Source: Candidatus Berkelbacteria bacterium
Lineage (GTDB): Bacteria > Patescibacteriota > UBA1384 > DTJR01
NCBI GenBank assembly: GCA_026397175.1
Contig: JAPLVK010000021.1
Span: forward strand, 1-53,259
DNA: 53,259 nt
Direction: 5' to 3'
Below the pieces are notes generated by a model. The model was not told where the DNA came from. It saw only the letters and a list, made by a program, of their open reading frames with translations, and searched no databases. Position numbers and translations under genes: made by a program. Shown here in pieces: positions 1 to 53,259 of the stretch (positions are counted from its first letter, which is position 1; each line of letters starts with the position of its first letter).

Positions 1-417
1 TTGTAAAATGACTGTTTGGGTTGCATCGGGAAGATATTTAAAAACGGTGGCGGAAATCAAAACTCCTGTAATCGAAGAATAAAGCAAAATTTCAAGCGGT
101 GCCATAATTGACATATCGCGGCCTATTCCGATGTCGGCTTTTGCAGCCACCAACCCGACAACTACCAAAAATATGCCGATTTTGATGGCGGCAGGGGACG
201 CGCCAGACGAGATCCAAGTGTTAGCGATGGTTGTTTTGCCCTCGAAAAACAATTTTAATTTATCAGCCCAAACCGAAACAATGACGATACCCATATAACA
301 AGAAAGAAGGGCCGCCATAATTTTTTCTCGCTGCATCATAAAACCGTACAAAACGGTAATTGCAAGAAAAATCCCCAAAAACAAATCCCAAGTTGGAACG
401 GTCGGCGTTACATGTAT
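1..417 (-). CDS. Multi-pass membrane protein, partial (runs off the left edge); start uncertain
   Basis: Open minus frame read by hand: ...TPTVPTWDLFLGIFLAITVLYGFMMQREKIMAALLSCYMGIVIVSVW... with several hydrophobic segments. In-frame stop at 430-432. Candidate starts are ATA 417, TTG 384 and ATG 339. Confidence 0.65.
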   Translation of the reverse strand, partial: MHVTPTVPTWDLFLGIFLAITVLYGFMMQREKIMAALLSCYMGIVIVSVWADKLKLFFEGKTTIANTWISSGASPAAIKIGIFLVVVGLVAAKADIGIGRDMSIMAPLEILLYSSITGVLISATVFKYLPDATQTVILQ

Positions 418-530
418 AATAACCCCTTGTTACACCTTAATTTCAGCCCCTCCTTTGTGCAGTCCGCCACTGCGAACTAGGGCTGTTATATTGATTATAA
501 CAAAAAGTTATATAGAAAGTACAATTACTA

Positions 531-1169
531 CTATCTTTCCCACCAACTTCGCTTGTGTTTTTCTGAATCTCGGAGTTTTCCCCAGAGTTCTTTTTGTTCG
601 TTTGAAATATGTCGGGGCATTTTGATGCGGACAGATAAAATTAGATCGCCGCGGCCGTTATTGGTTTTTCGGCCTTTTCCTTTAAATCTAAATTGAGTGC
701 CGTCTTGAACACCTGATGGAATTTCAAAATCAATTTTGTCGCCCGAAATTTCAACTTGTAATTTATCGCCCAAAACCGCTTGAGCAGGGGATATTTCGAT
801 TTCGGCCTGAACAGTCGAAAATGCAGAAGAGAAGAAATCGCCGAAAATATCTCCGAGTCCACCGCCGCCAAAGTTAAATTCAAACCCTTCGTTGTTAGAC
901 CCACCCGATTGAAAATCGGAAAAGTCAAAACCGCCGAAGCCATTGCTTTGAGAACCGGAAAATTGTGGTCCGGCAGACCCAAACTGATCGTACTGTGCGC
1001 GTTTTTGCGGGTCGGATAAGGTCTGATATGCCTCGTTTATCTTCTTAAATTCTGCTTGATCTCCGCCACGATCGGGGTGATGCTCGAGGGCCGACTTTCT
1101 GTAGGCACGCTTAATTTCATCCGCCGAAGCTGATTTATCTACACCTAAAATTTGGTAAAAATCTTTCAT
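531..1169 (-). CDS. DnaJ/CbpA-like co-chaperone (J domain plus C-terminal domain, no zinc finger)
   Basis: [10 protein letters not shown]...HHPD...[15 protein letters not shown] domain, G/F-rich linker, DnaJ C-terminal segment. Start moved to ATG 1169 because the upstream extension is a repeat array. Confidence 0.9.
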
Positions 1170-1329
1170 AAAAATAATTAAGCAATTAGGCAATTAATCA
1201 ATTGGACAATAAGGAGCAGAATCCGAATTAATTGCTAAATTGTCAAATTGAATAATTGATTAATTACGGATTTGATTTTATCAAATCCGAAAAAGAATGT
1301 AAACCTCACTTTACATCTTAATAAATATT

Positions 1330-2064
1330 TTATTGAGTAACTGTGGTTGCAGAAGTGCTCGCAGTTGTGCTTGCGGAAGTGGACTCGGTTTGTTCGCTTA
1401 GCATATTCTGGCCTTCAAACCCGGCCATTGTTACGAGCCATTTTGTATCCCAAGTGGCAATTGTAGTTCGCCCGACTTGGGTTGCAGTTAAACTATTGGT
1501 TTTGCCGCTATCAAGAAGGGCCTGATAAGATGCCACAAAATCCGATGGTTGAGCGGGCGGAGTTGTCATACATTTAATCTGATCTTTATAATCCCGTCTC
1601 GCCGCGAAAAGTCGCTGTTTTTGATTATTTTTTAGAGCGTCAAAAGAGACCACCCAGTAATAATCCTTCGACAATTCATCTGCGTAAAAGAAAAATGATT
1701 CTTTGGGATAAGTTGTTACAAACGGTCCGACATACTCCGTGATGACGCCACAGTATTTGGCCTTATTTTGCAGCGAGGTATTTGCATCTTGAAGGGCAAC
1801 TTGATAATTTTTTTGAAAATTTACGGAAATTTGGCTGGCATCAGAAATTTTCATTGTCGGGCCAGTTGCCACATTGCCGGTGCCACCCGTTGGGGCTACG
1901 GAGGATGTGCCAGAAGTTGCGCTCTGCGAAATATCTGCCGGTGGTGAGACCTCGGAGACAGCGACATTTCCGGTGGTTGAAGTTGATTTTGGTGTACAGC
2001 CAACCAAAAATAGACCCGTTGAAGTAATTAACGCTAAAATTATAAGTTTGTTAAATTTTCCCAC
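1330..2064 (-). CDS. Putative lipoprotein
   Basis: Basic N-terminus, hydrophobic stretch, LVGC lipobox, S/T-rich linkers. Confidence 0.7.
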   Translation of the reverse strand: MGKFNKLIILALITSTGLFLVGCTPKSTSTTGNVAVSEVSPPADISQSATSGTSSVAPTGGTGNVATGPTMKISDASQISVNFQKNYQVALQDANTSLQNKAKYCGVITEYVGPFVTTYPKESFFFYADELSKDYYWVVSFDALKNNQKQRLFAARRDYKDQIKCMTTPPAQPSDFVASYQALLDSGKTNSLTATQVGRTTIATWDTKWLVTMAGFEGQNMLSEQTESTSASTTASTSATTVTQ

Positions 2065-2147
2065 AATTTCATTTTACCATGTTTCAAAATTGTCCGAAAC
2101 AAAAACCCGAGAAGCGGCTCCCGGGTCTTTGTTTTAATCGAATCAAT

Positions 2148-4067
2148 TTACTCTTTTTTGTCTTTCGACTCCTGCTCCGGCTCTTCTTTCGACTCTTCTT
2201 TCTCTTTGTCATCCTCCGGCTGCTTGTCGGCCTCTGGCCGATCTTCCTTTTTCTCATCTTTACCTGCGGCGCCGTATAATTCTTGCCCGACTTTTTGAAT
2301 GGTTTCAGAAAGCGTGTCAGCCGCAGCTTTTATCTTTTCGGTATCATCATTTTTAAGCGCCTCTTTGACGGCGTCGATTTTTTCGGTTACTTCTTTGCCG
2401 GTTTCTTGTTTGACTTTATCACCGGCATCCTTGAGCGCTTTTTCGCTCGAATAAACAAGTGTTTCGGCCATATTTCGCACTTCTACCGCTTCTTTTTTCT
2501 TTTTATCTTCCTCGGCGTGCGCCTCGGCGTCTTTGGTCATTTTTTCAACTTCCTCTTTGGAAAGCCCGCTTGATGCCGTGATGGTAATTTTTTGCTCTTT
2601 ACCGGTGGCTTTGTCCTTGGCTTTGACATTTAGAATTCCGTTCGCGTCAATGTCAAAAGTAACCTCGATTTGCGGAACGCCGCGTGGTGCCGGTGGAATT
2701 CCATCGAGAATAAATCGGCCGAGCGTTCGGTTGTCTTGGGCCATTTCGCGCTCACCTTGCAAAACATGAATCTCAACTTGTGGCTGATTGTCAGCGGCGG
2801 TCGAAAAAACCTGCGATTTAGACGATGGAATGGTCGTGTTTCGGTCAATTAGCCGAGTCATCACAGAGCCCAGCGTTTCAATTCCTAGTGATAACGGGGT
2901 AACATCAAGCAAAAGCAGATCTTTGACTTCGCCGGTTAGAACTCCGCCTTGAACTGCCGCGCCAAGCGCGACCGCTTCGTCGGGGTCAACGCCCTTTGAT
3001 GGTTCTCGTTCGAAAATCGCTTTTACTTTATCGGCAACTGCCGGCATTCTGGTCATTCCGCCGACTAAAATTACTTCTTTAATGTCTTTGGGTTCAACAC
3101 CGGCATCTTTCATCGCGTCCTTGCACGGCTTGACGGTTTTTTCGATTAAATCATCAACCAGAGAAAGCATTTTGGCGCGAGTCAATGGCATCACGAGATG
3201 TTTCGGTCCGGAGGCGTCGGCGGTAATAAACGGAAGATTTATTTCGGTCTCTTGTTTTGAGGATAATTCGGTTTTGGCTTTTTCTGCCGCTTCCTTAACT
3301 CTTTGCAGGGCCGAAGCATCGCTCGTTACATCAACGCCGCTTTCTTTTCTGAACTCTGTTACGATATAATCCATGATTTTCTGATCGAAGTCGTCTCCGC
3401 CGAGATGCGTGTCGCCGTTCGTGGCTTTGACCTCAAAAACATCGCCACCGACTTCTAAAATCGTGATGTCGAAAGTTCCACCTCCAAGGTCAAAAACGGC
3501 AACTTTTCCTTCGGCCTTTTTATCGAGTCCGTAGGCGAGGGCTGCCGCGGTTGGCTCGTTAACAATTCTTTTGACATCGAATCCGGCAATTTTTCCGGCG
3601 TCTTTGGTGGCCTGGCGTTGGGAGTCGTTAAAGTAGGCCGGCACGGTGATGACCGCTTCGTCCACTTTTTCTCCCAGGTAATCTTCGGCATCTTTCTTAA
3701 TTTTTTGCAAAATGAATGCGGAAATTTCCTGCGGCGTGTATTGCTTGTCGGCGATTTGCACCTCGACAGAATCGTTTTTGCCTTCTTTGATTTTATAAGA
3801 CATCAGTTTTGTGTCGCGCTTTACTTCTTCATCATCAAAGCGGCGGCCGATTAGTCGCTTTACCGAAAAAACGGTGTTTTCCGGATTGGTAACCGCTTGT
3901 CGTTTGGCGAGCTGGCCGACGAGGCGCTCGCCGGATTTGGTAACCGCAACCATGGACGGAACGAGTTTTCCGCCCTCGGCCGAGGGGATGAGTTTGGGTT
4001 TTCCACCCTCAATCACCGCCGCCGCCGAGTTGGTTGTCCCTAAGTCGATACCTATTACCTTACCCAT
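2148..4067 (-). CDS. dnaK: Chaperone DnaK (Hsp70)
   Basis: [25 protein letters not shown] and GIPPAPRG motifs; 639 aa. Confidence 0.99.
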
Positions 4068-4255
4068 AGAAGCTCCTTTTTAAATTGAATTGCTAATATC
4101 TAAATTATCAAAACAAAAATAAATTGTCAAGTGTACTTTACATTACGAAATTAGACAATCAGGTAAATAATTAGATTACTTCAGTTAATTCGATTAATTC
4201 GGTCAATTTATTTAAGTTTGTTTGGTAAATTTAGTCAATCCGGTTAACCCAAGAA

Positions 4256-4291
4256 TTTGCGCATTCTATCCGATCGGACAGAATGCGCAAA
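4256..4291. repeat. CGATCG-centred palindrome, family A copy 1
   Basis: TTTGCGCATTCTATCCGATCGGACAGAATGCGCAAA, one mismatch between arms. Confidence 0.95.
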
Positions 4292-4312
4292 AAAGAGAAT
4301 CAATCAGATTAG

Positions 4313-4936
4313 TCAGATTAGATTAAACTTTTCTTTTAGTGCCTCATTATTATCGATTTTTTCAGCAACGATGTAGTTAACATACTGTTCGATTTGGTAA
4401 ATTGAGGCGATGAAATTAATTTCATTTTCGCATTCATAAGGACTAGCCCAAACACTTTTTTGAAGCCGCAAAAATCCTATTTCTCGTAACTTATCTCGTA
4501 AAACTCGTCTGGCTAGCCGATACTTTTCTGGAACATCAAAAATTACAATTCGCCATTTTCCGTCCCAATCCTGTTGACAAATAGAGATCGTGTCAATATT
4601 GTATTCGATCAGTCGTTTTCGTCCTTTATTGGTAATTTTGAGATATTCTTTGCCATTTTTTTCGACAATTTCGATTAATCTATCTTTGAAAATTTTGTTA
4701 TTAAATTTATCTAAATCTTTTTCGGAAAAATTTCGACGAGATTTTCTAAATAATGGTTTGAGAGCTTGCCATGCATTGGGCGAGGTCATAGCCACTGCAA
4801 TTAAAGTTCCAACCGCTGCGTATTTGAGTGCAACAACGGCATACTCCTTAAAAATCTCCTTTTGATCTTCATTGAGCCGAATTGTGTAAATCCGCTTTTT
4901 CTTGATAATTTTGGTTCCAGGCATTTTTTTATTCAA
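4313..4936 (-). CDS. PaaX-like protein (wHTH plus Cas2/VapD-like domain), paralogue 1
   Basis: ITNKG wing motif followed by WDGKWRIVIFDVPE...LREIGFLRLQKSVWASPY. Confidence 0.85.
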   Translation of the reverse strand: MNKKMPGTKIIKKKRIYTIRLNEDQKEIFKEYAVVALKYAAVGTLIAVAMTSPNAWQALKPLFRKSRRNFSEKDLDKFNNKIFKDRLIEIVEKNGKEYLKITNKGRKRLIEYNIDTISICQQDWDGKWRIVIFDVPEKYRLARRVLRDKLREIGFLRLQKSVWASPYECENEINFIASIYQIEQYVNYIVAEKIDNNEALKEKFNLI

Positions 4937-4984
4937 TTTTTATTACTGATATTATCGTCAATATTATTTTAATCCTTTATGGCA

Positions 4985-5022
4985 ATTTGCGCAAATTGTC
5001 CGATCGGACAATTTGCGCAAAT
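4985..5022. repeat. CGATCG-centred palindrome, family A copy 2
   Basis: Perfect 38-bp palindrome ATTTGCGCAAATTGTCCGATCGGACAATTTGCGCAAAT. Confidence 0.95.
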
Positions 5023-5248
5023 AGTAGATAAAAAGCTTGGGAACAATCAATAGATTGGAAATAATCAATAGAAATATTTACCCGCCAATGACGATAGTTT
5101 GGGCATCGGGCTTGTTCGGTATGCCCCCACACCAAATAACGCAAAGGCAAGTTCATAAAATTTATAAAATATCTGGTGTGGGGGTAAATGATAGTCGACG
5201 GAGTAAGAGTCGATGGTGGGGTGGGGACTCCAATAGGGAAGCAAGAGA

Positions 5249-5467
5249 TTATCCAGAAATATCGTCTTTTTTGAGTCCCGCTTCTCGTAGAATAGAAAGA
5301 AATGTTCCTTTGGGTAAACTTTTTAGATGAAAGGGTATAACTGCTCTTTTGCCTGTTTTTGGATTTCTAAATATACGATGGCTGCCGGTAGTGTGATCCA
5401 GCTCAAACCCAAATTTCTTTAATACCTTAATAAGTTCCTTGGGTGTGAGGACGGGCAATTTAGGCAT
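5249..5467 (-). CDS. hicA: HicA-family toxin
   Basis: MPKLP...ELIKVLKKFGF...TGSH...VIPFH...LPKGT...IL; overlaps the hicB stop. Confidence 0.9.
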   Translation of the reverse strand: MPKLPVLTPKELIKVLKKFGFELDHTTGSHRIFRNPKTGKRAVIPFHLKSLPKGTFLSILREAGLKKDDISG

Positions 5468-5714
5468 AAGTTTTGCTTTTGGGAGTAGCAATTTCTAGGT
5501 CAACTGATGTAATAAAATTGGTATCATCGGTGGGAATTGGCTCTTTGTGCTTATTTAAACTGGCGACATAGCCATTGATAGCATCATAAGCGTTCTTTTT
5601 GGCTTGCTCTAAATTTTTTCCATAAGTAATACAGCCGGGCAAACTTGGCACCATTACTGTGTAACCACCTTCGGGCTCGGATCTAAAAATGAGGTTATAA
5701 TGTATTCTTTTCAT
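5460..5714 (-). CDS. hicB: HicB-family antitoxin (short form)
   Basis: EGGYTVMVPSLPGCITYGKNLEQA motif. Confidence 0.9.
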   Translation of the reverse strand: MKRIHYNLIFRSEPEGGYTVMVPSLPGCITYGKNLEQAKKNAYDAINGYVASLNKHKEPIPTDDTNFITSVDLEIATPKSKTYA

Positions 5715-5754
5715 GGTCTGATATTATCAAACATACCCTAGTACTGTCAATTAT

Positions 5755-5807
5755 TGCGCCATTTTCGCCCCCGCCAGAGGCGGGCAGGGATCGGCGAAAA
5801 TGGCGCA
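5755..5807. repeat. CGATCG-centred palindrome interrupted by a 19-bp hairpin element
   Basis: Removing 5770-5788 (CCCGCCAGAGGCGGGCAGG) gives the perfect palindrome TGCGCCATTTTCGCCGATCGGCGAAAATGGCGCA. Confidence 0.85.
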
Positions 5808-5818
5808 GAAAATATAAC

Positions 5819-5854
5819 TTTGCGCAAATTGTCCGATCGGACAATTTGCGCAAA
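5819..5854. repeat. CGATCG-centred palindrome, family A copy 3
   Basis: 36 bp identical to the core of copy 2. Confidence 0.95.
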
Positions 5855-5896
5855 TAGTTAGAGAAAATTCAATAAATAAAATAAAAACAGATTACG

Positions 5897-6961
5897 CTAC
5901 TGTATTACTGCTGTCTGAGCAACTGGCTTGTTCGGTTTGACTTCGGTGTGGTAGCCGACGGAGTAGGAATCAACGGTGGGGGTAGAAGCCCCATCGGTAT
6001 TAGAGAGTGTTGTCTCGACTTGCAAATACCGGTATTTCGTTTCGCCAGAGCGGGAAGTAACTAATCCCGAAATATCCAAAGCATTTCCCGATGTTGGGGT
6101 TTGAACTGCTGACCAAGGGTCAGTCCAATCGGTTCCATTTACCGATGACCTGAATCTATATGTTACAGCTGTAGTACCGGGTGTAACTGTTTGAGTCGGC
6201 GTAAATGTCTGCCATTGCCAGAAGTTGGCACCGCCGTCGATTTGAGTGGAGGCGGAGGTGTGGGTGGCGGAAACACCAGAGTAATCCGTTAATTCCCGTA
6301 TTGACATACCACTCATGTACCCCAAAGTATCTATGACGCGTATCTTGCTTATCTGCAAGTGAGGATCAGGAAGATATATATAAGAGTATGTCAAACCCAT
6401 GGTATCCAAATTTCCGTGGAGTGCATTACATTCAAACGGTGTTTCCGTACATGTTATGTGATCAGAAAATAAGTCCACCCAGTTGCCTCCGTCCCAATAT
6501 TGAGCAGAATATTTCCATTCAATGGATATATGAGGTACCCAAATCTCTAAATACAACGCAATCTTTGAAACTTCAGTAGTGGTGCTATAATCGTGTATTA
6601 CATATTTACCCGCATCGCCCGAATTAAGATTAAAAACTGTGCTTAAATCATTATCGTAGACATTAGTAAGGAGCCATAACGGTGGATTGTCTGCTTTATT
6701 TGATGACCATGTGCCGATATTGTTTATCGAATAAAAAGTTTTTGTATTTATTTTTATTGATCCTGGCGTTGAAGATGAATCAATATTTGTGACAGGTCCA
6801 GCCTCCCAATCCGCCTGTGAGGTTATTTCTTTATTCGTGCTAGCCGCTAAAATGTTTTTTGTGTTTTTATGTGTTGAATAGAAAACCGTTCCCAAACCAA
6901 TTATTAGGATCAGGAAAACTATAACAATTAAAACAAATTTTCTTTTGGCAAAAAAACGCAT
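5897..6961 (-). CDS. Membrane-anchored/secreted protein, possible discoidin (F5/8C)-like central domain
   Basis: N-terminal TM helix; NVYDNDLSTVF and QYWDGGNWVDL motifs; beta-rich, S/T-rich. Confidence 0.7.
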   Translation of the reverse strand: MRFFAKRKFVLIVIVFLILIIGLGTVFYSTHKNTKNILAASTNKEITSQADWEAGPVTNIDSSSTPGSIKINTKTFYSINNIGTWSSNKADNPPLWLLTNVYDNDLSTVFNLNSGDAGKYVIHDYSTTTEVSKIALYLEIWVPHISIEWKYSAQYWDGGNWVDLFSDHITCTETPFECNALHGNLDTMGLTYSYIYLPDPHLQISKIRVIDTLGYMSGMSIRELTDYSGVSATHTSASTQIDGGANFWQWQTFTPTQTVTPGTTAVTYRFRSSVNGTDWTDPWSAVQTPTSGNALDISGLVTSRSGETKYRYLQVETTLSNTDGASTPTVDSYSVGYHTEVKPNKPVAQTAVIQ

Positions 6962-7115
6962 TAATTACACACTAATTTGTTTACCAGATTCTATTATACA
7001 GCTTTTTAAGGGCAACGAAAAAGGACTTCCTTCTTGGGTTTGAACCAAGTAATCTCCCGAGGGAGAAAAGCCCACATTAGATGCGAGCAAGGAAGTCCAG
7101 AGATCCCTCGGTTAC

Positions 7116-7592
7116 TCAACCGAAGGTTATATTAATCCATACCGGCGTTCTGCCGATGTTTCTTATCACCGTCCCTTCTACTACATCCATCACGAATGTA
7201 GGATTTGCGCACTCCACCCGCCGCTTGCCCACGAGGACCAGCAACGGATAATTTTCGAACGGCTCCAACTTGATTGTCTTTGCGGAGACATGGAAGACAC
7301 AAACGCCTCCGCTAGCCAACCCGCCGTTTCTGACTGTCTCAGTCAAGTCAAGACGGTCGTGATAGTTGAGGGCAGCGTTGAAGTGGTAGGACTTGCGAGT
7401 GGTGGGATTGAAAACCCCGTGCTCACAGAACCCCTCACTCGTGTACTCCAACACACCACCCTTCCAAATCACCGCGGCGGAGTTTCCCTCTATTCTACGG
7501 GAAAACCCGTCTTCATAGATACCCTGCGGTTTGTTGTTGATCAGGGTCTCGGTGTCGTAGACCTCGATCTTCCTTCCCCTCGTGATCGCCAC
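7116..7592 (-). CDS. Hypothetical protein
   Basis: 158-aa ORF, same strand as and overlapping the end of 7541-8242; higher GC than the backbone. Confidence 0.55.
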   Translation of the reverse strand: MAITRGRKIEVYDTETLINNKPQGIYEDGFSRRIEGNSAAVIWKGGVLEYTSEGFCEHGVFNPTTRKSYHFNAALNYHDRLDLTETVRNGGLASGGVCVFHVSAKTIKLEPFENYPLLVLVGKRRVECANPTFVMDVVEGTVIRNIGRTPVWINITFG

Positions 7593-8242
7593 AAAACGGC
7601 TATTCTTCTCGCCGTTTTGACCTTCCCAAAACCGCTGGGTCGGACCAGAGCTATCCAGTTGAGGGCACGCCCTCTCTTGGACAGCAGCCGAAGAACCCTA
7701 TGCGCATCCCATGCACTGATCACCACCTGCTCGACCTTGATGGCTGGTTTGGGGGTAGAGGGTGAGGGTGGCGGATTGGGGGTTGCTCCGGGAAGTTTCA
7801 GCCATCCGATCTCATAGCTTCCCGTAGACCCTCCATCCATTGCACTCTCGCCACCAACTCGCACCCACCCATCCTCCTTTTCCCACACCCGCTTCATCAT
7901 GGGTTTCCCGAAGGCAGTGAAGCAGACACTTTGTCCGACCGTCACATCATCCACCTTTTTGATGGGAATGACATGAACGACCGTTAGCCCCCTGAAGGTG
8001 TTGCCGTAGCTTCCCCCGTATGACGGATACCACCCAAAGGGGATACCCGCGAACGGTGAACACACTACTATCAATGTGCCCAGGATGATTTTCTTCGCCG
8101 TCCCGGGTTTTATGTCTGGATTGATCTTCACAGTTTCACGCTCCTTCAAAGTGCGTTCGGTGATCCCGCCATACGGCGGGATAAAACGCCCCGGAGGGCG
8201 TGTTGTTCCAACCCGAATCGAAATAATATACCACCTTGACAC
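7541..8242 (-). CDS. Hypothetical protein, possibly S24/S26 peptidase-like; true start probably near 8133
   Basis: TM segment then GGSYGNTF...MMKRV...VRVGGES, loosely like the S26 S..PT / KRV / GDN boxes. A predicted promoter at 8225-8253 overlaps the annotated 5' end. Confidence 0.5.
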   Translation of the reverse strand: MSRWYIISIRVGTTRPPGRFIPPYGGITERTLKERETVKINPDIKPGTAKKIILGTLIVVCSPFAGIPFGWYPSYGGSYGNTFRGLTVVHVIPIKKVDDVTVGQSVCFTAFGKPMMKRVWEKEDGWVRVGGESAMDGGSTGSYEIGWLKLPGATPNPPPSPSTPKPAIKVEQVVISAWDAHRVLRLLSKRGRALNWIALVRPSGFGKVKTARRIAVLWRSRGEGRSRSTTPRP

Positions 8243-8253
8243 CTGTTTGTCAA
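8225..8253 (-). promoter_or_regulatory. Sigma70-type promoter
   Basis: TTGACA-17 nt-TATATT on the minus strand, with a TG extension. Confidence 0.6.
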
Positions 8254-8397
8254 TGCGATAAAATCAGTTTAATCATGAGGGAGAAACGAACGCTTGACTA
8301 GGTGTCATGTCGCAACGCCTCCCACTCGAGAAGAATTATATCAGAAAATCGCAAACATATCTGGTATTTCAAAGTTAATAAGTATAGCAAAAGTACT

Positions 8398-8613
8398 ATG
8401 AGCCCACAAATAGAAAAACAAATTCTGGAAAAGCTTGAGCGGATTGAAGATCTGCTTGTTAAGTTTGTGCCTTATCAATCGGATCTTGGCGAGGAAGAAG
8501 TACTTAAAATTGTAAGCGAAGGTCGTGAAACGCATAAGGCAGATAAGACCCGCGATTTCGACAAATTTATTTTAAAAGAATATCCCCATTTGGTCTTAAA
8601 AAAAGCTAAATGA
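8398..8613 (+). CDS. Putative antitoxin
   Basis: Small ORF (MSPQIEKQ...) with a 4-nt ATGA overlap to the RelE-like toxin. Confidence 0.7.
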   Translation: MSPQIEKQILEKLERIEDLLVKFVPYQSDLGEEEVLKIVSEGRETHKADKTRDFDKFILKEYPHLVLKKAK

Positions 8614-8876
8614 AAATTCGGTCTATTAAGGTAACGCCAAGATTTGAAAAGTCCTTTTCGAAATTGCCAGTAGAAATTCAGAAGGCAACAATTATAAAGA
8701 AAAAGGCATTCGTCAGAGATCCTTTTGCGCCAGATCTTAAGACCCATAAATTATCCGGAAAGCTAAAAGGGCTGTGGTCTTTTTCTGTCTCGTACTCCTA
8801 CAGAATTTTGCTTGAATTTGATAGGGACGACAGAGTTCTCTTTCACGATATTGGCGATCACAGGGTTTATCGCTAG
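8610..8876 (+). CDS. RelE/YafQ-family mRNA interferase toxin
   Basis: TPRFEKSFSKL...LKTHKLSGKLKGLWSFSV..SYRI...DIGDH..Y. Confidence 0.9.
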   Translation: MKIRSIKVTPRFEKSFSKLPVEIQKATIIKKKAFVRDPFAPDLKTHKLSGKLKGLWSFSVSYSYRILLEFDRDDRVLFHDIGDHRVYR

Positions 8877-8883
8877 ATTATTA

Positions 8884-9357
8884 CTACTCTGCTACGACGA
8901 CGCGGGCGGGGCGGATGAGAGAGTCGGCGATTTTGTAGCCGGGGCGGGCGAGGCGGATGATGGAGTGCGATTTGATTGATTTATGTTTTTTGTCGGTCGC
9001 GGCCGTTACGACTTCAACGGCCTCGTGGAATGCTGGATCGAATGAATCGCCGATTTTCGGCTCGATTTTCTCGATACCAAGTTCGCGCAGTGTCTCGTCA
9101 ATTTGCTTGGCGACAATTTCGACTCCCTGAATCCAGGAATTTTCCTTGAGGTCTTGCGGGACATGAAGTAATGTTAAATGTAAATTATCCAAAACCGGCA
9201 ATATTTTTTCAAATGTTTCAGTGCGCGCCGACTCACTCCAGCGCTCCTTATCAGCCGAAACTCTTTTCTGAAAATTATCAAAATCGGCTTGGCAGCGTTG
9301 CCAGCCCAGCTTTAGTTCGTCGTTTTGTTTTTGCAGTTCGTGAAGTTTTTTGTTCAT
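8884..9357 (-). CDS. grpE: Nucleotide exchange factor GrpE
   Basis: QADFDNFQKR, LPVLDNL, FDPAFHEAV, GY...IRPARVVV. Confidence 0.97.
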   Translation of the reverse strand: MNKKLHELQKQNDELKLGWQRCQADFDNFQKRVSADKERWSESARTETFEKILPVLDNLHLTLLHVPQDLKENSWIQGVEIVAKQIDETLRELGIEKIEPKIGDSFDPAFHEAVEVVTAATDKKHKSIKSHSIIRLARPGYKIADSLIRPARVVVAE

Positions 9358-9421
9358 TTGTAAACCGAGACGATTTTACTTTAAAATAATGGGTTTGTCT
9401 AGGCGGGCTTTGCCGGAAAGT

Positions 9422-9456
9422 AGATTTCTCCACTCGAGTACTCGGTCGAAATGACA
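9422..9456 (-). repeat. TGTCAT...AGAAATCT-type intergenic repeat
   Basis: Reverse complement TGTCATTTCGACCGAGTACTCGAGTGGAGAAATCT resembles 27875-27912. Confidence 0.55.
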
Positions 9457-9472
9457 AAAGAATCCAAACCAG

Positions 9473-10063
9473 TTATTGTGTTGGATCGCCCGGGACCGGA
9501 GGAGAAAGAATGGAACTGTTAGTTGAAGTTGACGAGGAAGTCGCTGTCTCGGTTGCCGTTTCGGTCTCGCTCGGCTGCGCAGTTGTGTAAGTGCTCGGTA
9601 CAGTCAAATTCGGATCGGGCGTAATAATTTGCTGCGTTGCCGGCGGAGATCCCAAATCAAGTACAAATTTGCCGACATCATTAACTTGATCGTTTTTCAA
9701 GGTAACTTCCGTCGCAGTCAGATCAAAATTTCCCAAATTTGAATCAATTGTCAAATCGTAAGCACCGGCCGGAATTTTTCTGATATACCAGTCAACCGTA
9801 TTTAGCCCCGGGACCGCGAAAGAAAACGATCTATCTTTAAAAAAATATTTTTTGCCGCCACTAACCGGTGTAAAAACCGCTTTGACCGGCACGCTTTGAA
9901 CTTGAGGAACGGTGATTTGCAAGGAAAAATGTGCGGTCGAATACCCGGGCACAATCGTGTCGGCTTGAATTTTTTGCTGATATGCCAGCGCGCCAATTCC
10001 CAAAACGCCAATCGCCAAAAGCGCCGCTACAGTTACATTTGCAATTTTTTTTGAACCGATCAT
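9473..10063 (-). CDS. Secreted/membrane-anchored hypothetical protein
   Basis: N-terminal hydrophobic helix, beta-rich middle, S/T/P-rich tail. Confidence 0.75.
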   Translation of the reverse strand: MIGSKKIANVTVAALLAIGVLGIGALAYQQKIQADTIVPGYSTAHFSLQITVPQVQSVPVKAVFTPVSGGKKYFFKDRSFSFAVPGLNTVDWYIRKIPAGAYDLTIDSNLGNFDLTATEVTLKNDQVNDVGKFVLDLGSPPATQQIITPDPNLTVPSTYTTAQPSETETATETATSSSTSTNSSILSPPVPGDPTQ

Positions 10064-10098
10064 TTTGAAAAAATATTTTGCTGCTAATATAATGCTAG

Positions 10099-11583
10099 AT
10101 GAAAAAAACATTTATGTCAAAAAATGGTCTTTTGAGCGGGGCAACTTTGTATTTTTTCGCTTCGCCGACTTTTTTGATTTTACTTTTTATTTTTGGCGTT
10201 GTCATCGGCTCGCAAATTTTCTCTTCCTATATATATTTATGGATTTTGGCGGCGATATCTGTAATTACAATTTTTGCCCTTTTTCTCAAAAAAATAAAAT
10301 TGGGCATTTGTTTGATTATTTTGTCGTTTGGATTATTTTATTTTGCTTTTTTTCAGTGGGCAACGATAGCGCCAGTTCAAACCGGTTGCCAGGCCGCTAA
10401 AATTTCGTCAAATCCCAAACAAAGCGGCGGATCTCTGCAATTTTCGGCTCAATTTGAAAAAGGCGGCGTGGCAGTTATCAACACAAACGAAGCGATTGAT
10501 TTCGGATACGGAGATAAATTGAAAATTTGTGTTGATAAATTTGCGACAAATTCCGATAATTCCTATCGCCATTATCTTTTGAGCCAATATAAAACGGATA
10601 CGGTTGTTTTAAATCCGAAAATCGAAAAAACCGAAACAGGCCGCGGATTTTTGCGTGCTCTTTACAATTTTGCCGCCTCCGTTGCCTTAAAAATCCGTGA
10701 GCTAAATCCGGGCACAGAGGGGATTTTGGCCAAAGGACTTTTGCTGGGCGGCTCCCAGGGATTTTCCGATCAGTTTAAGCAAAATTTGAAATTAACCGGC
10801 ACGACGCACTTGGTGGCGGTTTCGGGCTACAATGTTTCGATTTTAACCATCACCATTTTTGGTTTTATAAGAAAATATTTTTCGCGCCGGCTGGCGTTTA
10901 TTCTCTCGAGTACCATGCTGGTTATTTTTTGCCTGATGACCGGCGCGACTTCCTCGGTTTTGCGCGCTTCGATAATGGGGGCGATGTTTTTGATATCAAA
11001 AGCCGTCGGCCGGCGCGTCAGCATTTTTCATTTTTTGGTCTTGGCGGCATTTTTGATGATTATTTTAAATCCGTTTGTTATTTGGGATTTGGGTTTTCAG
11101 CTTTCCTTTGCCGCCACCGCCGGGCTTGTTTTTTTGTCAACTCCGCTCGGGAATTTTTTGTCTTCAAAAACCCAAATCCCCGCAATCAAAGAGGGCTTTT
11201 TGATTTTGTCCGAAACCGTTTCGGCGCAGATTTTTGCGCTGCCGATTTTGCTCGGTGGTTTTGGTATGGTCTCATTGATTTCACCGATCACAAATCTTTT
11301 GATTTTGCCGCTTGTCCCAACCTCAATGGGACTGATTGCCGCTTCGTACTTTGTCTCGTTAATTTCCAGATATCTCGGGATTTTTGTGGCCGCAATCTCG
11401 AACATTTTGCTTGAATATTTTGTTTTTGTCATCAACTTTTTCGCCAAATTCAAAATCGCCGCCGCTTCTGTAAATATTACCTCGGCTTGGTGGTCGGTTC
11501 TGCTATATTTATTGATTGTATTTTTGACTGCATATTTCAGGAGAAAAATTAAAATTAAAATTGATGAAAGACCGGGGTTTTAG
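10099..11583 (+). CDS. comEC: ComEC/Rec2 competence channel, membrane part
   Basis: GTTHLVAVSGYNV, SVLRASIM, DLGFQLSFAAT. Confidence 0.95.
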   Translation: MKKTFMSKNGLLSGATLYFFASPTFLILLFIFGVVIGSQIFSSYIYLWILAAISVITIFALFLKKIKLGICLIILSFGLFYFAFFQWATIAPVQTGCQAAKISSNPKQSGGSLQFSAQFEKGGVAVINTNEAIDFGYGDKLKICVDKFATNSDNSYRHYLLSQYKTDTVVLNPKIEKTETGRGFLRALYNFAASVALKIRELNPGTEGILAKGLLLGGSQGFSDQFKQNLKLTGTTHLVAVSGYNVSILTITIFGFIRKYFSRRLAFILSSTMLVIFCLMTGATSSVLRASIMGAMFLISKAVGRRVSIFHFLVLAAFLMIILNPFVIWDLGFQLSFAATAGLVFLSTPLGNFLSSKTQIPAIKEGFLILSETVSAQIFALPILLGGFGMVSLISPITNLLILPLVPTSMGLIAASYFVSLISRYLGIFVAAISNILLEYFVFVINFFAKFKIAAASVNITSAWWSVLLYLLIVFLTAYFRRKIKIKIDERPGF

Positions 11584-12442
11584 CAAATTTTTGAACACGA
11601 TTTTGTTTGTTGCAATTGTTTTTGCGGTTTTTATTTGGAGTGCGGTAAATCGCAACATTTCCGCCAGTCCAACTAATTTTGAGGTACAGGTTTCGTTTTT
11701 AGATGTCGGCCAGGCGGACGCGGAGCTAATCAATTTGCCAAATTCGGTCCAGATTTTAACCGATGGCGGGCGAGACAGTTCTGTCTTGGGGCCATTAAGC
11801 AAAAAGATGCCGCGTTTTGATCGCAAAATCGAATATGTGTTTTTGTCGCAGCCCGATTCCGATCATATCGGCGGCATGAGTTTTGTTTTGGACTCGTATT
11901 CCGTTGGCGAGATTTTTGAGACAAATGCCAAGAGTGAATCAAAGACATTCGAGAAATTAAAAAACAAAATCAAGGAAAAAAATATCAAAGAAACAGTGGT
12001 TCAAAAGGGTCAGAAAATTGATTTTTCGCCAAATGCCAGCGGGTTAATTTTGAATCCGGACGAAAATCAGATCGGATCTTTGAGCTCAAACGACTCCTCG
12101 ATTGTGATGAAACTCGATTATAAAGGCGCAACCGCTTTGTTTACGGGCGATGCGGAAATTGAGGCGCAAGACAAAATTATGGCAAATTTTACGCGCGAGC
12201 AAATTCAAAGTGAGATTTTGAAAGTGGCCCACCACGGTTCGGGCGGGGCGCTGAATAAGAATTTTTTAAACGAGGTCAAGCCGAAATATGCTGTCGTATC
12301 GGTCGGGAAAAATAATAGTTACGGACATCCCAGCAAGACGGTTCTGCAGGCGCTTGGTGAAATCAATGCCGAAATTTTACGAACGGACGAAATTGGAACA
12401 ATTGATTTTGTTTCAAATGGGGGGAGTTGGACTAAAAAATAG
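11561..12442 (+). CDS. ComEC-associated metallo-beta-lactamase-fold protein (separate gene)
   Basis: FLDVGQADA, SQPDSDHIGG, LFTGD, KVAHHGS, YGHP, RTD. Confidence 0.92.
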   Translation: MMKDRGFSKFLNTILFVAIVFAVFIWSAVNRNISASPTNFEVQVSFLDVGQADAELINLPNSVQILTDGGRDSSVLGPLSKKMPRFDRKIEYVFLSQPDSDHIGGMSFVLDSYSVGEIFETNAKSESKTFEKLKNKIKEKNIKETVVQKGQKIDFSPNASGLILNPDENQIGSLSSNDSSIVMKLDYKGATALFTGDAEIEAQDKIMANFTREQIQSEILKVAHHGSGGALNKNFLNEVKPKYAVVSVGKNNSYGHPSKTVLQALGEINAEILRTDEIGTIDFVSNGGSWTKK

Positions 12443-12458
12443 GATTAGCTTGTGATTG

Positions 12459-12494
12459 TTTGCGCATTTTGTCCGATCGGACAAAATGCGCAAA
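12459..12494. repeat. CGATCG-centred palindrome, family A copy 4 (solo)
   Basis: Perfect TTTGCGCATTTTGTCCGATCGGACAAAATGCGCAAA, 16 nt after the MBL stop. Confidence 0.95.
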
Positions 12495-12689
12495 TAATAT
12501 TGAGGTTTGATGTTGATTGGGGGGCTGACTAATGGATGTAACTGTGTGAAATTTAAGGTTCATTTGCCACTTTTATACGATCGTATCAAAGTGGCAAAAG
12601 GTAATAAGTATAAAAGTTGGTGCTTGGGTCTTAAATTGCTGGTGAGTAAAAAGTAATGAGTATAGAATCCATAAAATGATTTTTAAAAG

Positions 12690-12724
12690 AAAAAAGCCCG
12701 TGTGATTTTCGGTCTCACACGGGC
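12690..12724 (-). terminator. Intrinsic terminator
   Basis: GCCCGTGTGA/TCACACGGGC stem with a T-run on the minus strand. Confidence 0.7.
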
Positions 12725-12778
12725 CTCTCGGAGGAGGAAGCCCCATCTTGTCAGGAGGGCTTCCACTTGGGGGGGCGC

Positions 12779-13189
12779 TCAATAGCGCGGCCCGTTATTG
12801 TAGCGCTGCCAGGCATTCTGGGCGTTTTGCTGCGCCTGCAGCGCGTTTTGCAGCGCGCCGAGTTGGTCAATCTGCGGCTGCAGATTGCCACCGTAGCCAT
12901 TGCCACCGTAGTTGTTGTACCCGTAACCACCGTTGTAGTAGGGCTGCTGCGGGTAGCAAACGGGTGGCGGACAGGGCTGCATTGGCTGCCAGCCCGATTG
13001 CCACGGTTGGCCGTAGGGCTGGTAGCAGGGCGGCGGCGGCGGGTAGCAGGGTTGCTGCCATACTGGGCCGAAGCGCGGCCCGAATCCGAAGTTGATGCTC
13101 ACGCGGGGCCCACCGCGATAGGCCGCCGCCATGCTGGCCACCAGGGCCAGCAACACAAAAATCAGTACGACCATGCGGAGCGCTTTCAT
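12779..13189 (-). CDS. Small secreted P/Q/G/Y-rich low-complexity protein
   Basis: Signal peptide MKALRMVVLIFVLLALVASMAAA, AAGGAG RBS, TTGACT-17-TATACT promoter just upstream, terminator downstream. Confidence 0.75.
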   Translation of the reverse strand: MKALRMVVLIFVLLALVASMAAAYRGGPRVSINFGFGPRFGPVWQQPCYPPPPPCYQPYGQPWQSGWQPMQPCPPPVCYPQQPYYNGGYGYNNYGGNGYGGNLQPQIDQLGALQNALQAQQNAQNAWQRYNNGPRY

Positions 13190-13468
13190 GTCGCGCTCAT
13201 CTCCTTTCAAAGAGCGTCAATCTCCTGTAACTTCCAGGTTCGAGAAAGTATAACACCTTCTCGAGACAAAGTCAAGATCTACTATGTATGACGAGGTCGA
13301 GGATTGAGCAGAAGGTGATATCTGGTTGTCAACCTGCGGCTTTCTAGTTATAATCTAGGCCGATGGGAAGCGAAATGCAAGAGGAACAGAGTTTATAAAG
13401 TTCGTAAAGTTGAAAGTTCGTAAAGTAGGAATTGAATTATGAATGAATGCACAAGGGAGTAACCTAAT

Positions 13469-14179
13469 ATGTCCGGACACTCAAAGTGGGCGACGACCAA
13501 ACATCAGAAGGCGGTAGTGGACGCGAGACGAAGCAATTTATTTACAAAACTCGCGAATGTAATTTTGGTGGCTGCAAGGTCTGGCGGTGATGCCGAGATG
13601 AATTATTCGCTTCGCCTCGCGATCGAAAAAGCGAAAGCCGCCAATATGCCACACGCCAATATCGAGCGGGCTATTAAACGCGGAACCGGCGAGCTAGGTG
13701 GAGCGCAACTCGAAAATATTACTTACGAAATTTATGGGCCGAGCGGTTCGGCAATTTTGGCGGAGGTGTTGACGGACAACAAAAATCGCACTTCGGCCGA
13801 GGTTAAATCGGTCTTAAATAAGTTCGGCGGAAAGATCGCGGGAAGCGGATCGGTCAGCTACCACTTCGACCGTCGAGGTATCATCGCGGCGAAGTCAAAT
13901 TTGAGTGCCGATGAAGCAGAACTTTTAATTATTGACTCCGGCGCCGATGATTACGAAAAGACCGAAAACGGATATTTGATATCTACTGGTAGCAAAAATC
14001 TCAAAGATATCTGCGAAAACCTCAAATCAAATAATTTTGAAATTTTATCACAAGAGCTGGCTCTCGAACCGAAAGAAACGATCAATCTGGACGAAGATGA
14101 CTCCGCAAAAGTCATCAAACTTCTGGAGGCACTCGACGAACTCGACGATGTAACGGAAGTGAATTCAAATCTTGGGTAG
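13469..14179 (+). CDS. yebC: YebC/PmpR family protein
   Basis: MSGHSKWATTKHQK, YEIYGP, TDNKNRT, LDELDDVTEVNSN. Confidence 0.97.
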   Translation: MSGHSKWATTKHQKAVVDARRSNLFTKLANVILVAARSGGDAEMNYSLRLAIEKAKAANMPHANIERAIKRGTGELGGAQLENITYEIYGPSGSAILAEVLTDNKNRTSAEVKSVLNKFGGKIAGSGSVSYHFDRRGIIAAKSNLSADEAELLIIDSGADDYEKTENGYLISTGSKNLKDICENLKSNNFEILSQELALEPKETINLDEDDSAKVIKLLEALDELDDVTEVNSNLG

Positions 14180-14183
14180 AATA

Positions 14184-14917
14184 TAGGGGACGGTTCTCTT
14201 TTGACCTGAAGTTTCGGCTTTTTACTATGCATGCTATAATTATTTTATGCCAAGATTGCCTCGCCACCTTTTGTCTCAAAGTTTCTACCATATTATGACC
14301 CGTGGCAACAATAAAAATGTTGTTTTTAAAACGGCCGCTGATTTCGATTACTACCTGGAACTTATATCAAGATACAAAGAGCAGCACCCTTTTGATCTCT
14401 ATCATTACTGTTTAATGCCTAACCATACACATTTTTTAATTAAGACCAGAAACGGTGCCGATTTCTCGATTTTTATGAAAAAATTGAATCTGGCTTATTT
14501 TCACCATTTTAAAAAATTTTATGGCTGGGTAGGACATTTTTGGCAAGATCGTTTTAAAAGCCAGGCCGTCGGTAAAGATAACTACTTTGTTCAGTGTGGC
14601 AAATATATTGAGCTTAACCCGGTACGAAAAGGGCTCATCTATAAGCCGGAAGAATGGCAATATTCTAGTTATAAATATTATGCCGAGGGGCGAAGCGATG
14701 ATTTGATAACGGCTGACTTTCTCTATGAAGATTTGGGCGGCAATTCGCAAGGTCGGCAGAAGAAATATTCCGACTTACTGATTGATGATATTGTTGGTGA
14801 GTCCTATCGAAAAATGGTTTGGGGAAGCGATCATCAGCGATATAACGAAAGACAGAAGGTGAATCGAATCGAAAGGAAAAAGCCGAATGAACAGGAGAAA
14901 AAGAGAACCGTCCCCTA
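14184..14917. mobile_element. RAYT element bounded by 19-bp perfect inverted repeats
   Basis: TAGGGGACGGTTCTCTTTT (14184-14202) and AAAAGAGAACCGTCCCCTA (14899-14917). Confidence 0.8.
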
Positions 14918-14918
14918 G
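14247..14918 (+). CDS. REP-associated tyrosine transposase (RAYT, Y1 HUH)
   Basis: MPRLPR, YHIMTRGNN, YCLMPNHTH (HUH), GHFWQDRFKS, YIELNPVR, WQYSSY. Confidence 0.92.
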   Translation: MPRLPRHLLSQSFYHIMTRGNNKNVVFKTAADFDYYLELISRYKEQHPFDLYHYCLMPNHTHFLIKTRNGADFSIFMKKLNLAYFHHFKKFYGWVGHFWQDRFKSQAVGKDNYFVQCGKYIELNPVRKGLIYKPEEWQYSSYKYYAEGRSDDLITADFLYEDLGGNSQGRQKKYSDLLIDDIVGESYRKMVWGSDHQRYNERQKVNRIERKKPNEQEKKRTVP

Positions 14919-15102
14919 GTTCCCCTAGGTAAGCCGTGTAACGGAAGTGAATAGTAATCTGGGGTAGCGTATAAAGTATAACGAATAGTGTATAACCACT
15001 GTCTATAACTAATTAACTGAAAAATCAGATTCAGAATTCTACTTAATTATTAATCGTTGTGGCTATGCTTTATGCACTATTTGCTATACGCTGAATAAGA
15101 TA

Positions 15103-15130
15103 TTGACTTTTGGTAGGGAACAGTTATAAT
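15103..15130 (+). promoter_or_regulatory. Sigma70-type promoter for the DGR target gene
   Basis: TTGACT-16 nt-TATAAT. Confidence 0.6.
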
Positions 15131-15318
15131 TTGATCTTAATCTGCATCTTGACAACATTTTTGAATTAAGTCCTTTGGGCCTAATTGTTTAGCTGAAAAT
15201 ACAGGTAAATAGCTAAGCCCGAAGGACAAAGAGTCCACAAAACCGCGTTAGCGGTTGGGCAAAGAGAAGGCGAAATCTCTCCGTCATCTGACGGTAAAGT
15301 CGCCGGAGGATATGTCTG

Positions 15319-16146
15319 ATGTTAAAGATGGGTCCTGCTTTGCGTGCATTTGGCAATACCGGACAGGCAAATGATGTGGATCTGGCATTAGGCAGATGCT
15401 TGGTGACACCAGCGATGTTGCAGCGGGTTGTCACCGATCCGACTCATTGCGCGGCAGTTGCCGCAGCTATGCGTGGCGAGCAACCCTCATCGGCTCGTTT
15501 CGATGACATTTTGGTCCGCGAGGGTAATGTCACACAGATCATCTGCGATTACGCCGAGGTGGAGTATCCTGGCAACGACATTGTCGAGAAGGCATTGCGG
15601 ATGGTTCAAGCCAAGCGCGGCGTTGTTACCATCCACGACCGTTTTGCCCCTAAGATCGCTCTGCCGCAGCTATTCAACTTTTTCTACCGTTACAACAAAG
15701 TGGCAGAGGAAGAGGGCAGAATTCCAGTCAAACTCTGGCAGACGGCTGGCCAGGAAAACTGGCGTGGATGGGATGCGGAGTTTTTGCCGACCGAGACCGG
15801 CGTCATCAACTGCGACTTCTCGCAGGTAATGCGCGCTACCGACATAACCGGTCGGCCATTTTTGCTCGACATGGACCAACAGATGACATGGGCCAAAGAG
15901 CAGGGTGGCGATGGTATTACGAGTGTAGAGCAGATTACCTTGCTTTTCATCCACTCGATTATCGAGTTTGGTCGGCCACTCTGGGGTGGCGGAACTGTCC
16001 GTTGCTGCAATTCGTGCGGCTCTGGTGACTCGCTCGATGTCTACTGGGACGCCGACGGTGGCTTCGGTGTCGGCGACTGGAGTTGCAGCGATCAGGACTG
16101 GAACATCGGTGCCGTGCCCCGGAAGTGTCTGGTACTTGGTGCTTGA
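15319..16146 (+). CDS. DGR target (variable) protein, probable C-terminal CLec-type fold
   Basis: The 3' end contains the VR; GGAGG RBS at 15305-15309; no obvious signal peptide. The fold is inferred from DGR precedent. Confidence 0.92.
   Translation: MLKMGPALRAFGNTGQANDVDLALGRCLVTPAMLQRVVTDPTHCAAVAAAMRGEQPSSARFDDILVREGNVTQIICDYAEVEYPGNDIVEKALRMVQAKRGVVTIHDRFAPKIALPQLFNFFYRYNKVAEEEGRIPVKLWQTAGQENWRGWDAEFLPTETGVINCDFSQVMRATDITGRPFLLDMDQQMTWAKEQGGDGITSVEQITLLFIHSIIEFGRPLWGGGTVRCCNSCGSGDSLDVYWDADGGFGVGDWSCSDQDWNIGAVPRKCLVLGA
16010..16126 (+). repeat. DGR variable repeat (VR)
   Basis: 117-bp ungapped match to the TR; all 13 mismatches lie opposite TR adenines. Confidence 0.97.
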
Positions 16147-16147
16147 T

Positions 16148-16182
16148 CCCGCCTTATCTGCCGACAGGCAGACGAAGGCGGG
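16148..16182 (+). promoter_or_regulatory. Hairpin downstream of the VR (candidate DGR homing stem-loop)
   Basis: CCCGCCTT/AAGGCGGG outer stem and TCTGCC-GACA-GGCAGA inner stem, 21 nt after the VR. Confidence 0.65.
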
Positions 16183-16193
16183 GTTGTTCCTTT

Positions 16194-16243
16194 TGGGATG
16201 TTGGGTTTTGGCTTTAAGCCCCCAGCATCCCATTTTTCTTTTT
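16194..16243 (+). terminator. Intrinsic terminator after the DGR target
   Basis: TGGGATGTTGGG/CCCAGCATCCCA stem followed by TTTTTCTTTTT. Confidence 0.7.
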
Positions 16244-16503
16244 ACTCACAATAATGTAAGATTTGATTTGAAATAGTAAAGAGTTTTGGTTTACGAATCA
16301 AAACCGCTGTTTCCTCCGGCTCTTTGAGACGGAACCCCGATGCTCTACGGAAATCGGGGGAGTTCAAAATAAGAGTGGGGAACTTCTTGTTTGCTGCTGG
16401 TCGAGATTTCGCAATTTGCTCAATTGTGGCAATGCGGATACTCGCGAATAAATTCAATCCCGAGAGAAATTAAGGGGTGGCGTAAAAGATGGCGGCGGAC
16501 AAT

Positions 16504-16620
16504 ATTCGTACGGCTCTGGTAACTCGCTCGATGTCAACTGGAACGCCGACAATGGCTTCAATGTCAACAACTGGAATTGCAGCGATCAGAACTGGAACAT
16601 CGGTGCCGTGCCCCGGAAGT
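16504..16620 (+). repeat. DGR template repeat (TR)
   Basis: Intergenic, A-rich copy of the VR; ten AAY codons in the VR reading frame. Confidence 0.97.
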
Positions 16621-16628
16621 CCCCCTTC

Positions 16629-16967
16629 TTATTTGATCGAGCGAATCCAACCGCCGAGCATTTTTCCGATTTCTTGGAGAATTTCTTGAAGATGCAAGTA
16701 CTTTTTTGTTGGAATTGCTTTAATTTCTTCGGCTAGTCGGATTAGAAGTTTCAATAAGTCCAATTTAATTGACGCTTTTTCTAAATACAGAAGTTTTTTA
16801 TCCTTGTTGCTGCCGGCGCCAATTAAAAGTTCGATCATTTCCAAATTTGTTTGTTCAATTTTTTGTCCAAGAGAATATTTATCCTTTTTCGGCATTTTTT
16901 CGATCACCAAATAAACTTCTCGATACAAATCATAAACACTTTGAATAATTGGAATTTCATTTTGCAT
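16629..16967 (-). CDS. avd: DGR accessory variability determinant Avd (four-helix bundle)
   Basis: IPIIQSVYDLY, MPKKDKYSLGQKI, LKLLIRLA, EIGKMLGGW; 112 aa, between the TR and the RT. Confidence 0.9.
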   Translation of the reverse strand: MQNEIPIIQSVYDLYREVYLVIEKMPKKDKYSLGQKIEQTNLEMIELLIGAGSNKDKKLLYLEKASIKLDLLKLLIRLAEEIKAIPTKKYLHLQEILQEIGKMLGGWIRSIK

Positions 16968-17985
16968 GGAAGACACCTTCCTTGAAATTATTAGTTTAGA
17001 AAATTTGCTTTTGGCTTGGCGTGAATTTCGTCGAGGGAAACGAAACAAACCCGATGTTCAGATTTTCGAGCGAAATTTAGAAGATAACCTATTTGCTTTG
17101 CATCAGGAGCTAGAAGAAAAAACATATCGGCATGGAGATTATACCTCATTTTATATCAGGGATCCGAAACTGCGCTTGATTCATAAAGCAACTGTTCGCG
17201 ACCGGGTCTTGCATCACGCGGTTTACAGGGTTCTTTATCCGATTTTTGATAAGTCGTTTATTTACGATTCATATTCTTGTCGCTTAAAGAAAGGAACGCA
17301 CAAAGCGGTTGATCGGCTGGAGTCATTTGCCAAAAAAGTCAGCAAGGATTATTCTGACAAATGTTTTATTTTGAAATGTGATGTTAGAAAATTTTTTGCC
17401 AGTGTTAATCACGAAGTGCTGTATCTGCTGCTTGGAAATAAAATTCAAGACAAAAATGTAATTTGGCTGCTTCGCGAAATCATTGGAAGTTTTGCTACTA
17501 ACTCGAGAGTCCTTCGACTCTGCTCGGGATTTACGAGAGAGAGCTTTTGGCCCGCGGCCAAAGGTTTGCCGATTGGCAATTTAACCAGCCAGCTTTTTGC
17601 TAATATTTACCTAAATCAATTTGATCAGTTTATTAAAAATCATTTACGGCTTAAATTTTATGCGAGATACACCGATGATTTTGTGATCGTGTCAAACGAT
17701 ATCGAATTTTTAGTTGATCTGATCCCGAAAATCGCGGAGTTTTTATCGGATAATTTAAAAATGGAATTACATCCAAATAAAATCTGTATTCGCAAATTTC
17801 GGCAAGGAATTGATTTTTTGGGTTATGTAATTTTGCCGCACTACCGAATTCTGCGAACAAAGACAAAAGAGAGGATGTTGAAAAATCTTAATAAACAGAA
17901 TCTTGCTTCATATCTTGGACTTTTGAGTCATTGTTCGGCGTTTAAGCTGAAACAGGAAATTGTAGAACTGGCAAAAAATCGGTAG
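16966..17985 (+). CDS. DGR reverse transcriptase
   Basis: DPKLRLI, RDRVLHHA, SYSCR..KGTH, LKCDVRKFF, GLPIGNLTSQ (DGR-type SQ), RYTDD, GIDFLGY. Confidence 0.97.
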   Translation: MEDTFLEIISLENLLLAWREFRRGKRNKPDVQIFERNLEDNLFALHQELEEKTYRHGDYTSFYIRDPKLRLIHKATVRDRVLHHAVYRVLYPIFDKSFIYDSYSCRLKKGTHKAVDRLESFAKKVSKDYSDKCFILKCDVRKFFASVNHEVLYLLLGNKIQDKNVIWLLREIIGSFATNSRVLRLCSGFTRESFWPAAKGLPIGNLTSQLFANIYLNQFDQFIKNHLRLKFYARYTDDFVIVSNDIEFLVDLIPKIAEFLSDNLKMELHPNKICIRKFRQGIDFLGYVILPHYRILRTKTKERMLKNLNKQNLASYLGLLSHCSAFKLKQEIVELAKNR

Positions 17986-17995
17986 AATCGAAGCG

Positions 17996-19000
17996 ATGGA
18001 AAATCAAAGAACAATTTTGGGAATTGACCCCGGGACGGGCAGATTGGGATGGGCGATTGTAGATCGCCAGCCGTCAGTCGTCGGCCGTACGCCGGAAAAC
18101 CGTGCGGCAAACGGCAAACCGCAAACGGTTTTAGTCGATTGTGGATTGATTGAAACGCCGGCCAAAACGCCACTTTCAGACCGATTAGAGTTGATTTTTA
18201 ACGAATTGCAAAAAATCATCAAAAAATATTCTCCTGACGAGATGGCGATTGAAGAGATATTTTTTGTAAAAAATGTTAAAACCGGAATTTCGGTCGCGCA
18301 CGCTCGAGGGGTGGCGATGCTTACCGCAAAAATTGCAAAAATGGAAATTTTTGAATACAAGCCAAACGAAATTAAACTCGGCATTTCGGGCTACGGGCAT
18401 GCGACCAAGGAGCAGATGGCGAAGATGGTTAAACTTCAACTCAAGTCGTGCGATGTTCGTCAAGATGATGTGGTAGACGCGATAGCTGTTGGCCTATACC
18501 ATCTTCAGGTGTATAAGCGCCCGAATGCGCTCGAATCGCATCCCGAATTATCACCCGAAAAAGAATGGAAACACCCAAATGCACCCGAAAGTAAAGTACT
18601 TTATCCTAAATTGAGTTATGAGATAGTGGGGGCTCTTTATAATTGTCACAACCATCTCGGCGGAGGATTGCAAGAGCGTTATTATCAGTCATTGGTTCGG
18701 GAAGAACTCAAGAAAAAAGGTTTAAAATTTGACGAGCAGAAAAAGCTCGCAATTAGAGGGCTACCATCTTATATGGGTAGATTCTTTCCCGATTTTATTA
18801 TTGGGGATAAAATTGTCCTTGAACTGAAAGTTGGAAGCAGAGTTAAGAAAAAAGATGTTGATCAGGTCATGGCTTACTTAAGGCAATCAGGGAAAGAGCT
18901 TGCAATAATTGCTCTTTTCCGACAAAATGAAGTTGTTACGAGACGATTGCTTTTGGGTTATTCGGGCGTGACTGATTCGGGCGAAAATTTGGGAAAATAA
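17996..19000 (+). CDS. ruvC: Holliday junction resolvase RuvC fused to a C-terminal GxxExxY nuclease-like domain
   Basis: ILGIDPG, AIEEIFF, VAHARGV, GYGHATKEQ, DDVVDAIAV; then GGGLQERYY, PDFII..KIVLELK, Q...YL. Confidence 0.9.
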   Translation: MENQRTILGIDPGTGRLGWAIVDRQPSVVGRTPENRAANGKPQTVLVDCGLIETPAKTPLSDRLELIFNELQKIIKKYSPDEMAIEEIFFVKNVKTGISVAHARGVAMLTAKIAKMEIFEYKPNEIKLGISGYGHATKEQMAKMVKLQLKSCDVRQDDVVDAIAVGLYHLQVYKRPNALESHPELSPEKEWKHPNAPESKVLYPKLSYEIVGALYNCHNHLGGGLQERYYQSLVREELKKKGLKFDEQKKLAIRGLPSYMGRFFPDFIIGDKIVLELKVGSRVKKKDVDQVMAYLRQSGKELAIIALFRQNEVVTRRLLLGYSGVTDSGENLGK

Positions 19001-19024
19001 TTTGAGTGTAATTAGGGAGTAACT

Positions 19025-20026
19025 GTGCCACAATTACGACAGAACATAATTACCGGTGAGTGGGTGGTTTTTGCGCCGGAGCGCGCGAAGCGACCAACCG
19101 ATTATATTTCGATTTCAACCGAGAGAAAGCAAAAAAAATCGGATTGTCCTTTTTGTATTGATTCCACCAAAAGTGAATATCCAAAACAAATCGAGGGACT
19201 TGAGAAAAAACACACTTTTGTTTTAAAAAACAAATTTCCGGCGTTTGTGGAGGATCCGGATTTGGAATCGGCGAAGTTATATAAAATAGAAGACGAATTT
19301 TACAATATGAAAATCGCGCTTGGCGGCCACGATGTGGTGGTTATAAAAGATCACGATCAGGAATTACCCGATTTTACGCCAGCCGTTTGGACTGATTTAA
19401 TCGAGACATTCAAGCAAAGATATAATTATTTCGACAAGATTGAAAATGTCGAATATGTGATGCCGATCTATAACCACGGCCCGCAAGCGGCCGCCTCGAT
19501 AGAACATCCGCACGCCCAGGTTTTTGCCTCTTCCGTTGTGCCAAATATCGTTTCGCGGGAACTTTCACACACCGCCAAATATTTTACCGAGCACAAATCA
19601 TGCGCTTTTTGCGATATGATCTCGCATGAAAAAGAGCAGAACACCAGATTGATTTTTGAAAATGATGATTTTGTCGCTTTGGCATTTTACGCCGCCAGAT
19701 TTCCGTTTGAGGTTTGGGTTTTACCCAAAAAACACCAATCGCATTTTAGGGATTTAACGGAGCAGACGACCGCGGCATTATCTGAAATGATGATTAAAAT
19801 TTTTGGGCGACTCAACGAAACCTTAAATGATCCTCCGCTCAACTTCTTTATTCACTCGGCCCCGGTTAATAAAGAAAAAAATGAAGAACTACCCAATTAT
19901 CATTGGCATATCGAAATTGCCCCGCGACTTTCGATTTATGGCGGCTACGAACTTGGGGCGGGTATGGTAATTGATATTATCACCCCGGAGCAGGCGGCGG
20001 AATATTTACGGATAGGAAAGAGATAA
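19025..20026 (+). CDS. galT: Galactose-1-phosphate uridylyltransferase
   Basis: RAKRP, CPFC, NKFPA, ASIEHPHAQ, YHWHIEI. Confidence 0.93.
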   Translation: MPQLRQNIITGEWVVFAPERAKRPTDYISISTERKQKKSDCPFCIDSTKSEYPKQIEGLEKKHTFVLKNKFPAFVEDPDLESAKLYKIEDEFYNMKIALGGHDVVVIKDHDQELPDFTPAVWTDLIETFKQRYNYFDKIENVEYVMPIYNHGPQAAASIEHPHAQVFASSVVPNIVSRELSHTAKYFTEHKSCAFCDMISHEKEQNTRLIFENDDFVALAFYAARFPFEVWVLPKKHQSHFRDLTEQTTAALSEMMIKIFGRLNETLNDPPLNFFIHSAPVNKEKNEELPNYHWHIEIAPRLSIYGGYELGAGMVIDIITPEQAAEYLRIGKR

Positions 20027-20084
20027 AAGCGATTGCATTTTTGCTAAATATCAGATAAACTAGGCCAAATTAAGCTTAAAATGT

Positions 20085-21359
20085 ATGAAAGTATTATTGG
20101 TAATGCAGTTTCCGCTTTCAGGAGCGGGGACAGGGACTTTTGTCAGCAAGCTTTCGGAAAAGCTCAACGAGCTTGAGGATATTGAGGTTGTGGTCGCTGC
20201 ACCGGATATTAAAGGCCCAAAGGGCGTTAAATTTTTTCCTATAAAACCGCCATTTAAAGCTGTTTTTGTTAGCCATCCGCAATATCCGAATGCAAAACGA
20301 TTTTCCGAGTTGAGCAGCAAGAAAATAACCGAATATTATTTATCGTATTTCCGGCAGTTGATTGAAATTGTTGAAGAGTATAAACCTGATGTTATCCATA
20401 TACACCATGCTTTTATGCTATCATGGATTGCTAATTATATCCGATCGCTTTACGGAATCGGCTATCTTGTTACGAGTCACGGAACCTGTGTCTATGCTGC
20501 ATCTCTTGATTTGAGGTTTAAGTCCTTGACCTCGCAGGCCTTACAGAAAGCCGTGGAAGTAACAGCTGTTTCTCATCATACCAAAAAGTGGCTTTGTAAG
20601 GTTTTTGGAGCAAAATTCCGTAATAAAGTGAAAGTAATTACAGGAGGAATTGACCTTGAGGCGTATAGTCGAGACCAGATAAGCTATGCTAGCATTGAAA
20701 AGAAATACAATCTAAAAGGAAAAGATGTGGTGATGTTTATTGGTCGCCTAACTAAAGAAAAAGGCGTTGAGTACTTGATTGATGCTGCCAAAAATATCGA
20801 TGCGGAGATTATTGTAATTGGTGACGGAAGCCATCGTAAATATCTTGAAAACTACACACGGCTAAAGGGAGCTAAAAATATCCGCTTTCTCGGCTACATT
20901 AAGCCCGATGAGACCCGTCAGTTTTACAAGAGGGCAAATGTGGTTGTGGTCCCGTCCGTTTGGGACGAACCGCTTGGATTGGTGATTCTTGAGGCGATGG
21001 CGATGGAAACCCCGGTTGTGGCTTCAAATAAAGGTGGTATTCCGCTTGCGGTCAAAGATGGTTATAATGGATTTTTAGTTAGGCCAAGAAGTGCCAAAGC
21101 CATCTCGGAGACCGTTAACAGGATTCTCAAAGACGAGATACTGGCGAGGAAATTGGGACAAAACGCTAGAAAATTTGTTGAAGAAAGATTCGGTTGGAAA
21201 AAAGCAATTGTTCCGAAATTTGTCGCTCTTTACAAAAAAGTGTCGCAAGCAACTAACTATATGCGAGATGAACGCTTGAGGGTTCAATTTGAGCGCGAAG
21301 AGCTGGAACGAGAAAAGCGCGAGCTGGCCGAAAAAATCGGACATACTTGGGGAAGATAA
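20085..21359 (+). CDS. Glycosyltransferase family 4
   Basis: GRLTKEKG; EPLGLVILEAMA (EX7E). Confidence 0.93.
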   Translation: MKVLLVMQFPLSGAGTGTFVSKLSEKLNELEDIEVVVAAPDIKGPKGVKFFPIKPPFKAVFVSHPQYPNAKRFSELSSKKITEYYLSYFRQLIEIVEEYKPDVIHIHHAFMLSWIANYIRSLYGIGYLVTSHGTCVYAASLDLRFKSLTSQALQKAVEVTAVSHHTKKWLCKVFGAKFRNKVKVITGGIDLEAYSRDQISYASIEKKYNLKGKDVVMFIGRLTKEKGVEYLIDAAKNIDAEIIVIGDGSHRKYLENYTRLKGAKNIRFLGYIKPDETRQFYKRANVVVVPSVWDEPLGLVILEAMAMETPVVASNKGGIPLAVKDGYNGFLVRPRSAKAISETVNRILKDEILARKLGQNARKFVEERFGWKKAIVPKFVALYKKVSQATNYMRDERLRVQFEREELEREKRELAEKIGHTWGR

Positions 21360-21378
21360 TAGAACTTAAGGAGATGTT

Positions 21379-22362
21379 ATGAAAGAAGTATCAATTATTA
21401 TACCAGCTTTCAAGAGGGTCGGTCAGACCCTTAAAACGCTAGATTTACTTTTTCTGTCGAATGGATTAGACGAGGAATTTATGGTGGAAATTATCGTTTC
21501 CGATGATAGTCTCGACAACAAACTCAAAGATGCGATTCAAAAGAAGTTTGGCGATAAGATTGTTTATTCCCAGCCCAACAAGAAAGGGATTGCTTCTAGC
21601 AAGAATAACGGAGCAAAAATTGCCCGCTTTCCCATTCTTATTTTTTGCGATTCTGATATGGAGGTTGAAAAAGACACAGTTTTAAATACAATCACGGCAT
21701 TAGAAAAGCACAAAACCGCGGGAGCTATCGGCGGGCAGGTGATTTGGAGAACGGGTCCGAAGGATGGAGAACATGATCGGCCGAGAAAAGAAGACAGAAT
21801 GATCACGGTTGATAAAACGACCTATACCGAAGCAATTTATTCTCGTTACATCGCTACATACAGGGATGTTTTCCTCGAGGTTGGCGGATATGATGAAGTG
21901 GTATTCAATATGAGAGGTGAGGGTTCTGATCTTTCGGTTAGATATTGGCGTGCCGGTTATCCGTTAGTATTTGACGAATCTCTCATCGTTCACCATGTTC
22001 ACGAGGTAGAAGGCGGAATTATTCGAGGCGTTGCTCATCCCGAATGGGGAATTGCCAAAGATCTTCTTATTTTGAGTTATAAGTACGATATTTCCGACGA
22101 TAAATACAAGAATTTTGTTGGTACGGTTATAGCGAACTTTGAAAAATTTGGTCCAGAGGGTTATTATCGAATTGTCGAAGGAATAGGTAAAAACTTGGAT
22201 TTTATCTGTAAAGTGAAGCCGATTATCGACGATAACAAAGCGAAGATGAAGGCGCAATATGACTTCAAATTTCTGGAGATTTTTTCAGATAAAAATTTGT
22301 TCGAGAGGTGCCTGAAGGCGGCTGACAAAAAGCTACAAAATTCGCGCAAAAATATTTTTTAA
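21379..22362 (+). CDS. Glycosyltransferase family 2
   Basis: VSIIIPAF, IIVSDD, FCDSD (DXD), VGGYDE. Confidence 0.9.
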   Translation: MKEVSIIIPAFKRVGQTLKTLDLLFLSNGLDEEFMVEIIVSDDSLDNKLKDAIQKKFGDKIVYSQPNKKGIASSKNNGAKIARFPILIFCDSDMEVEKDTVLNTITALEKHKTAGAIGGQVIWRTGPKDGEHDRPRKEDRMITVDKTTYTEAIYSRYIATYRDVFLEVGGYDEVVFNMRGEGSDLSVRYWRAGYPLVFDESLIVHHVHEVEGGIIRGVAHPEWGIAKDLLILSYKYDISDDKYKNFVGTVIANFEKFGPEGYYRIVEGIGKNLDFICKVKPIIDDNKAKMKAQYDFKFLEIFSDKNLFERCLKAADKKLQNSRKNIF

Positions 22363-22385
22363 GATATTTAAAACATAGGAGAACA

Positions 22386-23522
22386 ATGGATAAGAAAAAA
22401 TTAAAAATCGCGATCGTTTCAACAATTCACAACCCTATAACATTTTCTTTTTCGGGAGGCATTGAAGTTTTCAATTACAATTTATCAGCTGAACTTAGCA
22501 AGAAAAAAAGAGGCCATGAAGTTATTCTGTTTGCTTCGGGTGATTCGAAGGTTAAATCCAAACTATACCCTGCTTGTCCGAAGGCATTATTCGGAGGCGA
22601 CTTCAATCCGAATGATTCTCAAAGTATGAGAAAGGCAATCTACTACGAAAACCACTACTATATTAAAACAATGCAATATATCGCAAGGAACAATTTTGAC
22701 ATTATTCATCACAGCCATACAGCTTTTCTACCTATCTATCTTGGATATTTGTTTAAAATTCCCCAGATTATGACCACTCATATGACGGCCAATACTAATA
22801 TAACACTTAACCAAGACATCAACGAACTGCTACCGGATAAATCAGGGATCAATTTAGTTGCAATTTCAAAAAAGCAGGAAAGTATTCTCGGTGATCTTTC
22901 GTTTTATGCCAAGGTCTACAATGGGATTGAAATAGAAAGTTTTACTTTTACAGAAAAACCAAGTGATTATTTCTCGTGGTTAGGCAGGATAGCTCCCAAC
23001 AAAGGCACTAAAGAAGCAATCGAGTTGGCACTCGACGCTAAAGTCAAACTTAAGCTTGGAGGCACAACCGGGGTCGGAAAAACCGTGATTGAATATTTTG
23101 CAAGTATTAAGAAACATTTTAGCAATCCATTAATCTCATATCTTGGTCAGGTTGACGCCGATGAACGCAATACGCTCCTTGGTAAGTCGAGAGCATTTCT
23201 GTTCCCGATTAAATGGGAAGAGCCGTTTGGGTTGGTGATGATTGAGGCGATGGCTTGCGGAACTCCCGTTATTGCATATAAACTAGGTGCCGTTCCGGAA
23301 GTTATAAAAGATGGAGCAACCGGCTTCATCTGTAAGCCAGGTGATAAAGCGGGCTTTCTAAAAGCTATTAAAAAAATCGAGGAGATGCCGGAAGGCGAAT
23401 ATCTTCAAATGCGTCGCAATTGCCGTAAGCATGTCGAAGAAAATTTTACGGTTGAAAAAATGGTTGATGGATATGAAGAGGTCTATAAGAAAGTGATTGC
23501 GGATTTTTCTAAAAAGAACTAA
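22386..23522 (+). CDS. Glycosyltransferase family 4
   Basis: LGRIAPNKG; WEEPFGLVMIEAMACGTPV. Confidence 0.93.
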   Translation: MDKKKLKIAIVSTIHNPITFSFSGGIEVFNYNLSAELSKKKRGHEVILFASGDSKVKSKLYPACPKALFGGDFNPNDSQSMRKAIYYENHYYIKTMQYIARNNFDIIHHSHTAFLPIYLGYLFKIPQIMTTHMTANTNITLNQDINELLPDKSGINLVAISKKQESILGDLSFYAKVYNGIEIESFTFTEKPSDYFSWLGRIAPNKGTKEAIELALDAKVKLKLGGTTGVGKTVIEYFASIKKHFSNPLISYLGQVDADERNTLLGKSRAFLFPIKWEEPFGLVMIEAMACGTPVIAYKLGAVPEVIKDGATGFICKPGDKAGFLKAIKKIEEMPEGEYLQMRRNCRKHVEENFTVEKMVDGYEEVYKKVIADFSKKN

Positions 23523-23580
23523 AGAAAGCAAAATACACTGATTTGGGTTGCTAAATGGGTGGTTTTTATGGTAGGATTGG

Positions 23581-23673
23581 ATCACGCTAATCAAGCGAAT
23601 TCTATGCGAATCTCACGCGAATGAAATGCATTTATTAGCGCGAGATTAGCGACCCATTAGCGTGATTAGCGTG
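23581..23673. repeat. Inverted heptamer array (CGCTAAT/GCGAAT x4, then ATTAGCG x4)
   Basis: Directly visible intergenic array with mirror-complementary halves. Confidence 0.8.
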
Positions 23674-23697
23674 AAAAATAATTTTGTGAGGAAAAAA

Positions 23698-24795
23698 ATG
23701 AGCAACTATGCCGTTATTATGGCTGGGGGAACGGGGACACGACTTTGGCCGATGTCAAGGACTGCCAAACCAAAACAGTTCCACAAATTGGTTTCAGACA
23801 AAACCCTGATTCAGGAAACATACGATCGGGTTAAAAAGGCGATTCCGGCTGACAATATTTTTATTTCGACCAACACGAAATACGGAGAAGAGATAAAACG
23901 CCAATTACCGGATGTGCAAAGTGAAAATTTTATCATCGAGCCGGCTAAGAAAAACACCGCTCCGGCACTTTTGTATTTGGCCGCCGAAATTTATCGCAAA
24001 GACAAAGATGCAGTTATCGCAACTTTGGCCTCCGATCATGTGGTCCAAAATGTTGATGTGTTTTCAAATTCCCTAAAAACAGCGTTTAAGACGGCCGAAA
24101 AATATCCGGATCATCTTATTTTGGTTGGTATCAATCCGACCCGTCCCGATACCGGATTGGGGTATATCAAAATGGGTTCGGTCAGAACGGAAATTGATAA
24201 AGAAAGAATTTTCGAAGTTGATAAATTTTTGGAAAAACCGGATTTAAAAATGGCCGAAAAATATCTGCAGTCGTGGGAATATTTATGGAATGCGGCCTAT
24301 TATTTCTTTTCGGTCAAGCAACTTCTCGGCTGGTTTAAGGAGTTCGTTCCGAAAACATATAAGACAATTATGGAAATTGACAAACTTAAGGTGCAAGGTG
24401 GCAACGGGGCGACTCAAACCAAAATCAAAGAACTTTTTCAAAAAGTTGAAGACGAACAGTTTGAGACCGCTGTAATTGAAAAACTTGATCCCAAAAAAGT
24501 TCTGGTTATTCCGGCTGATTTGGGTTGGAGCGACATTGGAAATTGGGGAACGCTCCACGATGTATTAAGCGAAAATTATTCTTCCAGCATGATTTCAAAA
24601 GGACATCATCTCGATGTGGGCAGTGAAGGATGTTTGGTTTATGGCGGCGATAAAATGATCGCGACCATCGGATTAAAGGATGTTATTATTATTGACACAC
24701 CGGACGCGATTTTGGTGGCAAACAAGAATAAATCACAAGATGTTAAAAAACTTCTGGATAAATTCAAAGAAGAAGGAAAGCATTTATATCTATGA
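23698..24795 (+). CDS. manC: Mannose-1-phosphate guanylyltransferase
   Basis: VIMAGGTGTRLWPMSR..KPKQF, EPAKKNTAPA, FLEKP, WSDIGNW. Confidence 0.95.
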   Translation: MSNYAVIMAGGTGTRLWPMSRTAKPKQFHKLVSDKTLIQETYDRVKKAIPADNIFISTNTKYGEEIKRQLPDVQSENFIIEPAKKNTAPALLYLAAEIYRKDKDAVIATLASDHVVQNVDVFSNSLKTAFKTAEKYPDHLILVGINPTRPDTGLGYIKMGSVRTEIDKERIFEVDKFLEKPDLKMAEKYLQSWEYLWNAAYYFFSVKQLLGWFKEFVPKTYKTIMEIDKLKVQGGNGATQTKIKELFQKVEDEQFETAVIEKLDPKKVLVIPADLGWSDIGNWGTLHDVLSENYSSSMISKGHHLDVGSEGCLVYGGDKMIATIGLKDVIIIDTPDAILVANKNKSQDVKKLLDKFKEEGKHLYL

Positions 24796-24797
24796 AA

Positions 24798-24895
24798 CTC
24801 CCGAATGACACCCTAATTTATGACCCGAATATGCACTCGAATACCTTGAACTATTCGGGCGATAATTCGGGTAAGATTTGGGTGTATTGGGGAGT
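24798..24895. repeat. Inverted heptamer array (CCCGAAT x4, then ATTCGGG x4), empty copy
   Basis: Same units as those flanking the GxxExxY domain. Confidence 0.85.
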
Positions 24896-24910
24896 AAACC
24901 GGAGACTTCA

Positions 24911-26242
24911 ATGATTGATGAAAAAATTTTTAAGTCCTACGATGTCCGAGGTATTTATCCAACACAAATAAACGGTGAGGCGGCGTTTAAAATCGGCCAG
25001 GCCTTCGCCGATTATATCGGATCAGACATTGTGGTCGGTCGCGATATGAGAACATCGTCCGATGAGATATTTGAAAATTTTGCTAAAGGGGTCAACTCGC
25101 TTGGATTTAATGTAGTTGAACTTGGACTTTGCACGACCCCGATGTTGAATTTTGCCGTTGCAAGCCGGAATTTTAAGGGCGGTGCGATGATAACGGCGAG
25201 TCATAATCCTGCCGAATATAATGGAATCAAATTGATCGGCGAAAAAGCGGTGCAGTTAAGCAAAAACAAAGGAATTACCGAAATCAAAGAGTTGACTCTA
25301 AATAAAAAATTCGAGACATCAAACAAGCCGGGTGCTATCCAGGAACTCGATATTCTTGGTGATTATGTCAATTGGCTGGCATCAAAAATCGGCGAAGTTA
25401 AAAAATTTAAAATAGTGGTTGATTGCGGAAACGGAGTCGCCGGGATTTCGGCAAAACCGGTTTTTGAGAAACTAGGCCTTGATGTGGAAGAGCTATATTA
25501 TGAGCCGGACGGAACTTTTCCAAACCATGCCGCCAATCCAGCGGAAGATGAAAATCTGAAAGATGCCGAAGAAAAAGTTAAGCAAACCAAGGCCGATTTG
25601 GGAATTGTTTTTGATGGCGACGGCGACAGAGCGTTTTTTATTGACGAGTTTGGGAAAACACACAATGTGGGATTTTTGCTTGCGGCAATTGCGGAACATG
25701 AACTTAAAAACAAACCGGGCGAAAAAATTTATTACGATTTGAGATTTTCCAAAGGAGTTGTGGATACGATTAAAAAGGCCGGCGGAATTCCAATCAGAAC
25801 CAAAGTCGGCAATCCGTTTTACAAAGAACATCTTATTTTGGAAGGTGGTTTGATGGCAGCCGAGTATTCCGGCCATTTTATGTACAAAGAGCATTACGGT
25901 CTTGACGACGGACTTTTTTCGGCTTTAAAAGTTATGTATTGGCTGACCAAAACAGGCAAAACATACTCTGAATTTCTTGCGCCTTATGAAAAAAACCGTT
26001 TTGTTACGGGTGAAATCAATGTTAAAACAGAAGAATCGGGCAAAATCATCAACAAACTCAAAGAAAAATATAAAGATGGCAAGTTTGATGAATTAGACGG
26101 AATTACGGTGGAATATCCCGATTGGTGGTTTAATCTGCGATCTTCAAACACCGAGCCGGTTGTGCGGCTGAATATCGAAGCGGACAATTTCGAACTTCTT
26201 AGCGAGAAAAAAGAAGAATTACTCGATATAATCAATGGATAA
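24911..26242 (+). CDS. manB: Phosphomannomutase/phosphoglucomutase
   Basis: FKSYDVRG, TASHNP, FDGDGDR, RSSNTEP. Confidence 0.95.
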   Translation: MIDEKIFKSYDVRGIYPTQINGEAAFKIGQAFADYIGSDIVVGRDMRTSSDEIFENFAKGVNSLGFNVVELGLCTTPMLNFAVASRNFKGGAMITASHNPAEYNGIKLIGEKAVQLSKNKGITEIKELTLNKKFETSNKPGAIQELDILGDYVNWLASKIGEVKKFKIVVDCGNGVAGISAKPVFEKLGLDVEELYYEPDGTFPNHAANPAEDENLKDAEEKVKQTKADLGIVFDGDGDRAFFIDEFGKTHNVGFLLAAIAEHELKNKPGEKIYYDLRFSKGVVDTIKKAGGIPIRTKVGNPFYKEHLILEGGLMAAEYSGHFMYKEHYGLDDGLFSALKVMYWLTKTGKTYSEFLAPYEKNRFVTGEINVKTEESGKIINKLKEKYKDGKFDELDGITVEYPDWWFNLRSSNTEPVVRLNIEADNFELLSEKKEELLDIING

Positions 26243-26855
26243 TCAAACGGCAAAAATCAAGGTTTTTGTTGATTTAGACGATACTCTACTTGATACAGCC
26301 GCGATGAAACGCGACATATTTCAAAAAGTTGTTGATATGGGCGTGAGTGAAGATGTTGTTCGAGCAAAATATGAGGATGCGCGCAAAGAACATGGCGGCG
26401 ATTATTTAAAGCCGTTCGCCGAGTCATTTGCAATTTATGGTGTTGACAGCGAGCATCTTTATCTTGATCTTCAGCAAATAGCAACGGAAAGTGGGGAATA
26501 CTTGCTTGAAAATCGTTTGCTTTGGCTTGATCAATTTCAAGACAGCAAACACGAATTAATATTGCTAACTTACGGTAATCCGGATGTGCAAGAGCGAAAA
26601 GTGCAGGGTTCGCATTTGGAAAACATTTTTGAGGGTAAAGTTGTTTATGTAAAAGGGGATAAGGTTGCCGAGATCAGAAATATGATCGAGCCGGGTGAAA
26701 AATTTATATTTGTTGATGACAAACGGGAAATTATTGATAGTATAATAAAGGAGTATCCCGAGCAAGTCGAGGTCTGGCAGGCGGGAGAAAAAGAAAAAGA
26801 TCCCGAGGCATATTACAGCCCGTTAGATCTTGAACGGGAGGGAAGAAATTATTAA
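26235..26855 (+). CDS. HAD-superfamily hydrolase
   Basis: FVDLDDTL motif I, LLTYG, FVDDK. Confidence 0.8.
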   Translation: MDNQTAKIKVFVDLDDTLLDTAAMKRDIFQKVVDMGVSEDVVRAKYEDARKEHGGDYLKPFAESFAIYGVDSEHLYLDLQQIATESGEYLLENRLLWLDQFQDSKHELILLTYGNPDVQERKVQGSHLENIFEGKVVYVKGDKVAEIRNMIEPGEKFIFVDDKREIIDSIIKEYPEQVEVWQAGEKEKDPEAYYSPLDLEREGRNY

Positions 26856-26867
26856 AAGGAGACAACT

Positions 26868-27794
26868 ATGAGCAAAATTTTAGTTACGGGGGGAGCTGGA
26901 TTTATTGGATCAAATTTTTCAAATATGATGGCCGAGAAAGGTTATGATGTGACAGCTTTTGACGATTTGTCGTTTGGAGTTAAAGAAAATTTAAATGATA
27001 AAGTAAAGTTTGTCCAAGGCGATGTCAATAAAGCAGAAGATCTAGAAAAATGCGGCGATGATTTCGACTACATTTTGCATTTGGCGGCTTCTTCTTCGGC
27101 GCCAATGTTTGCAAAAGACATGTATTGGGCATATCAAAATAATGTTGCCGGGCACATCCGCGTTATGGAATTTGCCAAAAAAGTGGGGGCTAAAAAATTG
27201 CTTTTTGCTTCAACTTCGTCAATTTATGGCAATAATAAGACGCCTTTGACCGAAGATCAAGAAGTTACGCCGCCGAATCATTATTCGGTTACAAAATTTA
27301 CTCAAGAAGGCGCGTCGCGGGTCTTCAACAAAGCCGAGGGTCTTGAAATCATCGCGTTTCGATTTATGTCAATTTACGGCTTGCACGAAGATCACAAGAA
27401 GAATTTTGCCAATCTTGTGTCGCAGTTTATTTGGGGGATGGCCAAGGATGAAACACCGGTTTTGTATGGTGATGGAACGCAAGAGCGCGATTTTACTAAT
27501 GTTAAAGATGTCTGTCAGGGAATAGAAAAAGCGATGGAAACCGAGAAAAAATATGGATTTACGGTCTTTAATATCGGTACTCACACCGCGATTAATCTTC
27601 TGGATTTGGTCAAATTGATTAATAAAGTGATGGGCAAAAATATCGAGCCAAAACTTATTGAAAATCCGGTCAAAGAGGGCTATGTAAAATCCCAACTCGC
27701 CGACATCACTAAAGTCACCACCGAACTTGGTTATGAACCAACAGTTGGACTAGAAGAGGGAATAAAAGAGATAGTTGAGAATCTGAAAAAATAA
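26868..27794 (+). CDS. NAD-dependent epimerase/dehydratase
   Basis: VTGGAGFIGS, YSVTK (YxxxK), GDGTQERDF. Confidence 0.95.
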   Translation: MSKILVTGGAGFIGSNFSNMMAEKGYDVTAFDDLSFGVKENLNDKVKFVQGDVNKAEDLEKCGDDFDYILHLAASSSAPMFAKDMYWAYQNNVAGHIRVMEFAKKVGAKKLLFASTSSIYGNNKTPLTEDQEVTPPNHYSVTKFTQEGASRVFNKAEGLEIIAFRFMSIYGLHEDHKKNFANLVSQFIWGMAKDETPVLYGDGTQERDFTNVKDVCQGIEKAMETEKKYGFTVFNIGTHTAINLLDLVKLINKVMGKNIEPKLIENPVKEGYVKSQLADITKVTTELGYEPTVGLEEGIKEIVENLKK

Positions 27795-27929
27795 TTTTAT
27801 AGATTCGTGTGGTCATTGCGATCCCGCACTTTTTTTCGAAAAGTGCGGGAGAAGCAATCTCTTTATTTTAATTCTGTCATCTCGAGAGAAGCAAAGCGAA
27901 GTTGAGAGATCTAAAATGTTACAATTTAC

Positions 27930-27961
27930 TGTACAAATTTCTCGATCGAGAAATTTGTACA
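27930..27961. repeat. CGATCG-centred palindrome, family B (solo, perfect)
   Basis: TGTACAAATTTCTCGATCGAGAAATTTGTACA. Confidence 0.95.
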
Positions 27962-28029
27962 TGGGAATGAATCTGTTAGATTCCGATGATTACAAAATCA
28001 AGATGAACAGATGTATACGAGGGGATAGA

Positions 28030-28080
28030 TGCGAGGGTCCGTCCCTCGCACATAGTTCCTGCGAGGGACGGACCCTCGCA
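28030..28080. repeat. REPIN-like inverted doublet of 21-bp imperfect palindromes
   Basis: TGCGAGGGTCCGTCCCTCGCA, 9 nt, then its exact reverse complement. Confidence 0.85.
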
Positions 28081-28206
28081 ATGAATTAAGGGTTAGTTGG
28101 CAATTATTTTAATATACAATTTTTCCGTACAGAAAAATTGTATATTAAATTGAATCCGTAAAATAAATATTTTTTAAATTTCAGTTTTCTAGAAGGTTTT
28201 AAAATG

Positions 28207-28244
28207 AAAAGGCGTCCAGCTGTGTTAACACGGCTGGACGCCTT
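28207..28244 (-). terminator. Intrinsic terminator
   Basis: AAGGCGTCCAGC...GCTGGACGCCTT stem downstream of the minus-strand operon. Confidence 0.7.
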
Positions 28245-28262
28245 GGTTTTGGGTCGAAGTAG

Positions 28263-28790
28263 CTAGGCGGGGTTAGGCGGTTGGCTGACGGCCGTTCGGG
28301 CTTTTTCCCTCTCGGCTTGGCACTCGGCGATGATCTCGGTAAGGTTGATGGCTTCCTTGATTTGCGTCGGATAGCGAGGCGTCAGTAGCTCGCTTCCCGC
28401 GACCCCTTCTTCGGTCCAAATCGCTGTTTCGGCTGAAGTTGAGTAGAAATTGCCAGAACCGTATTCTCGAACATAGAACGCTATCCACAGTTCCGGCTCG
28501 TCGAGCGAGACCTCCACTTCCCTGATGCCAGATGATGCGACCAGTGGTCCGCCCAGAAATTCTTGCCAGCTTTTCGCGTCGACATAGAAGACGAACCGCG
28601 CGCCGTGGCTGCTGCAGAGAAAATTGTTGACTTTTCGGCTAAGCGCTGCCTGCATGTCGTTAACCCCGGGACATTGCGCGAGAAACCGCACGGTGCTGTG
28701 CCCCGAAGGAGTCCCAACTCCGCACTGCGCGCAATATCCTCCCCCATTTGCGTAAAATTCCCACGCATGGCCTTCTGTTGTTTTGCCCAT
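28263..28790 (-). CDS. Hypothetical protein with a possible Zn-binding motif
   Basis: CAQC...C...CSSH; AAGGAG upstream. Confidence 0.7.
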   Translation of the reverse strand: MGKTTEGHAWEFYANGGGYCAQCGVGTPSGHSTVRFLAQCPGVNDMQAALSRKVNNFLCSSHGARFVFYVDAKSWQEFLGGPLVASSGIREVEVSLDEPELWIAFYVREYGSGNFYSTSAETAIWTEEGVAGSELLTPRYPTQIKEAINLTEIIAECQAEREKARTAVSQPPNPA

Positions 28791-28846
28791 TTTGCTGTTT
28801 TCATCTCCTTGTAGTCAATCTGAAATGTTGCGGCGAGAGAAACGGG

Positions 28847-29131
28847 TTATCTGCTGCGGAGCAGTGCATCCTGACGGGCCTTCTCCTCGAGCTGCTCGAG
28901 GTTAGCAAGTTGAGCGCACAAGTAGATGCCCTGTGCTGGGTTGACGGGCTGGACTAAAGTGTCAGCGTCCATCTTTTTCTCGACGGAGCCGCCGAGTCGC
29001 GCTACGGTCACCTGATCATCGTCCTTCTCGGTGATTTTGTAGATCACGGCATTTCCGCTACCGTCAGGGGCGATACAAACGCACAACTTACCAACGGCAA
29101 TTGTCTTGAGTTTGACTTCGAGCTGTGCCAT
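28847..29131 (-). CDS. Hypothetical protein
   Basis: 94-aa ORF inside a three-gene minus-strand run. Confidence 0.7.
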   Translation of the reverse strand: MAQLEVKLKTIAVGKLCVCIAPDGSGNAVIYKITEKDDDQVTVARLGGSVEKKMDADTLVQPVNPAQGIYLCAQLANLEQLEEKARQDALLRSR

Positions 29132-29160
29132 GGTGCCTGCCTTTCAAGGTTCTTGTGTTG

Positions 29161-29790
29161 TTATGAATCGAGCGGTTCGGAGCGGGGCCACCAGTTTTCA
29201 TCACTGGCGGTTGCATAGACGACACAACTGTTGGTTTGCAGCTCTATATCGAGCTCTAAACCGATGTATGGTGAGTCCCAAGAACAGACTTCACCAAGGC
29301 AGAGCTCGGTTGTGTTAGGGTCGTACTGGTGCAAGTACCACACCGGCGCACCGATCAAAAGGGCTTCCGGCGGCCAGTAACCATCGTGCTCGCTCTGGTA
29401 CTGGAGTAGCAGATGCTTATCGAAGTTCGCCACGGCCTCGAGCGACGAAGGTAGTGTTTTGTATCTATCTACCATTTCCAAATATTCCATGATCGGAATC
29501 CCGGCATTGGCTATGGCCTCATCCAAAGCCGCGGCAACGCGTAGGGTCGTCTGATCTGTGCCCGGAGCGAGCCGCTTGATGGCTTCGAGCATGAGCGGCG
29601 ACATCAGATTCCACTGCTCCCATTGGGCGTATATGTGCGCTTGGAAGCAGAGTGCGACATCTTCACTGAAGGCATGCTTCAACCAGGCGAGAAAGATGTC
29701 CGGACTTCTGCCCAACACCTGTTCTGACCGCAGCTTGAATCGCTGCCACATTGCCCTCTTGACTTTGATCGCCGGACCGAACTTAAGCAT
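29161..29790 (-). CDS. Hypothetical protein
   Basis: GAGGAGG RBS; TTGCTT-17-TACAAT promoter candidate upstream. Confidence 0.7.
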   Translation of the reverse strand: MLKFGPAIKVKRAMWQRFKLRSEQVLGRSPDIFLAWLKHAFSEDVALCFQAHIYAQWEQWNLMSPLMLEAIKRLAPGTDQTTLRVAAALDEAIANAGIPIMEYLEMVDRYKTLPSSLEAVANFDKHLLLQYQSEHDGYWPPEALLIGAPVWYLHQYDPNTTELCLGEVCSWDSPYIGLELDIELQTNSCVVYATASDENWWPRSEPLDS

Positions 29791-29892
29791 GACTTTGCGC
29801 CTCCTCTTTTCTTTATGTCAAGGTTCTGTTCTTCGAAAAATCTCGAAGAAAAAATTGTATCAAACCTGATGTCTAAAAGCAACAGGAATGAC

Positions 29893-30034
29893 AAGTTCGT
29901 AAAGTTTATAAAGTAAAAAGTTCATAAAGTGAAATACCAAGCCCCATTTCCTCCTCACTTTACGAACTTTAAAAACTTTACCTGCCCGCAATGCTAAAGT
30001 ACAGCTTTTGCAGGTGGGTGAACTTTATAAACTT
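29893..30034. repeat. Inverted AAAGTTCRT/AAAGTTTAT array
   Basis: Forward units at 29893-29930 and reverse-complement units at 29957-30034. One-armed copies at 13390-13427, 30929-30966 and 35067-35137. Confidence 0.8.
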
Positions 30035-30077
30035 ATTGTCCTTTACAAATCTCTAAAATAAGGTTTATATTAAGGAT

Positions 30078-30938
30078 ATGAAAAAGAACCTGATTGTTGG
30101 AGCGAGTTTAGGGCTTTCCGGAATCGAAGCAGTTATCTGCGACGATCAGTTTAATGAACTAGAAAAACAATCAAAACCGTTCCCGGGCCGGCTCGGCAAA
30201 GAATCAATCGTGGCCAAATTCGCCAAAGTGATTACATCGCTGACTGATTTTCACATGTGCTACGCGGTTGGCGTGGCACTACCGGCGGTTTTTGATAATT
30301 CCGACAAAAAAATTGTTTCATGTTCGATTAAAGAATTGGAGGGTGCAAATTTTTATCAGCTACTATCCAAAAGAATTGACAAGCCGATTTATGTTTTAAG
30401 AAGAAATTATTGTTCGCTTTTGGCCGAGCAGGCCTTCGGCGCGGCCAAAAATGTCCAAAACGCGGTTTTGGTTGAAATTGGGCGAGACATCGCCGCTTCG
30501 TTTTTATTTTCTGGCAAAATTTATCGTGGCTCAAACAATGCCGCGGGGCAAATTGATAAAATAATTGTTGATATAACCAGAGAGAAAAGAAACAAGGCGG
30601 GGGAGTTTGGCGCGCTGGTTTCGGGCGAAGGATTAGAGGCCTTGACCGGAAAATCAATTTATCAAATTTTAAAAGAAAGCCCGCAAAGCGAACTTGTGAA
30701 TAAACAAATTTTGCGCGACTTAAAAGAGAGTTTGATTACGGGACTTTATAATGTGAAATTATTATTTGATCCGGAAATTTTTATTATCAATGGCGATATC
30801 TTAGAAAATTTTCATTTGTTTAAAGCGTCGTTTGCCGATTTGAAAGTACCGATTATCAAAAGCGAGTTAGGCAAAACCGCGCCGGCTTTAGGAGCGGCCG
30901 TGGCGGCGTATAATCAAAGCAGAAGGAAAAGTTCATAA
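30078..30938 (+). CDS. ROK-family protein (degenerate)
   Basis: VGVALPA, LAEQAFGAAK, IYRGSNNAAGQI, APALGAA; several canonical ROK residues are substituted. Confidence 0.8.
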   Translation: MKKNLIVGASLGLSGIEAVICDDQFNELEKQSKPFPGRLGKESIVAKFAKVITSLTDFHMCYAVGVALPAVFDNSDKKIVSCSIKELEGANFYQLLSKRIDKPIYVLRRNYCSLLAEQAFGAAKNVQNAVLVEIGRDIAASFLFSGKIYRGSNNAAGQIDKIIVDITREKRNKAGEFGALVSGEGLEALTGKSIYQILKESPQSELVNKQILRDLKESLITGLYNVKLLFDPEIFIINGDILENFHLFKASFADLKVPIIKSELGKTAPALGAAVAAYNQSRRKSS

Positions 30939-30982
30939 AGTAGAAAGTTCGTAAAGTTTATAAAGTAAAAAGACAGAGAAAA

Positions 30983-31543
30983 ATGATCGGATACATCAAA
31001 GGAAAAATTGTGCATCGGGGGCAAAATTACGCGATTGTGAGTTGCGGAGATGTTGGCTATAAAATTTATTTGGACGAAAAAGTGCGAGCAAAAAAAGAAG
31101 TGGAATTATTTATTTATCATCAAATTCGCGAGGATGCGAGTGATTTGTATGGATTTGAAAAAGCGGCCGATTTGGAAATTTTCGAAATGCTACTTTGCGT
31201 TTCTGGCGTTGGGCCAAAAGTGGCGATGCTTCTGGTCAATGGGCTAGGCCGCGACAAAATAATTTCAGCAATTTCAAAATCAGACACCACTATATTTCGA
31301 TCGGTCCCGGGCATTGGTGCAAAAGTTGCCGCTAAAATTATCGTCGAGTTAAAAAGCAAAATTTCGAAAGGGGATTTTGGCGACGCATTTTTGCAAGACG
31401 AAGACGAAACCATCGAAGCGCTGGTTTCCTTGGGTCTTAAAAAACAAGAAATTATGCCGTTCATGCGCGAAATTCCAGACAGCGTAATTTCGGTTCAAGA
31501 CAAAGTAAAATACATTTTAAAAAACGCCGGCAAGAGAAAATAA
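30983..31543 (+). CDS. ruvA: Holliday junction DNA-binding protein RuvA
   Basis: MIGYIKG, IRED..LYGF, VSGVGPK, VPGIGAKVA.KII.ELK. Confidence 0.97.
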   Translation: MIGYIKGKIVHRGQNYAIVSCGDVGYKIYLDEKVRAKKEVELFIYHQIREDASDLYGFEKAADLEIFEMLLCVSGVGPKVAMLLVNGLGRDKIISAISKSDTTIFRSVPGIGAKVAAKIIVELKSKISKGDFGDAFLQDEDETIEALVSLGLKKQEIMPFMREIPDSVISVQDKVKYILKNAGKRK

Positions 31544-31566
31544 AAATTTTGTACTAATCAATAATA

Positions 31567-33633
31567 ATGAAAAACATTAATGTTTCCGACTCAATTTTAA
31601 AAATTCCATTTGTTGGCCCAAAACAGGCCGAGGCCTTTGCGCGGCTCAACATTAAAACGGTCGAGGACTTATTATCAAACTTGCCCCGCGATATTGTTGA
31701 TTTAACAAAGACAATCGAAATTCAAAATTTGCGTCTCAAAATTAATGCTAAAGTTGCTATTTTGGCCAAAGTCAAAAGCACTTCAATTTTAAAAACGCCC
31801 AAAAGGCGAATGTGGATCGTTAATGCACTTTTGTCCGATAAGTCGGGATCGGTCGAGGCGATTTGGTTTAACCAGCCGTACATGCGAGAGACCCTGAAAC
31901 AGGGGAGTGAGTTCATTTTTTTCGGGACGGTTTCGTTTAATCAGACGGGTCGCAAAATAATTTTAAATAATCCGGAAATTTTTCCGAAATCCCAAATTTA
32001 TCCGATTTACGCGCAGACCGAAGGGCTGACCAGCAAGCAAATTTTGCGTGTCGTAAAATCGGCGCTAGAGACGGGATACAAAATCGAAGAATTTTTGGAC
32101 GATAACATTTTGCAAAAATACTCACTTTTAAACATGCAAGCGGCGACGAAAAGTTTGCACTTCCCCACCACGAAAGAAAATTTTCAAAAAGCCAAAGAAA
32201 GATTTATTTTTAATAATTTGCTTAATTTAATTTTGGCGAATTTATTTTTAAAAAACAAAAATAAAAACGAAAAATCATACAAAATTAAAGTTGACCAAAA
32301 GTTTGTCGAGAACTTTGTAAAATCACTCCCCTTCAAATTGACCAAAGATCAAAATAAAGTTGTTGCGGAGATTTTAAGCGACTTTCAAAAACCAAGTCCG
32401 ATGAATCGTCTTGTGCAAGGTGATGTCGGTTCGGGCAAAACCATTGTTGCTCTAATCGCCTCTTTGGTTGCAATTCAAAATAATTATCAAGTAGCGTGGA
32501 TGGCGCCGACCGAAATTTTGGCCAATCAACATTTTGAAACAATCAATAAATTTTTGAAATTGATTAAATCGAAAATTAAAGTCGGACTTATAACTTCGGC
32601 GACAAAGAAAAAATCCCAGCCAGATGGTCGGCCTCTGGCCGAGACCGCTGGTCTGCTAATCGGTACTCACGCTCTTATTCAAAAAGATGTCAAATTTAAA
32701 GCCCTGGCGCTTGTGATTGTGGACGAGCAACACCGTTTTGGCGTCAATCAGCGCGACGAACTTTTGCAATCAACCGCGGCTACGAACCAAAAAATAATTC
32801 CCCACTTTCTCTCTTTATCGGCCACTCCAATTCCCCGCTCGCTGGCCCATGTCATTTTTGGAAATTGCGATTTATCAATCATCGAAACCAAACCGATAGG
32901 CCGAAAACAGGTAAAGACCTATTTAATCCCCGAGCCAAAAAGAAATGATGCGTATAGATTTATTGACGAAAGAATCAAAGTGGGGGAACAGGCATTTATT
33001 ATTTGTCCGCTGATTGAAAATAATCAAGACGAACAAAATTTGATTCAAGAGAGTGTAAAAGCGGTTACGAAAGAAATTAATAATTTACAAAAAACAGCGC
33101 TGGCAAAAAGAAAAATATCAATGATTCACGGAAAGTTAAAATCAAAAGAAAAAGAAGAAATTATGGCTAAAATGCAAAATAAAAAAATTGATGTTTTGGT
33201 TTCGACCTCCGTGGTTGAGGTTGGCGTTGATGTTAAAGACGCCACGATTATGATGATCGAAGACGCCGAAAATTTTGGGCTTTCGCAGCTCCATCAATTT
33301 CGCGGACGAGTCGGCCGCAGCGATTTGCAATCGTATTGTTTTTTGTTTTGTAGAAATTTAGAAAATGAAAAAACCAAAGCGCGACTGAAAGCGTTTGTCC
33401 GGTCTTTTGATGGCTTCAAACTGGCCGAAATGGATTTAAAACAAAGAGGCCCGGGTGCGCTATTTTCTTTTGAACAATCCGGTTTTAAAGGAATCAATCC
33501 ATTTTGGTTTGAAAACTCAAAAGTTCTCGCGGCTTCTTCTCTGGCGGCCAATGAATTAATAGATGATTTGGACCACAATGATTTTTTAAAAACAAAAGTT
33601 CTAAAATTACTCGAAACGGACCATACGGAATAG
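31567..33633 (+). CDS. recG: ATP-dependent DNA helicase RecG
   Basis: QGDVGSGKT, MAPTEILA, DEQHRFG, SATPIPRS, QLHQFRGRVGR. Confidence 0.97.
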   Translation: MKNINVSDSILKIPFVGPKQAEAFARLNIKTVEDLLSNLPRDIVDLTKTIEIQNLRLKINAKVAILAKVKSTSILKTPKRRMWIVNALLSDKSGSVEAIWFNQPYMRETLKQGSEFIFFGTVSFNQTGRKIILNNPEIFPKSQIYPIYAQTEGLTSKQILRVVKSALETGYKIEEFLDDNILQKYSLLNMQAATKSLHFPTTKENFQKAKERFIFNNLLNLILANLFLKNKNKNEKSYKIKVDQKFVENFVKSLPFKLTKDQNKVVAEILSDFQKPSPMNRLVQGDVGSGKTIVALIASLVAIQNNYQVAWMAPTEILANQHFETINKFLKLIKSKIKVGLITSATKKKSQPDGRPLAETAGLLIGTHALIQKDVKFKALALVIVDEQHRFGVNQRDELLQSTAATNQKIIPHFLSLSATPIPRSLAHVIFGNCDLSIIETKPIGRKQVKTYLIPEPKRNDAYRFIDERIKVGEQAFIICPLIENNQDEQNLIQESVKAVTKEINNLQKTALAKRKISMIHGKLKSKEKEEIMAKMQNKKIDVLVSTSVVEVGVDVKDATIMMIEDAENFGLSQLHQFRGRVGRSDLQSYCFLFCRNLENEKTKARLKAFVRSFDGFKLAEMDLKQRGPGALFSFEQSGFKGINPFWFENSKVLAASSLAANELIDDLDHNDFLKTKVLKLLETDHTE

Positions 33634-33774
33634 AAAATAATTAAACGATTAGACAATTAAACAATTGCTCAATTGAATAATTAATAATTGTTTTTTGCGG
33701 GGATTGACATCAGATCTAATAACTGGTTTAATTATTTCTCATGCGGTTAAGCTTTAGCTCCCGTATGCAGTTAC

Positions 33775-34350
33775 TTGACTATCAGTCAAAAGGAAGTGAT
33801 AGAATTGGCAAATGACGCCGAAGTTCATCTGAAAGGTTGGTTGTCTATAGCCAACCGCATTCATCCATTTTGTACGGAATATCTCCGGAGGATACAGGAC
33901 TTTGTGGCCCACGGTTGTCCATCTTTGGACACTATCCCCGATCCGTACACCTTCCCGAGTGAAGATGAGCTTATAGCACGGCTTGGATGTCTTGGCACAG
34001 GTGTGGCTAATTATTTCCCATTTGTGGCCAAACAGTTTGGTGGAAAGACAATCGATGTGGTTGGGGGTTCAAAGGTTTTGGCTGGTATCCATGTGGATTA
34101 TGCCAAATCGAACGACCTTGATCCACTACTGGATGATGTGCTTGGACTGCTTACAATTCCGATTGTGCTTGTGGTCATTGATGATTCAAAATACCGTAAT
34201 GGTGTTTTGAAGCTGGTTTCGTCCTTCCAACGGCGTGGCTGTCAGATTGCGAATCAGGCCATCGAGGCAGTCGGTGCTATGGCCGATCATGGGGTCCGTC
34301 ATACTGCTAAGTATCAACGCCACCGCAAAAGAGACCCCGAAAAGAGATGA
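33775..34350 (+). CDS. Hypothetical protein
   Basis: 191-aa ORF downstream of a TTGACA-17-TTTAAT promoter candidate. Confidence 0.6.
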   Translation: MTISQKEVIELANDAEVHLKGWLSIANRIHPFCTEYLRRIQDFVAHGCPSLDTIPDPYTFPSEDELIARLGCLGTGVANYFPFVAKQFGGKTIDVVGGSKVLAGIHVDYAKSNDLDPLLDDVLGLLTIPIVLVVIDDSKYRNGVLKLVSSFQRRGCQIANQAIEAVGAMADHGVRHTAKYQRHRKRDPEKR

Positions 34351-34540
34351 TCACCAAACCATCCTTGACAGCTTTACTTTTCCCGCTATAATCTCTTTTA
34401 GTTTGCCGATAACCCAAGCCAACTTGAGACCTTACGGAGCTCGATGGCATGCTTGGGCGGCAAACTCTCTAGGGGCCTTGAAAGCAGTGCTTTCTCGGCC
34501 CCTCTTGCTTTTAAAAATGGTTATGTGCATAATTTAGATA

Positions 34541-35065
34541 ATGGACAAGAAGGATAAGAAAGACAAGAACTCGCAAAAATCGGAAGTGATTAAATATGTT
34601 TTGCTGTCTGTTGTCGCTGCCGCAATTTTAGTCGGCAGTTTTTTTCTTTTTTGGCAAATTCAAAAACAAAACAAGCCGGTAGCAGATCCTTACGCCACGG
34701 CGGATAAAATGCAATCCGAAGTCAGCTCTTTAAACAAAAAAATTGATGATTTAAACAAAGCGCTCGAGGACGCGAAAAAAGAAAATGTCGAAACAAATGT
34801 AACAACCTCAACTAAGTCGGGCAGTTCGGGCAGCGTGGCCGGCGCGTCAACAGATAGCTTAAATGAAACTTCGGGGCTTGTTAATATCAACAGCGCGTCA
34901 TTGACGCAGCTCGACACTCTCCCCGGCATCGGCGCGGCTTACTCGCAAAGAATTGTTGATTATCGCGACGCAAACGGTGGATTCAAATCGACCGAAGAGC
35001 TCAAGAACATCAAAGGAATCGGCGATAAGACATTCGACAAACTCAAGGATCTGGTGACGATATAG
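34541..35065 (+). CDS. comEA: ComEA-family DNA receptor
   Basis: TM anchor; VNINSAS..QLDTLPGIG...IVDYR..NGGF...IKGIG (HhH). Confidence 0.93.
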   Translation: MDKKDKKDKNSQKSEVIKYVLLSVVAAAILVGSFFLFWQIQKQNKPVADPYATADKMQSEVSSLNKKIDDLNKALEDAKKENVETNVTTSTKSGSSGSVAGASTDSLNETSGLVNINSASLTQLDTLPGIGAAYSQRIVDYRDANGGFKSTEELKNIKGIGDKTFDKLKDLVTI

Positions 35066-35370
35066 TAAGTTTATAAAGTTAAAAAGTTCATCCCACTTCA
35101 CTCAAAGAGCTACGAGGGACAGGCAAAGTTTATAAAGCAAAATTAGAGATTTATAAATCCAATTTTTCTTGATTTAGACCAGATAAACTGATATGACTCT
35201 AGACAAGGAGGCGTTTACGCCTCTGTTTTTATACTTAACTCTTCACGACCATTGATAAGATAGTGTCCTCTGTTTTTTACAATTAAATTTTGGTAAAATT
35301 TAGCTAATGAAAACAGAATAGAAACCCTTTTTCCGGTTTTCAGAATTTTTTGTGTTTATTAAGGAGGAAA

Positions 35371-38300
35371 TTGAGGGGAATTTTTAAAAAGTTTCGACGA
35401 ATGGGCTCTCGGTTGAGACTCTCGTCCGGTATTCATAGAACCGGAAAGAGGTTAACTGTGTCGTCTAGGGCAACAATTTTTTCATTATTGTCGGTTGTCC
35501 TAATTTTTGCATCTACCACGGCTCTTGTGTTTGTTTTTCAGCAGAAACCAGCCATGGCAACAACCAGCTGGGTGGTGAGCGGAGCGGGAAACAACGATTA
35601 TAACGGCACTTACACCGAGAGCGGGACTTACGGATCGAACAACAAAGCAGCATACACGAATGGGGCGAAATGGCTGTTTAACGATCGAGAAGATATGACG
35701 GGCCAAGATCTTTGGTGTCTCGATTCAAGCAAGTACAATGTTATGGAAACTGGCAAAGGTGATTGTGCTTATGCCTCGTACAGTACGGATCTGCCTGGCT
35801 CTTGGTTTAATGCTAACTCTTCAGAACCTGCTCCGACTGTCAGTGCACCTGCCTCCGGTATCACCATCTCCGGCACTTGTAAGCAATACGATGAAGCGAC
35901 TAATTGTGCCGATTCGGAGACGGTAAAAGTCGCGGTTAACGGCACACTTCAAGCCCAAACAGGAGCAACCTCAAGTGGTGCATGGAGTATCGCCGGTGTT
36001 ACCGCTTCAAGCTCTGGTGATGTCATTACTGTCTTTGTTGACGTCGCCGCCGATGCCAATGAAGCCAATGCTGTAACTAAATATGATGGAACTGGTGATA
36101 TTACTGATATCAATTTATTTGAACGCCACTTATCAATCGGCTCTGCCGATAATCAAACAATTACCAATGCTAATCTATCTCAATACGATAATTCCGTATC
36201 AAGCGACGAAGACATTTTCTTTGAAGTTGACGCCAATAACGATCTAACCATTCCAGCCACCAGCACCCAAACTGCTACTGATCAAATAATCATTATCAAA
36301 GCTTCTAATACTTACCAACCCGATTCATCTTCGTCAGGCAATGTTACAACACCAAACCTCGCTATCCCAACTTCCGCCACTTTAACCGCTGATGGTAATA
36401 CTATTACCTTAACTGCCAGCGGGACTCCGTTTGTTAAAACCGGAACATTTACAGCCGGAACCTCAACCTTCAAATATACAGGAGCTGGAAACACAACGGT
36501 TGCGGCTGCGACTTATAATAATTTAGAGACAAGCCCGTCGGGTTCAGCGTCGTTACCATCTTCAGTCAGCGTGACAGGTGCTGGAACCTCCGCTTATAAC
36601 GGTGTTTATGCTCCCAATGGCACTTACGGCGGTGTCACGGCTTATAACTATAGTAGCTATTGGATATATGCCCCGGGCTCTTATTGGTATATGAGTCAGA
36701 CTCTCGGTGGCACAGGTGGAGACGTTGCCTACTATAGCAACGCCAATTGTGAAAATCCTTGGACGCTGACTTGGAATGTGAATACCGGAGACAACCCAGC
36801 ACCAACTGTCGCAGAAACATCTTCTGCTTCGACTTACACCTTCGCTTCAGGCACAACAAATGTTAATGGCGCTTACACCAATGGTGATGGAACTCACGCA
36901 GTTAATACAACTGCCGATACTAACGATCCAACACTAAATATTGATGGTGCTTATACTAATTCTGCTTCTACTACCTTTGTTGCTTCTGCTTCAGCCGCCT
37001 TCTCAGTTGCTTCAGACTATACAAACAATGGTATTTTTACCGACTCTGCCGGCACCCTAACTCTCGATGGTCAAGGATTGCAAACTATTACTGCCAATGG
37101 CACCGATGCCAGTCATGATTTCAAAAATCTAACAATTACAAATGCTTCTGCCGCTGGTGTCTCTTTTGCCGATTCAGCAACCGTAACAGGAACCTTTACC
37201 GACACAACCGCATCAAGCAAAGTTACTTTTCATTCAACATCTACCTATGCTTTTAATGCCATATCAATAAACGGTCAAGCTATTGGAACACGAGTCACTC
37301 TGACTTCTTCAACTGGCGCTTCCGCATGGAATCTTAATGTTACCGAAGCGTCTCCGGTTGCTTCAAATGTTTCGGTTAAGGATTCTAATGCCAACAAAGA
37401 CATTAACGCAACTACCGGTGGTTACGATGCAACAGGAAATACTCATTGGTTGTTTCCTGCTACCGCCCCGACTGTTTCTTCTATTGATCCAACTTCCGGT
37501 TCGATTGCCGGCGGGACAAGTGTAACTATTACTGGAACAAATTTTGTAGCAGGTTATTCAGACGGAACTGGTGGAACAATTACTCATGATGGGCTTTACA
37601 CGGTTCACACATTTACTACAAGTGGTACTTTCATCGCGCCTGCCAATATTAGTGCTGAAGTTCTGGTAGTCGCCGGCGGCGGCGGTGGTGGTGGTTCAAG
37701 GGGCGCAGGCGGCGGTGCAGGTGGCTTAATCTACAATGCTTCTTATGCTATTACAGCGGGTAATAAAACTGTAACTGTTGGTAATGGCGGCGATGGCGGT
37801 GCAGACAGCGGAGCGCACGGAGGTAGTGGAGAAAATTCTGTATTTAATGACCAAACTGCTATCGGTGGTGGTTATGGCGCTGGCGCTGCTTCTACTTCAG
37901 GGGATAACGGAGGATCTGGCGGCGGTGCGGTTGCCGGTGGAAGTATAGGAACAGGGAGTCAAGGTTCGGATGGTGGAACGGGTGCCGGACCAAGTCATTA
38001 TGGCGGCGGTGGCGGAGGAGGTTCCGGTGGAGTTGGTGCTGATGGTTCTTCGTCCGGATCTGCCGAAGCGGCTGGAGGTATAGGAATAGCAAAAACAATT
38101 TCTGGCTCTTCTGTAACTTATGCCGCCGGCGGCGCTGGAGGACATAATGACATCAGAGACCAAGTAGGAGCTACTGGTGGAGCAAATACTGGAAATGGTG
38201 GCGGTGGCGGACAAAATTTAACAGTGGCGGGTGCCGGCGGTGCCGGCGGTTCGGGAATTATCATTGTGAGATATCTGACACCAAGCCCAAATAATGTTAC

Positions 38301-41300
38301 TTTTGGTGGTGTTGCGGCGACAAATATCATAGTTGTTAATTCAACAACTATAACTGCGACTACTCCGGCACATGCTGCTGGAGCAGTTGATGTGGTAGTA
38401 ACAAATCCGGATACCACCACGGGAACGCTAGCGGGTGGCTATACATACGAAGTGTCCGGTATCACCATCTCCGGCAGTTGCAAACAATCAAATGGTTCAA
38501 GTAATTGCGCTGATTCCGAGACGGTCAAAGTTGCGGTCAATGGTGTCTTGCAAGCCCAAACCGGCACAACTTCTTCCGGTAGTTGGAGCATCTCTGGCGT
38601 GACCACGCCAAGCAGTGGAAATATAATCGTTGTCTATATTGATGGTGTGGCGGCGGCAAACAAATCAACTGCCGTTGGCAAATATGACGGAAGCGGAGAC
38701 ATTAGCGGACTGACGCTTACCGAGGGATCGGTTACGCTTGGCTCCGGTGACAACCAATCAATTTCAAACTCCGATTATGGTTCATACGATTCAACTGACG
38801 ATTCCGATATTTTGTTCACTCTTTCCGGGACGACACTTTCGGTCCTCGGTAATTACAAAATTCTCTCATCAAACACTTACGCGCCGGATGGCAACACAAG
38901 CGTTTCCGGCAACTGGGTAAACGCCGGAACATTTACAAAAGGCAGTTCGACAATCACCTTTAATGGAACTGCCGCTCAATCGATCACTTCCGCCAGTTCG
39001 GCTTTTAATAACATCACTGTTTCAAATACCGCAGGCGAAGTTTCGCAAGCCGATGCGATGACAATTTCTGGAACGCTGACAACTAATTCCAGCACTATTT
39101 ATGACATAAACGGGCAGGATATTTCGCTCGTGACATTAACCAATAACGGAACATTTCGCTTGCAAGGCGGGGAAACAAATTTCACAATTACCAATAAAGA
39201 CACAACGCACGGAACGATTGAATATGACGGCGCCGGTACTTATACATCATTAAAATACGGCAACACTTACCAAAACCTGACGATTTCCGGCGCCGGGTCA
39301 TTTACCGAAGGCGCGAATACTACGGCCAACGGAAACTTTTCAATTTCCGCCGGATCGTATTCGACTGGAGCAAGCGGATACACATTAAATTGTGCCGGAC
39401 TTGCGATTTCCGGTGGAACTTTCACAATTCCAAATGCCAGCTTCGCGACTAAAGTGACGGCGACATCCTTTAATCAAACCGGTGGTGTGTTCTCGATTGG
39501 TGATTATGCTTACATTGACATCAACGGCGCATTTACCAAAACCACCGGAACAACAACTACCGGATCGCAATCCCGCTTCTACATTTCTGGCGACATTTCG
39601 ATCGCGGGAGCAAGTTTCGGTGGAAGTTCGACAAAAATTTATATGGACGGCAATACAAACTCGGCAATTATAACTGCGCCTACCGCAATTGCCGGAACGC
39701 TGGATTTCAATAAGGGTGCCACCTATACCGCGACGCTAAATACCGGCGTAACTATTGGCTCGATACTTGTTGAGGGCGGTCTTATCAACACCAATTCGCA
39801 AACAATTACCATGAATGTTGATTCCGGCACAATAAATGCCGCTGGCGCGACGATCAATAATTTAAAAATTTCCGCCAATCCGGTTTATGTCACATCAAAT
39901 GTCACGATTGACCAAACGCTTGTTGTCGACACTAGCAAATCGCTTTCTATTAATAGCGCTGCCGCAACGGTAACATTTGCTGATACGGCACGGCTGACAT
40001 TAAATGGTAATTTGGCGACGGTAAATACTACAGTTGGCACCTATCTATTCCAAGACGATGCCGCAACTTATATCCCGACTTCCGGCGGATCAATTTCGGG
40101 CAAAATAAAGCTTCAAGTGGTAACAAAAAATATCACCGTTCCGGCCCGAACATATCTCGGACGAGTTGAAATCAACAATGCCGGCGCGACAGATCGTACG
40201 GCGACACTCGGTTCTGCCGGCTCGCAGACGATTATAATCGGCGGAAGTATTTACGACAGCAGTTATGGCTCCGGACTTTTTGTTTCAGCCGACGGAAATG
40301 GAAATATGGCGGTTGACGGCTCGGCGAACAATCCGACCATGAATGTCACAACTTATGACGCAACCACCACAAACGGCGATATGGATTTCACCGGAACCGG
40401 TGCTGGAACGGAATCGATAACTGCCGGAAGCGGAAACTGGACCGTCAAGGGCGATATTGATCTAACCGCCGGAACTTTAACTGCCGGAAGCGGAACATTT
40501 ACCCTAAACGGAACCGGTGCAAATCAAACGCAGACAATCACTTCGGCCAGCCAATCGTTTAACAATTTAACTATTACCAATAATGCAACCGGCGGAATTA
40601 TTTTCGCCGATTCGGCAACGGTTGCCGGCACATTCACCGCTGCAACAGCTTCAACAAAACTGACTTTCCACGCCGGCTCGATTTATACTTTGGCGGCAAT
40701 CAACATCAATGGCCAAGCGTCTGGCACTAAAGTCGTAATGATTTCTTCATCAAACGGAAGCGCCTATCACTTTAATGTTGCCGCCGCGACGCCGACGGTA
40801 AGTTATTCAAACATTCGAGACGCCGATGCTTCCGGTGGCAGTTTGATTAACGCCTACAATGGCACGAACACAAATTCGACTGGAAACACCAATATTGTTT
40901 TCTCCGTTCCGGATGCCCCGACAATTGGGACGCCGACTCGCGGAAATGGGCAGGTATCAGTAACATTTACTCCGCCGGCATACGATGGCGGCGGGACAAT
41001 CACTGGCTATACCGTTACCTCAACTCCGGGAAGCAAAACCGGTACCGGGGCGGGAAGTCCGATTGTTGTAAGTGGTTTGACCAACGGGACGACCTATACT
41101 TTTACCGTCCATGCGACCAATGTTGCCGGTAATTCTTCTGAATCGTCGCCATCAAGCGAAGCAACGCCGGCAACTGTTCCCGGTGTGCCAACTGTTATTG
41201 TTGCCACTGCCGGCAACGCCCAAGCAACTATTTCATTTTCTGCTCCTGATACCGGTGGCTCGCCAATTACCGGCTACACCGCGACATCAACGCCGGGCGG

Positions 41301-44300
41301 TCTCACCGGCTCTAACATCACGAGTCCAATTACCGTTACTGGACTGACGAATGGCGTGGAATATACATTTAAGGTCTATGCCACCAATACCATTGGGAAT
41401 GGCAGCGAATCCAGCGCTTCAAATGCGGTGACACCGTCTTTGACTTTCAATATTTCCGGTTCTTGCAAACAATATGACGAATCAACCAACTGTGCTGATT
41501 CGGAAACGGTCAAGGTAGCAATAAATAGTAGTTTGCAAGCCCAAACCGGCACGACTTCATCCGGTGTTTGGACAATTTCCGGCGTCACAGCACCCAGCAC
41601 CGGCGACATCATTACGGTTTTTGCCGACGGCGCGACTGATGAACACGAAGCCAATGCTGTTGCTAAATATGACGGCTCGGGCGACACCAGCGGCATCGCG
41701 CTTTACGAGCGGCACCTGACAATCGGCTCGGCTGATAATCAGACCCTAACCAACGCCAATTTATCGCAATATGATAGCACGGTCTCCTCTGACGAAGACA
41801 TTTTCTTTGATGTTGACGGCTCAAATAATCTGACCATTCCTTACACCGGTACCAGCAGTTACTCCGATCAAAAATTGTTAGTCCTAGCAAATAATATCTA
41901 TCAACCTAGCGCTTCCGGGTCGGTAATATCAACTATCCCAAATTTGATAATTCCAACTTTAGCGACTTTAACTGCCAACGCGAATACAATTAATTTAACC
42001 GCCTCGACTTCACCGTTTTCCGTCGTCGGCACTTTTTCCGAAGGAACATCAACGATAAAATATACTGGATCTTCGGCAACTAATATCTCGGCAATTACTT
42101 ATTACAATTTATATCTCGACCATGCCGGTACCACTTTCACCGCTGCTGGTTCAATGACGGTCTCTGGAGTTTTGACCATTTATACTGGAACTTTTGATGC
42201 CGCCGATAAATCTATTATCTTATCAGGGTCTGGCACGCCGTTTGTTAAAACCGGAACCTTCACTCCTTCAACTTCGACCATTTTTTATGCCGGATCATCA
42301 GCCACAAATATTACCGGGACGGCTTATTACAATTTATATTTAAACCACGCCGGTACAACCTTTACCGCCGCTAATAATTTAACGGCGACAAATGTTCTGA
42401 CAGTTAATGCCGGCACTTTTGATGCAGCCACGAAGATCATTTCACTTACCGGTTCCGGTACGCCATTTGTTGTCACCGGAACATTCACGCCCTCAACTTC
42501 AACAATCAAATATTTAGCCCAGGACTCCACCAATGTTGCGCCAACGAATTACTATGATTTGGAGACATCGTCGGCTTCGGCCAGCTTCACCTATACCTTA
42601 AATAGCGGAACGCTAGCGGTTGCCCATGACTGGGTCGTTGGTAATGGGAATGAAGTGACGATCAACGCTAACACCAACGACCCAACGCTAACGGTTGGCA
42701 ATGATTTTACCATCAACGACTCCGCCATCTTTGTTGCTTCAAGTTCCGCCACATTCTCAATTGCCGGAAATTATGCTAACTCCGGAACTTTCACTCACTC
42801 GTCCGGCACGGTAACATTCAACAAGTCATCCGGCACGCAAACCGTTGACTCCGGCGGTACCGGAACCGGTCGCAACTTTAATAATCTAGTCAAGTCCGGT
42901 GTATCCACTTTGCAGTTAGCGTCGAACTCATTGCGAACCGTTGGAACTTTAGCTATCGGCGCAGACGCGACAGTCAATTTGAACAATTTGAATTTGACTG
43001 CAGTGACACTTGCAAATGACGGCACGCTAAAACTGTCCGGCAGCGAGACGGTTGCGATCACTTCGATGGATACCGATTCGGGAACGGTTGATTACACCGG
43101 CGCCGGCAATTACTTGTCGTTGGCGGCTGGCAATAGTTACTATGTATTAAAATTCTCCGGTTCCGGCTCTTGGAAGGCCGGCGCCGATCTAACTGCCGGC
43201 TCAATAAACATCGCTGCTGGCACATTTAATGCCGCTGATAAAACCATCACGATCTCTGGTTCCGGAACACCATTTACAATTACTGGTACATTTGTGCCGT
43301 CAACCTCGACAATTTCCTACACAGGAGCTGCCGACACCAATATCGTTCCGACAACCTACTATAATTTGCGTTTTGCCCCGTCGAGTGGCCCGCCGACTTA
43401 TTCGTTTTCCGGAAATACAACGGTTACCGGAGCGCTTTCTGACACGACTGCTGATTCAAAAGTAACTTTTCATGCCGGCTCGACTTACACGATTGCCAAC
43501 ATAAATCTTGCCGGAACTTCCGGTCATGCTGTTTTACTTCGCTCATCAACTTCTGGAAGCCAGTGGATATTTAATGTCGGTCAAGTCAACCCGACGGCAA
43601 CTTATGTCGATGTTAAAGACAGCAACGCCAGCGGTGGCAGTTTAATTGACGCTTCAACTGGCGGACTAAACTCCGGCAATAACAACAATTGGAAATTTGC
43701 TGTTGCTTCCGTTGCAATTAATCCAACATCGGTCACACTTTATCCTGCCGGGACAGCTCAATTTTCAGCTTATGCATTTGATTCAAATAGTGAGGAAATT
43801 TCCGGCGCATCGTTTACATGGGTGGTTTCATCCGGTGGATCAATCAGCAATGCCGGACTTTTGACTGCCGGCTCAACCCCCGGTACTTATTCTAACAAAA
43901 TTTCTGCCACGACTTCGGGAGTTGTTGGTTATACTTCGTTTATTATTCAAGCACAACCTCCCGAACCAACACCAACTCCAACTCCGACTCCAGCTCCAGC
44001 TTCAACTTCGACTCCAACATTCGAAGAAACAAGCAGTGATGAGGGTACGGGTAATTCTTCTGAAACAAACAACAGTCATTCAACTGCCGACAAGTCCGCA
44101 CCGATATCGGTAATTTCCGCACCATCAAAAATTACTATTGGAGAAACAGCCCAAATCAACGCGGCTGGATCTTCGGATAATGTTGGCATTGTTTCTTATA
44201 GTTGGAATTTTGGCGACTCAAATACTGGAAGCGGATTGCAAGTTAGTCATAAATACAGCCAAATCGGTCGGTATAATATTACACTGACGGTCTTAGATGC

Positions 44301-44802
44301 CGCCGGAAACCAAGCTATGTCATCGTCATTAATTGATGTTGTACCGCCGCCGCCAGAGCTGACAAAAATCACAACCAACGGAACACAGATTATTATTGAG
44401 GGCAAGGCCTGTCCACTTTGCGAAGTTATTATTACAATTTATTCTGATCCCTACACCATTAAAACAACTGCGGATAGCAACGGGTCATTCAAGGCGACAT
44501 TTGACTACAAGGAGGCCAACCTAGCTCCGGGTGAACACAAAATTGTTTTAGTTGCCCAGGAAGAAGTGGAAGGAAATCTCTCGATCGGCAATAACTCCGG
44601 GAAAATTGCCGTTGCAAGTGACGAAAAAAAATATGATGCAATTATTAATGTTTCCGATAACGGAAAGCTTGATGTCAAAGTTAAACAACTAGAAAGAAGT
44701 AATTTGATCTACAGAGTAATTGCTGGAGTTGTAACCGCAGTTCTTCTAATCATTGTCTTAATGTACTTGCGCAAGAGAAAATCTAAGCGCATGCCGATCT
44801 AG
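35371..44802 (+). CDS. Giant (~3140 aa) surface protein/adhesin with beta-rich repeats, IPT/TIG, Gly-rich, FN3 x2 and PKD domains and a C-terminal TM
   Basis: AAGGAGG before TTG 35371 (start uncertain); N-terminal hydrophobic helix; T/S/G/A-rich; YSWNFGD PKD motif; C-terminal TM with a basic tail. Confidence 0.9.
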   Translation: MRGIFKKFRRMGSRLRLSSGIHRTGKRLTVSSRATIFSLLSVVLIFASTTALVFVFQQKPAMATTSWVVSGAGNNDYNGTYTESGTYGSNNKAAYTNGAKWLFNDREDMTGQDLWCLDSSKYNVMETGKGDCAYASYSTDLPGSWFNANSSEPAPTVSAPASGITISGTCKQYDEATNCADSETVKVAVNGTLQAQTGATSSGAWSIAGVTASSSGDVITVFVDVAADANEANAVTKYDGTGDITDINLFERHLSIGSADNQTITNANLSQYDNSVSSDEDIFFEVDANNDLTIPATSTQTATDQIIIIKASNTYQPDSSSSGNVTTPNLAIPTSATLTADGNTITLTASGTPFVKTGTFTAGTSTFKYTGAGNTTVAAATYNNLETSPSGSASLPSSVSVTGAGTSAYNGVYAPNGTYGGVTAYNYSSYWIYAPGSYWYMSQTLGGTGGDVAYYSNANCENPWTLTWNVNTGDNPAPTVAETSSASTYTFASGTTNVNGAYTNGDGTHAVNTTADTNDPTLNIDGAYTNSASTTFVASASAAFSVASDYTNNGIFTDSAGTLTLDGQGLQTITANGTDASHDFKNLTITNASAAGVSFADSATVTGTFTDTTASSKVTFHSTSTYAFNAISINGQAIGTRVTLTSSTGASAWNLNVTEASPVASNVSVKDSNANKDINATTGGYDATGNTHWLFPATAPTVSSIDPTSGSIAGGTSVTITGTNFVAGYSDGTGGTITHDGLYTVHTFTTSGTFIAPANISAEVLVVAGGGGGGGSRGAGGGAGGLIYNASYAITAGNKTVTVGNGGDGGADSGAHGGSGENSVFNDQTAIGGGYGAGAASTSGDNGGSGGGAVAGGSIGTGSQGSDGGTGAGPSHYGGGGGGGSGGVGADGSSSGSAEAAGGIGIAKTISGSSVTYAAGGAGGHNDIRDQVGATGGANTGNGGGGGQNLTVAGAGGAGGSGIIIVRYLTPSPNNVTFGGVAATNIIVVNSTTITATTPAHAAGAVDVVVTNPDTTTGTLAGGYTYEVSGITISGSCKQSNGSSNCADSETVKVAVNGVLQAQTGTTSSGSWSISGVTTPSSGNIIVVYIDGVAAANKSTAVGKYDGSGDISGLTLTEGSVTLGSGDNQSISNSDYGSYDSTDDSDILFTLSGTTLSVLGNYKILSSNTYAPDGNTSVSGNWVNAGTFTKGSSTITFNGTAAQSITSASSAFNNITVSNTAGEVSQADAMTISGTLTTNSSTIYDINGQDISLVTLTNNGTFRLQGGETNFTITNKDTTHGTIEYDGAGTYTSLKYGNTYQNLTISGAGSFTEGANTTANGNFSISAGSYSTGASGYTLNCAGLAISGGTFTIPNASFATKVTATSFNQTGGVFSIGDYAYIDINGAFTKTTGTTTTGSQSRFYISGDISIAGASFGGSSTKIYMDGNTNSAIITAPTAIAGTLDFNKGATYTATLNTGVTIGSILVEGGLINTNSQTITMNVDSGTINAAGATINNLKISANPVYVTSNVTIDQTLVVDTSKSLSINSAAATVTFADTARLTLNGNLATVNTTVGTYLFQDDAATYIPTSGGSISGKIKLQVVTKNITVPARTYLGRVEINNAGATDRTATLGSAGSQTIIIGGSIYDSSYGSGLFVSADGNGNMAVDGSANNPTMNVTTYDATTTNGDMDFTGTGAGTESITAGSGNWTVKGDIDLTAGTLTAGSGTFTLNGTGANQTQTITSASQSFNNLTITNNATGGIIFADSATVAGTFTAATASTKLTFHAGSIYTLAAININGQASGTKVVMISSSNGSAYHFNVAAATPTVSYSNIRDADASGGSLINAYNGTNTNSTGNTNIVFSVPDAPTIGTPTRGNGQVSVTFTPPAYDGGGTITGYTVTSTPGSKTGTGAGSPIVVSGLTNGTTYTFTVHATNVAGNSSESSPSSEATPATVPGVPTVIVATAGNAQATISFSAPDTGGSPITGYTATSTPGGLTGSNITSPITVTGLTNGVEYTFKVYATNTIGNGSESSASNAVTPSLTFNISGSCKQYDESTNCADSETVKVAINSSLQAQTGTTSSGVWTISGVTAPSTGDIITVFADGATDEHEANAVAKYDGSGDTSGIALYERHLTIGSADNQTLTNANLSQYDSTVSSDEDIFFDVDGSNNLTIPYTGTSSYSDQKLLVLANNIYQPSASGSVISTIPNLIIPTLATLTANANTINLTASTSPFSVVGTFSEGTSTIKYTGSSATNISAITYYNLYLDHAGTTFTAAGSMTVSGVLTIYTGTFDAADKSIILSGSGTPFVKTGTFTPSTSTIFYAGSSATNITGTAYYNLYLNHAGTTFTAANNLTATNVLTVNAGTFDAATKIISLTGSGTPFVVTGTFTPSTSTIKYLAQDSTNVAPTNYYDLETSSASASFTYTLNSGTLAVAHDWVVGNGNEVTINANTNDPTLTVGNDFTINDSAIFVASSSATFSIAGNYANSGTFTHSSGTVTFNKSSGTQTVDSGGTGTGRNFNNLVKSGVSTLQLASNSLRTVGTLAIGADATVNLNNLNLTAVTLANDGTLKLSGSETVAITSMDTDSGTVDYTGAGNYLSLAAGNSYYVLKFSGSGSWKAGADLTAGSINIAAGTFNAADKTITISGSGTPFTITGTFVPSTSTISYTGAADTNIVPTTYYNLRFAPSSGPPTYSFSGNTTVTGALSDTTADSKVTFHAGSTYTIANINLAGTSGHAVLLRSSTSGSQWIFNVGQVNPTATYVDVKDSNASGGSLIDASTGGLNSGNNNNWKFAVASVAINPTSVTLYPAGTAQFSAYAFDSNSEEISGASFTWVVSSGGSISNAGLLTAGSTPGTYSNKISATTSGVVGYTSFIIQAQPPEPTPTPTPTPAPASTSTPTFEETSSDEGTGNSSETNNSHSTADKSAPISVISAPSKITIGETAQINAAGSSDNVGIVSYSWNFGDSNTGSGLQVSHKYSQIGRYNITLTVLDAAGNQAMSSSLIDVVPPPPELTKITTNGTQIIIEGKACPLCEVIITIYSDPYTIKTTADSNGSFKATFDYKEANLAPGEHKIVLVAQEEVEGNLSIGNNSGKIAVASDEKKYDAIINVSDNGKLDVKVKQLERSNLIYRVIAGVVTAVLLIIVLMYLRKRKSKRMPI

Positions 44803-44831
44803 GTGACAGCGATACATAAATTTAAAGGGAA

Positions 44832-45389
44832 ATGAAAAAAATTACATTTATCTCTGGCAATAAAAATAAGGTTGAACGGGTTAGGGAATATCTACGGGGC
44901 ATCGAGGTGAGTCATAAAGATCTCGAGATTAACGAAATTCAATCGCTTGATTTAGAAAAAGTGGTGGAGCACAAAGCGCGACAGGCCTTTGAAATTGTCA
45001 AATCCCCTGTTTTAGTCGAAGATGTTTCGCTTGTCTATAGCGCATTTGGAAATCTCCCTGGACCGTTAATCAAATGGTTTCTTGCTGAACTTGGCAATGC
45101 CGGACTTTGCCGAATTTTGAATCATTATACAAAGGACAAAAATCGTGAGGCGGTTGCGGAGGTAAGCTTCGGATTTTTTGACGGCAAAAACTTTAAGTCA
45201 TTCGGTGCGCAAGTTAATGGTCGCATCGCTCCATATCCAAAAGGCGAAAATGGCTTTGGCTGGGATCCGATTTTTATTCCGGAGGGCTCCGATAAAACTC
45301 TCGGTGAAACCGGATCAGGGGAAAAAGAAAAACTGTTTAGAGCCAAAGCCCTGCAGGACTTCGCGAGATTTTATCTGGACAAATCCTAA
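44832..45389 (+). CDS. rdgB: Non-canonical purine NTP pyrophosphatase (HAM1/ITPase)
   Basis: SGNKNK, EIQ, LVEDVSL, LPGPLIKWF, GFGWDPIF. Confidence 0.9.
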   Translation: MKKITFISGNKNKVERVREYLRGIEVSHKDLEINEIQSLDLEKVVEHKARQAFEIVKSPVLVEDVSLVYSAFGNLPGPLIKWFLAELGNAGLCRILNHYTKDKNREAVAEVSFGFFDGKNFKSFGAQVNGRIAPYPKGENGFGWDPIFIPEGSDKTLGETGSGEKEKLFRAKALQDFARFYLDKS

Positions 45390-45413
45390 GATCTAATCTA
45401 TAATTTCCTAAGT

Positions 45414-45500
45414 GCCCGAGTGGTGAAATTGGTATACACGCTAGGTTTAGGACCTAGTGAGCGTAAGCTTGTGTCGGTTCGAATCCGACCTCGGGCACCA
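45414..45500 (+). tRNA. tRNA-Leu (TAG)
   Basis: GCCCGAG/CTCGGGC acceptor stem, CTAGG-TTTAGGA-CCTAG anticodon arm, long variable arm, GGTTCGAATCC, encoded CCA. Confidence 0.97.
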
Positions 45501-45597
45501 AATTTGCTCAAGACCACCCCTTTTGTTAAAATGAATTCATGAAAACGGCATTAAAATCGGAAAAGCTAGATATTGAAGTTGATGCTTTAAAATAAGT

Positions 45598-46392
45598 ATG
45601 AGAAAAAACATAAATCCTTGGACACAATTGAGCATTGAGTACGCCAGCCAGCGGAGTTATTTGGACGATCTATTTCAGGTATATCCAACAATTCCCGAAG
45701 GGATACGCGAACCTAACGGTGAACTCTGGAAGGGTGTAGAAAAGGCGTTTGCGAAGCGCGACAATGTTGCGCTTATGGAAAACCTTTTGAAACTCGATTT
45801 GTTTCCGATTAAAGATTCCTATGTCGCCTATCTGAAACGAGACAAAACTGCGTTAGAGCGAAATCCGGCAACATCTGCTCGACTATCCGGACGCTTGTAT
45901 GAAATGGGGCTTGATACGATTTTTGCTCGTTGTGCTGAACCGAAGGAAACAAACCGACAAATTGGGCCTCTTTTTAAACGCTGGCTTAATAAGAAAGCAT
46001 TGGGAGTTCAGCCAGTAAAACTCGATGAATTTTTGAAAGCGAAAGGAAACGCTGTCTTGGACGCCAGTGATGCGGAAATGATGGCTTTTGCTCGCAAGCA
46101 CCTGAACTACAAACACAATAAGGGATTGGACTTTATCGGTCGCTTTAACGGAAAATATGTTATCGGTGAGGCAAAATTTCTAACCGACTTTGGCGGACAC
46201 CAAAACGCACAATTCAACGATGCTATTGCAACAGTAAAAGCAAAAGGTGTGGAAGCGATAACTGTCGCAATTCTTGATGGTGTTCTCTATATTGAGGGTA
46301 AAAACAAAATGTATAAAGATATTACAGGCAAGCTCAAAAAAGAAAATATTATGAGTGCACTTGTTCTGCGCGAATTTCTCTATCAAATATAA
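45598..46392 (+). CDS. Type II restriction endonuclease (Tsp45I-like from recollection, unverified)
   Basis: GLDF...VIGEAKF PD-(D/E)xK motif; adjacent to a methyltransferase. Confidence 0.75.
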   Translation: MRKNINPWTQLSIEYASQRSYLDDLFQVYPTIPEGIREPNGELWKGVEKAFAKRDNVALMENLLKLDLFPIKDSYVAYLKRDKTALERNPATSARLSGRLYEMGLDTIFARCAEPKETNRQIGPLFKRWLNKKALGVQPVKLDEFLKAKGNAVLDASDAEMMAFARKHLNYKHNKGLDFIGRFNGKYVIGEAKFLTDFGGHQNAQFNDAIATVKAKGVEAITVAILDGVLYIEGKNKMYKDITGKLKKENIMSALVLREFLYQI

Positions 46393-46397
46393 ATATT

Positions 46398-47567
46398 ATG
46401 TTTATAACTTATGACAATAAAAAACCCGAGAAAGATATTCTCGAAACCTCGAGAATCGAGTTAAATACAATCTCCGGCAAAGGGGCAAAAAATAAGCTCA
46501 TACACGCTAACAATCTTTCCACACTAAAAACTCTACTCGATGATTATGCGGGTAAAGTTGATTTGATTTATATTGATCCTCCTTTTGCAACAAACGAACA
46601 TTTCAAAATCAGCGAGGATCGGGCAAATACAATTAGTAGTAATGGTAACACAATCGCATACAGTGACATTTTAGTTGGAGCAGAATTTTTGGAATTTTTG
46701 CGCGAACGACTGATTTTTTTACGCGAACTTTTATCGAAGCGTGGCTCAATTTATCTTCATATTGACTACAAAATCGGACATTATGTAAAACTTATAATGG
46801 ACGAAGTTTTCGGGCGAGATATGTTCCGAAACGACATCGCTCGCATCAAGTGCAATCCAAAAAATTTTCAACGAAAGGCATATGGAAACATCAAGGACTT
46901 GATACTTTTTTATACTAAATCAGAGAATCCGACTTGGAATGAACCAAAAGTTCCATTTTCGGAAGAAGACGAAGAACGCTTATTTAAGAAAATTGATAAA
47001 GATGGGCGACAATATACAACAATCCCACTCCACGCACCTGGAGAAACTTCAAACGGCAATACTGGCAAAGAATGGCGCGGAGTAAAACCACCCAGGGGTC
47101 GCCATTGGCGAAGCGATCCGACTGCTTTGGAAGAGCTAGACAAACAGGGACTTATTGAGTGGTCGGCGAATGGAGTGCCACGCAAAAAAATCTTTCTTGA
47201 CGAAAGAGACGGAAAGAAAATGCAGGACATTTGGGAGTTCAAAGATCCTCAATATCCGAAATATCCAACGGAAAAAAGTTTGGACTTGTTGAAATTTATC
47301 GTGGAAGCTTCATCGAACGAGGGCAGTTTAGTACTCGATTGTTTTTGCGGTTCCGGCACAACGCTTGTTGCGGCACAATCACTCAATCGCAATTGGATAG
47401 GAATTGATAAATCAGAACACGCAATAAAAGTTGCGGGGAGAAGACTGCTTGCAATGCCGGCAAATCTTTTTTCGACAGTGAATTTTGAGTTTCTCTCAGA
47501 AATTACTAATCCCGAAAGTCAAGTTGAAAAATATACAGCAAAAACTTCCGTAGCATATAAAAGCTAA
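46398..47567 (+). CDS. N6/N4 DNA methyltransferase, beta class
   Basis: YIDPPF precedes YPTEK and LDCFCGSGTT. Confidence 0.93.
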   Translation: MFITYDNKKPEKDILETSRIELNTISGKGAKNKLIHANNLSTLKTLLDDYAGKVDLIYIDPPFATNEHFKISEDRANTISSNGNTIAYSDILVGAEFLEFLRERLIFLRELLSKRGSIYLHIDYKIGHYVKLIMDEVFGRDMFRNDIARIKCNPKNFQRKAYGNIKDLILFYTKSENPTWNEPKVPFSEEDEERLFKKIDKDGRQYTTIPLHAPGETSNGNTGKEWRGVKPPRGRHWRSDPTALEELDKQGLIEWSANGVPRKKIFLDERDGKKMQDIWEFKDPQYPKYPTEKSLDLLKFIVEASSNEGSLVLDCFCGSGTTLVAAQSLNRNWIGIDKSEHAIKVAGRRLLAMPANLFSTVNFEFLSEITNPESQVEKYTAKTSVAYKS

Positions 47568-47589
47568 ACTTTTCCGCTAGAATAACATT

Positions 47590-48114
47590 ATGAGCGAAAA
47601 AACACCGATTCGTCCCTCCGAACAAGACATCAGGGTTTTTAGGCAAAGCCGATCACGGCTTTACACCGACCTTCTTTTTGTTGTCTTCGCATTTTTAGGA
47701 ATCGGAATTTTGTTTTCTTTATCCACACTTGTCCAGCCGTATATATGGTTTGTAATTTTGATTTTAGTTGTTTTGACCGCATTGGTCGGGTTCGGCGCTT
47801 TTCTAAATTGGTATTCCACTGTCTATAAAATTACAACTATCAGAATCGAATATAAATCCGGTATTATTTCCAAGGTCGAAGAAGAAATCTGCCTTGAAGA
47901 TATCCAGACCGTTGACGCCATCCAAAATTTTATCGGCCGATTTTTGGGTCATGGAGATATAAAAGTGGAAGCGGCGGGGCAGAATATCATCATTTTGAAA
48001 AATGTTCGCCACGCGCATAAAATTGCCCACGAAATCACTAATTTATCAATAAAATACAACAAAAATTCTAAGCCGGTTAACCAAGAAGACACCACTCCGT
48101 TTATGCAGGTCTGA
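47590..48114 (+). CDS. Membrane protein with a bacterial PH domain
   Basis: Two TM helices, then YKITT.RI..KSGII...IQTV...GRFLGHGDI. Confidence 0.8.
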   Translation: MSEKTPIRPSEQDIRVFRQSRSRLYTDLLFVVFAFLGIGILFSLSTLVQPYIWFVILILVVLTALVGFGAFLNWYSTVYKITTIRIEYKSGIISKVEEEICLEDIQTVDAIQNFIGRFLGHGDIKVEAAGQNIIILKNVRHAHKIAHEITNLSIKYNKNSKPVNQEDTTPFMQV

Positions 48115-48247
48115 CAGAACTTTCGGGAAAATATCCTAAAACAATCAGCCAGACCTACTCAAAGATTTTCAAAAAATAATAGTCCTGTTCTAACCACCTG
48201 CCAAAATCTAACCATCTGCCAAAATCTGCCAAGCATCCCAATCCAAA

Positions 48248-48279
48248 TGTACAAAAACCTCGATCGAGAAAATAGTACA
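48248..48279. repeat. CGATCG-centred site, family B (downstream of PaaX-like 2)
   Basis: TGTACAAAAACCTCGATCGAGAAAATAGTACA, 2 nt from the stop codon. Confidence 0.92.
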
Positions 48280-48281
48280 CG

Positions 48282-48827
48282 CTATAAGTTAAATCTTTCT
48301 TTTAACTTTGTATCGTCATCTGTTATGTCGCTTTTGGCATTAAAAAAAGAAACATATTTTTCAATGCCAAGCTCTCTCCTTAGCTGATCCAGGGCCTTAA
48401 AATCAGCATAGGGCGAAATAAAAACACTATTTTGAATTCCGACAAAGCCCTTTCGCTTTAGAATCGACCTGAAAATATCCCTTTGCTTTCTTTTTGATTC
48501 CGGAATATCATAACTGATAATTTTCCAATTTCCATCCCATCCGTTACTCGACCAATCGTTCTGTTCAATCTTAATTCTATTAATTTTATTTATAGCTTTT
48601 GGTGTAATTAGAAACTGGTCGTCATTAATTTGGCGAATGTAACCATGCCGACGCAAGCCATAAAAAGCTGATTGATATTGTTCGCTTTTCAGATGCATAT
48701 TTTTTCCGAGTCGACTGGCTGATCCGGCGCTAAATAAAAAGGCCTCCGTATAATCCGCTGTGGTTTCGAGTATCTCGCCAGTAATTTCTAAAAGCAATCT
48801 AGTAGCATTTGATATTTTCTTTTTCAT
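48282..48827 (-). CDS. PaaX-like protein (wHTH plus Cas2/VapD-like domain), paralogue 2
   Basis: LRRHGYI...ITPKA; WDGNWKIISYDIPE...RDIFR..LKRKGF..IQNSVFISPY. Confidence 0.85.
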   Translation of the reverse strand: MKKKISNATRLLLEITGEILETTADYTEAFLFSAGSASRLGKNMHLKSEQYQSAFYGLRRHGYIRQINDDQFLITPKAINKINRIKIEQNDWSSNGWDGNWKIISYDIPESKRKQRDIFRSILKRKGFVGIQNSVFISPYADFKALDQLRRELGIEKYVSFFNAKSDITDDDTKLKERFNL

Positions 48828-48835
48828 ATTTATAT

Positions 48836-48867
48836 TGTACAAAAATCTCGATCGAGAAAATAGTACA
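48836..48867. repeat. CGATCG-centred site, family B (upstream of PaaX-like 2)
   Basis: TGTACAAAAATCTCGATCGAGAAAATAGTACA, a direct repeat 31/32 identical to 48248-48279. Confidence 0.92.
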
Positions 48868-48994
48868 TTCTTTAAAGAGTGGAAAATGCTGATTTACTAA
48901 GGATTACTATCGTTTTGCTCTTGCGTGACGGCTTTGAGGCGATTGAAATTTATACATTTAAAGCATATTATTTATATATACCAAGGAGGATTCA

Positions 48995-51900
48995 ATCACT
49001 TTTTCTCGTCTTAAAAATTATCTAAGCAGATTCAGCAAACGATCTCTTTTTAATTTTGCCGCATTATTTGTTTTAGTCCTTGTCTCCGGAGCTGTTGTTC
49101 TCGCTCAAACGGGGCATTTCAAAATTTTAGCTGATGTTATAGTTCCGAAAGCGGCTTTAGACAACGGAAGTTTACAAGTTTATGTCAAAGATAAAGATAC
49201 TCTTCAACCAGCGTCGGGATTCCTTTCTGTTGAGCTATGGCAAGACAATACTTATATTACGAGATTTGCGGCTATTGGTACAGAAACAAGCACCATTGCC
49301 TATTTCGGAGGCCTTTCAATCGGAAAAACTTACTATGTAAAATTGGAATCACCACCGCAAACCCCGGCATGCATCGGACAAAGTGTAGCCATTACCGATG
49401 GTCTGCCGACTAAAACAGAACTTATATCACCTTGCCAAACAACCAAAGATACTGCAACGCCAGTCCCGGGTTCTACCGCTACTGCCACCCCTAACACTGG
49501 AACTTCCACGCCCGGTCCGACTGCAATTCCCCGTACAATACCGGATGATGGTTTTACCGTTGAAGGTTTGGTTATTGACTCTACGACTAGCAGCCCATTA
49601 CCCAATGTTTCAGTTAGCGTTCGTTCAAGTGGCGGGCCGACTTCTTCATTTACAACCGGAGCTGATGGCAAGTATTCAGTCCTAGTCAAAGGTAACTCGG
49701 ACCAATCGAATGCCTACTTTATAACCTTCAGCAAGCCAAACTATAAAACTGGTTATCCAAATGACCAAACCACGCTCAATTCACTTGTGAATACAACGCA
49801 ATTTTCTGCTGGGGCAAAATATACATCATTACAAATCAGTATGTCAAAAGACACATCGGGCCTTGCAGTCACCGGCTCTGTTACCGATCAAAACAATGCC
49901 TTGCTTTCTGGAGTCAATCTCAATATCACTTCTTGCCAAAGCTCGGGTGGAGGACCATGGACCGGTGAATCATCTGCTTCAGCTAATACAGACCCTGATA
50001 TCAAGGCCATAAATCCAAATGCTAACTATCTCATCCCTAAGATTCAGAAACCAACCGAGACCGAGCATCAGTGTCTTCACATCACTGCCACCAAACCCGG
50101 TTATACTATCCAAACATACAACAATCAACCTGACTCGGGCGGCTATACGATTTATCTAGTAGGTTCCTCTCAAATTTATAATGTCAACATAAAATTGAAG
50201 GACGACAATACGATAACGAATACAACTACCAAGAAAATTCCTCTTGTAGTCGATTACAGACATGGCGAGGATCGCATTCCTGGAGCAAAAATAACGATTA
50301 GTTGTACTCCGAATGGTAGTTCGACTCTGACTACAGAGCAATGTGCCTGCAAAAAATTAAACCCATCTTTACCAAAAACTATTACTACAGGCCAAACATT
50401 TGTGTTTGATGGGGATACTGCAAACGCCAGGTTTGATAATTTGTACAATATTAAGATAGATAATTCACCTTTTTTAAATTATTACATTTCAGCAACTCCA
50501 CCAAGTGGTTATTTCTTCGATCTCAACCAAAACGGCAAGGTTGATACGGGAGAAGATAAGCTTAAAGATTTTGAAATTGGCAAGGAATATGTTTTAACTG
50601 CGACTGACGAAACAGAATACTATTCCCTGTCAAACTTGAAACCTTTGCGTTTGGCAAAAATACCTAAGATTTCCGGCAATTTTACAGTTTACGGTAAAAT
50701 TGTAGATAGCAACAATAAAGAGAAATTTGTCCCAGATTGCAAAATTAAACTTATTGCATTAAATGAAAACGGCGATGGAGTAGACCAACTTAGCACAACT
50801 TCCAGCCCACAACTAACTTGGCCCACAAATGTTAGCCAAGAGTCAAAAATCGCCAATTATTATATCGAAAATATACCCCTTACCGAAGGTACTTATTATG
50901 AGCTTAAAGCTACATGTGCCGAGCGAAATCCGTCTTTTCAAAACGGAGAACCTTCAACAGGGTCATTTCAATTTTCTTGGTCCGATGTAATAAATTCAGA
51001 AAAGTTTCATATTAAAATTTTATCAGCACCGAATCTCTACGCATCGAGCAATCAACCTGTTGAAAATCTTAAAATTAAATATTTTGATAATAGTAACGGA
51101 AAAGAAATAAATTTCAAAACCGAAAAAATTACTTCCGCAAAGGTCTCTTGTACTCGCATCGATCCTTACCAATACGACGAAAACTGTATGCTATCGTATA
51201 GTATCGATCCTAACGATCCCTCTATTATTGTCTATCATATTAAAAAATTAATTTCTTGGCAAAGCCGTGTAGCGGTAAAGGTTAAAGCCGAACATTACTA
51301 CGAAACAAATGGGCTTTCGACAAAGTCAACAGAAGAATTGCAAACAGATTATTTAACCCTTTTCCAAGAAAATAAAATTATTTGCAATATTTATAATAAT
51401 GTGAAATTTTGTACCAGTAGTTTTATTGCTGATAAAACATTTTCTATCGAAAATATTGCGAATTTAAAAAGATATGCATTGGTTATTAATAATCTTTCTT
51501 CATACATAGGTCTCGACTCATCGAAGTATCCGATTATATATATCGATATCTCAGTTTTTGAATCTATATGGTCCGGCGGCTATCCTAGAGATGGAGCATT
51601 TTATAAGCCGCAACATTTCGGTTCTTTACCAGAGATGGTGCAAGAATTACATCCTTCTTCTGTGATATTTTTAGCATTAGAACGGGTTAATCGTGATATT
51701 GGTGTCTTAGTCCATGAATTTGGTCATTTGGCAGATTATGAATCCATAACAGGTTTGAAAATAGACAAAGATTTTCATAAGGCGTTTTTGGCTGCCAAAG
51801 GATTAATGGAAGATGGCAAGACGCCCATAACTGGTTCTGATGGCCGAGATGTAAGAAGCTGCAGCTCGATTTTTTATAACTATGGTTGTTTTTCTAGTTA

Positions 51901-52969
51901 TTCTCAAACTACTGATTATGAGCAATGGGCAGAATTCTTTATGTGGTGGGTATTGCATAACGACGAGGTTACAAATGCCGTAAATGACCCCACTATGAAA
52001 TTGCCAGAAAACGCGCATTGCTATAATACTTTGATGTATATGATTAATCTTCTGAATCAGAAATTTCCCAATATGAAACACTTTAGTACAAAATCGTTGG
52101 CAGATACTCCTGCCGTTTCATCGGATCAGATAGTTACTGCTGCCACAGGCGATGATACAGAATTTTTGAAGATTATGGCTGAAGCCGGATATACGCCAGC
52201 CAGCAGCCCATCGACTGAAACTGTTGCACCACTTTCTGAAATGAATTTGACCCCACAACAGATTGCCCATGGTGACTTTGTGAAAGACAATTATGACAAG
52301 TTGCCAACCAAACAAAAAGTATCAATTCAGCTAAATATCCAGGAAACGAAAGTAAAGAATCTATTTACCCAAAGCTTACCTGCAACGGAAATCAAAAAAG
52401 CCATTGCAGCTATAAATAAACAAGCGGAGGTATGGCTAGGCAAGATCGGGATTCATATTAGCTCAACTAAGATATCCGGCATTTTGCAAGATCAAAACGG
52501 ACCTGCCGCAGGATTTTTGGTCAAGCTTGGAGACAAATATTCACAAACTGACAATAAAGGAAAGTTTTCATTTAGCAAGGTTCAATCTGGATTACTAAAG
52601 TTTGAGGTTTCCGACCCAAAGATTAACAAAACCTTTAAATTAGATGCTTCTGCAAGCATTTATATTACAGACAATGATCAGATAAAAGATGCAAACATTA
52701 TCATTTTCAGAGATCTCTATATGATGAAAGGCCAAATATATTCTTCAAACAAACCATTGGTCAAGGGCAAAATAATTGTTGATGGCAACCAAACGATAAA
52801 TCTTGATGCAAGCGGCAAGTTTAATTTCAATCTTAAAGAGGGCCAGCACTCACTTGCTATCAAGGACTCAAAAGGCAAAACCCTCAAAGTTACAAACTCC
52901 GGGAAGTACGGCGATCTTAACAAGCTCCCGGTCACAAAAAATATCGATAGCTTGATTTGGGTAAAATAG
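48995..52969 (+). CDS. Large exported protein with carboxypeptidase-regulatory-like beta repeats and an HEXXH zinc metalloprotease domain
   Basis: The frame is open from 48962, with an N-terminal TM upstream of the ORF-track start. LVHEFGH and YSQT..YEQWAEFF motifs. Confidence 0.82.
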   Translation: MTFSRLKNYLSRFSKRSLFNFAALFVLVLVSGAVVLAQTGHFKILADVIVPKAALDNGSLQVYVKDKDTLQPASGFLSVELWQDNTYITRFAAIGTETSTIAYFGGLSIGKTYYVKLESPPQTPACIGQSVAITDGLPTKTELISPCQTTKDTATPVPGSTATATPNTGTSTPGPTAIPRTIPDDGFTVEGLVIDSTTSSPLPNVSVSVRSSGGPTSSFTTGADGKYSVLVKGNSDQSNAYFITFSKPNYKTGYPNDQTTLNSLVNTTQFSAGAKYTSLQISMSKDTSGLAVTGSVTDQNNALLSGVNLNITSCQSSGGGPWTGESSASANTDPDIKAINPNANYLIPKIQKPTETEHQCLHITATKPGYTIQTYNNQPDSGGYTIYLVGSSQIYNVNIKLKDDNTITNTTTKKIPLVVDYRHGEDRIPGAKITISCTPNGSSTLTTEQCACKKLNPSLPKTITTGQTFVFDGDTANARFDNLYNIKIDNSPFLNYYISATPPSGYFFDLNQNGKVDTGEDKLKDFEIGKEYVLTATDETEYYSLSNLKPLRLAKIPKISGNFTVYGKIVDSNNKEKFVPDCKIKLIALNENGDGVDQLSTTSSPQLTWPTNVSQESKIANYYIENIPLTEGTYYELKATCAERNPSFQNGEPSTGSFQFSWSDVINSEKFHIKILSAPNLYASSNQPVENLKIKYFDNSNGKEINFKTEKITSAKVSCTRIDPYQYDENCMLSYSIDPNDPSIIVYHIKKLISWQSRVAVKVKAEHYYETNGLSTKSTEELQTDYLTLFQENKIICNIYNNVKFCTSSFIADKTFSIENIANLKRYALVINNLSSYIGLDSSKYPIIYIDISVFESIWSGGYPRDGAFYKPQHFGSLPEMVQELHPSSVIFLALERVNRDIGVLVHEFGHLADYESITGLKIDKDFHKAFLAAKGLMEDGKTPITGSDGRDVRSCSSIFYNYGCFSSYSQTTDYEQWAEFFMWWVLHNDEVTNAVNDPTMKLPENAHCYNTLMYMINLLNQKFPNMKHFSTKSLADTPAVSSDQIVTAATGDDTEFLKIMAEAGYTPASSPSTETVAPLSEMNLTPQQIAHGDFVKDNYDKLPTKQKVSIQLNIQETKVKNLFTQSLPATEIKKAIAAINKQAEVWLGKIGIHISSTKISGILQDQNGPAAGFLVKLGDKYSQTDNKGKFSFSKVQSGLLKFEVSDPKINKTFKLDASASIYITDNDQIKDANIIIFRDLYMMKGQIYSSNKPLVKGKIIVDGNQTINLDASGKFNFNLKEGQHSLAIKDSKGKTLKVTNSGKYGDLNKLPVTKNIDSLIWVK

Positions 52970-52972
52970 ACA

Positions 52973-53259
52973 CTAACGATGAGATCTTTTTTTCTTTCGC
53001 TCGACGGCTTTAAGTCGGGCAACATTTCGTTCTAAAATTCCGGAGGCGTCGGCTAAAGATATTTCGCCGACTTTTTCTTCCATAATATTTTTTGCTTGTT
53101 TTTGCGCTTCGATCGCTCTTTGCTCGTCTATTGATTCGGCAAATTCAGCGGTTTGGGTGAAGCCCTTTGCCTTTTGATCGGTGATTTTAATAAAACCGCT
53201 TCCGACCGCCAAGATCTTTTCTTCGTCTTTTGTTTTAATCCGCATTATTCCTGGCGAAA
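52973..53259 (-). CDS. atpC: ATP synthase F1 epsilon subunit, partial
   Basis: PGIMRIK...LAVGSGFIKIT...TAEFAESIDEQRAIEA...ARLK. Confidence 0.85.
   Translation of the reverse strand, partial: SPGIMRIKTKDEEKILAVGSGFIKITDQKAKGFTQTAEFAESIDEQRAIEAQKQAKNIMEEKVGEISLADASGILERNVARLKAVERKKKRSHR

Follow-up and report, generated by a model that had tools for sequence, protein, structure and literature searches.

Short PaaX-like genes of Patescibacteria bracketed by their own palindromes, a possible counterpart of REP/RAYT modules

Short genes, often toxin-antitoxin pairs, lie between palindromic sites with a short centre in dif/Xer modules and in integron cassettes. A different arrangement is that of the REP/RAYT systems. 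In the part of the literature consulted here, these consist of a gene flanked by its own palindromic repeats, additional dispersed or BIME-like clustered copies, complementary changes within the repeats, co-divergence of repeat and protein and several pairs in one genome (PMC2817692), and the REP sequences are described with a GTAG or CGTC head (PMC3733652). Among described proteins, the nearest comparison is with PaaX, a repressor of E. coli and Pseudomonas that responds to phenylacetyl-CoA. According to the portion of the source considered here, the E. coli protein regulates its own expression and recognises TGATTC-N27-GAATCA, a pair of widely spaced inverted half-sites, and for its Cas2-like domain no role other than that of a dimerisation motif is given (PMC9493321).

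The window, i.e., the whole stretch of 53,259 nucleotides analysed here, belongs to a metagenome assembly that is 93% complete, and the genes that give the context were called crudely, as longest open reading frames. Between grpE and dnaK it contains, in this order, a site, a PaaX-like gene, a site, hicA and hicB, an interrupted site and another site; the PaaX-like gene, hicA, hicB, dnaK and grpE are all on the minus strand. Table 1 lists the features. The original prediction had described this arrangement together with the motif TGCGCA-N7-CGATCG-N7-TGCGCA, and both were confirmed: all genes and their order matched, and the window has four exact copies of the motif (4258-4289, 4988-5019, 5821-5852 and 12461-12492). 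The interrupted site that had been noticed is also real. In its loop, a 19-nt GC-rich hairpin insert separates the first C of the centre from the remaining GATCG, and GATC comes after it. Two such sites were found in all; the other one, G000:C21:5559-5644, is interrupted at the equivalent point, and each of the two inserts has GGCAGG as its end.

Table 1. Coordinates of the genes, palindromes and other features of the window
Feature	Coordinates	Strand	Remarks
dnaK	2148-4067	-	
Family-A palindrome, downstream copy	4256..4291	.	22 bp past mini-PaaX stop; one arm mismatch; ~190 bp upstream of dnaK start
Mini-PaaX gene, family A	4313..4924	-	203 aa from ATG; 207 aa from TTG at 4936; PF20803
Family-A palindrome, upstream copy	4983..5024	.	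Centre ~79 bp before mini-PaaX ATG
Degenerate duplicate of 3' end of ORF 5897-6961	5085..5245	-	Alignment and ORF translations
hicA toxin gene	5249..5491	-	PF07927 at 4e-19
hicB antitoxin gene	5460..5714	-	PF15919 at 3.9e-9
Promoter-like site for hicBA	5721..5750	-	TTGACA, 16 nt, GATAAT; 11/12 matches; consensus scan only
Interrupted A-like palindrome	5755..5807	.	15-nt arms, 23-nt loop
Family-A palindrome, third local copy	5819..5854	.	32-bp core identical to 4988-5019
grpE	8884-9357	-	
Solo family-A palindrome, TTTT subtype	12455..12498	.	13 bp past stop of comEC-like metallo-beta-lactamase-fold gene
Solo palindrome, other family (TTTGCCAC...CGATCG...)	12561..12600	.	65 bp from 12455..12498 solo
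PF01797 (IS200-like Y1) gene	14247-14918		One of two in genome
Solo family-F palindrome	27930..27961	.	Convergent intergenic region
Solo family-H palindrome, GTAC centre	28106..28151	.	Same convergent region as 27930..27961
Family-F palindrome, downstream of second mini-PaaX gene	48248..48279	.	
Second mini-PaaX gene, family F	48282..48827	-	181 aa; cas2 TIGR01573 29.8 bits
Family-F palindrome, upstream of second mini-PaaX gene	48836..48867	.	

The hicA and hicB reading frames overlap at 5460-5491 and form a single HicAB toxin-antitoxin operon, whose promoter-like site is directly downstream of the interrupted palindrome. The degenerate duplicate at 5085..5245 adjoins its palindrome in the same way as the intact 3' end of ORF 5897-6961 adjoins the copy at 5819. 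The sites had been suggested possibly to delimit mobile cassettes. Cassettes that carry cargo found little support: in other Patescibacteria only 2 of 80 loci have another site-like palindrome at a distance of over 200 bp from the gene. The location of hicBA between sites is therefore a local feature. The operon is a neighbour, outside the general module, whose promoter happens to be just downstream of two A-type sites, and it may be co-regulated.

The window has four copies of the motif, whereas 100 dinucleotide-preserving shuffles gave 0.02 on average and never as many as four; the 1.0-Mb genome has 12 copies. Together with their flanks they form palindromes of 36-44 bp with no mismatch or one. 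The source genome has about nine families of such palindromes (32-44 bp, about 47 sites in total, 1-12 copies per family), which have a CGATCG-type centre in common and differ in their arms. The consensus arm is TGCRC-W5-N3-CGA. The two arms are 85-100% complementary at positions 1-16, where each position admits up to four Watson-Crick pair types, and complementarity drops beyond position 18. Copies of one family, for example those at 4258 and 4988, vary symmetrically, a change in one arm being compensated in the other. At 80 and 128 bp, the genome's longest palindromes have such sites at their exact centre. While the centre is mostly uniform among the families of one genome, it differs between lineages (CGATCG, GCATATGC, GCTATAGC and GCAATTGC). 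No target-site duplications were obvious by eye. Reading the centre as a restriction site was considered and rejected, as CGATCG is neither avoided nor enriched in the genome (342 observed, 322 expected).

The family-A protein (ORF 4313-4936) matches PaaX_M (PF20803) with an E value of 5.8e-24 and 84 bits, the cut-off being 24. Like PaaX, it combines a winged helix with PaaX_M, and its best structural match in a Foldseek search was E. coli PaaX (PDB 8a39, 140 columns), with Cas2 structures at ranks 2-10. Unlike PaaX, it has no C-terminal ligand-binding domain: the 203-aa protein stops right after the Cas2-like domain, with no match to PaaX_C, and the proteins of this type, which we call mini-PaaX, have about 180-205 amino acids compared to about 305-316. 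The family-A protein also falls far under the TIGR02277 PaaX cut-off (36.3 bits vs 264.55), and the Pfam model of the PaaX N-terminal domain gave no score on it; the winged-helix region has weak profile matches to the winged helices of MarR, TubR and AspA. In the AF2 model (pLDDT 77) residues 51-97 form helices followed by a beta hairpin. Homodimer prediction gave scores of 0.02 and 0.05, which speak neither for nor against a dimer. The genome has eight PF20803 matches. Seven short genes encode a winged helix and a Cas2-like domain without the ligand domain, and their products are 24-54% identical; a longer PaaX-like gene (C12:62752-63459, 235 aa), of a type present about once per relative, lacks such palindromes. 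The mini-PaaX genes are not located beside phenylacetate catabolic genes. The neighbours of the family-A gene are dnaK, hicBA and hypothetical genes, and the other paralogues stand alone too.

The C-terminal domain resembles Cas2 and VapD. It passes the NCBI cas2 cut-off (TIGR01573, 24.5) with 26.1 bits in the family-A protein and 29.8 bits in the family-F protein, and the Cas2-type residues D130, located after the first strand, Q155, S157 and P162 are invariant in 83 of 83 sequences. D130 is presumably the equivalent of the Cas2 catalytic aspartate. Association with palindromic repeats is another trait shared with the Cas2 of CRISPR-Cas systems. However, mini-PaaX is fused to a winged helix, no Cas1 (PF01867) was found in this 93%-complete genome, and the repeats consist of two flanking copies plus solos rather than an array with spacers. 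In databases these proteins are labelled "Cas2" (often "CRISPR-associated endonuclease Cas2"), "PaaX" or "hypothetical"; the first two of these names are misleading.

Every one of the seven short paralogues of this genome lies between palindromes of its own family, as determined by a strict scan for four of them and by flank reading or pattern for the other three. A comparable association was found in 80 loci from other Patescibacteria, a set that may include genomes also present among the relatives G001-G030, so that the analyses of the two sets are not fully independent; the relatives themselves are kin rather than independent samples. In these loci, palindromes with arms of at least 12 matched bases numbered 59 in the 34,956 bp within 200 bp of the ends of the reading frames, 18 in 191,340 bp further out, and one in 43,391 bp inside the frames, so that they were 18 times denser near the gene ends than further out. 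An equal or lower frequency of sites near these genes relative to other intergenic regions had been set beforehand as a result that would speak against a connection, and what was found is a clear excess. A repeat of at least 16 matched bases between the two flanks was present in 62 of 77 loci and in 2 of 70 control pairs, some of the 62 being low-complexity matches; with at least 20 matched bases the numbers were 45 of 77 and 1 of 70. By the strict scan, only 46 of 83 genes have a palindrome beside them, and only 23 have one at each end. In 19 of these 23 genes the two flanking copies differ at no more than 3 of 15 arm positions, compared to a median of 10 of 15 between genes. Protein distance and arm distance are correlated (Mantel r 0.256, a value reached by none of 2000 permutations), and the nearest paralogues (49-54% identity) have the most alike outer boxes (TGCGCA, TGCCGC and TGCAC). 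As judged from these sequence comparisons, i.e., seven of seven paralogues, the 18-fold density and the Mantel r of 0.26, the original proposal that the palindromes are cognate sites of the winged-helix plus Cas2-like protein is supported.

The gene-between-two-palindromes layout recurs across the Patescibacteria in at least hundreds of loci, and at least 582 relatives were confirmed. No relative was found in viral contigs, and metagenome contigs had only three distant ones (47-58% identity), one of them flanked by palindromes and all too distant for insertion sites to be compared. Among relatives the distribution is patchy. A degenerate consensus pattern matched 24 sites in G000, 5 in G007 and 3 in G016, genomes that have seven, seven and four short mini-PaaX genes, and it matched none in the 28 other relatives. 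The number of genes per relative ranges from 0 to about 8, and within one genus G005 has none while G007 has seven. The module of family B could be aligned from palindrome to palindrome between G000 and G007 (78% identity over 739 bp), with an identical upstream palindrome and a nearly identical downstream one. Since the place of this module may be roughly syntenic in both genomes, the sharp borders of homology could reflect constraint instead of mobility.

Our proposal, to which we give about an even chance of being correct, is that the palindromes serve an autoregulated dimer as its cognate binding sites and that genes and sites are organised like REP/RAYT modules. Mini-PaaX is a family that extends across the Patescibacteria, and the 32-36-bp palindromes would be its DNA sites. 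The Cas2-like domain would act as the dimerisation domain, so that, with the dimer on the palindrome, the two winged helices would read the variable outer boxes (TGCGCA) while the conserved centre (CGATCG) would be positioned on the dyad. The upstream copy, at or beside the promoter, would probably mediate autorepression, but for the family-A gene of the window a consensus scan showed no sigma-70-type promoter overlapping the palindrome. The two copies would delimit a separate unit of about 0.7 kb, acquired or lost as a whole; in line with this, a syntenic site described below (L166) is filled in G007 and empty in G005. The solos and mixed clusters, gene-less families included, occupy intergenic DNA, mostly between convergent genes. 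Mini-PaaX may also participate in spreading or maintaining the palindromes.

The resemblance to REP/RAYT, as far as the consulted part of that literature goes, extends to a single-copy gene set closely between copies of its own palindromic repeat, to more repeats that are dispersed and clustered in BIME-like fashion in intergenic DNA, to complementary changes that keep the repeats palindromic, and to the co-divergence of protein and repeat with several paralogue-repeat pairs per genome. There are also clear differences. Mini-PaaX has a winged helix and a Cas2-like fold instead of the HUH Y1 transposase of RAYT, to which its family is unrelated, and it has no known catalytic activity. Its palindromes, compared to REP sequences as described in the portion of the sources used, are perfect, loop-free and devoid of a GTAG/GTGG or CGTC head. 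They amount to 1-12 copies per family, whereas REPs exceed 100, and the genes are patchy among relatives, whereas RAYT genes are mostly inherited vertically.

A plain transcription factor with its regulon would account for part of these observations. The protein would be an autoregulated repressor, the upstream copy its operator, the downstream copy a site for looping or a roadblock, and the solos operators of other genes. We consider this possible but unlikely. It is in line with what the consulted part of the source reports of the PaaX family, autoregulated repressors acting on widely spaced inverted repeats (PMC9493321), although the outer boxes are 20 bp apart rather than the 27 given there for the PaaX half-sites, and the mini-PaaX sites are found on both sides of the gene as well as dispersed. 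The centres of the upstream palindromes are mostly 10-90 bp before the start codon in the 80 loci, the centre GCATATGC is directly followed by TATAAT or TAGAAT in some lineages, a GATAAT box is located 20 nt past the palindrome in the family-B module, and the promoter-like site of hicBA comes directly after two A-type sites.

The location of the other copies argues against such a regulon. Of 19 classifiable intergenic regions with solos, some of which lie in mixed clusters, nine are convergent and have no promoter, six are tandem and four are divergent, whereas the 694 intergenic regions of the genome comprise 96 convergent, 498 tandem and 100 divergent ones. The solos, being mostly between convergent genes, are therefore not ordinary operators. 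Downstream copies often face a convergent gene, and we agree with the original prediction that a simple operator role does not explain the downstream copy. There is no conserved neighbour to regulate, and base-specific reading by one protein leaves unexplained the symmetric arm changes among copies of a family. The 80- and 128-bp palindromes centred on sites are also difficult to reconcile with operators, and so are the orphan families, such as family H, whose cognate gene was not found in this assembly.

A bolder version of the REP/RAYT-like reading, which we regard as rather unlikely, is that of a new class of palindrome-propagating element, in which a Cas2-fold protein, targeted by its winged helix, would recognise its own long palindrome as a cruciform or hairpin, nick the centre (C^GATCG), and copy, perfect and extend palindromes throughout the genome. 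With the Cas2 fold as its basis, such an element would be functionally analogous to REP/RAYT, and it might be a present-day relative of the step by which Cas2 came to be linked with palindromic repeats in the first place.

Another explanation, which seems improbable to us, is that modules are site-specific recombination cassettes, comparable to Xer/dif modules or integron attC sites, with crossover sites that have a 6-bp overlap and protein-bound arms. A module would enter or leave as a circle, the solos would be attachment sites or excision scars, and recombination would be carried out by a host enzyme or by mini-PaaX itself as arm-binding factor. Arms of 13-16 bp around a 6-bp centre resemble the sites of tyrosine recombinases such as dif, and the bracketed short gene and the palindromic sites with a short central region recall both dif/Xer modules and integron cassettes. 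The local order of site, gene, site, hicBA and site, and a centre that is mostly uniform within a genome and different between lineages, point in the same direction. So does a syntenic site (L166) that in G007 spans about 848 bp, occupied by palindrome, gene and palindrome, and in G005, of the same genus, only about 108 bp. A second locus considered as a filled and empty pair in the same two genomes, L169, was discarded; different membrane genes occupy the gap.

However, the empty site of G005 has no solo palindrome. An empty single-site allele, anticipated between grpE and dnaK in relatives, was absent as well: that region is variable in seven of seven same-family relatives (0.5-4 kb), and in all seven it holds other DNA, with neither a module nor a solo palindrome. 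The only tyrosine recombinase gene of the genome is on another contig, near no module, and the modules lack the adjacent integrase of dif/Xer and integron systems. Cargo between sites is rare, as mentioned above, and the bracketed gene is nearly always mini-PaaX itself. The sites are perfect palindromes without the asymmetry of attC. Modules with asymmetric centres (CGACCG vs CGGTCG) include both direct and inverted arrangements. The contigs of three DNA runs, a kind of data that cannot reveal rare variants, contain no joint across the module that would indicate excision or inversion. Over positions 2000-9500, the contigs of X5, X7 and X8 and of the RNA run X10, from an independent study, have the arrangement unchanged, with contig ends at palindromes. 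The joints that were found in contigs are all inside dnaK, have short sides and are probably from other organisms; a single 169-nt RNA contig of X10 covers only 5170-5307. The missing joints also count against the REP/RAYT-like proposal, as does the lack of near-identical full-length gene copies in the genome: the paralogues are 24-54% identical, which gives no indication that whole modules transposed recently. The one recent duplicate, a partial copy of 415 bp (98% identity), terminates where its contig does.

Of similarly low probability, in our opinion, is that the Cas2-like domain is a structure-specific nuclease that nicks or cuts the extruded cruciform or hairpin at C^GATCG and thereby causes the palindromes to be copied, perfected and extended, the palindromes being a true mobile or selfish system. 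The invariant Cas2-type residues and the cas2 score above cut-off are compatible with this activity, but the conserved residues may be structural, and the same domain in E. coli PaaX is, in the part of the source considered here, only a dimerisation motif (PMC9493321). The inserts between C and GATCG, both with the GGCAGG end, occur exactly at the presumed point of cleavage, but in only two sites. The perfect 80- and 128-bp palindromes could be products of such processing. Arm mismatches of the G-T type on the outward-running strand (54 vs 25) can be taken as a hint; the bias is modest and could be mutational. The lack of multi-copy genes does not favour a selfish system.

The palindromes could, finally, be unrelated to the protein, i.e., REPs moved by the two IS200-like Y1 transposase genes (PF01797) of the genome, RNA hairpins or terminators. 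The palindromes fold into stable hairpins (the computed single-stranded DNA fold of the site 4256..4291 has -14.8 kcal/mol, z -6.5) and many are 13-60 bp past stop codons. The terminator reading was rejected because there is no T run 3' of the stem; the T-rich stretch belongs to the 5' arm, and ordinary GC-rich terminators also occur in the genome. This group of explanations is largely refuted and very improbable, as no such palindromes flank either Y1 gene, G016 has palindromes and mini-PaaX genes with no Y1 match, many relatives with Y1 genes have no match to the pattern, upstream copies precede promoters, an Rfam scan matched no family except one tRNA, and the flanking association in 80 loci is with mini-PaaX.

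A literature search found no published description of palindrome-bracketed mini-PaaX modules and none linking PaaX with Cas2-like proteins, Patescibacteria or the Candidate Phyla Radiation. Among the publications found on intergenic palindromic repeats in Patescibacteria, the titles and the beginnings of the abstracts mention nothing on these sites. The genomes of Patescibacteria are tiny and have little spare DNA, yet this one, of 1 Mb, keeps about 47 long palindromes and seven dedicated genes. If mini-PaaX only binds them, the families would constitute a large and unusually clean natural set of protein-site pairs for the evolution of specificity. If it processes the palindromes too, the REP/RAYT mode of existence would have been invented twice independently, with implications for how Cas2 became associated with repeats. 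The palindromes have a practical consequence as well: assemblies break at them, and genomes assembled from metagenomes are fragmented as a result.

The original prediction described copies of a triple palindrome around a PaaX-like gene and a hicBA pair, and took them for cognate sites of the encoded winged-helix and Cas2-like protein. The motif and its copies were borne out: the window contains four exact copies of TGCGCA-N7-CGATCG-N7-TGCGCA (4258, 4988, 5821 and 12461), shuffled sequences a mean of 0.02, and with their flanks counted these are palindromes of 36-44 bp. The interrupted copy is also real (5755-5807), and the genes had been correctly assigned as PaaX-like, hicA, hicB, dnaK and grpE (see the table).

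Genes of the window named in the analysis
Feature	Position	Strand	Evidence
dnaJ	531-1193		
dnaK	2148-4067		
PaaX_M protein gene (family A)	4313-4936	minus	Pfam match
hicA	5249-5491		domain match
hicB	5460-5714		domain match
grpE	8884-9357		
IS200-like Y1 transposase-domain gene, 223 aa	14247-14918	+	PF01797

The whole assembly carrying the window (G000; 1.01 Mb, 27 contigs, 93% complete, with the window at C20:1-53259) contains the motif 12 times. A genome scan for all long palindromes yielded about 47 sites sharing one design. Their arms are 16-18 nt long with sharp ends and read, from the outside to the centre, T-G-C-R-C, about five A/T, three free positions and C-G-A; the centre is mostly CGATCG, and in a few cases CGACCG/CGGTCG or GTAC. 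About nine arm families can be distinguished, examples being TGCGCA.., TGCAC.., TGCCGC.., ATCGCAC.., CGTGTAC.., CTATAAC.., TTCGACTA.. and ATATAC... At each of positions 1-16, 85-100% of the 47 sites have complementary arms, and a single position can show as many as four Watson-Crick pair types; sliding the partner arm by one base abolishes the complementarity. Variation within a family is symmetric, both arms having TTCTrTC at 4258 and AATTGTC at 4988. The hexamer CGATCG is unremarkable in the genome overall (342 observed, 322 expected); of its 48 intergenic occurrences, most proved to be palindrome centres on comparison with the site list.

Eight PaaX_M genes were found in G000, seven short (175-207 aa; pairwise identity 24-54%) and one longer (235 aa). 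Each of the seven short genes is bracketed by palindromes of its own family, about 10-110 bp from the ORF. Four were recognized by the strict scan and three by reading the flanks, the latter having one or both copies imperfect. The palindromes around the second gene in the window (48248 and 48836) also fit the consensus, and the most alike outer boxes are those of the three closest paralogues. The flanks of the longer gene had no such palindrome. One stretch of 415 bp (G000:C15:123347-123760) is a 98% identical copy of the family-D module from contig C7; it spans the upstream region, the palindrome and the first 84 codons, followed by unrelated DNA and the contig end, and it reflects recent partial duplication or strain variation.

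In a scan of species-representative genomes, at least 582 of at least 600 candidates encoded relatives of these short proteins (mini-PaaX). The loci of the best 80 of these relatives, mostly labeled as belonging to the Patescibacteria group and a few with another or no phylum label, were analyzed counting palindromes with 12 or more matched arm bases. Within 200 bp of the ORF ends there were 59 palindromes in 34,956 bp (1.69 per kb), against 18 in 191,340 bp of remoter flanks (0.094 per kb), so the predicted concentration of sites near PaaX-like genes holds elsewhere; a single palindrome was found inside the ORFs (43,391 bp). Upstream, the centres are mostly 10-90 bp 5′ of the start codon; downstream, they are 10-85 bp 3′ of the stop. 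When 260-bp flanks were compared, leaving out three loci with too little flank, the best ungapped repeat common to both sides had at least 16 matched bases in 62 of 77 loci, an upper bound because a few of these are low-complexity matches, and in 2 of 70 control pairs of windows situated 640-900 bp away; for at least 20 matched bases the counts were 45/77 and 1/70. The strict scan found at least one palindrome beside 46 of 83 genes and one on both sides of 23. Of these 23, 19 have copies that disagree with each other at no more than three of 15 arm positions; between genes, the median is 10 differing positions. The centre varies by lineage (CGATCG, GCATATGC, GCTATAGC, GCAATTGC, CCATGG, TCATGA). 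Protein distance and arm distance are correlated (Mantel r 0.256, reached in 0 of 2000 permutations), a correlation to which shared descent contributes; L053, a locus with stop codons, was left out of the protein alignment. This comparison of sequences strongly supports the proposal that the palindromes are cognate sites of the mini-PaaX protein. Many database homologues come from contigs measuring only 0.6-1.3 kb, and the public contigs that cover the locus in the window (3973-5829) stop at the palindromes; evidently, assemblies break at these sites.

The family-A protein matches PaaX_M in Pfam and, more weakly, Cas2, and it scores just over the cut-off of the NCBI cas2 model and far under that of the PaaX model. 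An AlphaFold2 model built from 83 sequences had a mean pLDDT of 77, with values over 90 in the Cas2-like half. The top solved-structure match was E. coli PaaX (8a39; E 6.6e-4), aligned over 140 columns that span the winged helix and the central domain; Cas2 proteins and VapD came next. The protein stops directly after the Cas2-like domain and therefore lacks the ligand-binding domain of PaaX. None of the 83 sequences deviates at W120, D121, D130, Q155, S157 or P162. A review describes E. coli PaaX as a repressor of its own promoter that binds the spaced half-sites TGATTC-N27-GAATCA and dimerises through its middle domain (PMC9493321). Accordingly, a dimer whose winged helices stand far apart would fit a palindrome of 32-36 bp in which the outer boxes are separated by 20 bp.

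The short genes are patchy among the 31 related genomes. Besides the seven in G000 and its partial copy, there are seven in G007, about eight in G022, about five in G020, four in G016 and one or two in several others. Genomes G002-G006 had no short genes, only weaker matches in frames of 235-258 aa that resemble the longer gene. G005 and G007, with none and seven, are members of the same genus. The consensus pattern was present in three of the 31 genomes, G000 (24), G007 (5) and G016 (3). The strict scan found palindromes on both sides of five of the seven G007 genes; one of the others has a strong and a weaker copy and one has none. Consider next G005 and G007. These two genomes also differ at a syntenic intergenic site whose borders are a conserved non-coding stretch (94% identity) and a conserved gene together with its promoter: the site measures about 848 bp in G007, comprising palindrome, gene and palindrome, and about 108 bp in G005, where there is no palindrome. 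The family-B modules of G000 and G007 are 78% identical over 739 bp, from palindrome to palindrome, and unalignable outside; their upstream palindromes are identical and the downstream ones nearly so. Since a neighboring gene is common to both within 2 kb, the modules may have been inherited vertically and kept alike by strong constraint instead of being transferred.

The description that best suits these arrangements is of a DNA-binding dimer derived from PaaX, whose gene lies between two copies of its palindrome, with solo copies dispersed elsewhere. A matching layout has been described for REP/RAYT, repetitive extragenic palindromes with their tyrosine transposase (PMC2817692), but the mini-PaaX protein has a different fold, its palindromes are perfect and the copies are few. 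The literature searched contained no description of a palindrome-bracketed mini-PaaX system. The solos are not ordinary operators: with crude gene calls (longest ORFs of at least 100 aa, selected greedily), the 19 classifiable intergenic regions containing only solos were 9 convergent, 6 tandem and 4 divergent, the genome-wide numbers being 96, 498 and 100. Several convergent regions hold 2-4 palindromes of different families beside ordinary GC-rich terminators. The palindromes themselves do not qualify as intrinsic terminators: their T-rich stretch is part of the 5′ arm, and the base after the stem is A. For at least two families (GTAC centre; ..CTCACGACCG..), the G000 assembly had no cognate gene; a G007 gene is bracketed by GTAC-type palindromes. 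Mobilization by a Y1 transposase was rejected, as the two IS200-like genes of G000 (the second at C15:59946-60275) are unflanked and their distribution in relatives does not follow the palindromes; G007 encodes, in syntenic position, a homologue 70% identical to the window copy. No Cas1 was found in G000, its single tyrosine recombinase is located elsewhere in the genome, viral contigs contained no mini-PaaX relative, and Rfam had no family matching the palindromes.

The spacer between grpE and dnaK (4068-8883) is a variable hot spot, measuring 4.8 kb in G000, with the family-A module and hicBA, and 0.5-4 kb with unrelated content in seven same-family relatives. Site 4258 simply brackets the module on its downstream side, and about 130 bp beyond it comes the dnaK promoter, which has a conserved palindrome of its own. 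The hicBA genes are placed between the upstream bracket and the site pair 5755 and 5819, which directly precedes their promoter-like TTGACA-16-GATAAT. The intact 3′ end of ORF 5897-6961 adjoins the palindrome at 5819, and a degenerate duplicate of it lies at 5085-5245, between palindrome 4988 and hicA; therefore, the probable origin of hicBA here is a duplication of a palindrome plus gene end, which either contained the pair or introduced it. Such a cargo-type layout is rare: 2 of the 80 loci have an extra site-like palindrome at a distance of over 200 bp from the gene. In G006 the spacer contains two tandem homologues of ORF 5897-6961. The sole exact RNA-library contig on this stretch (169 nt, depth 3.5) covers 5170-5307.

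Some palindromes hint at DNA-level events at the sites. The two longest in G000, of 80 bp without mismatches (C7:14546-14625) and 128 bp with two (C20:115501-115628), are centred exactly on a standard 32-bp site. Two sites (window 5755-5807; C21:5559-5644) are interrupted at the same position, between C and GATCG of the centre, by inserts of 19 and 50 nt that start with CC(C/A)GCC and end with GGCAGG. Beside genes, arm mismatches are G-T on the outward-running strand in 54 cases versus 25 on the other (upstream 25 versus 8, downstream 29 versus 17).

Other repeats in G000 include a 20-21-nt GC-rich inverted pair beside palindrome clusters (window 28030-28080; C25:11252-11309), a 17-nt inverted repeat with a 46-nt loop in four copies (C20:111718, C27:51, C3:3087, C25:276) and several AAGTTyATAAAGT arrays with AAGTTCATAAAGT-like words. 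The imperfect palindrome TTGTCAAGT-GT-ACTTTACA at window 4124-4142 overlaps the inferred dnaK -35 region. The pattern TTGTAAAGT-N3-4-ACTTTACA is found upstream of dnaK in six of seven same-family relatives and once more in G000 (C3:43499), and the palindrome, which we take to differ from CIRCE, is a candidate heat-shock operator. The tetramer ACGT is nearly absent from G000 (45 observed versus about 1207 expected, ratio 0.037), with 1-3 occurrences of each hexamer that includes it, which suggests that this word is under strong restriction pressure.
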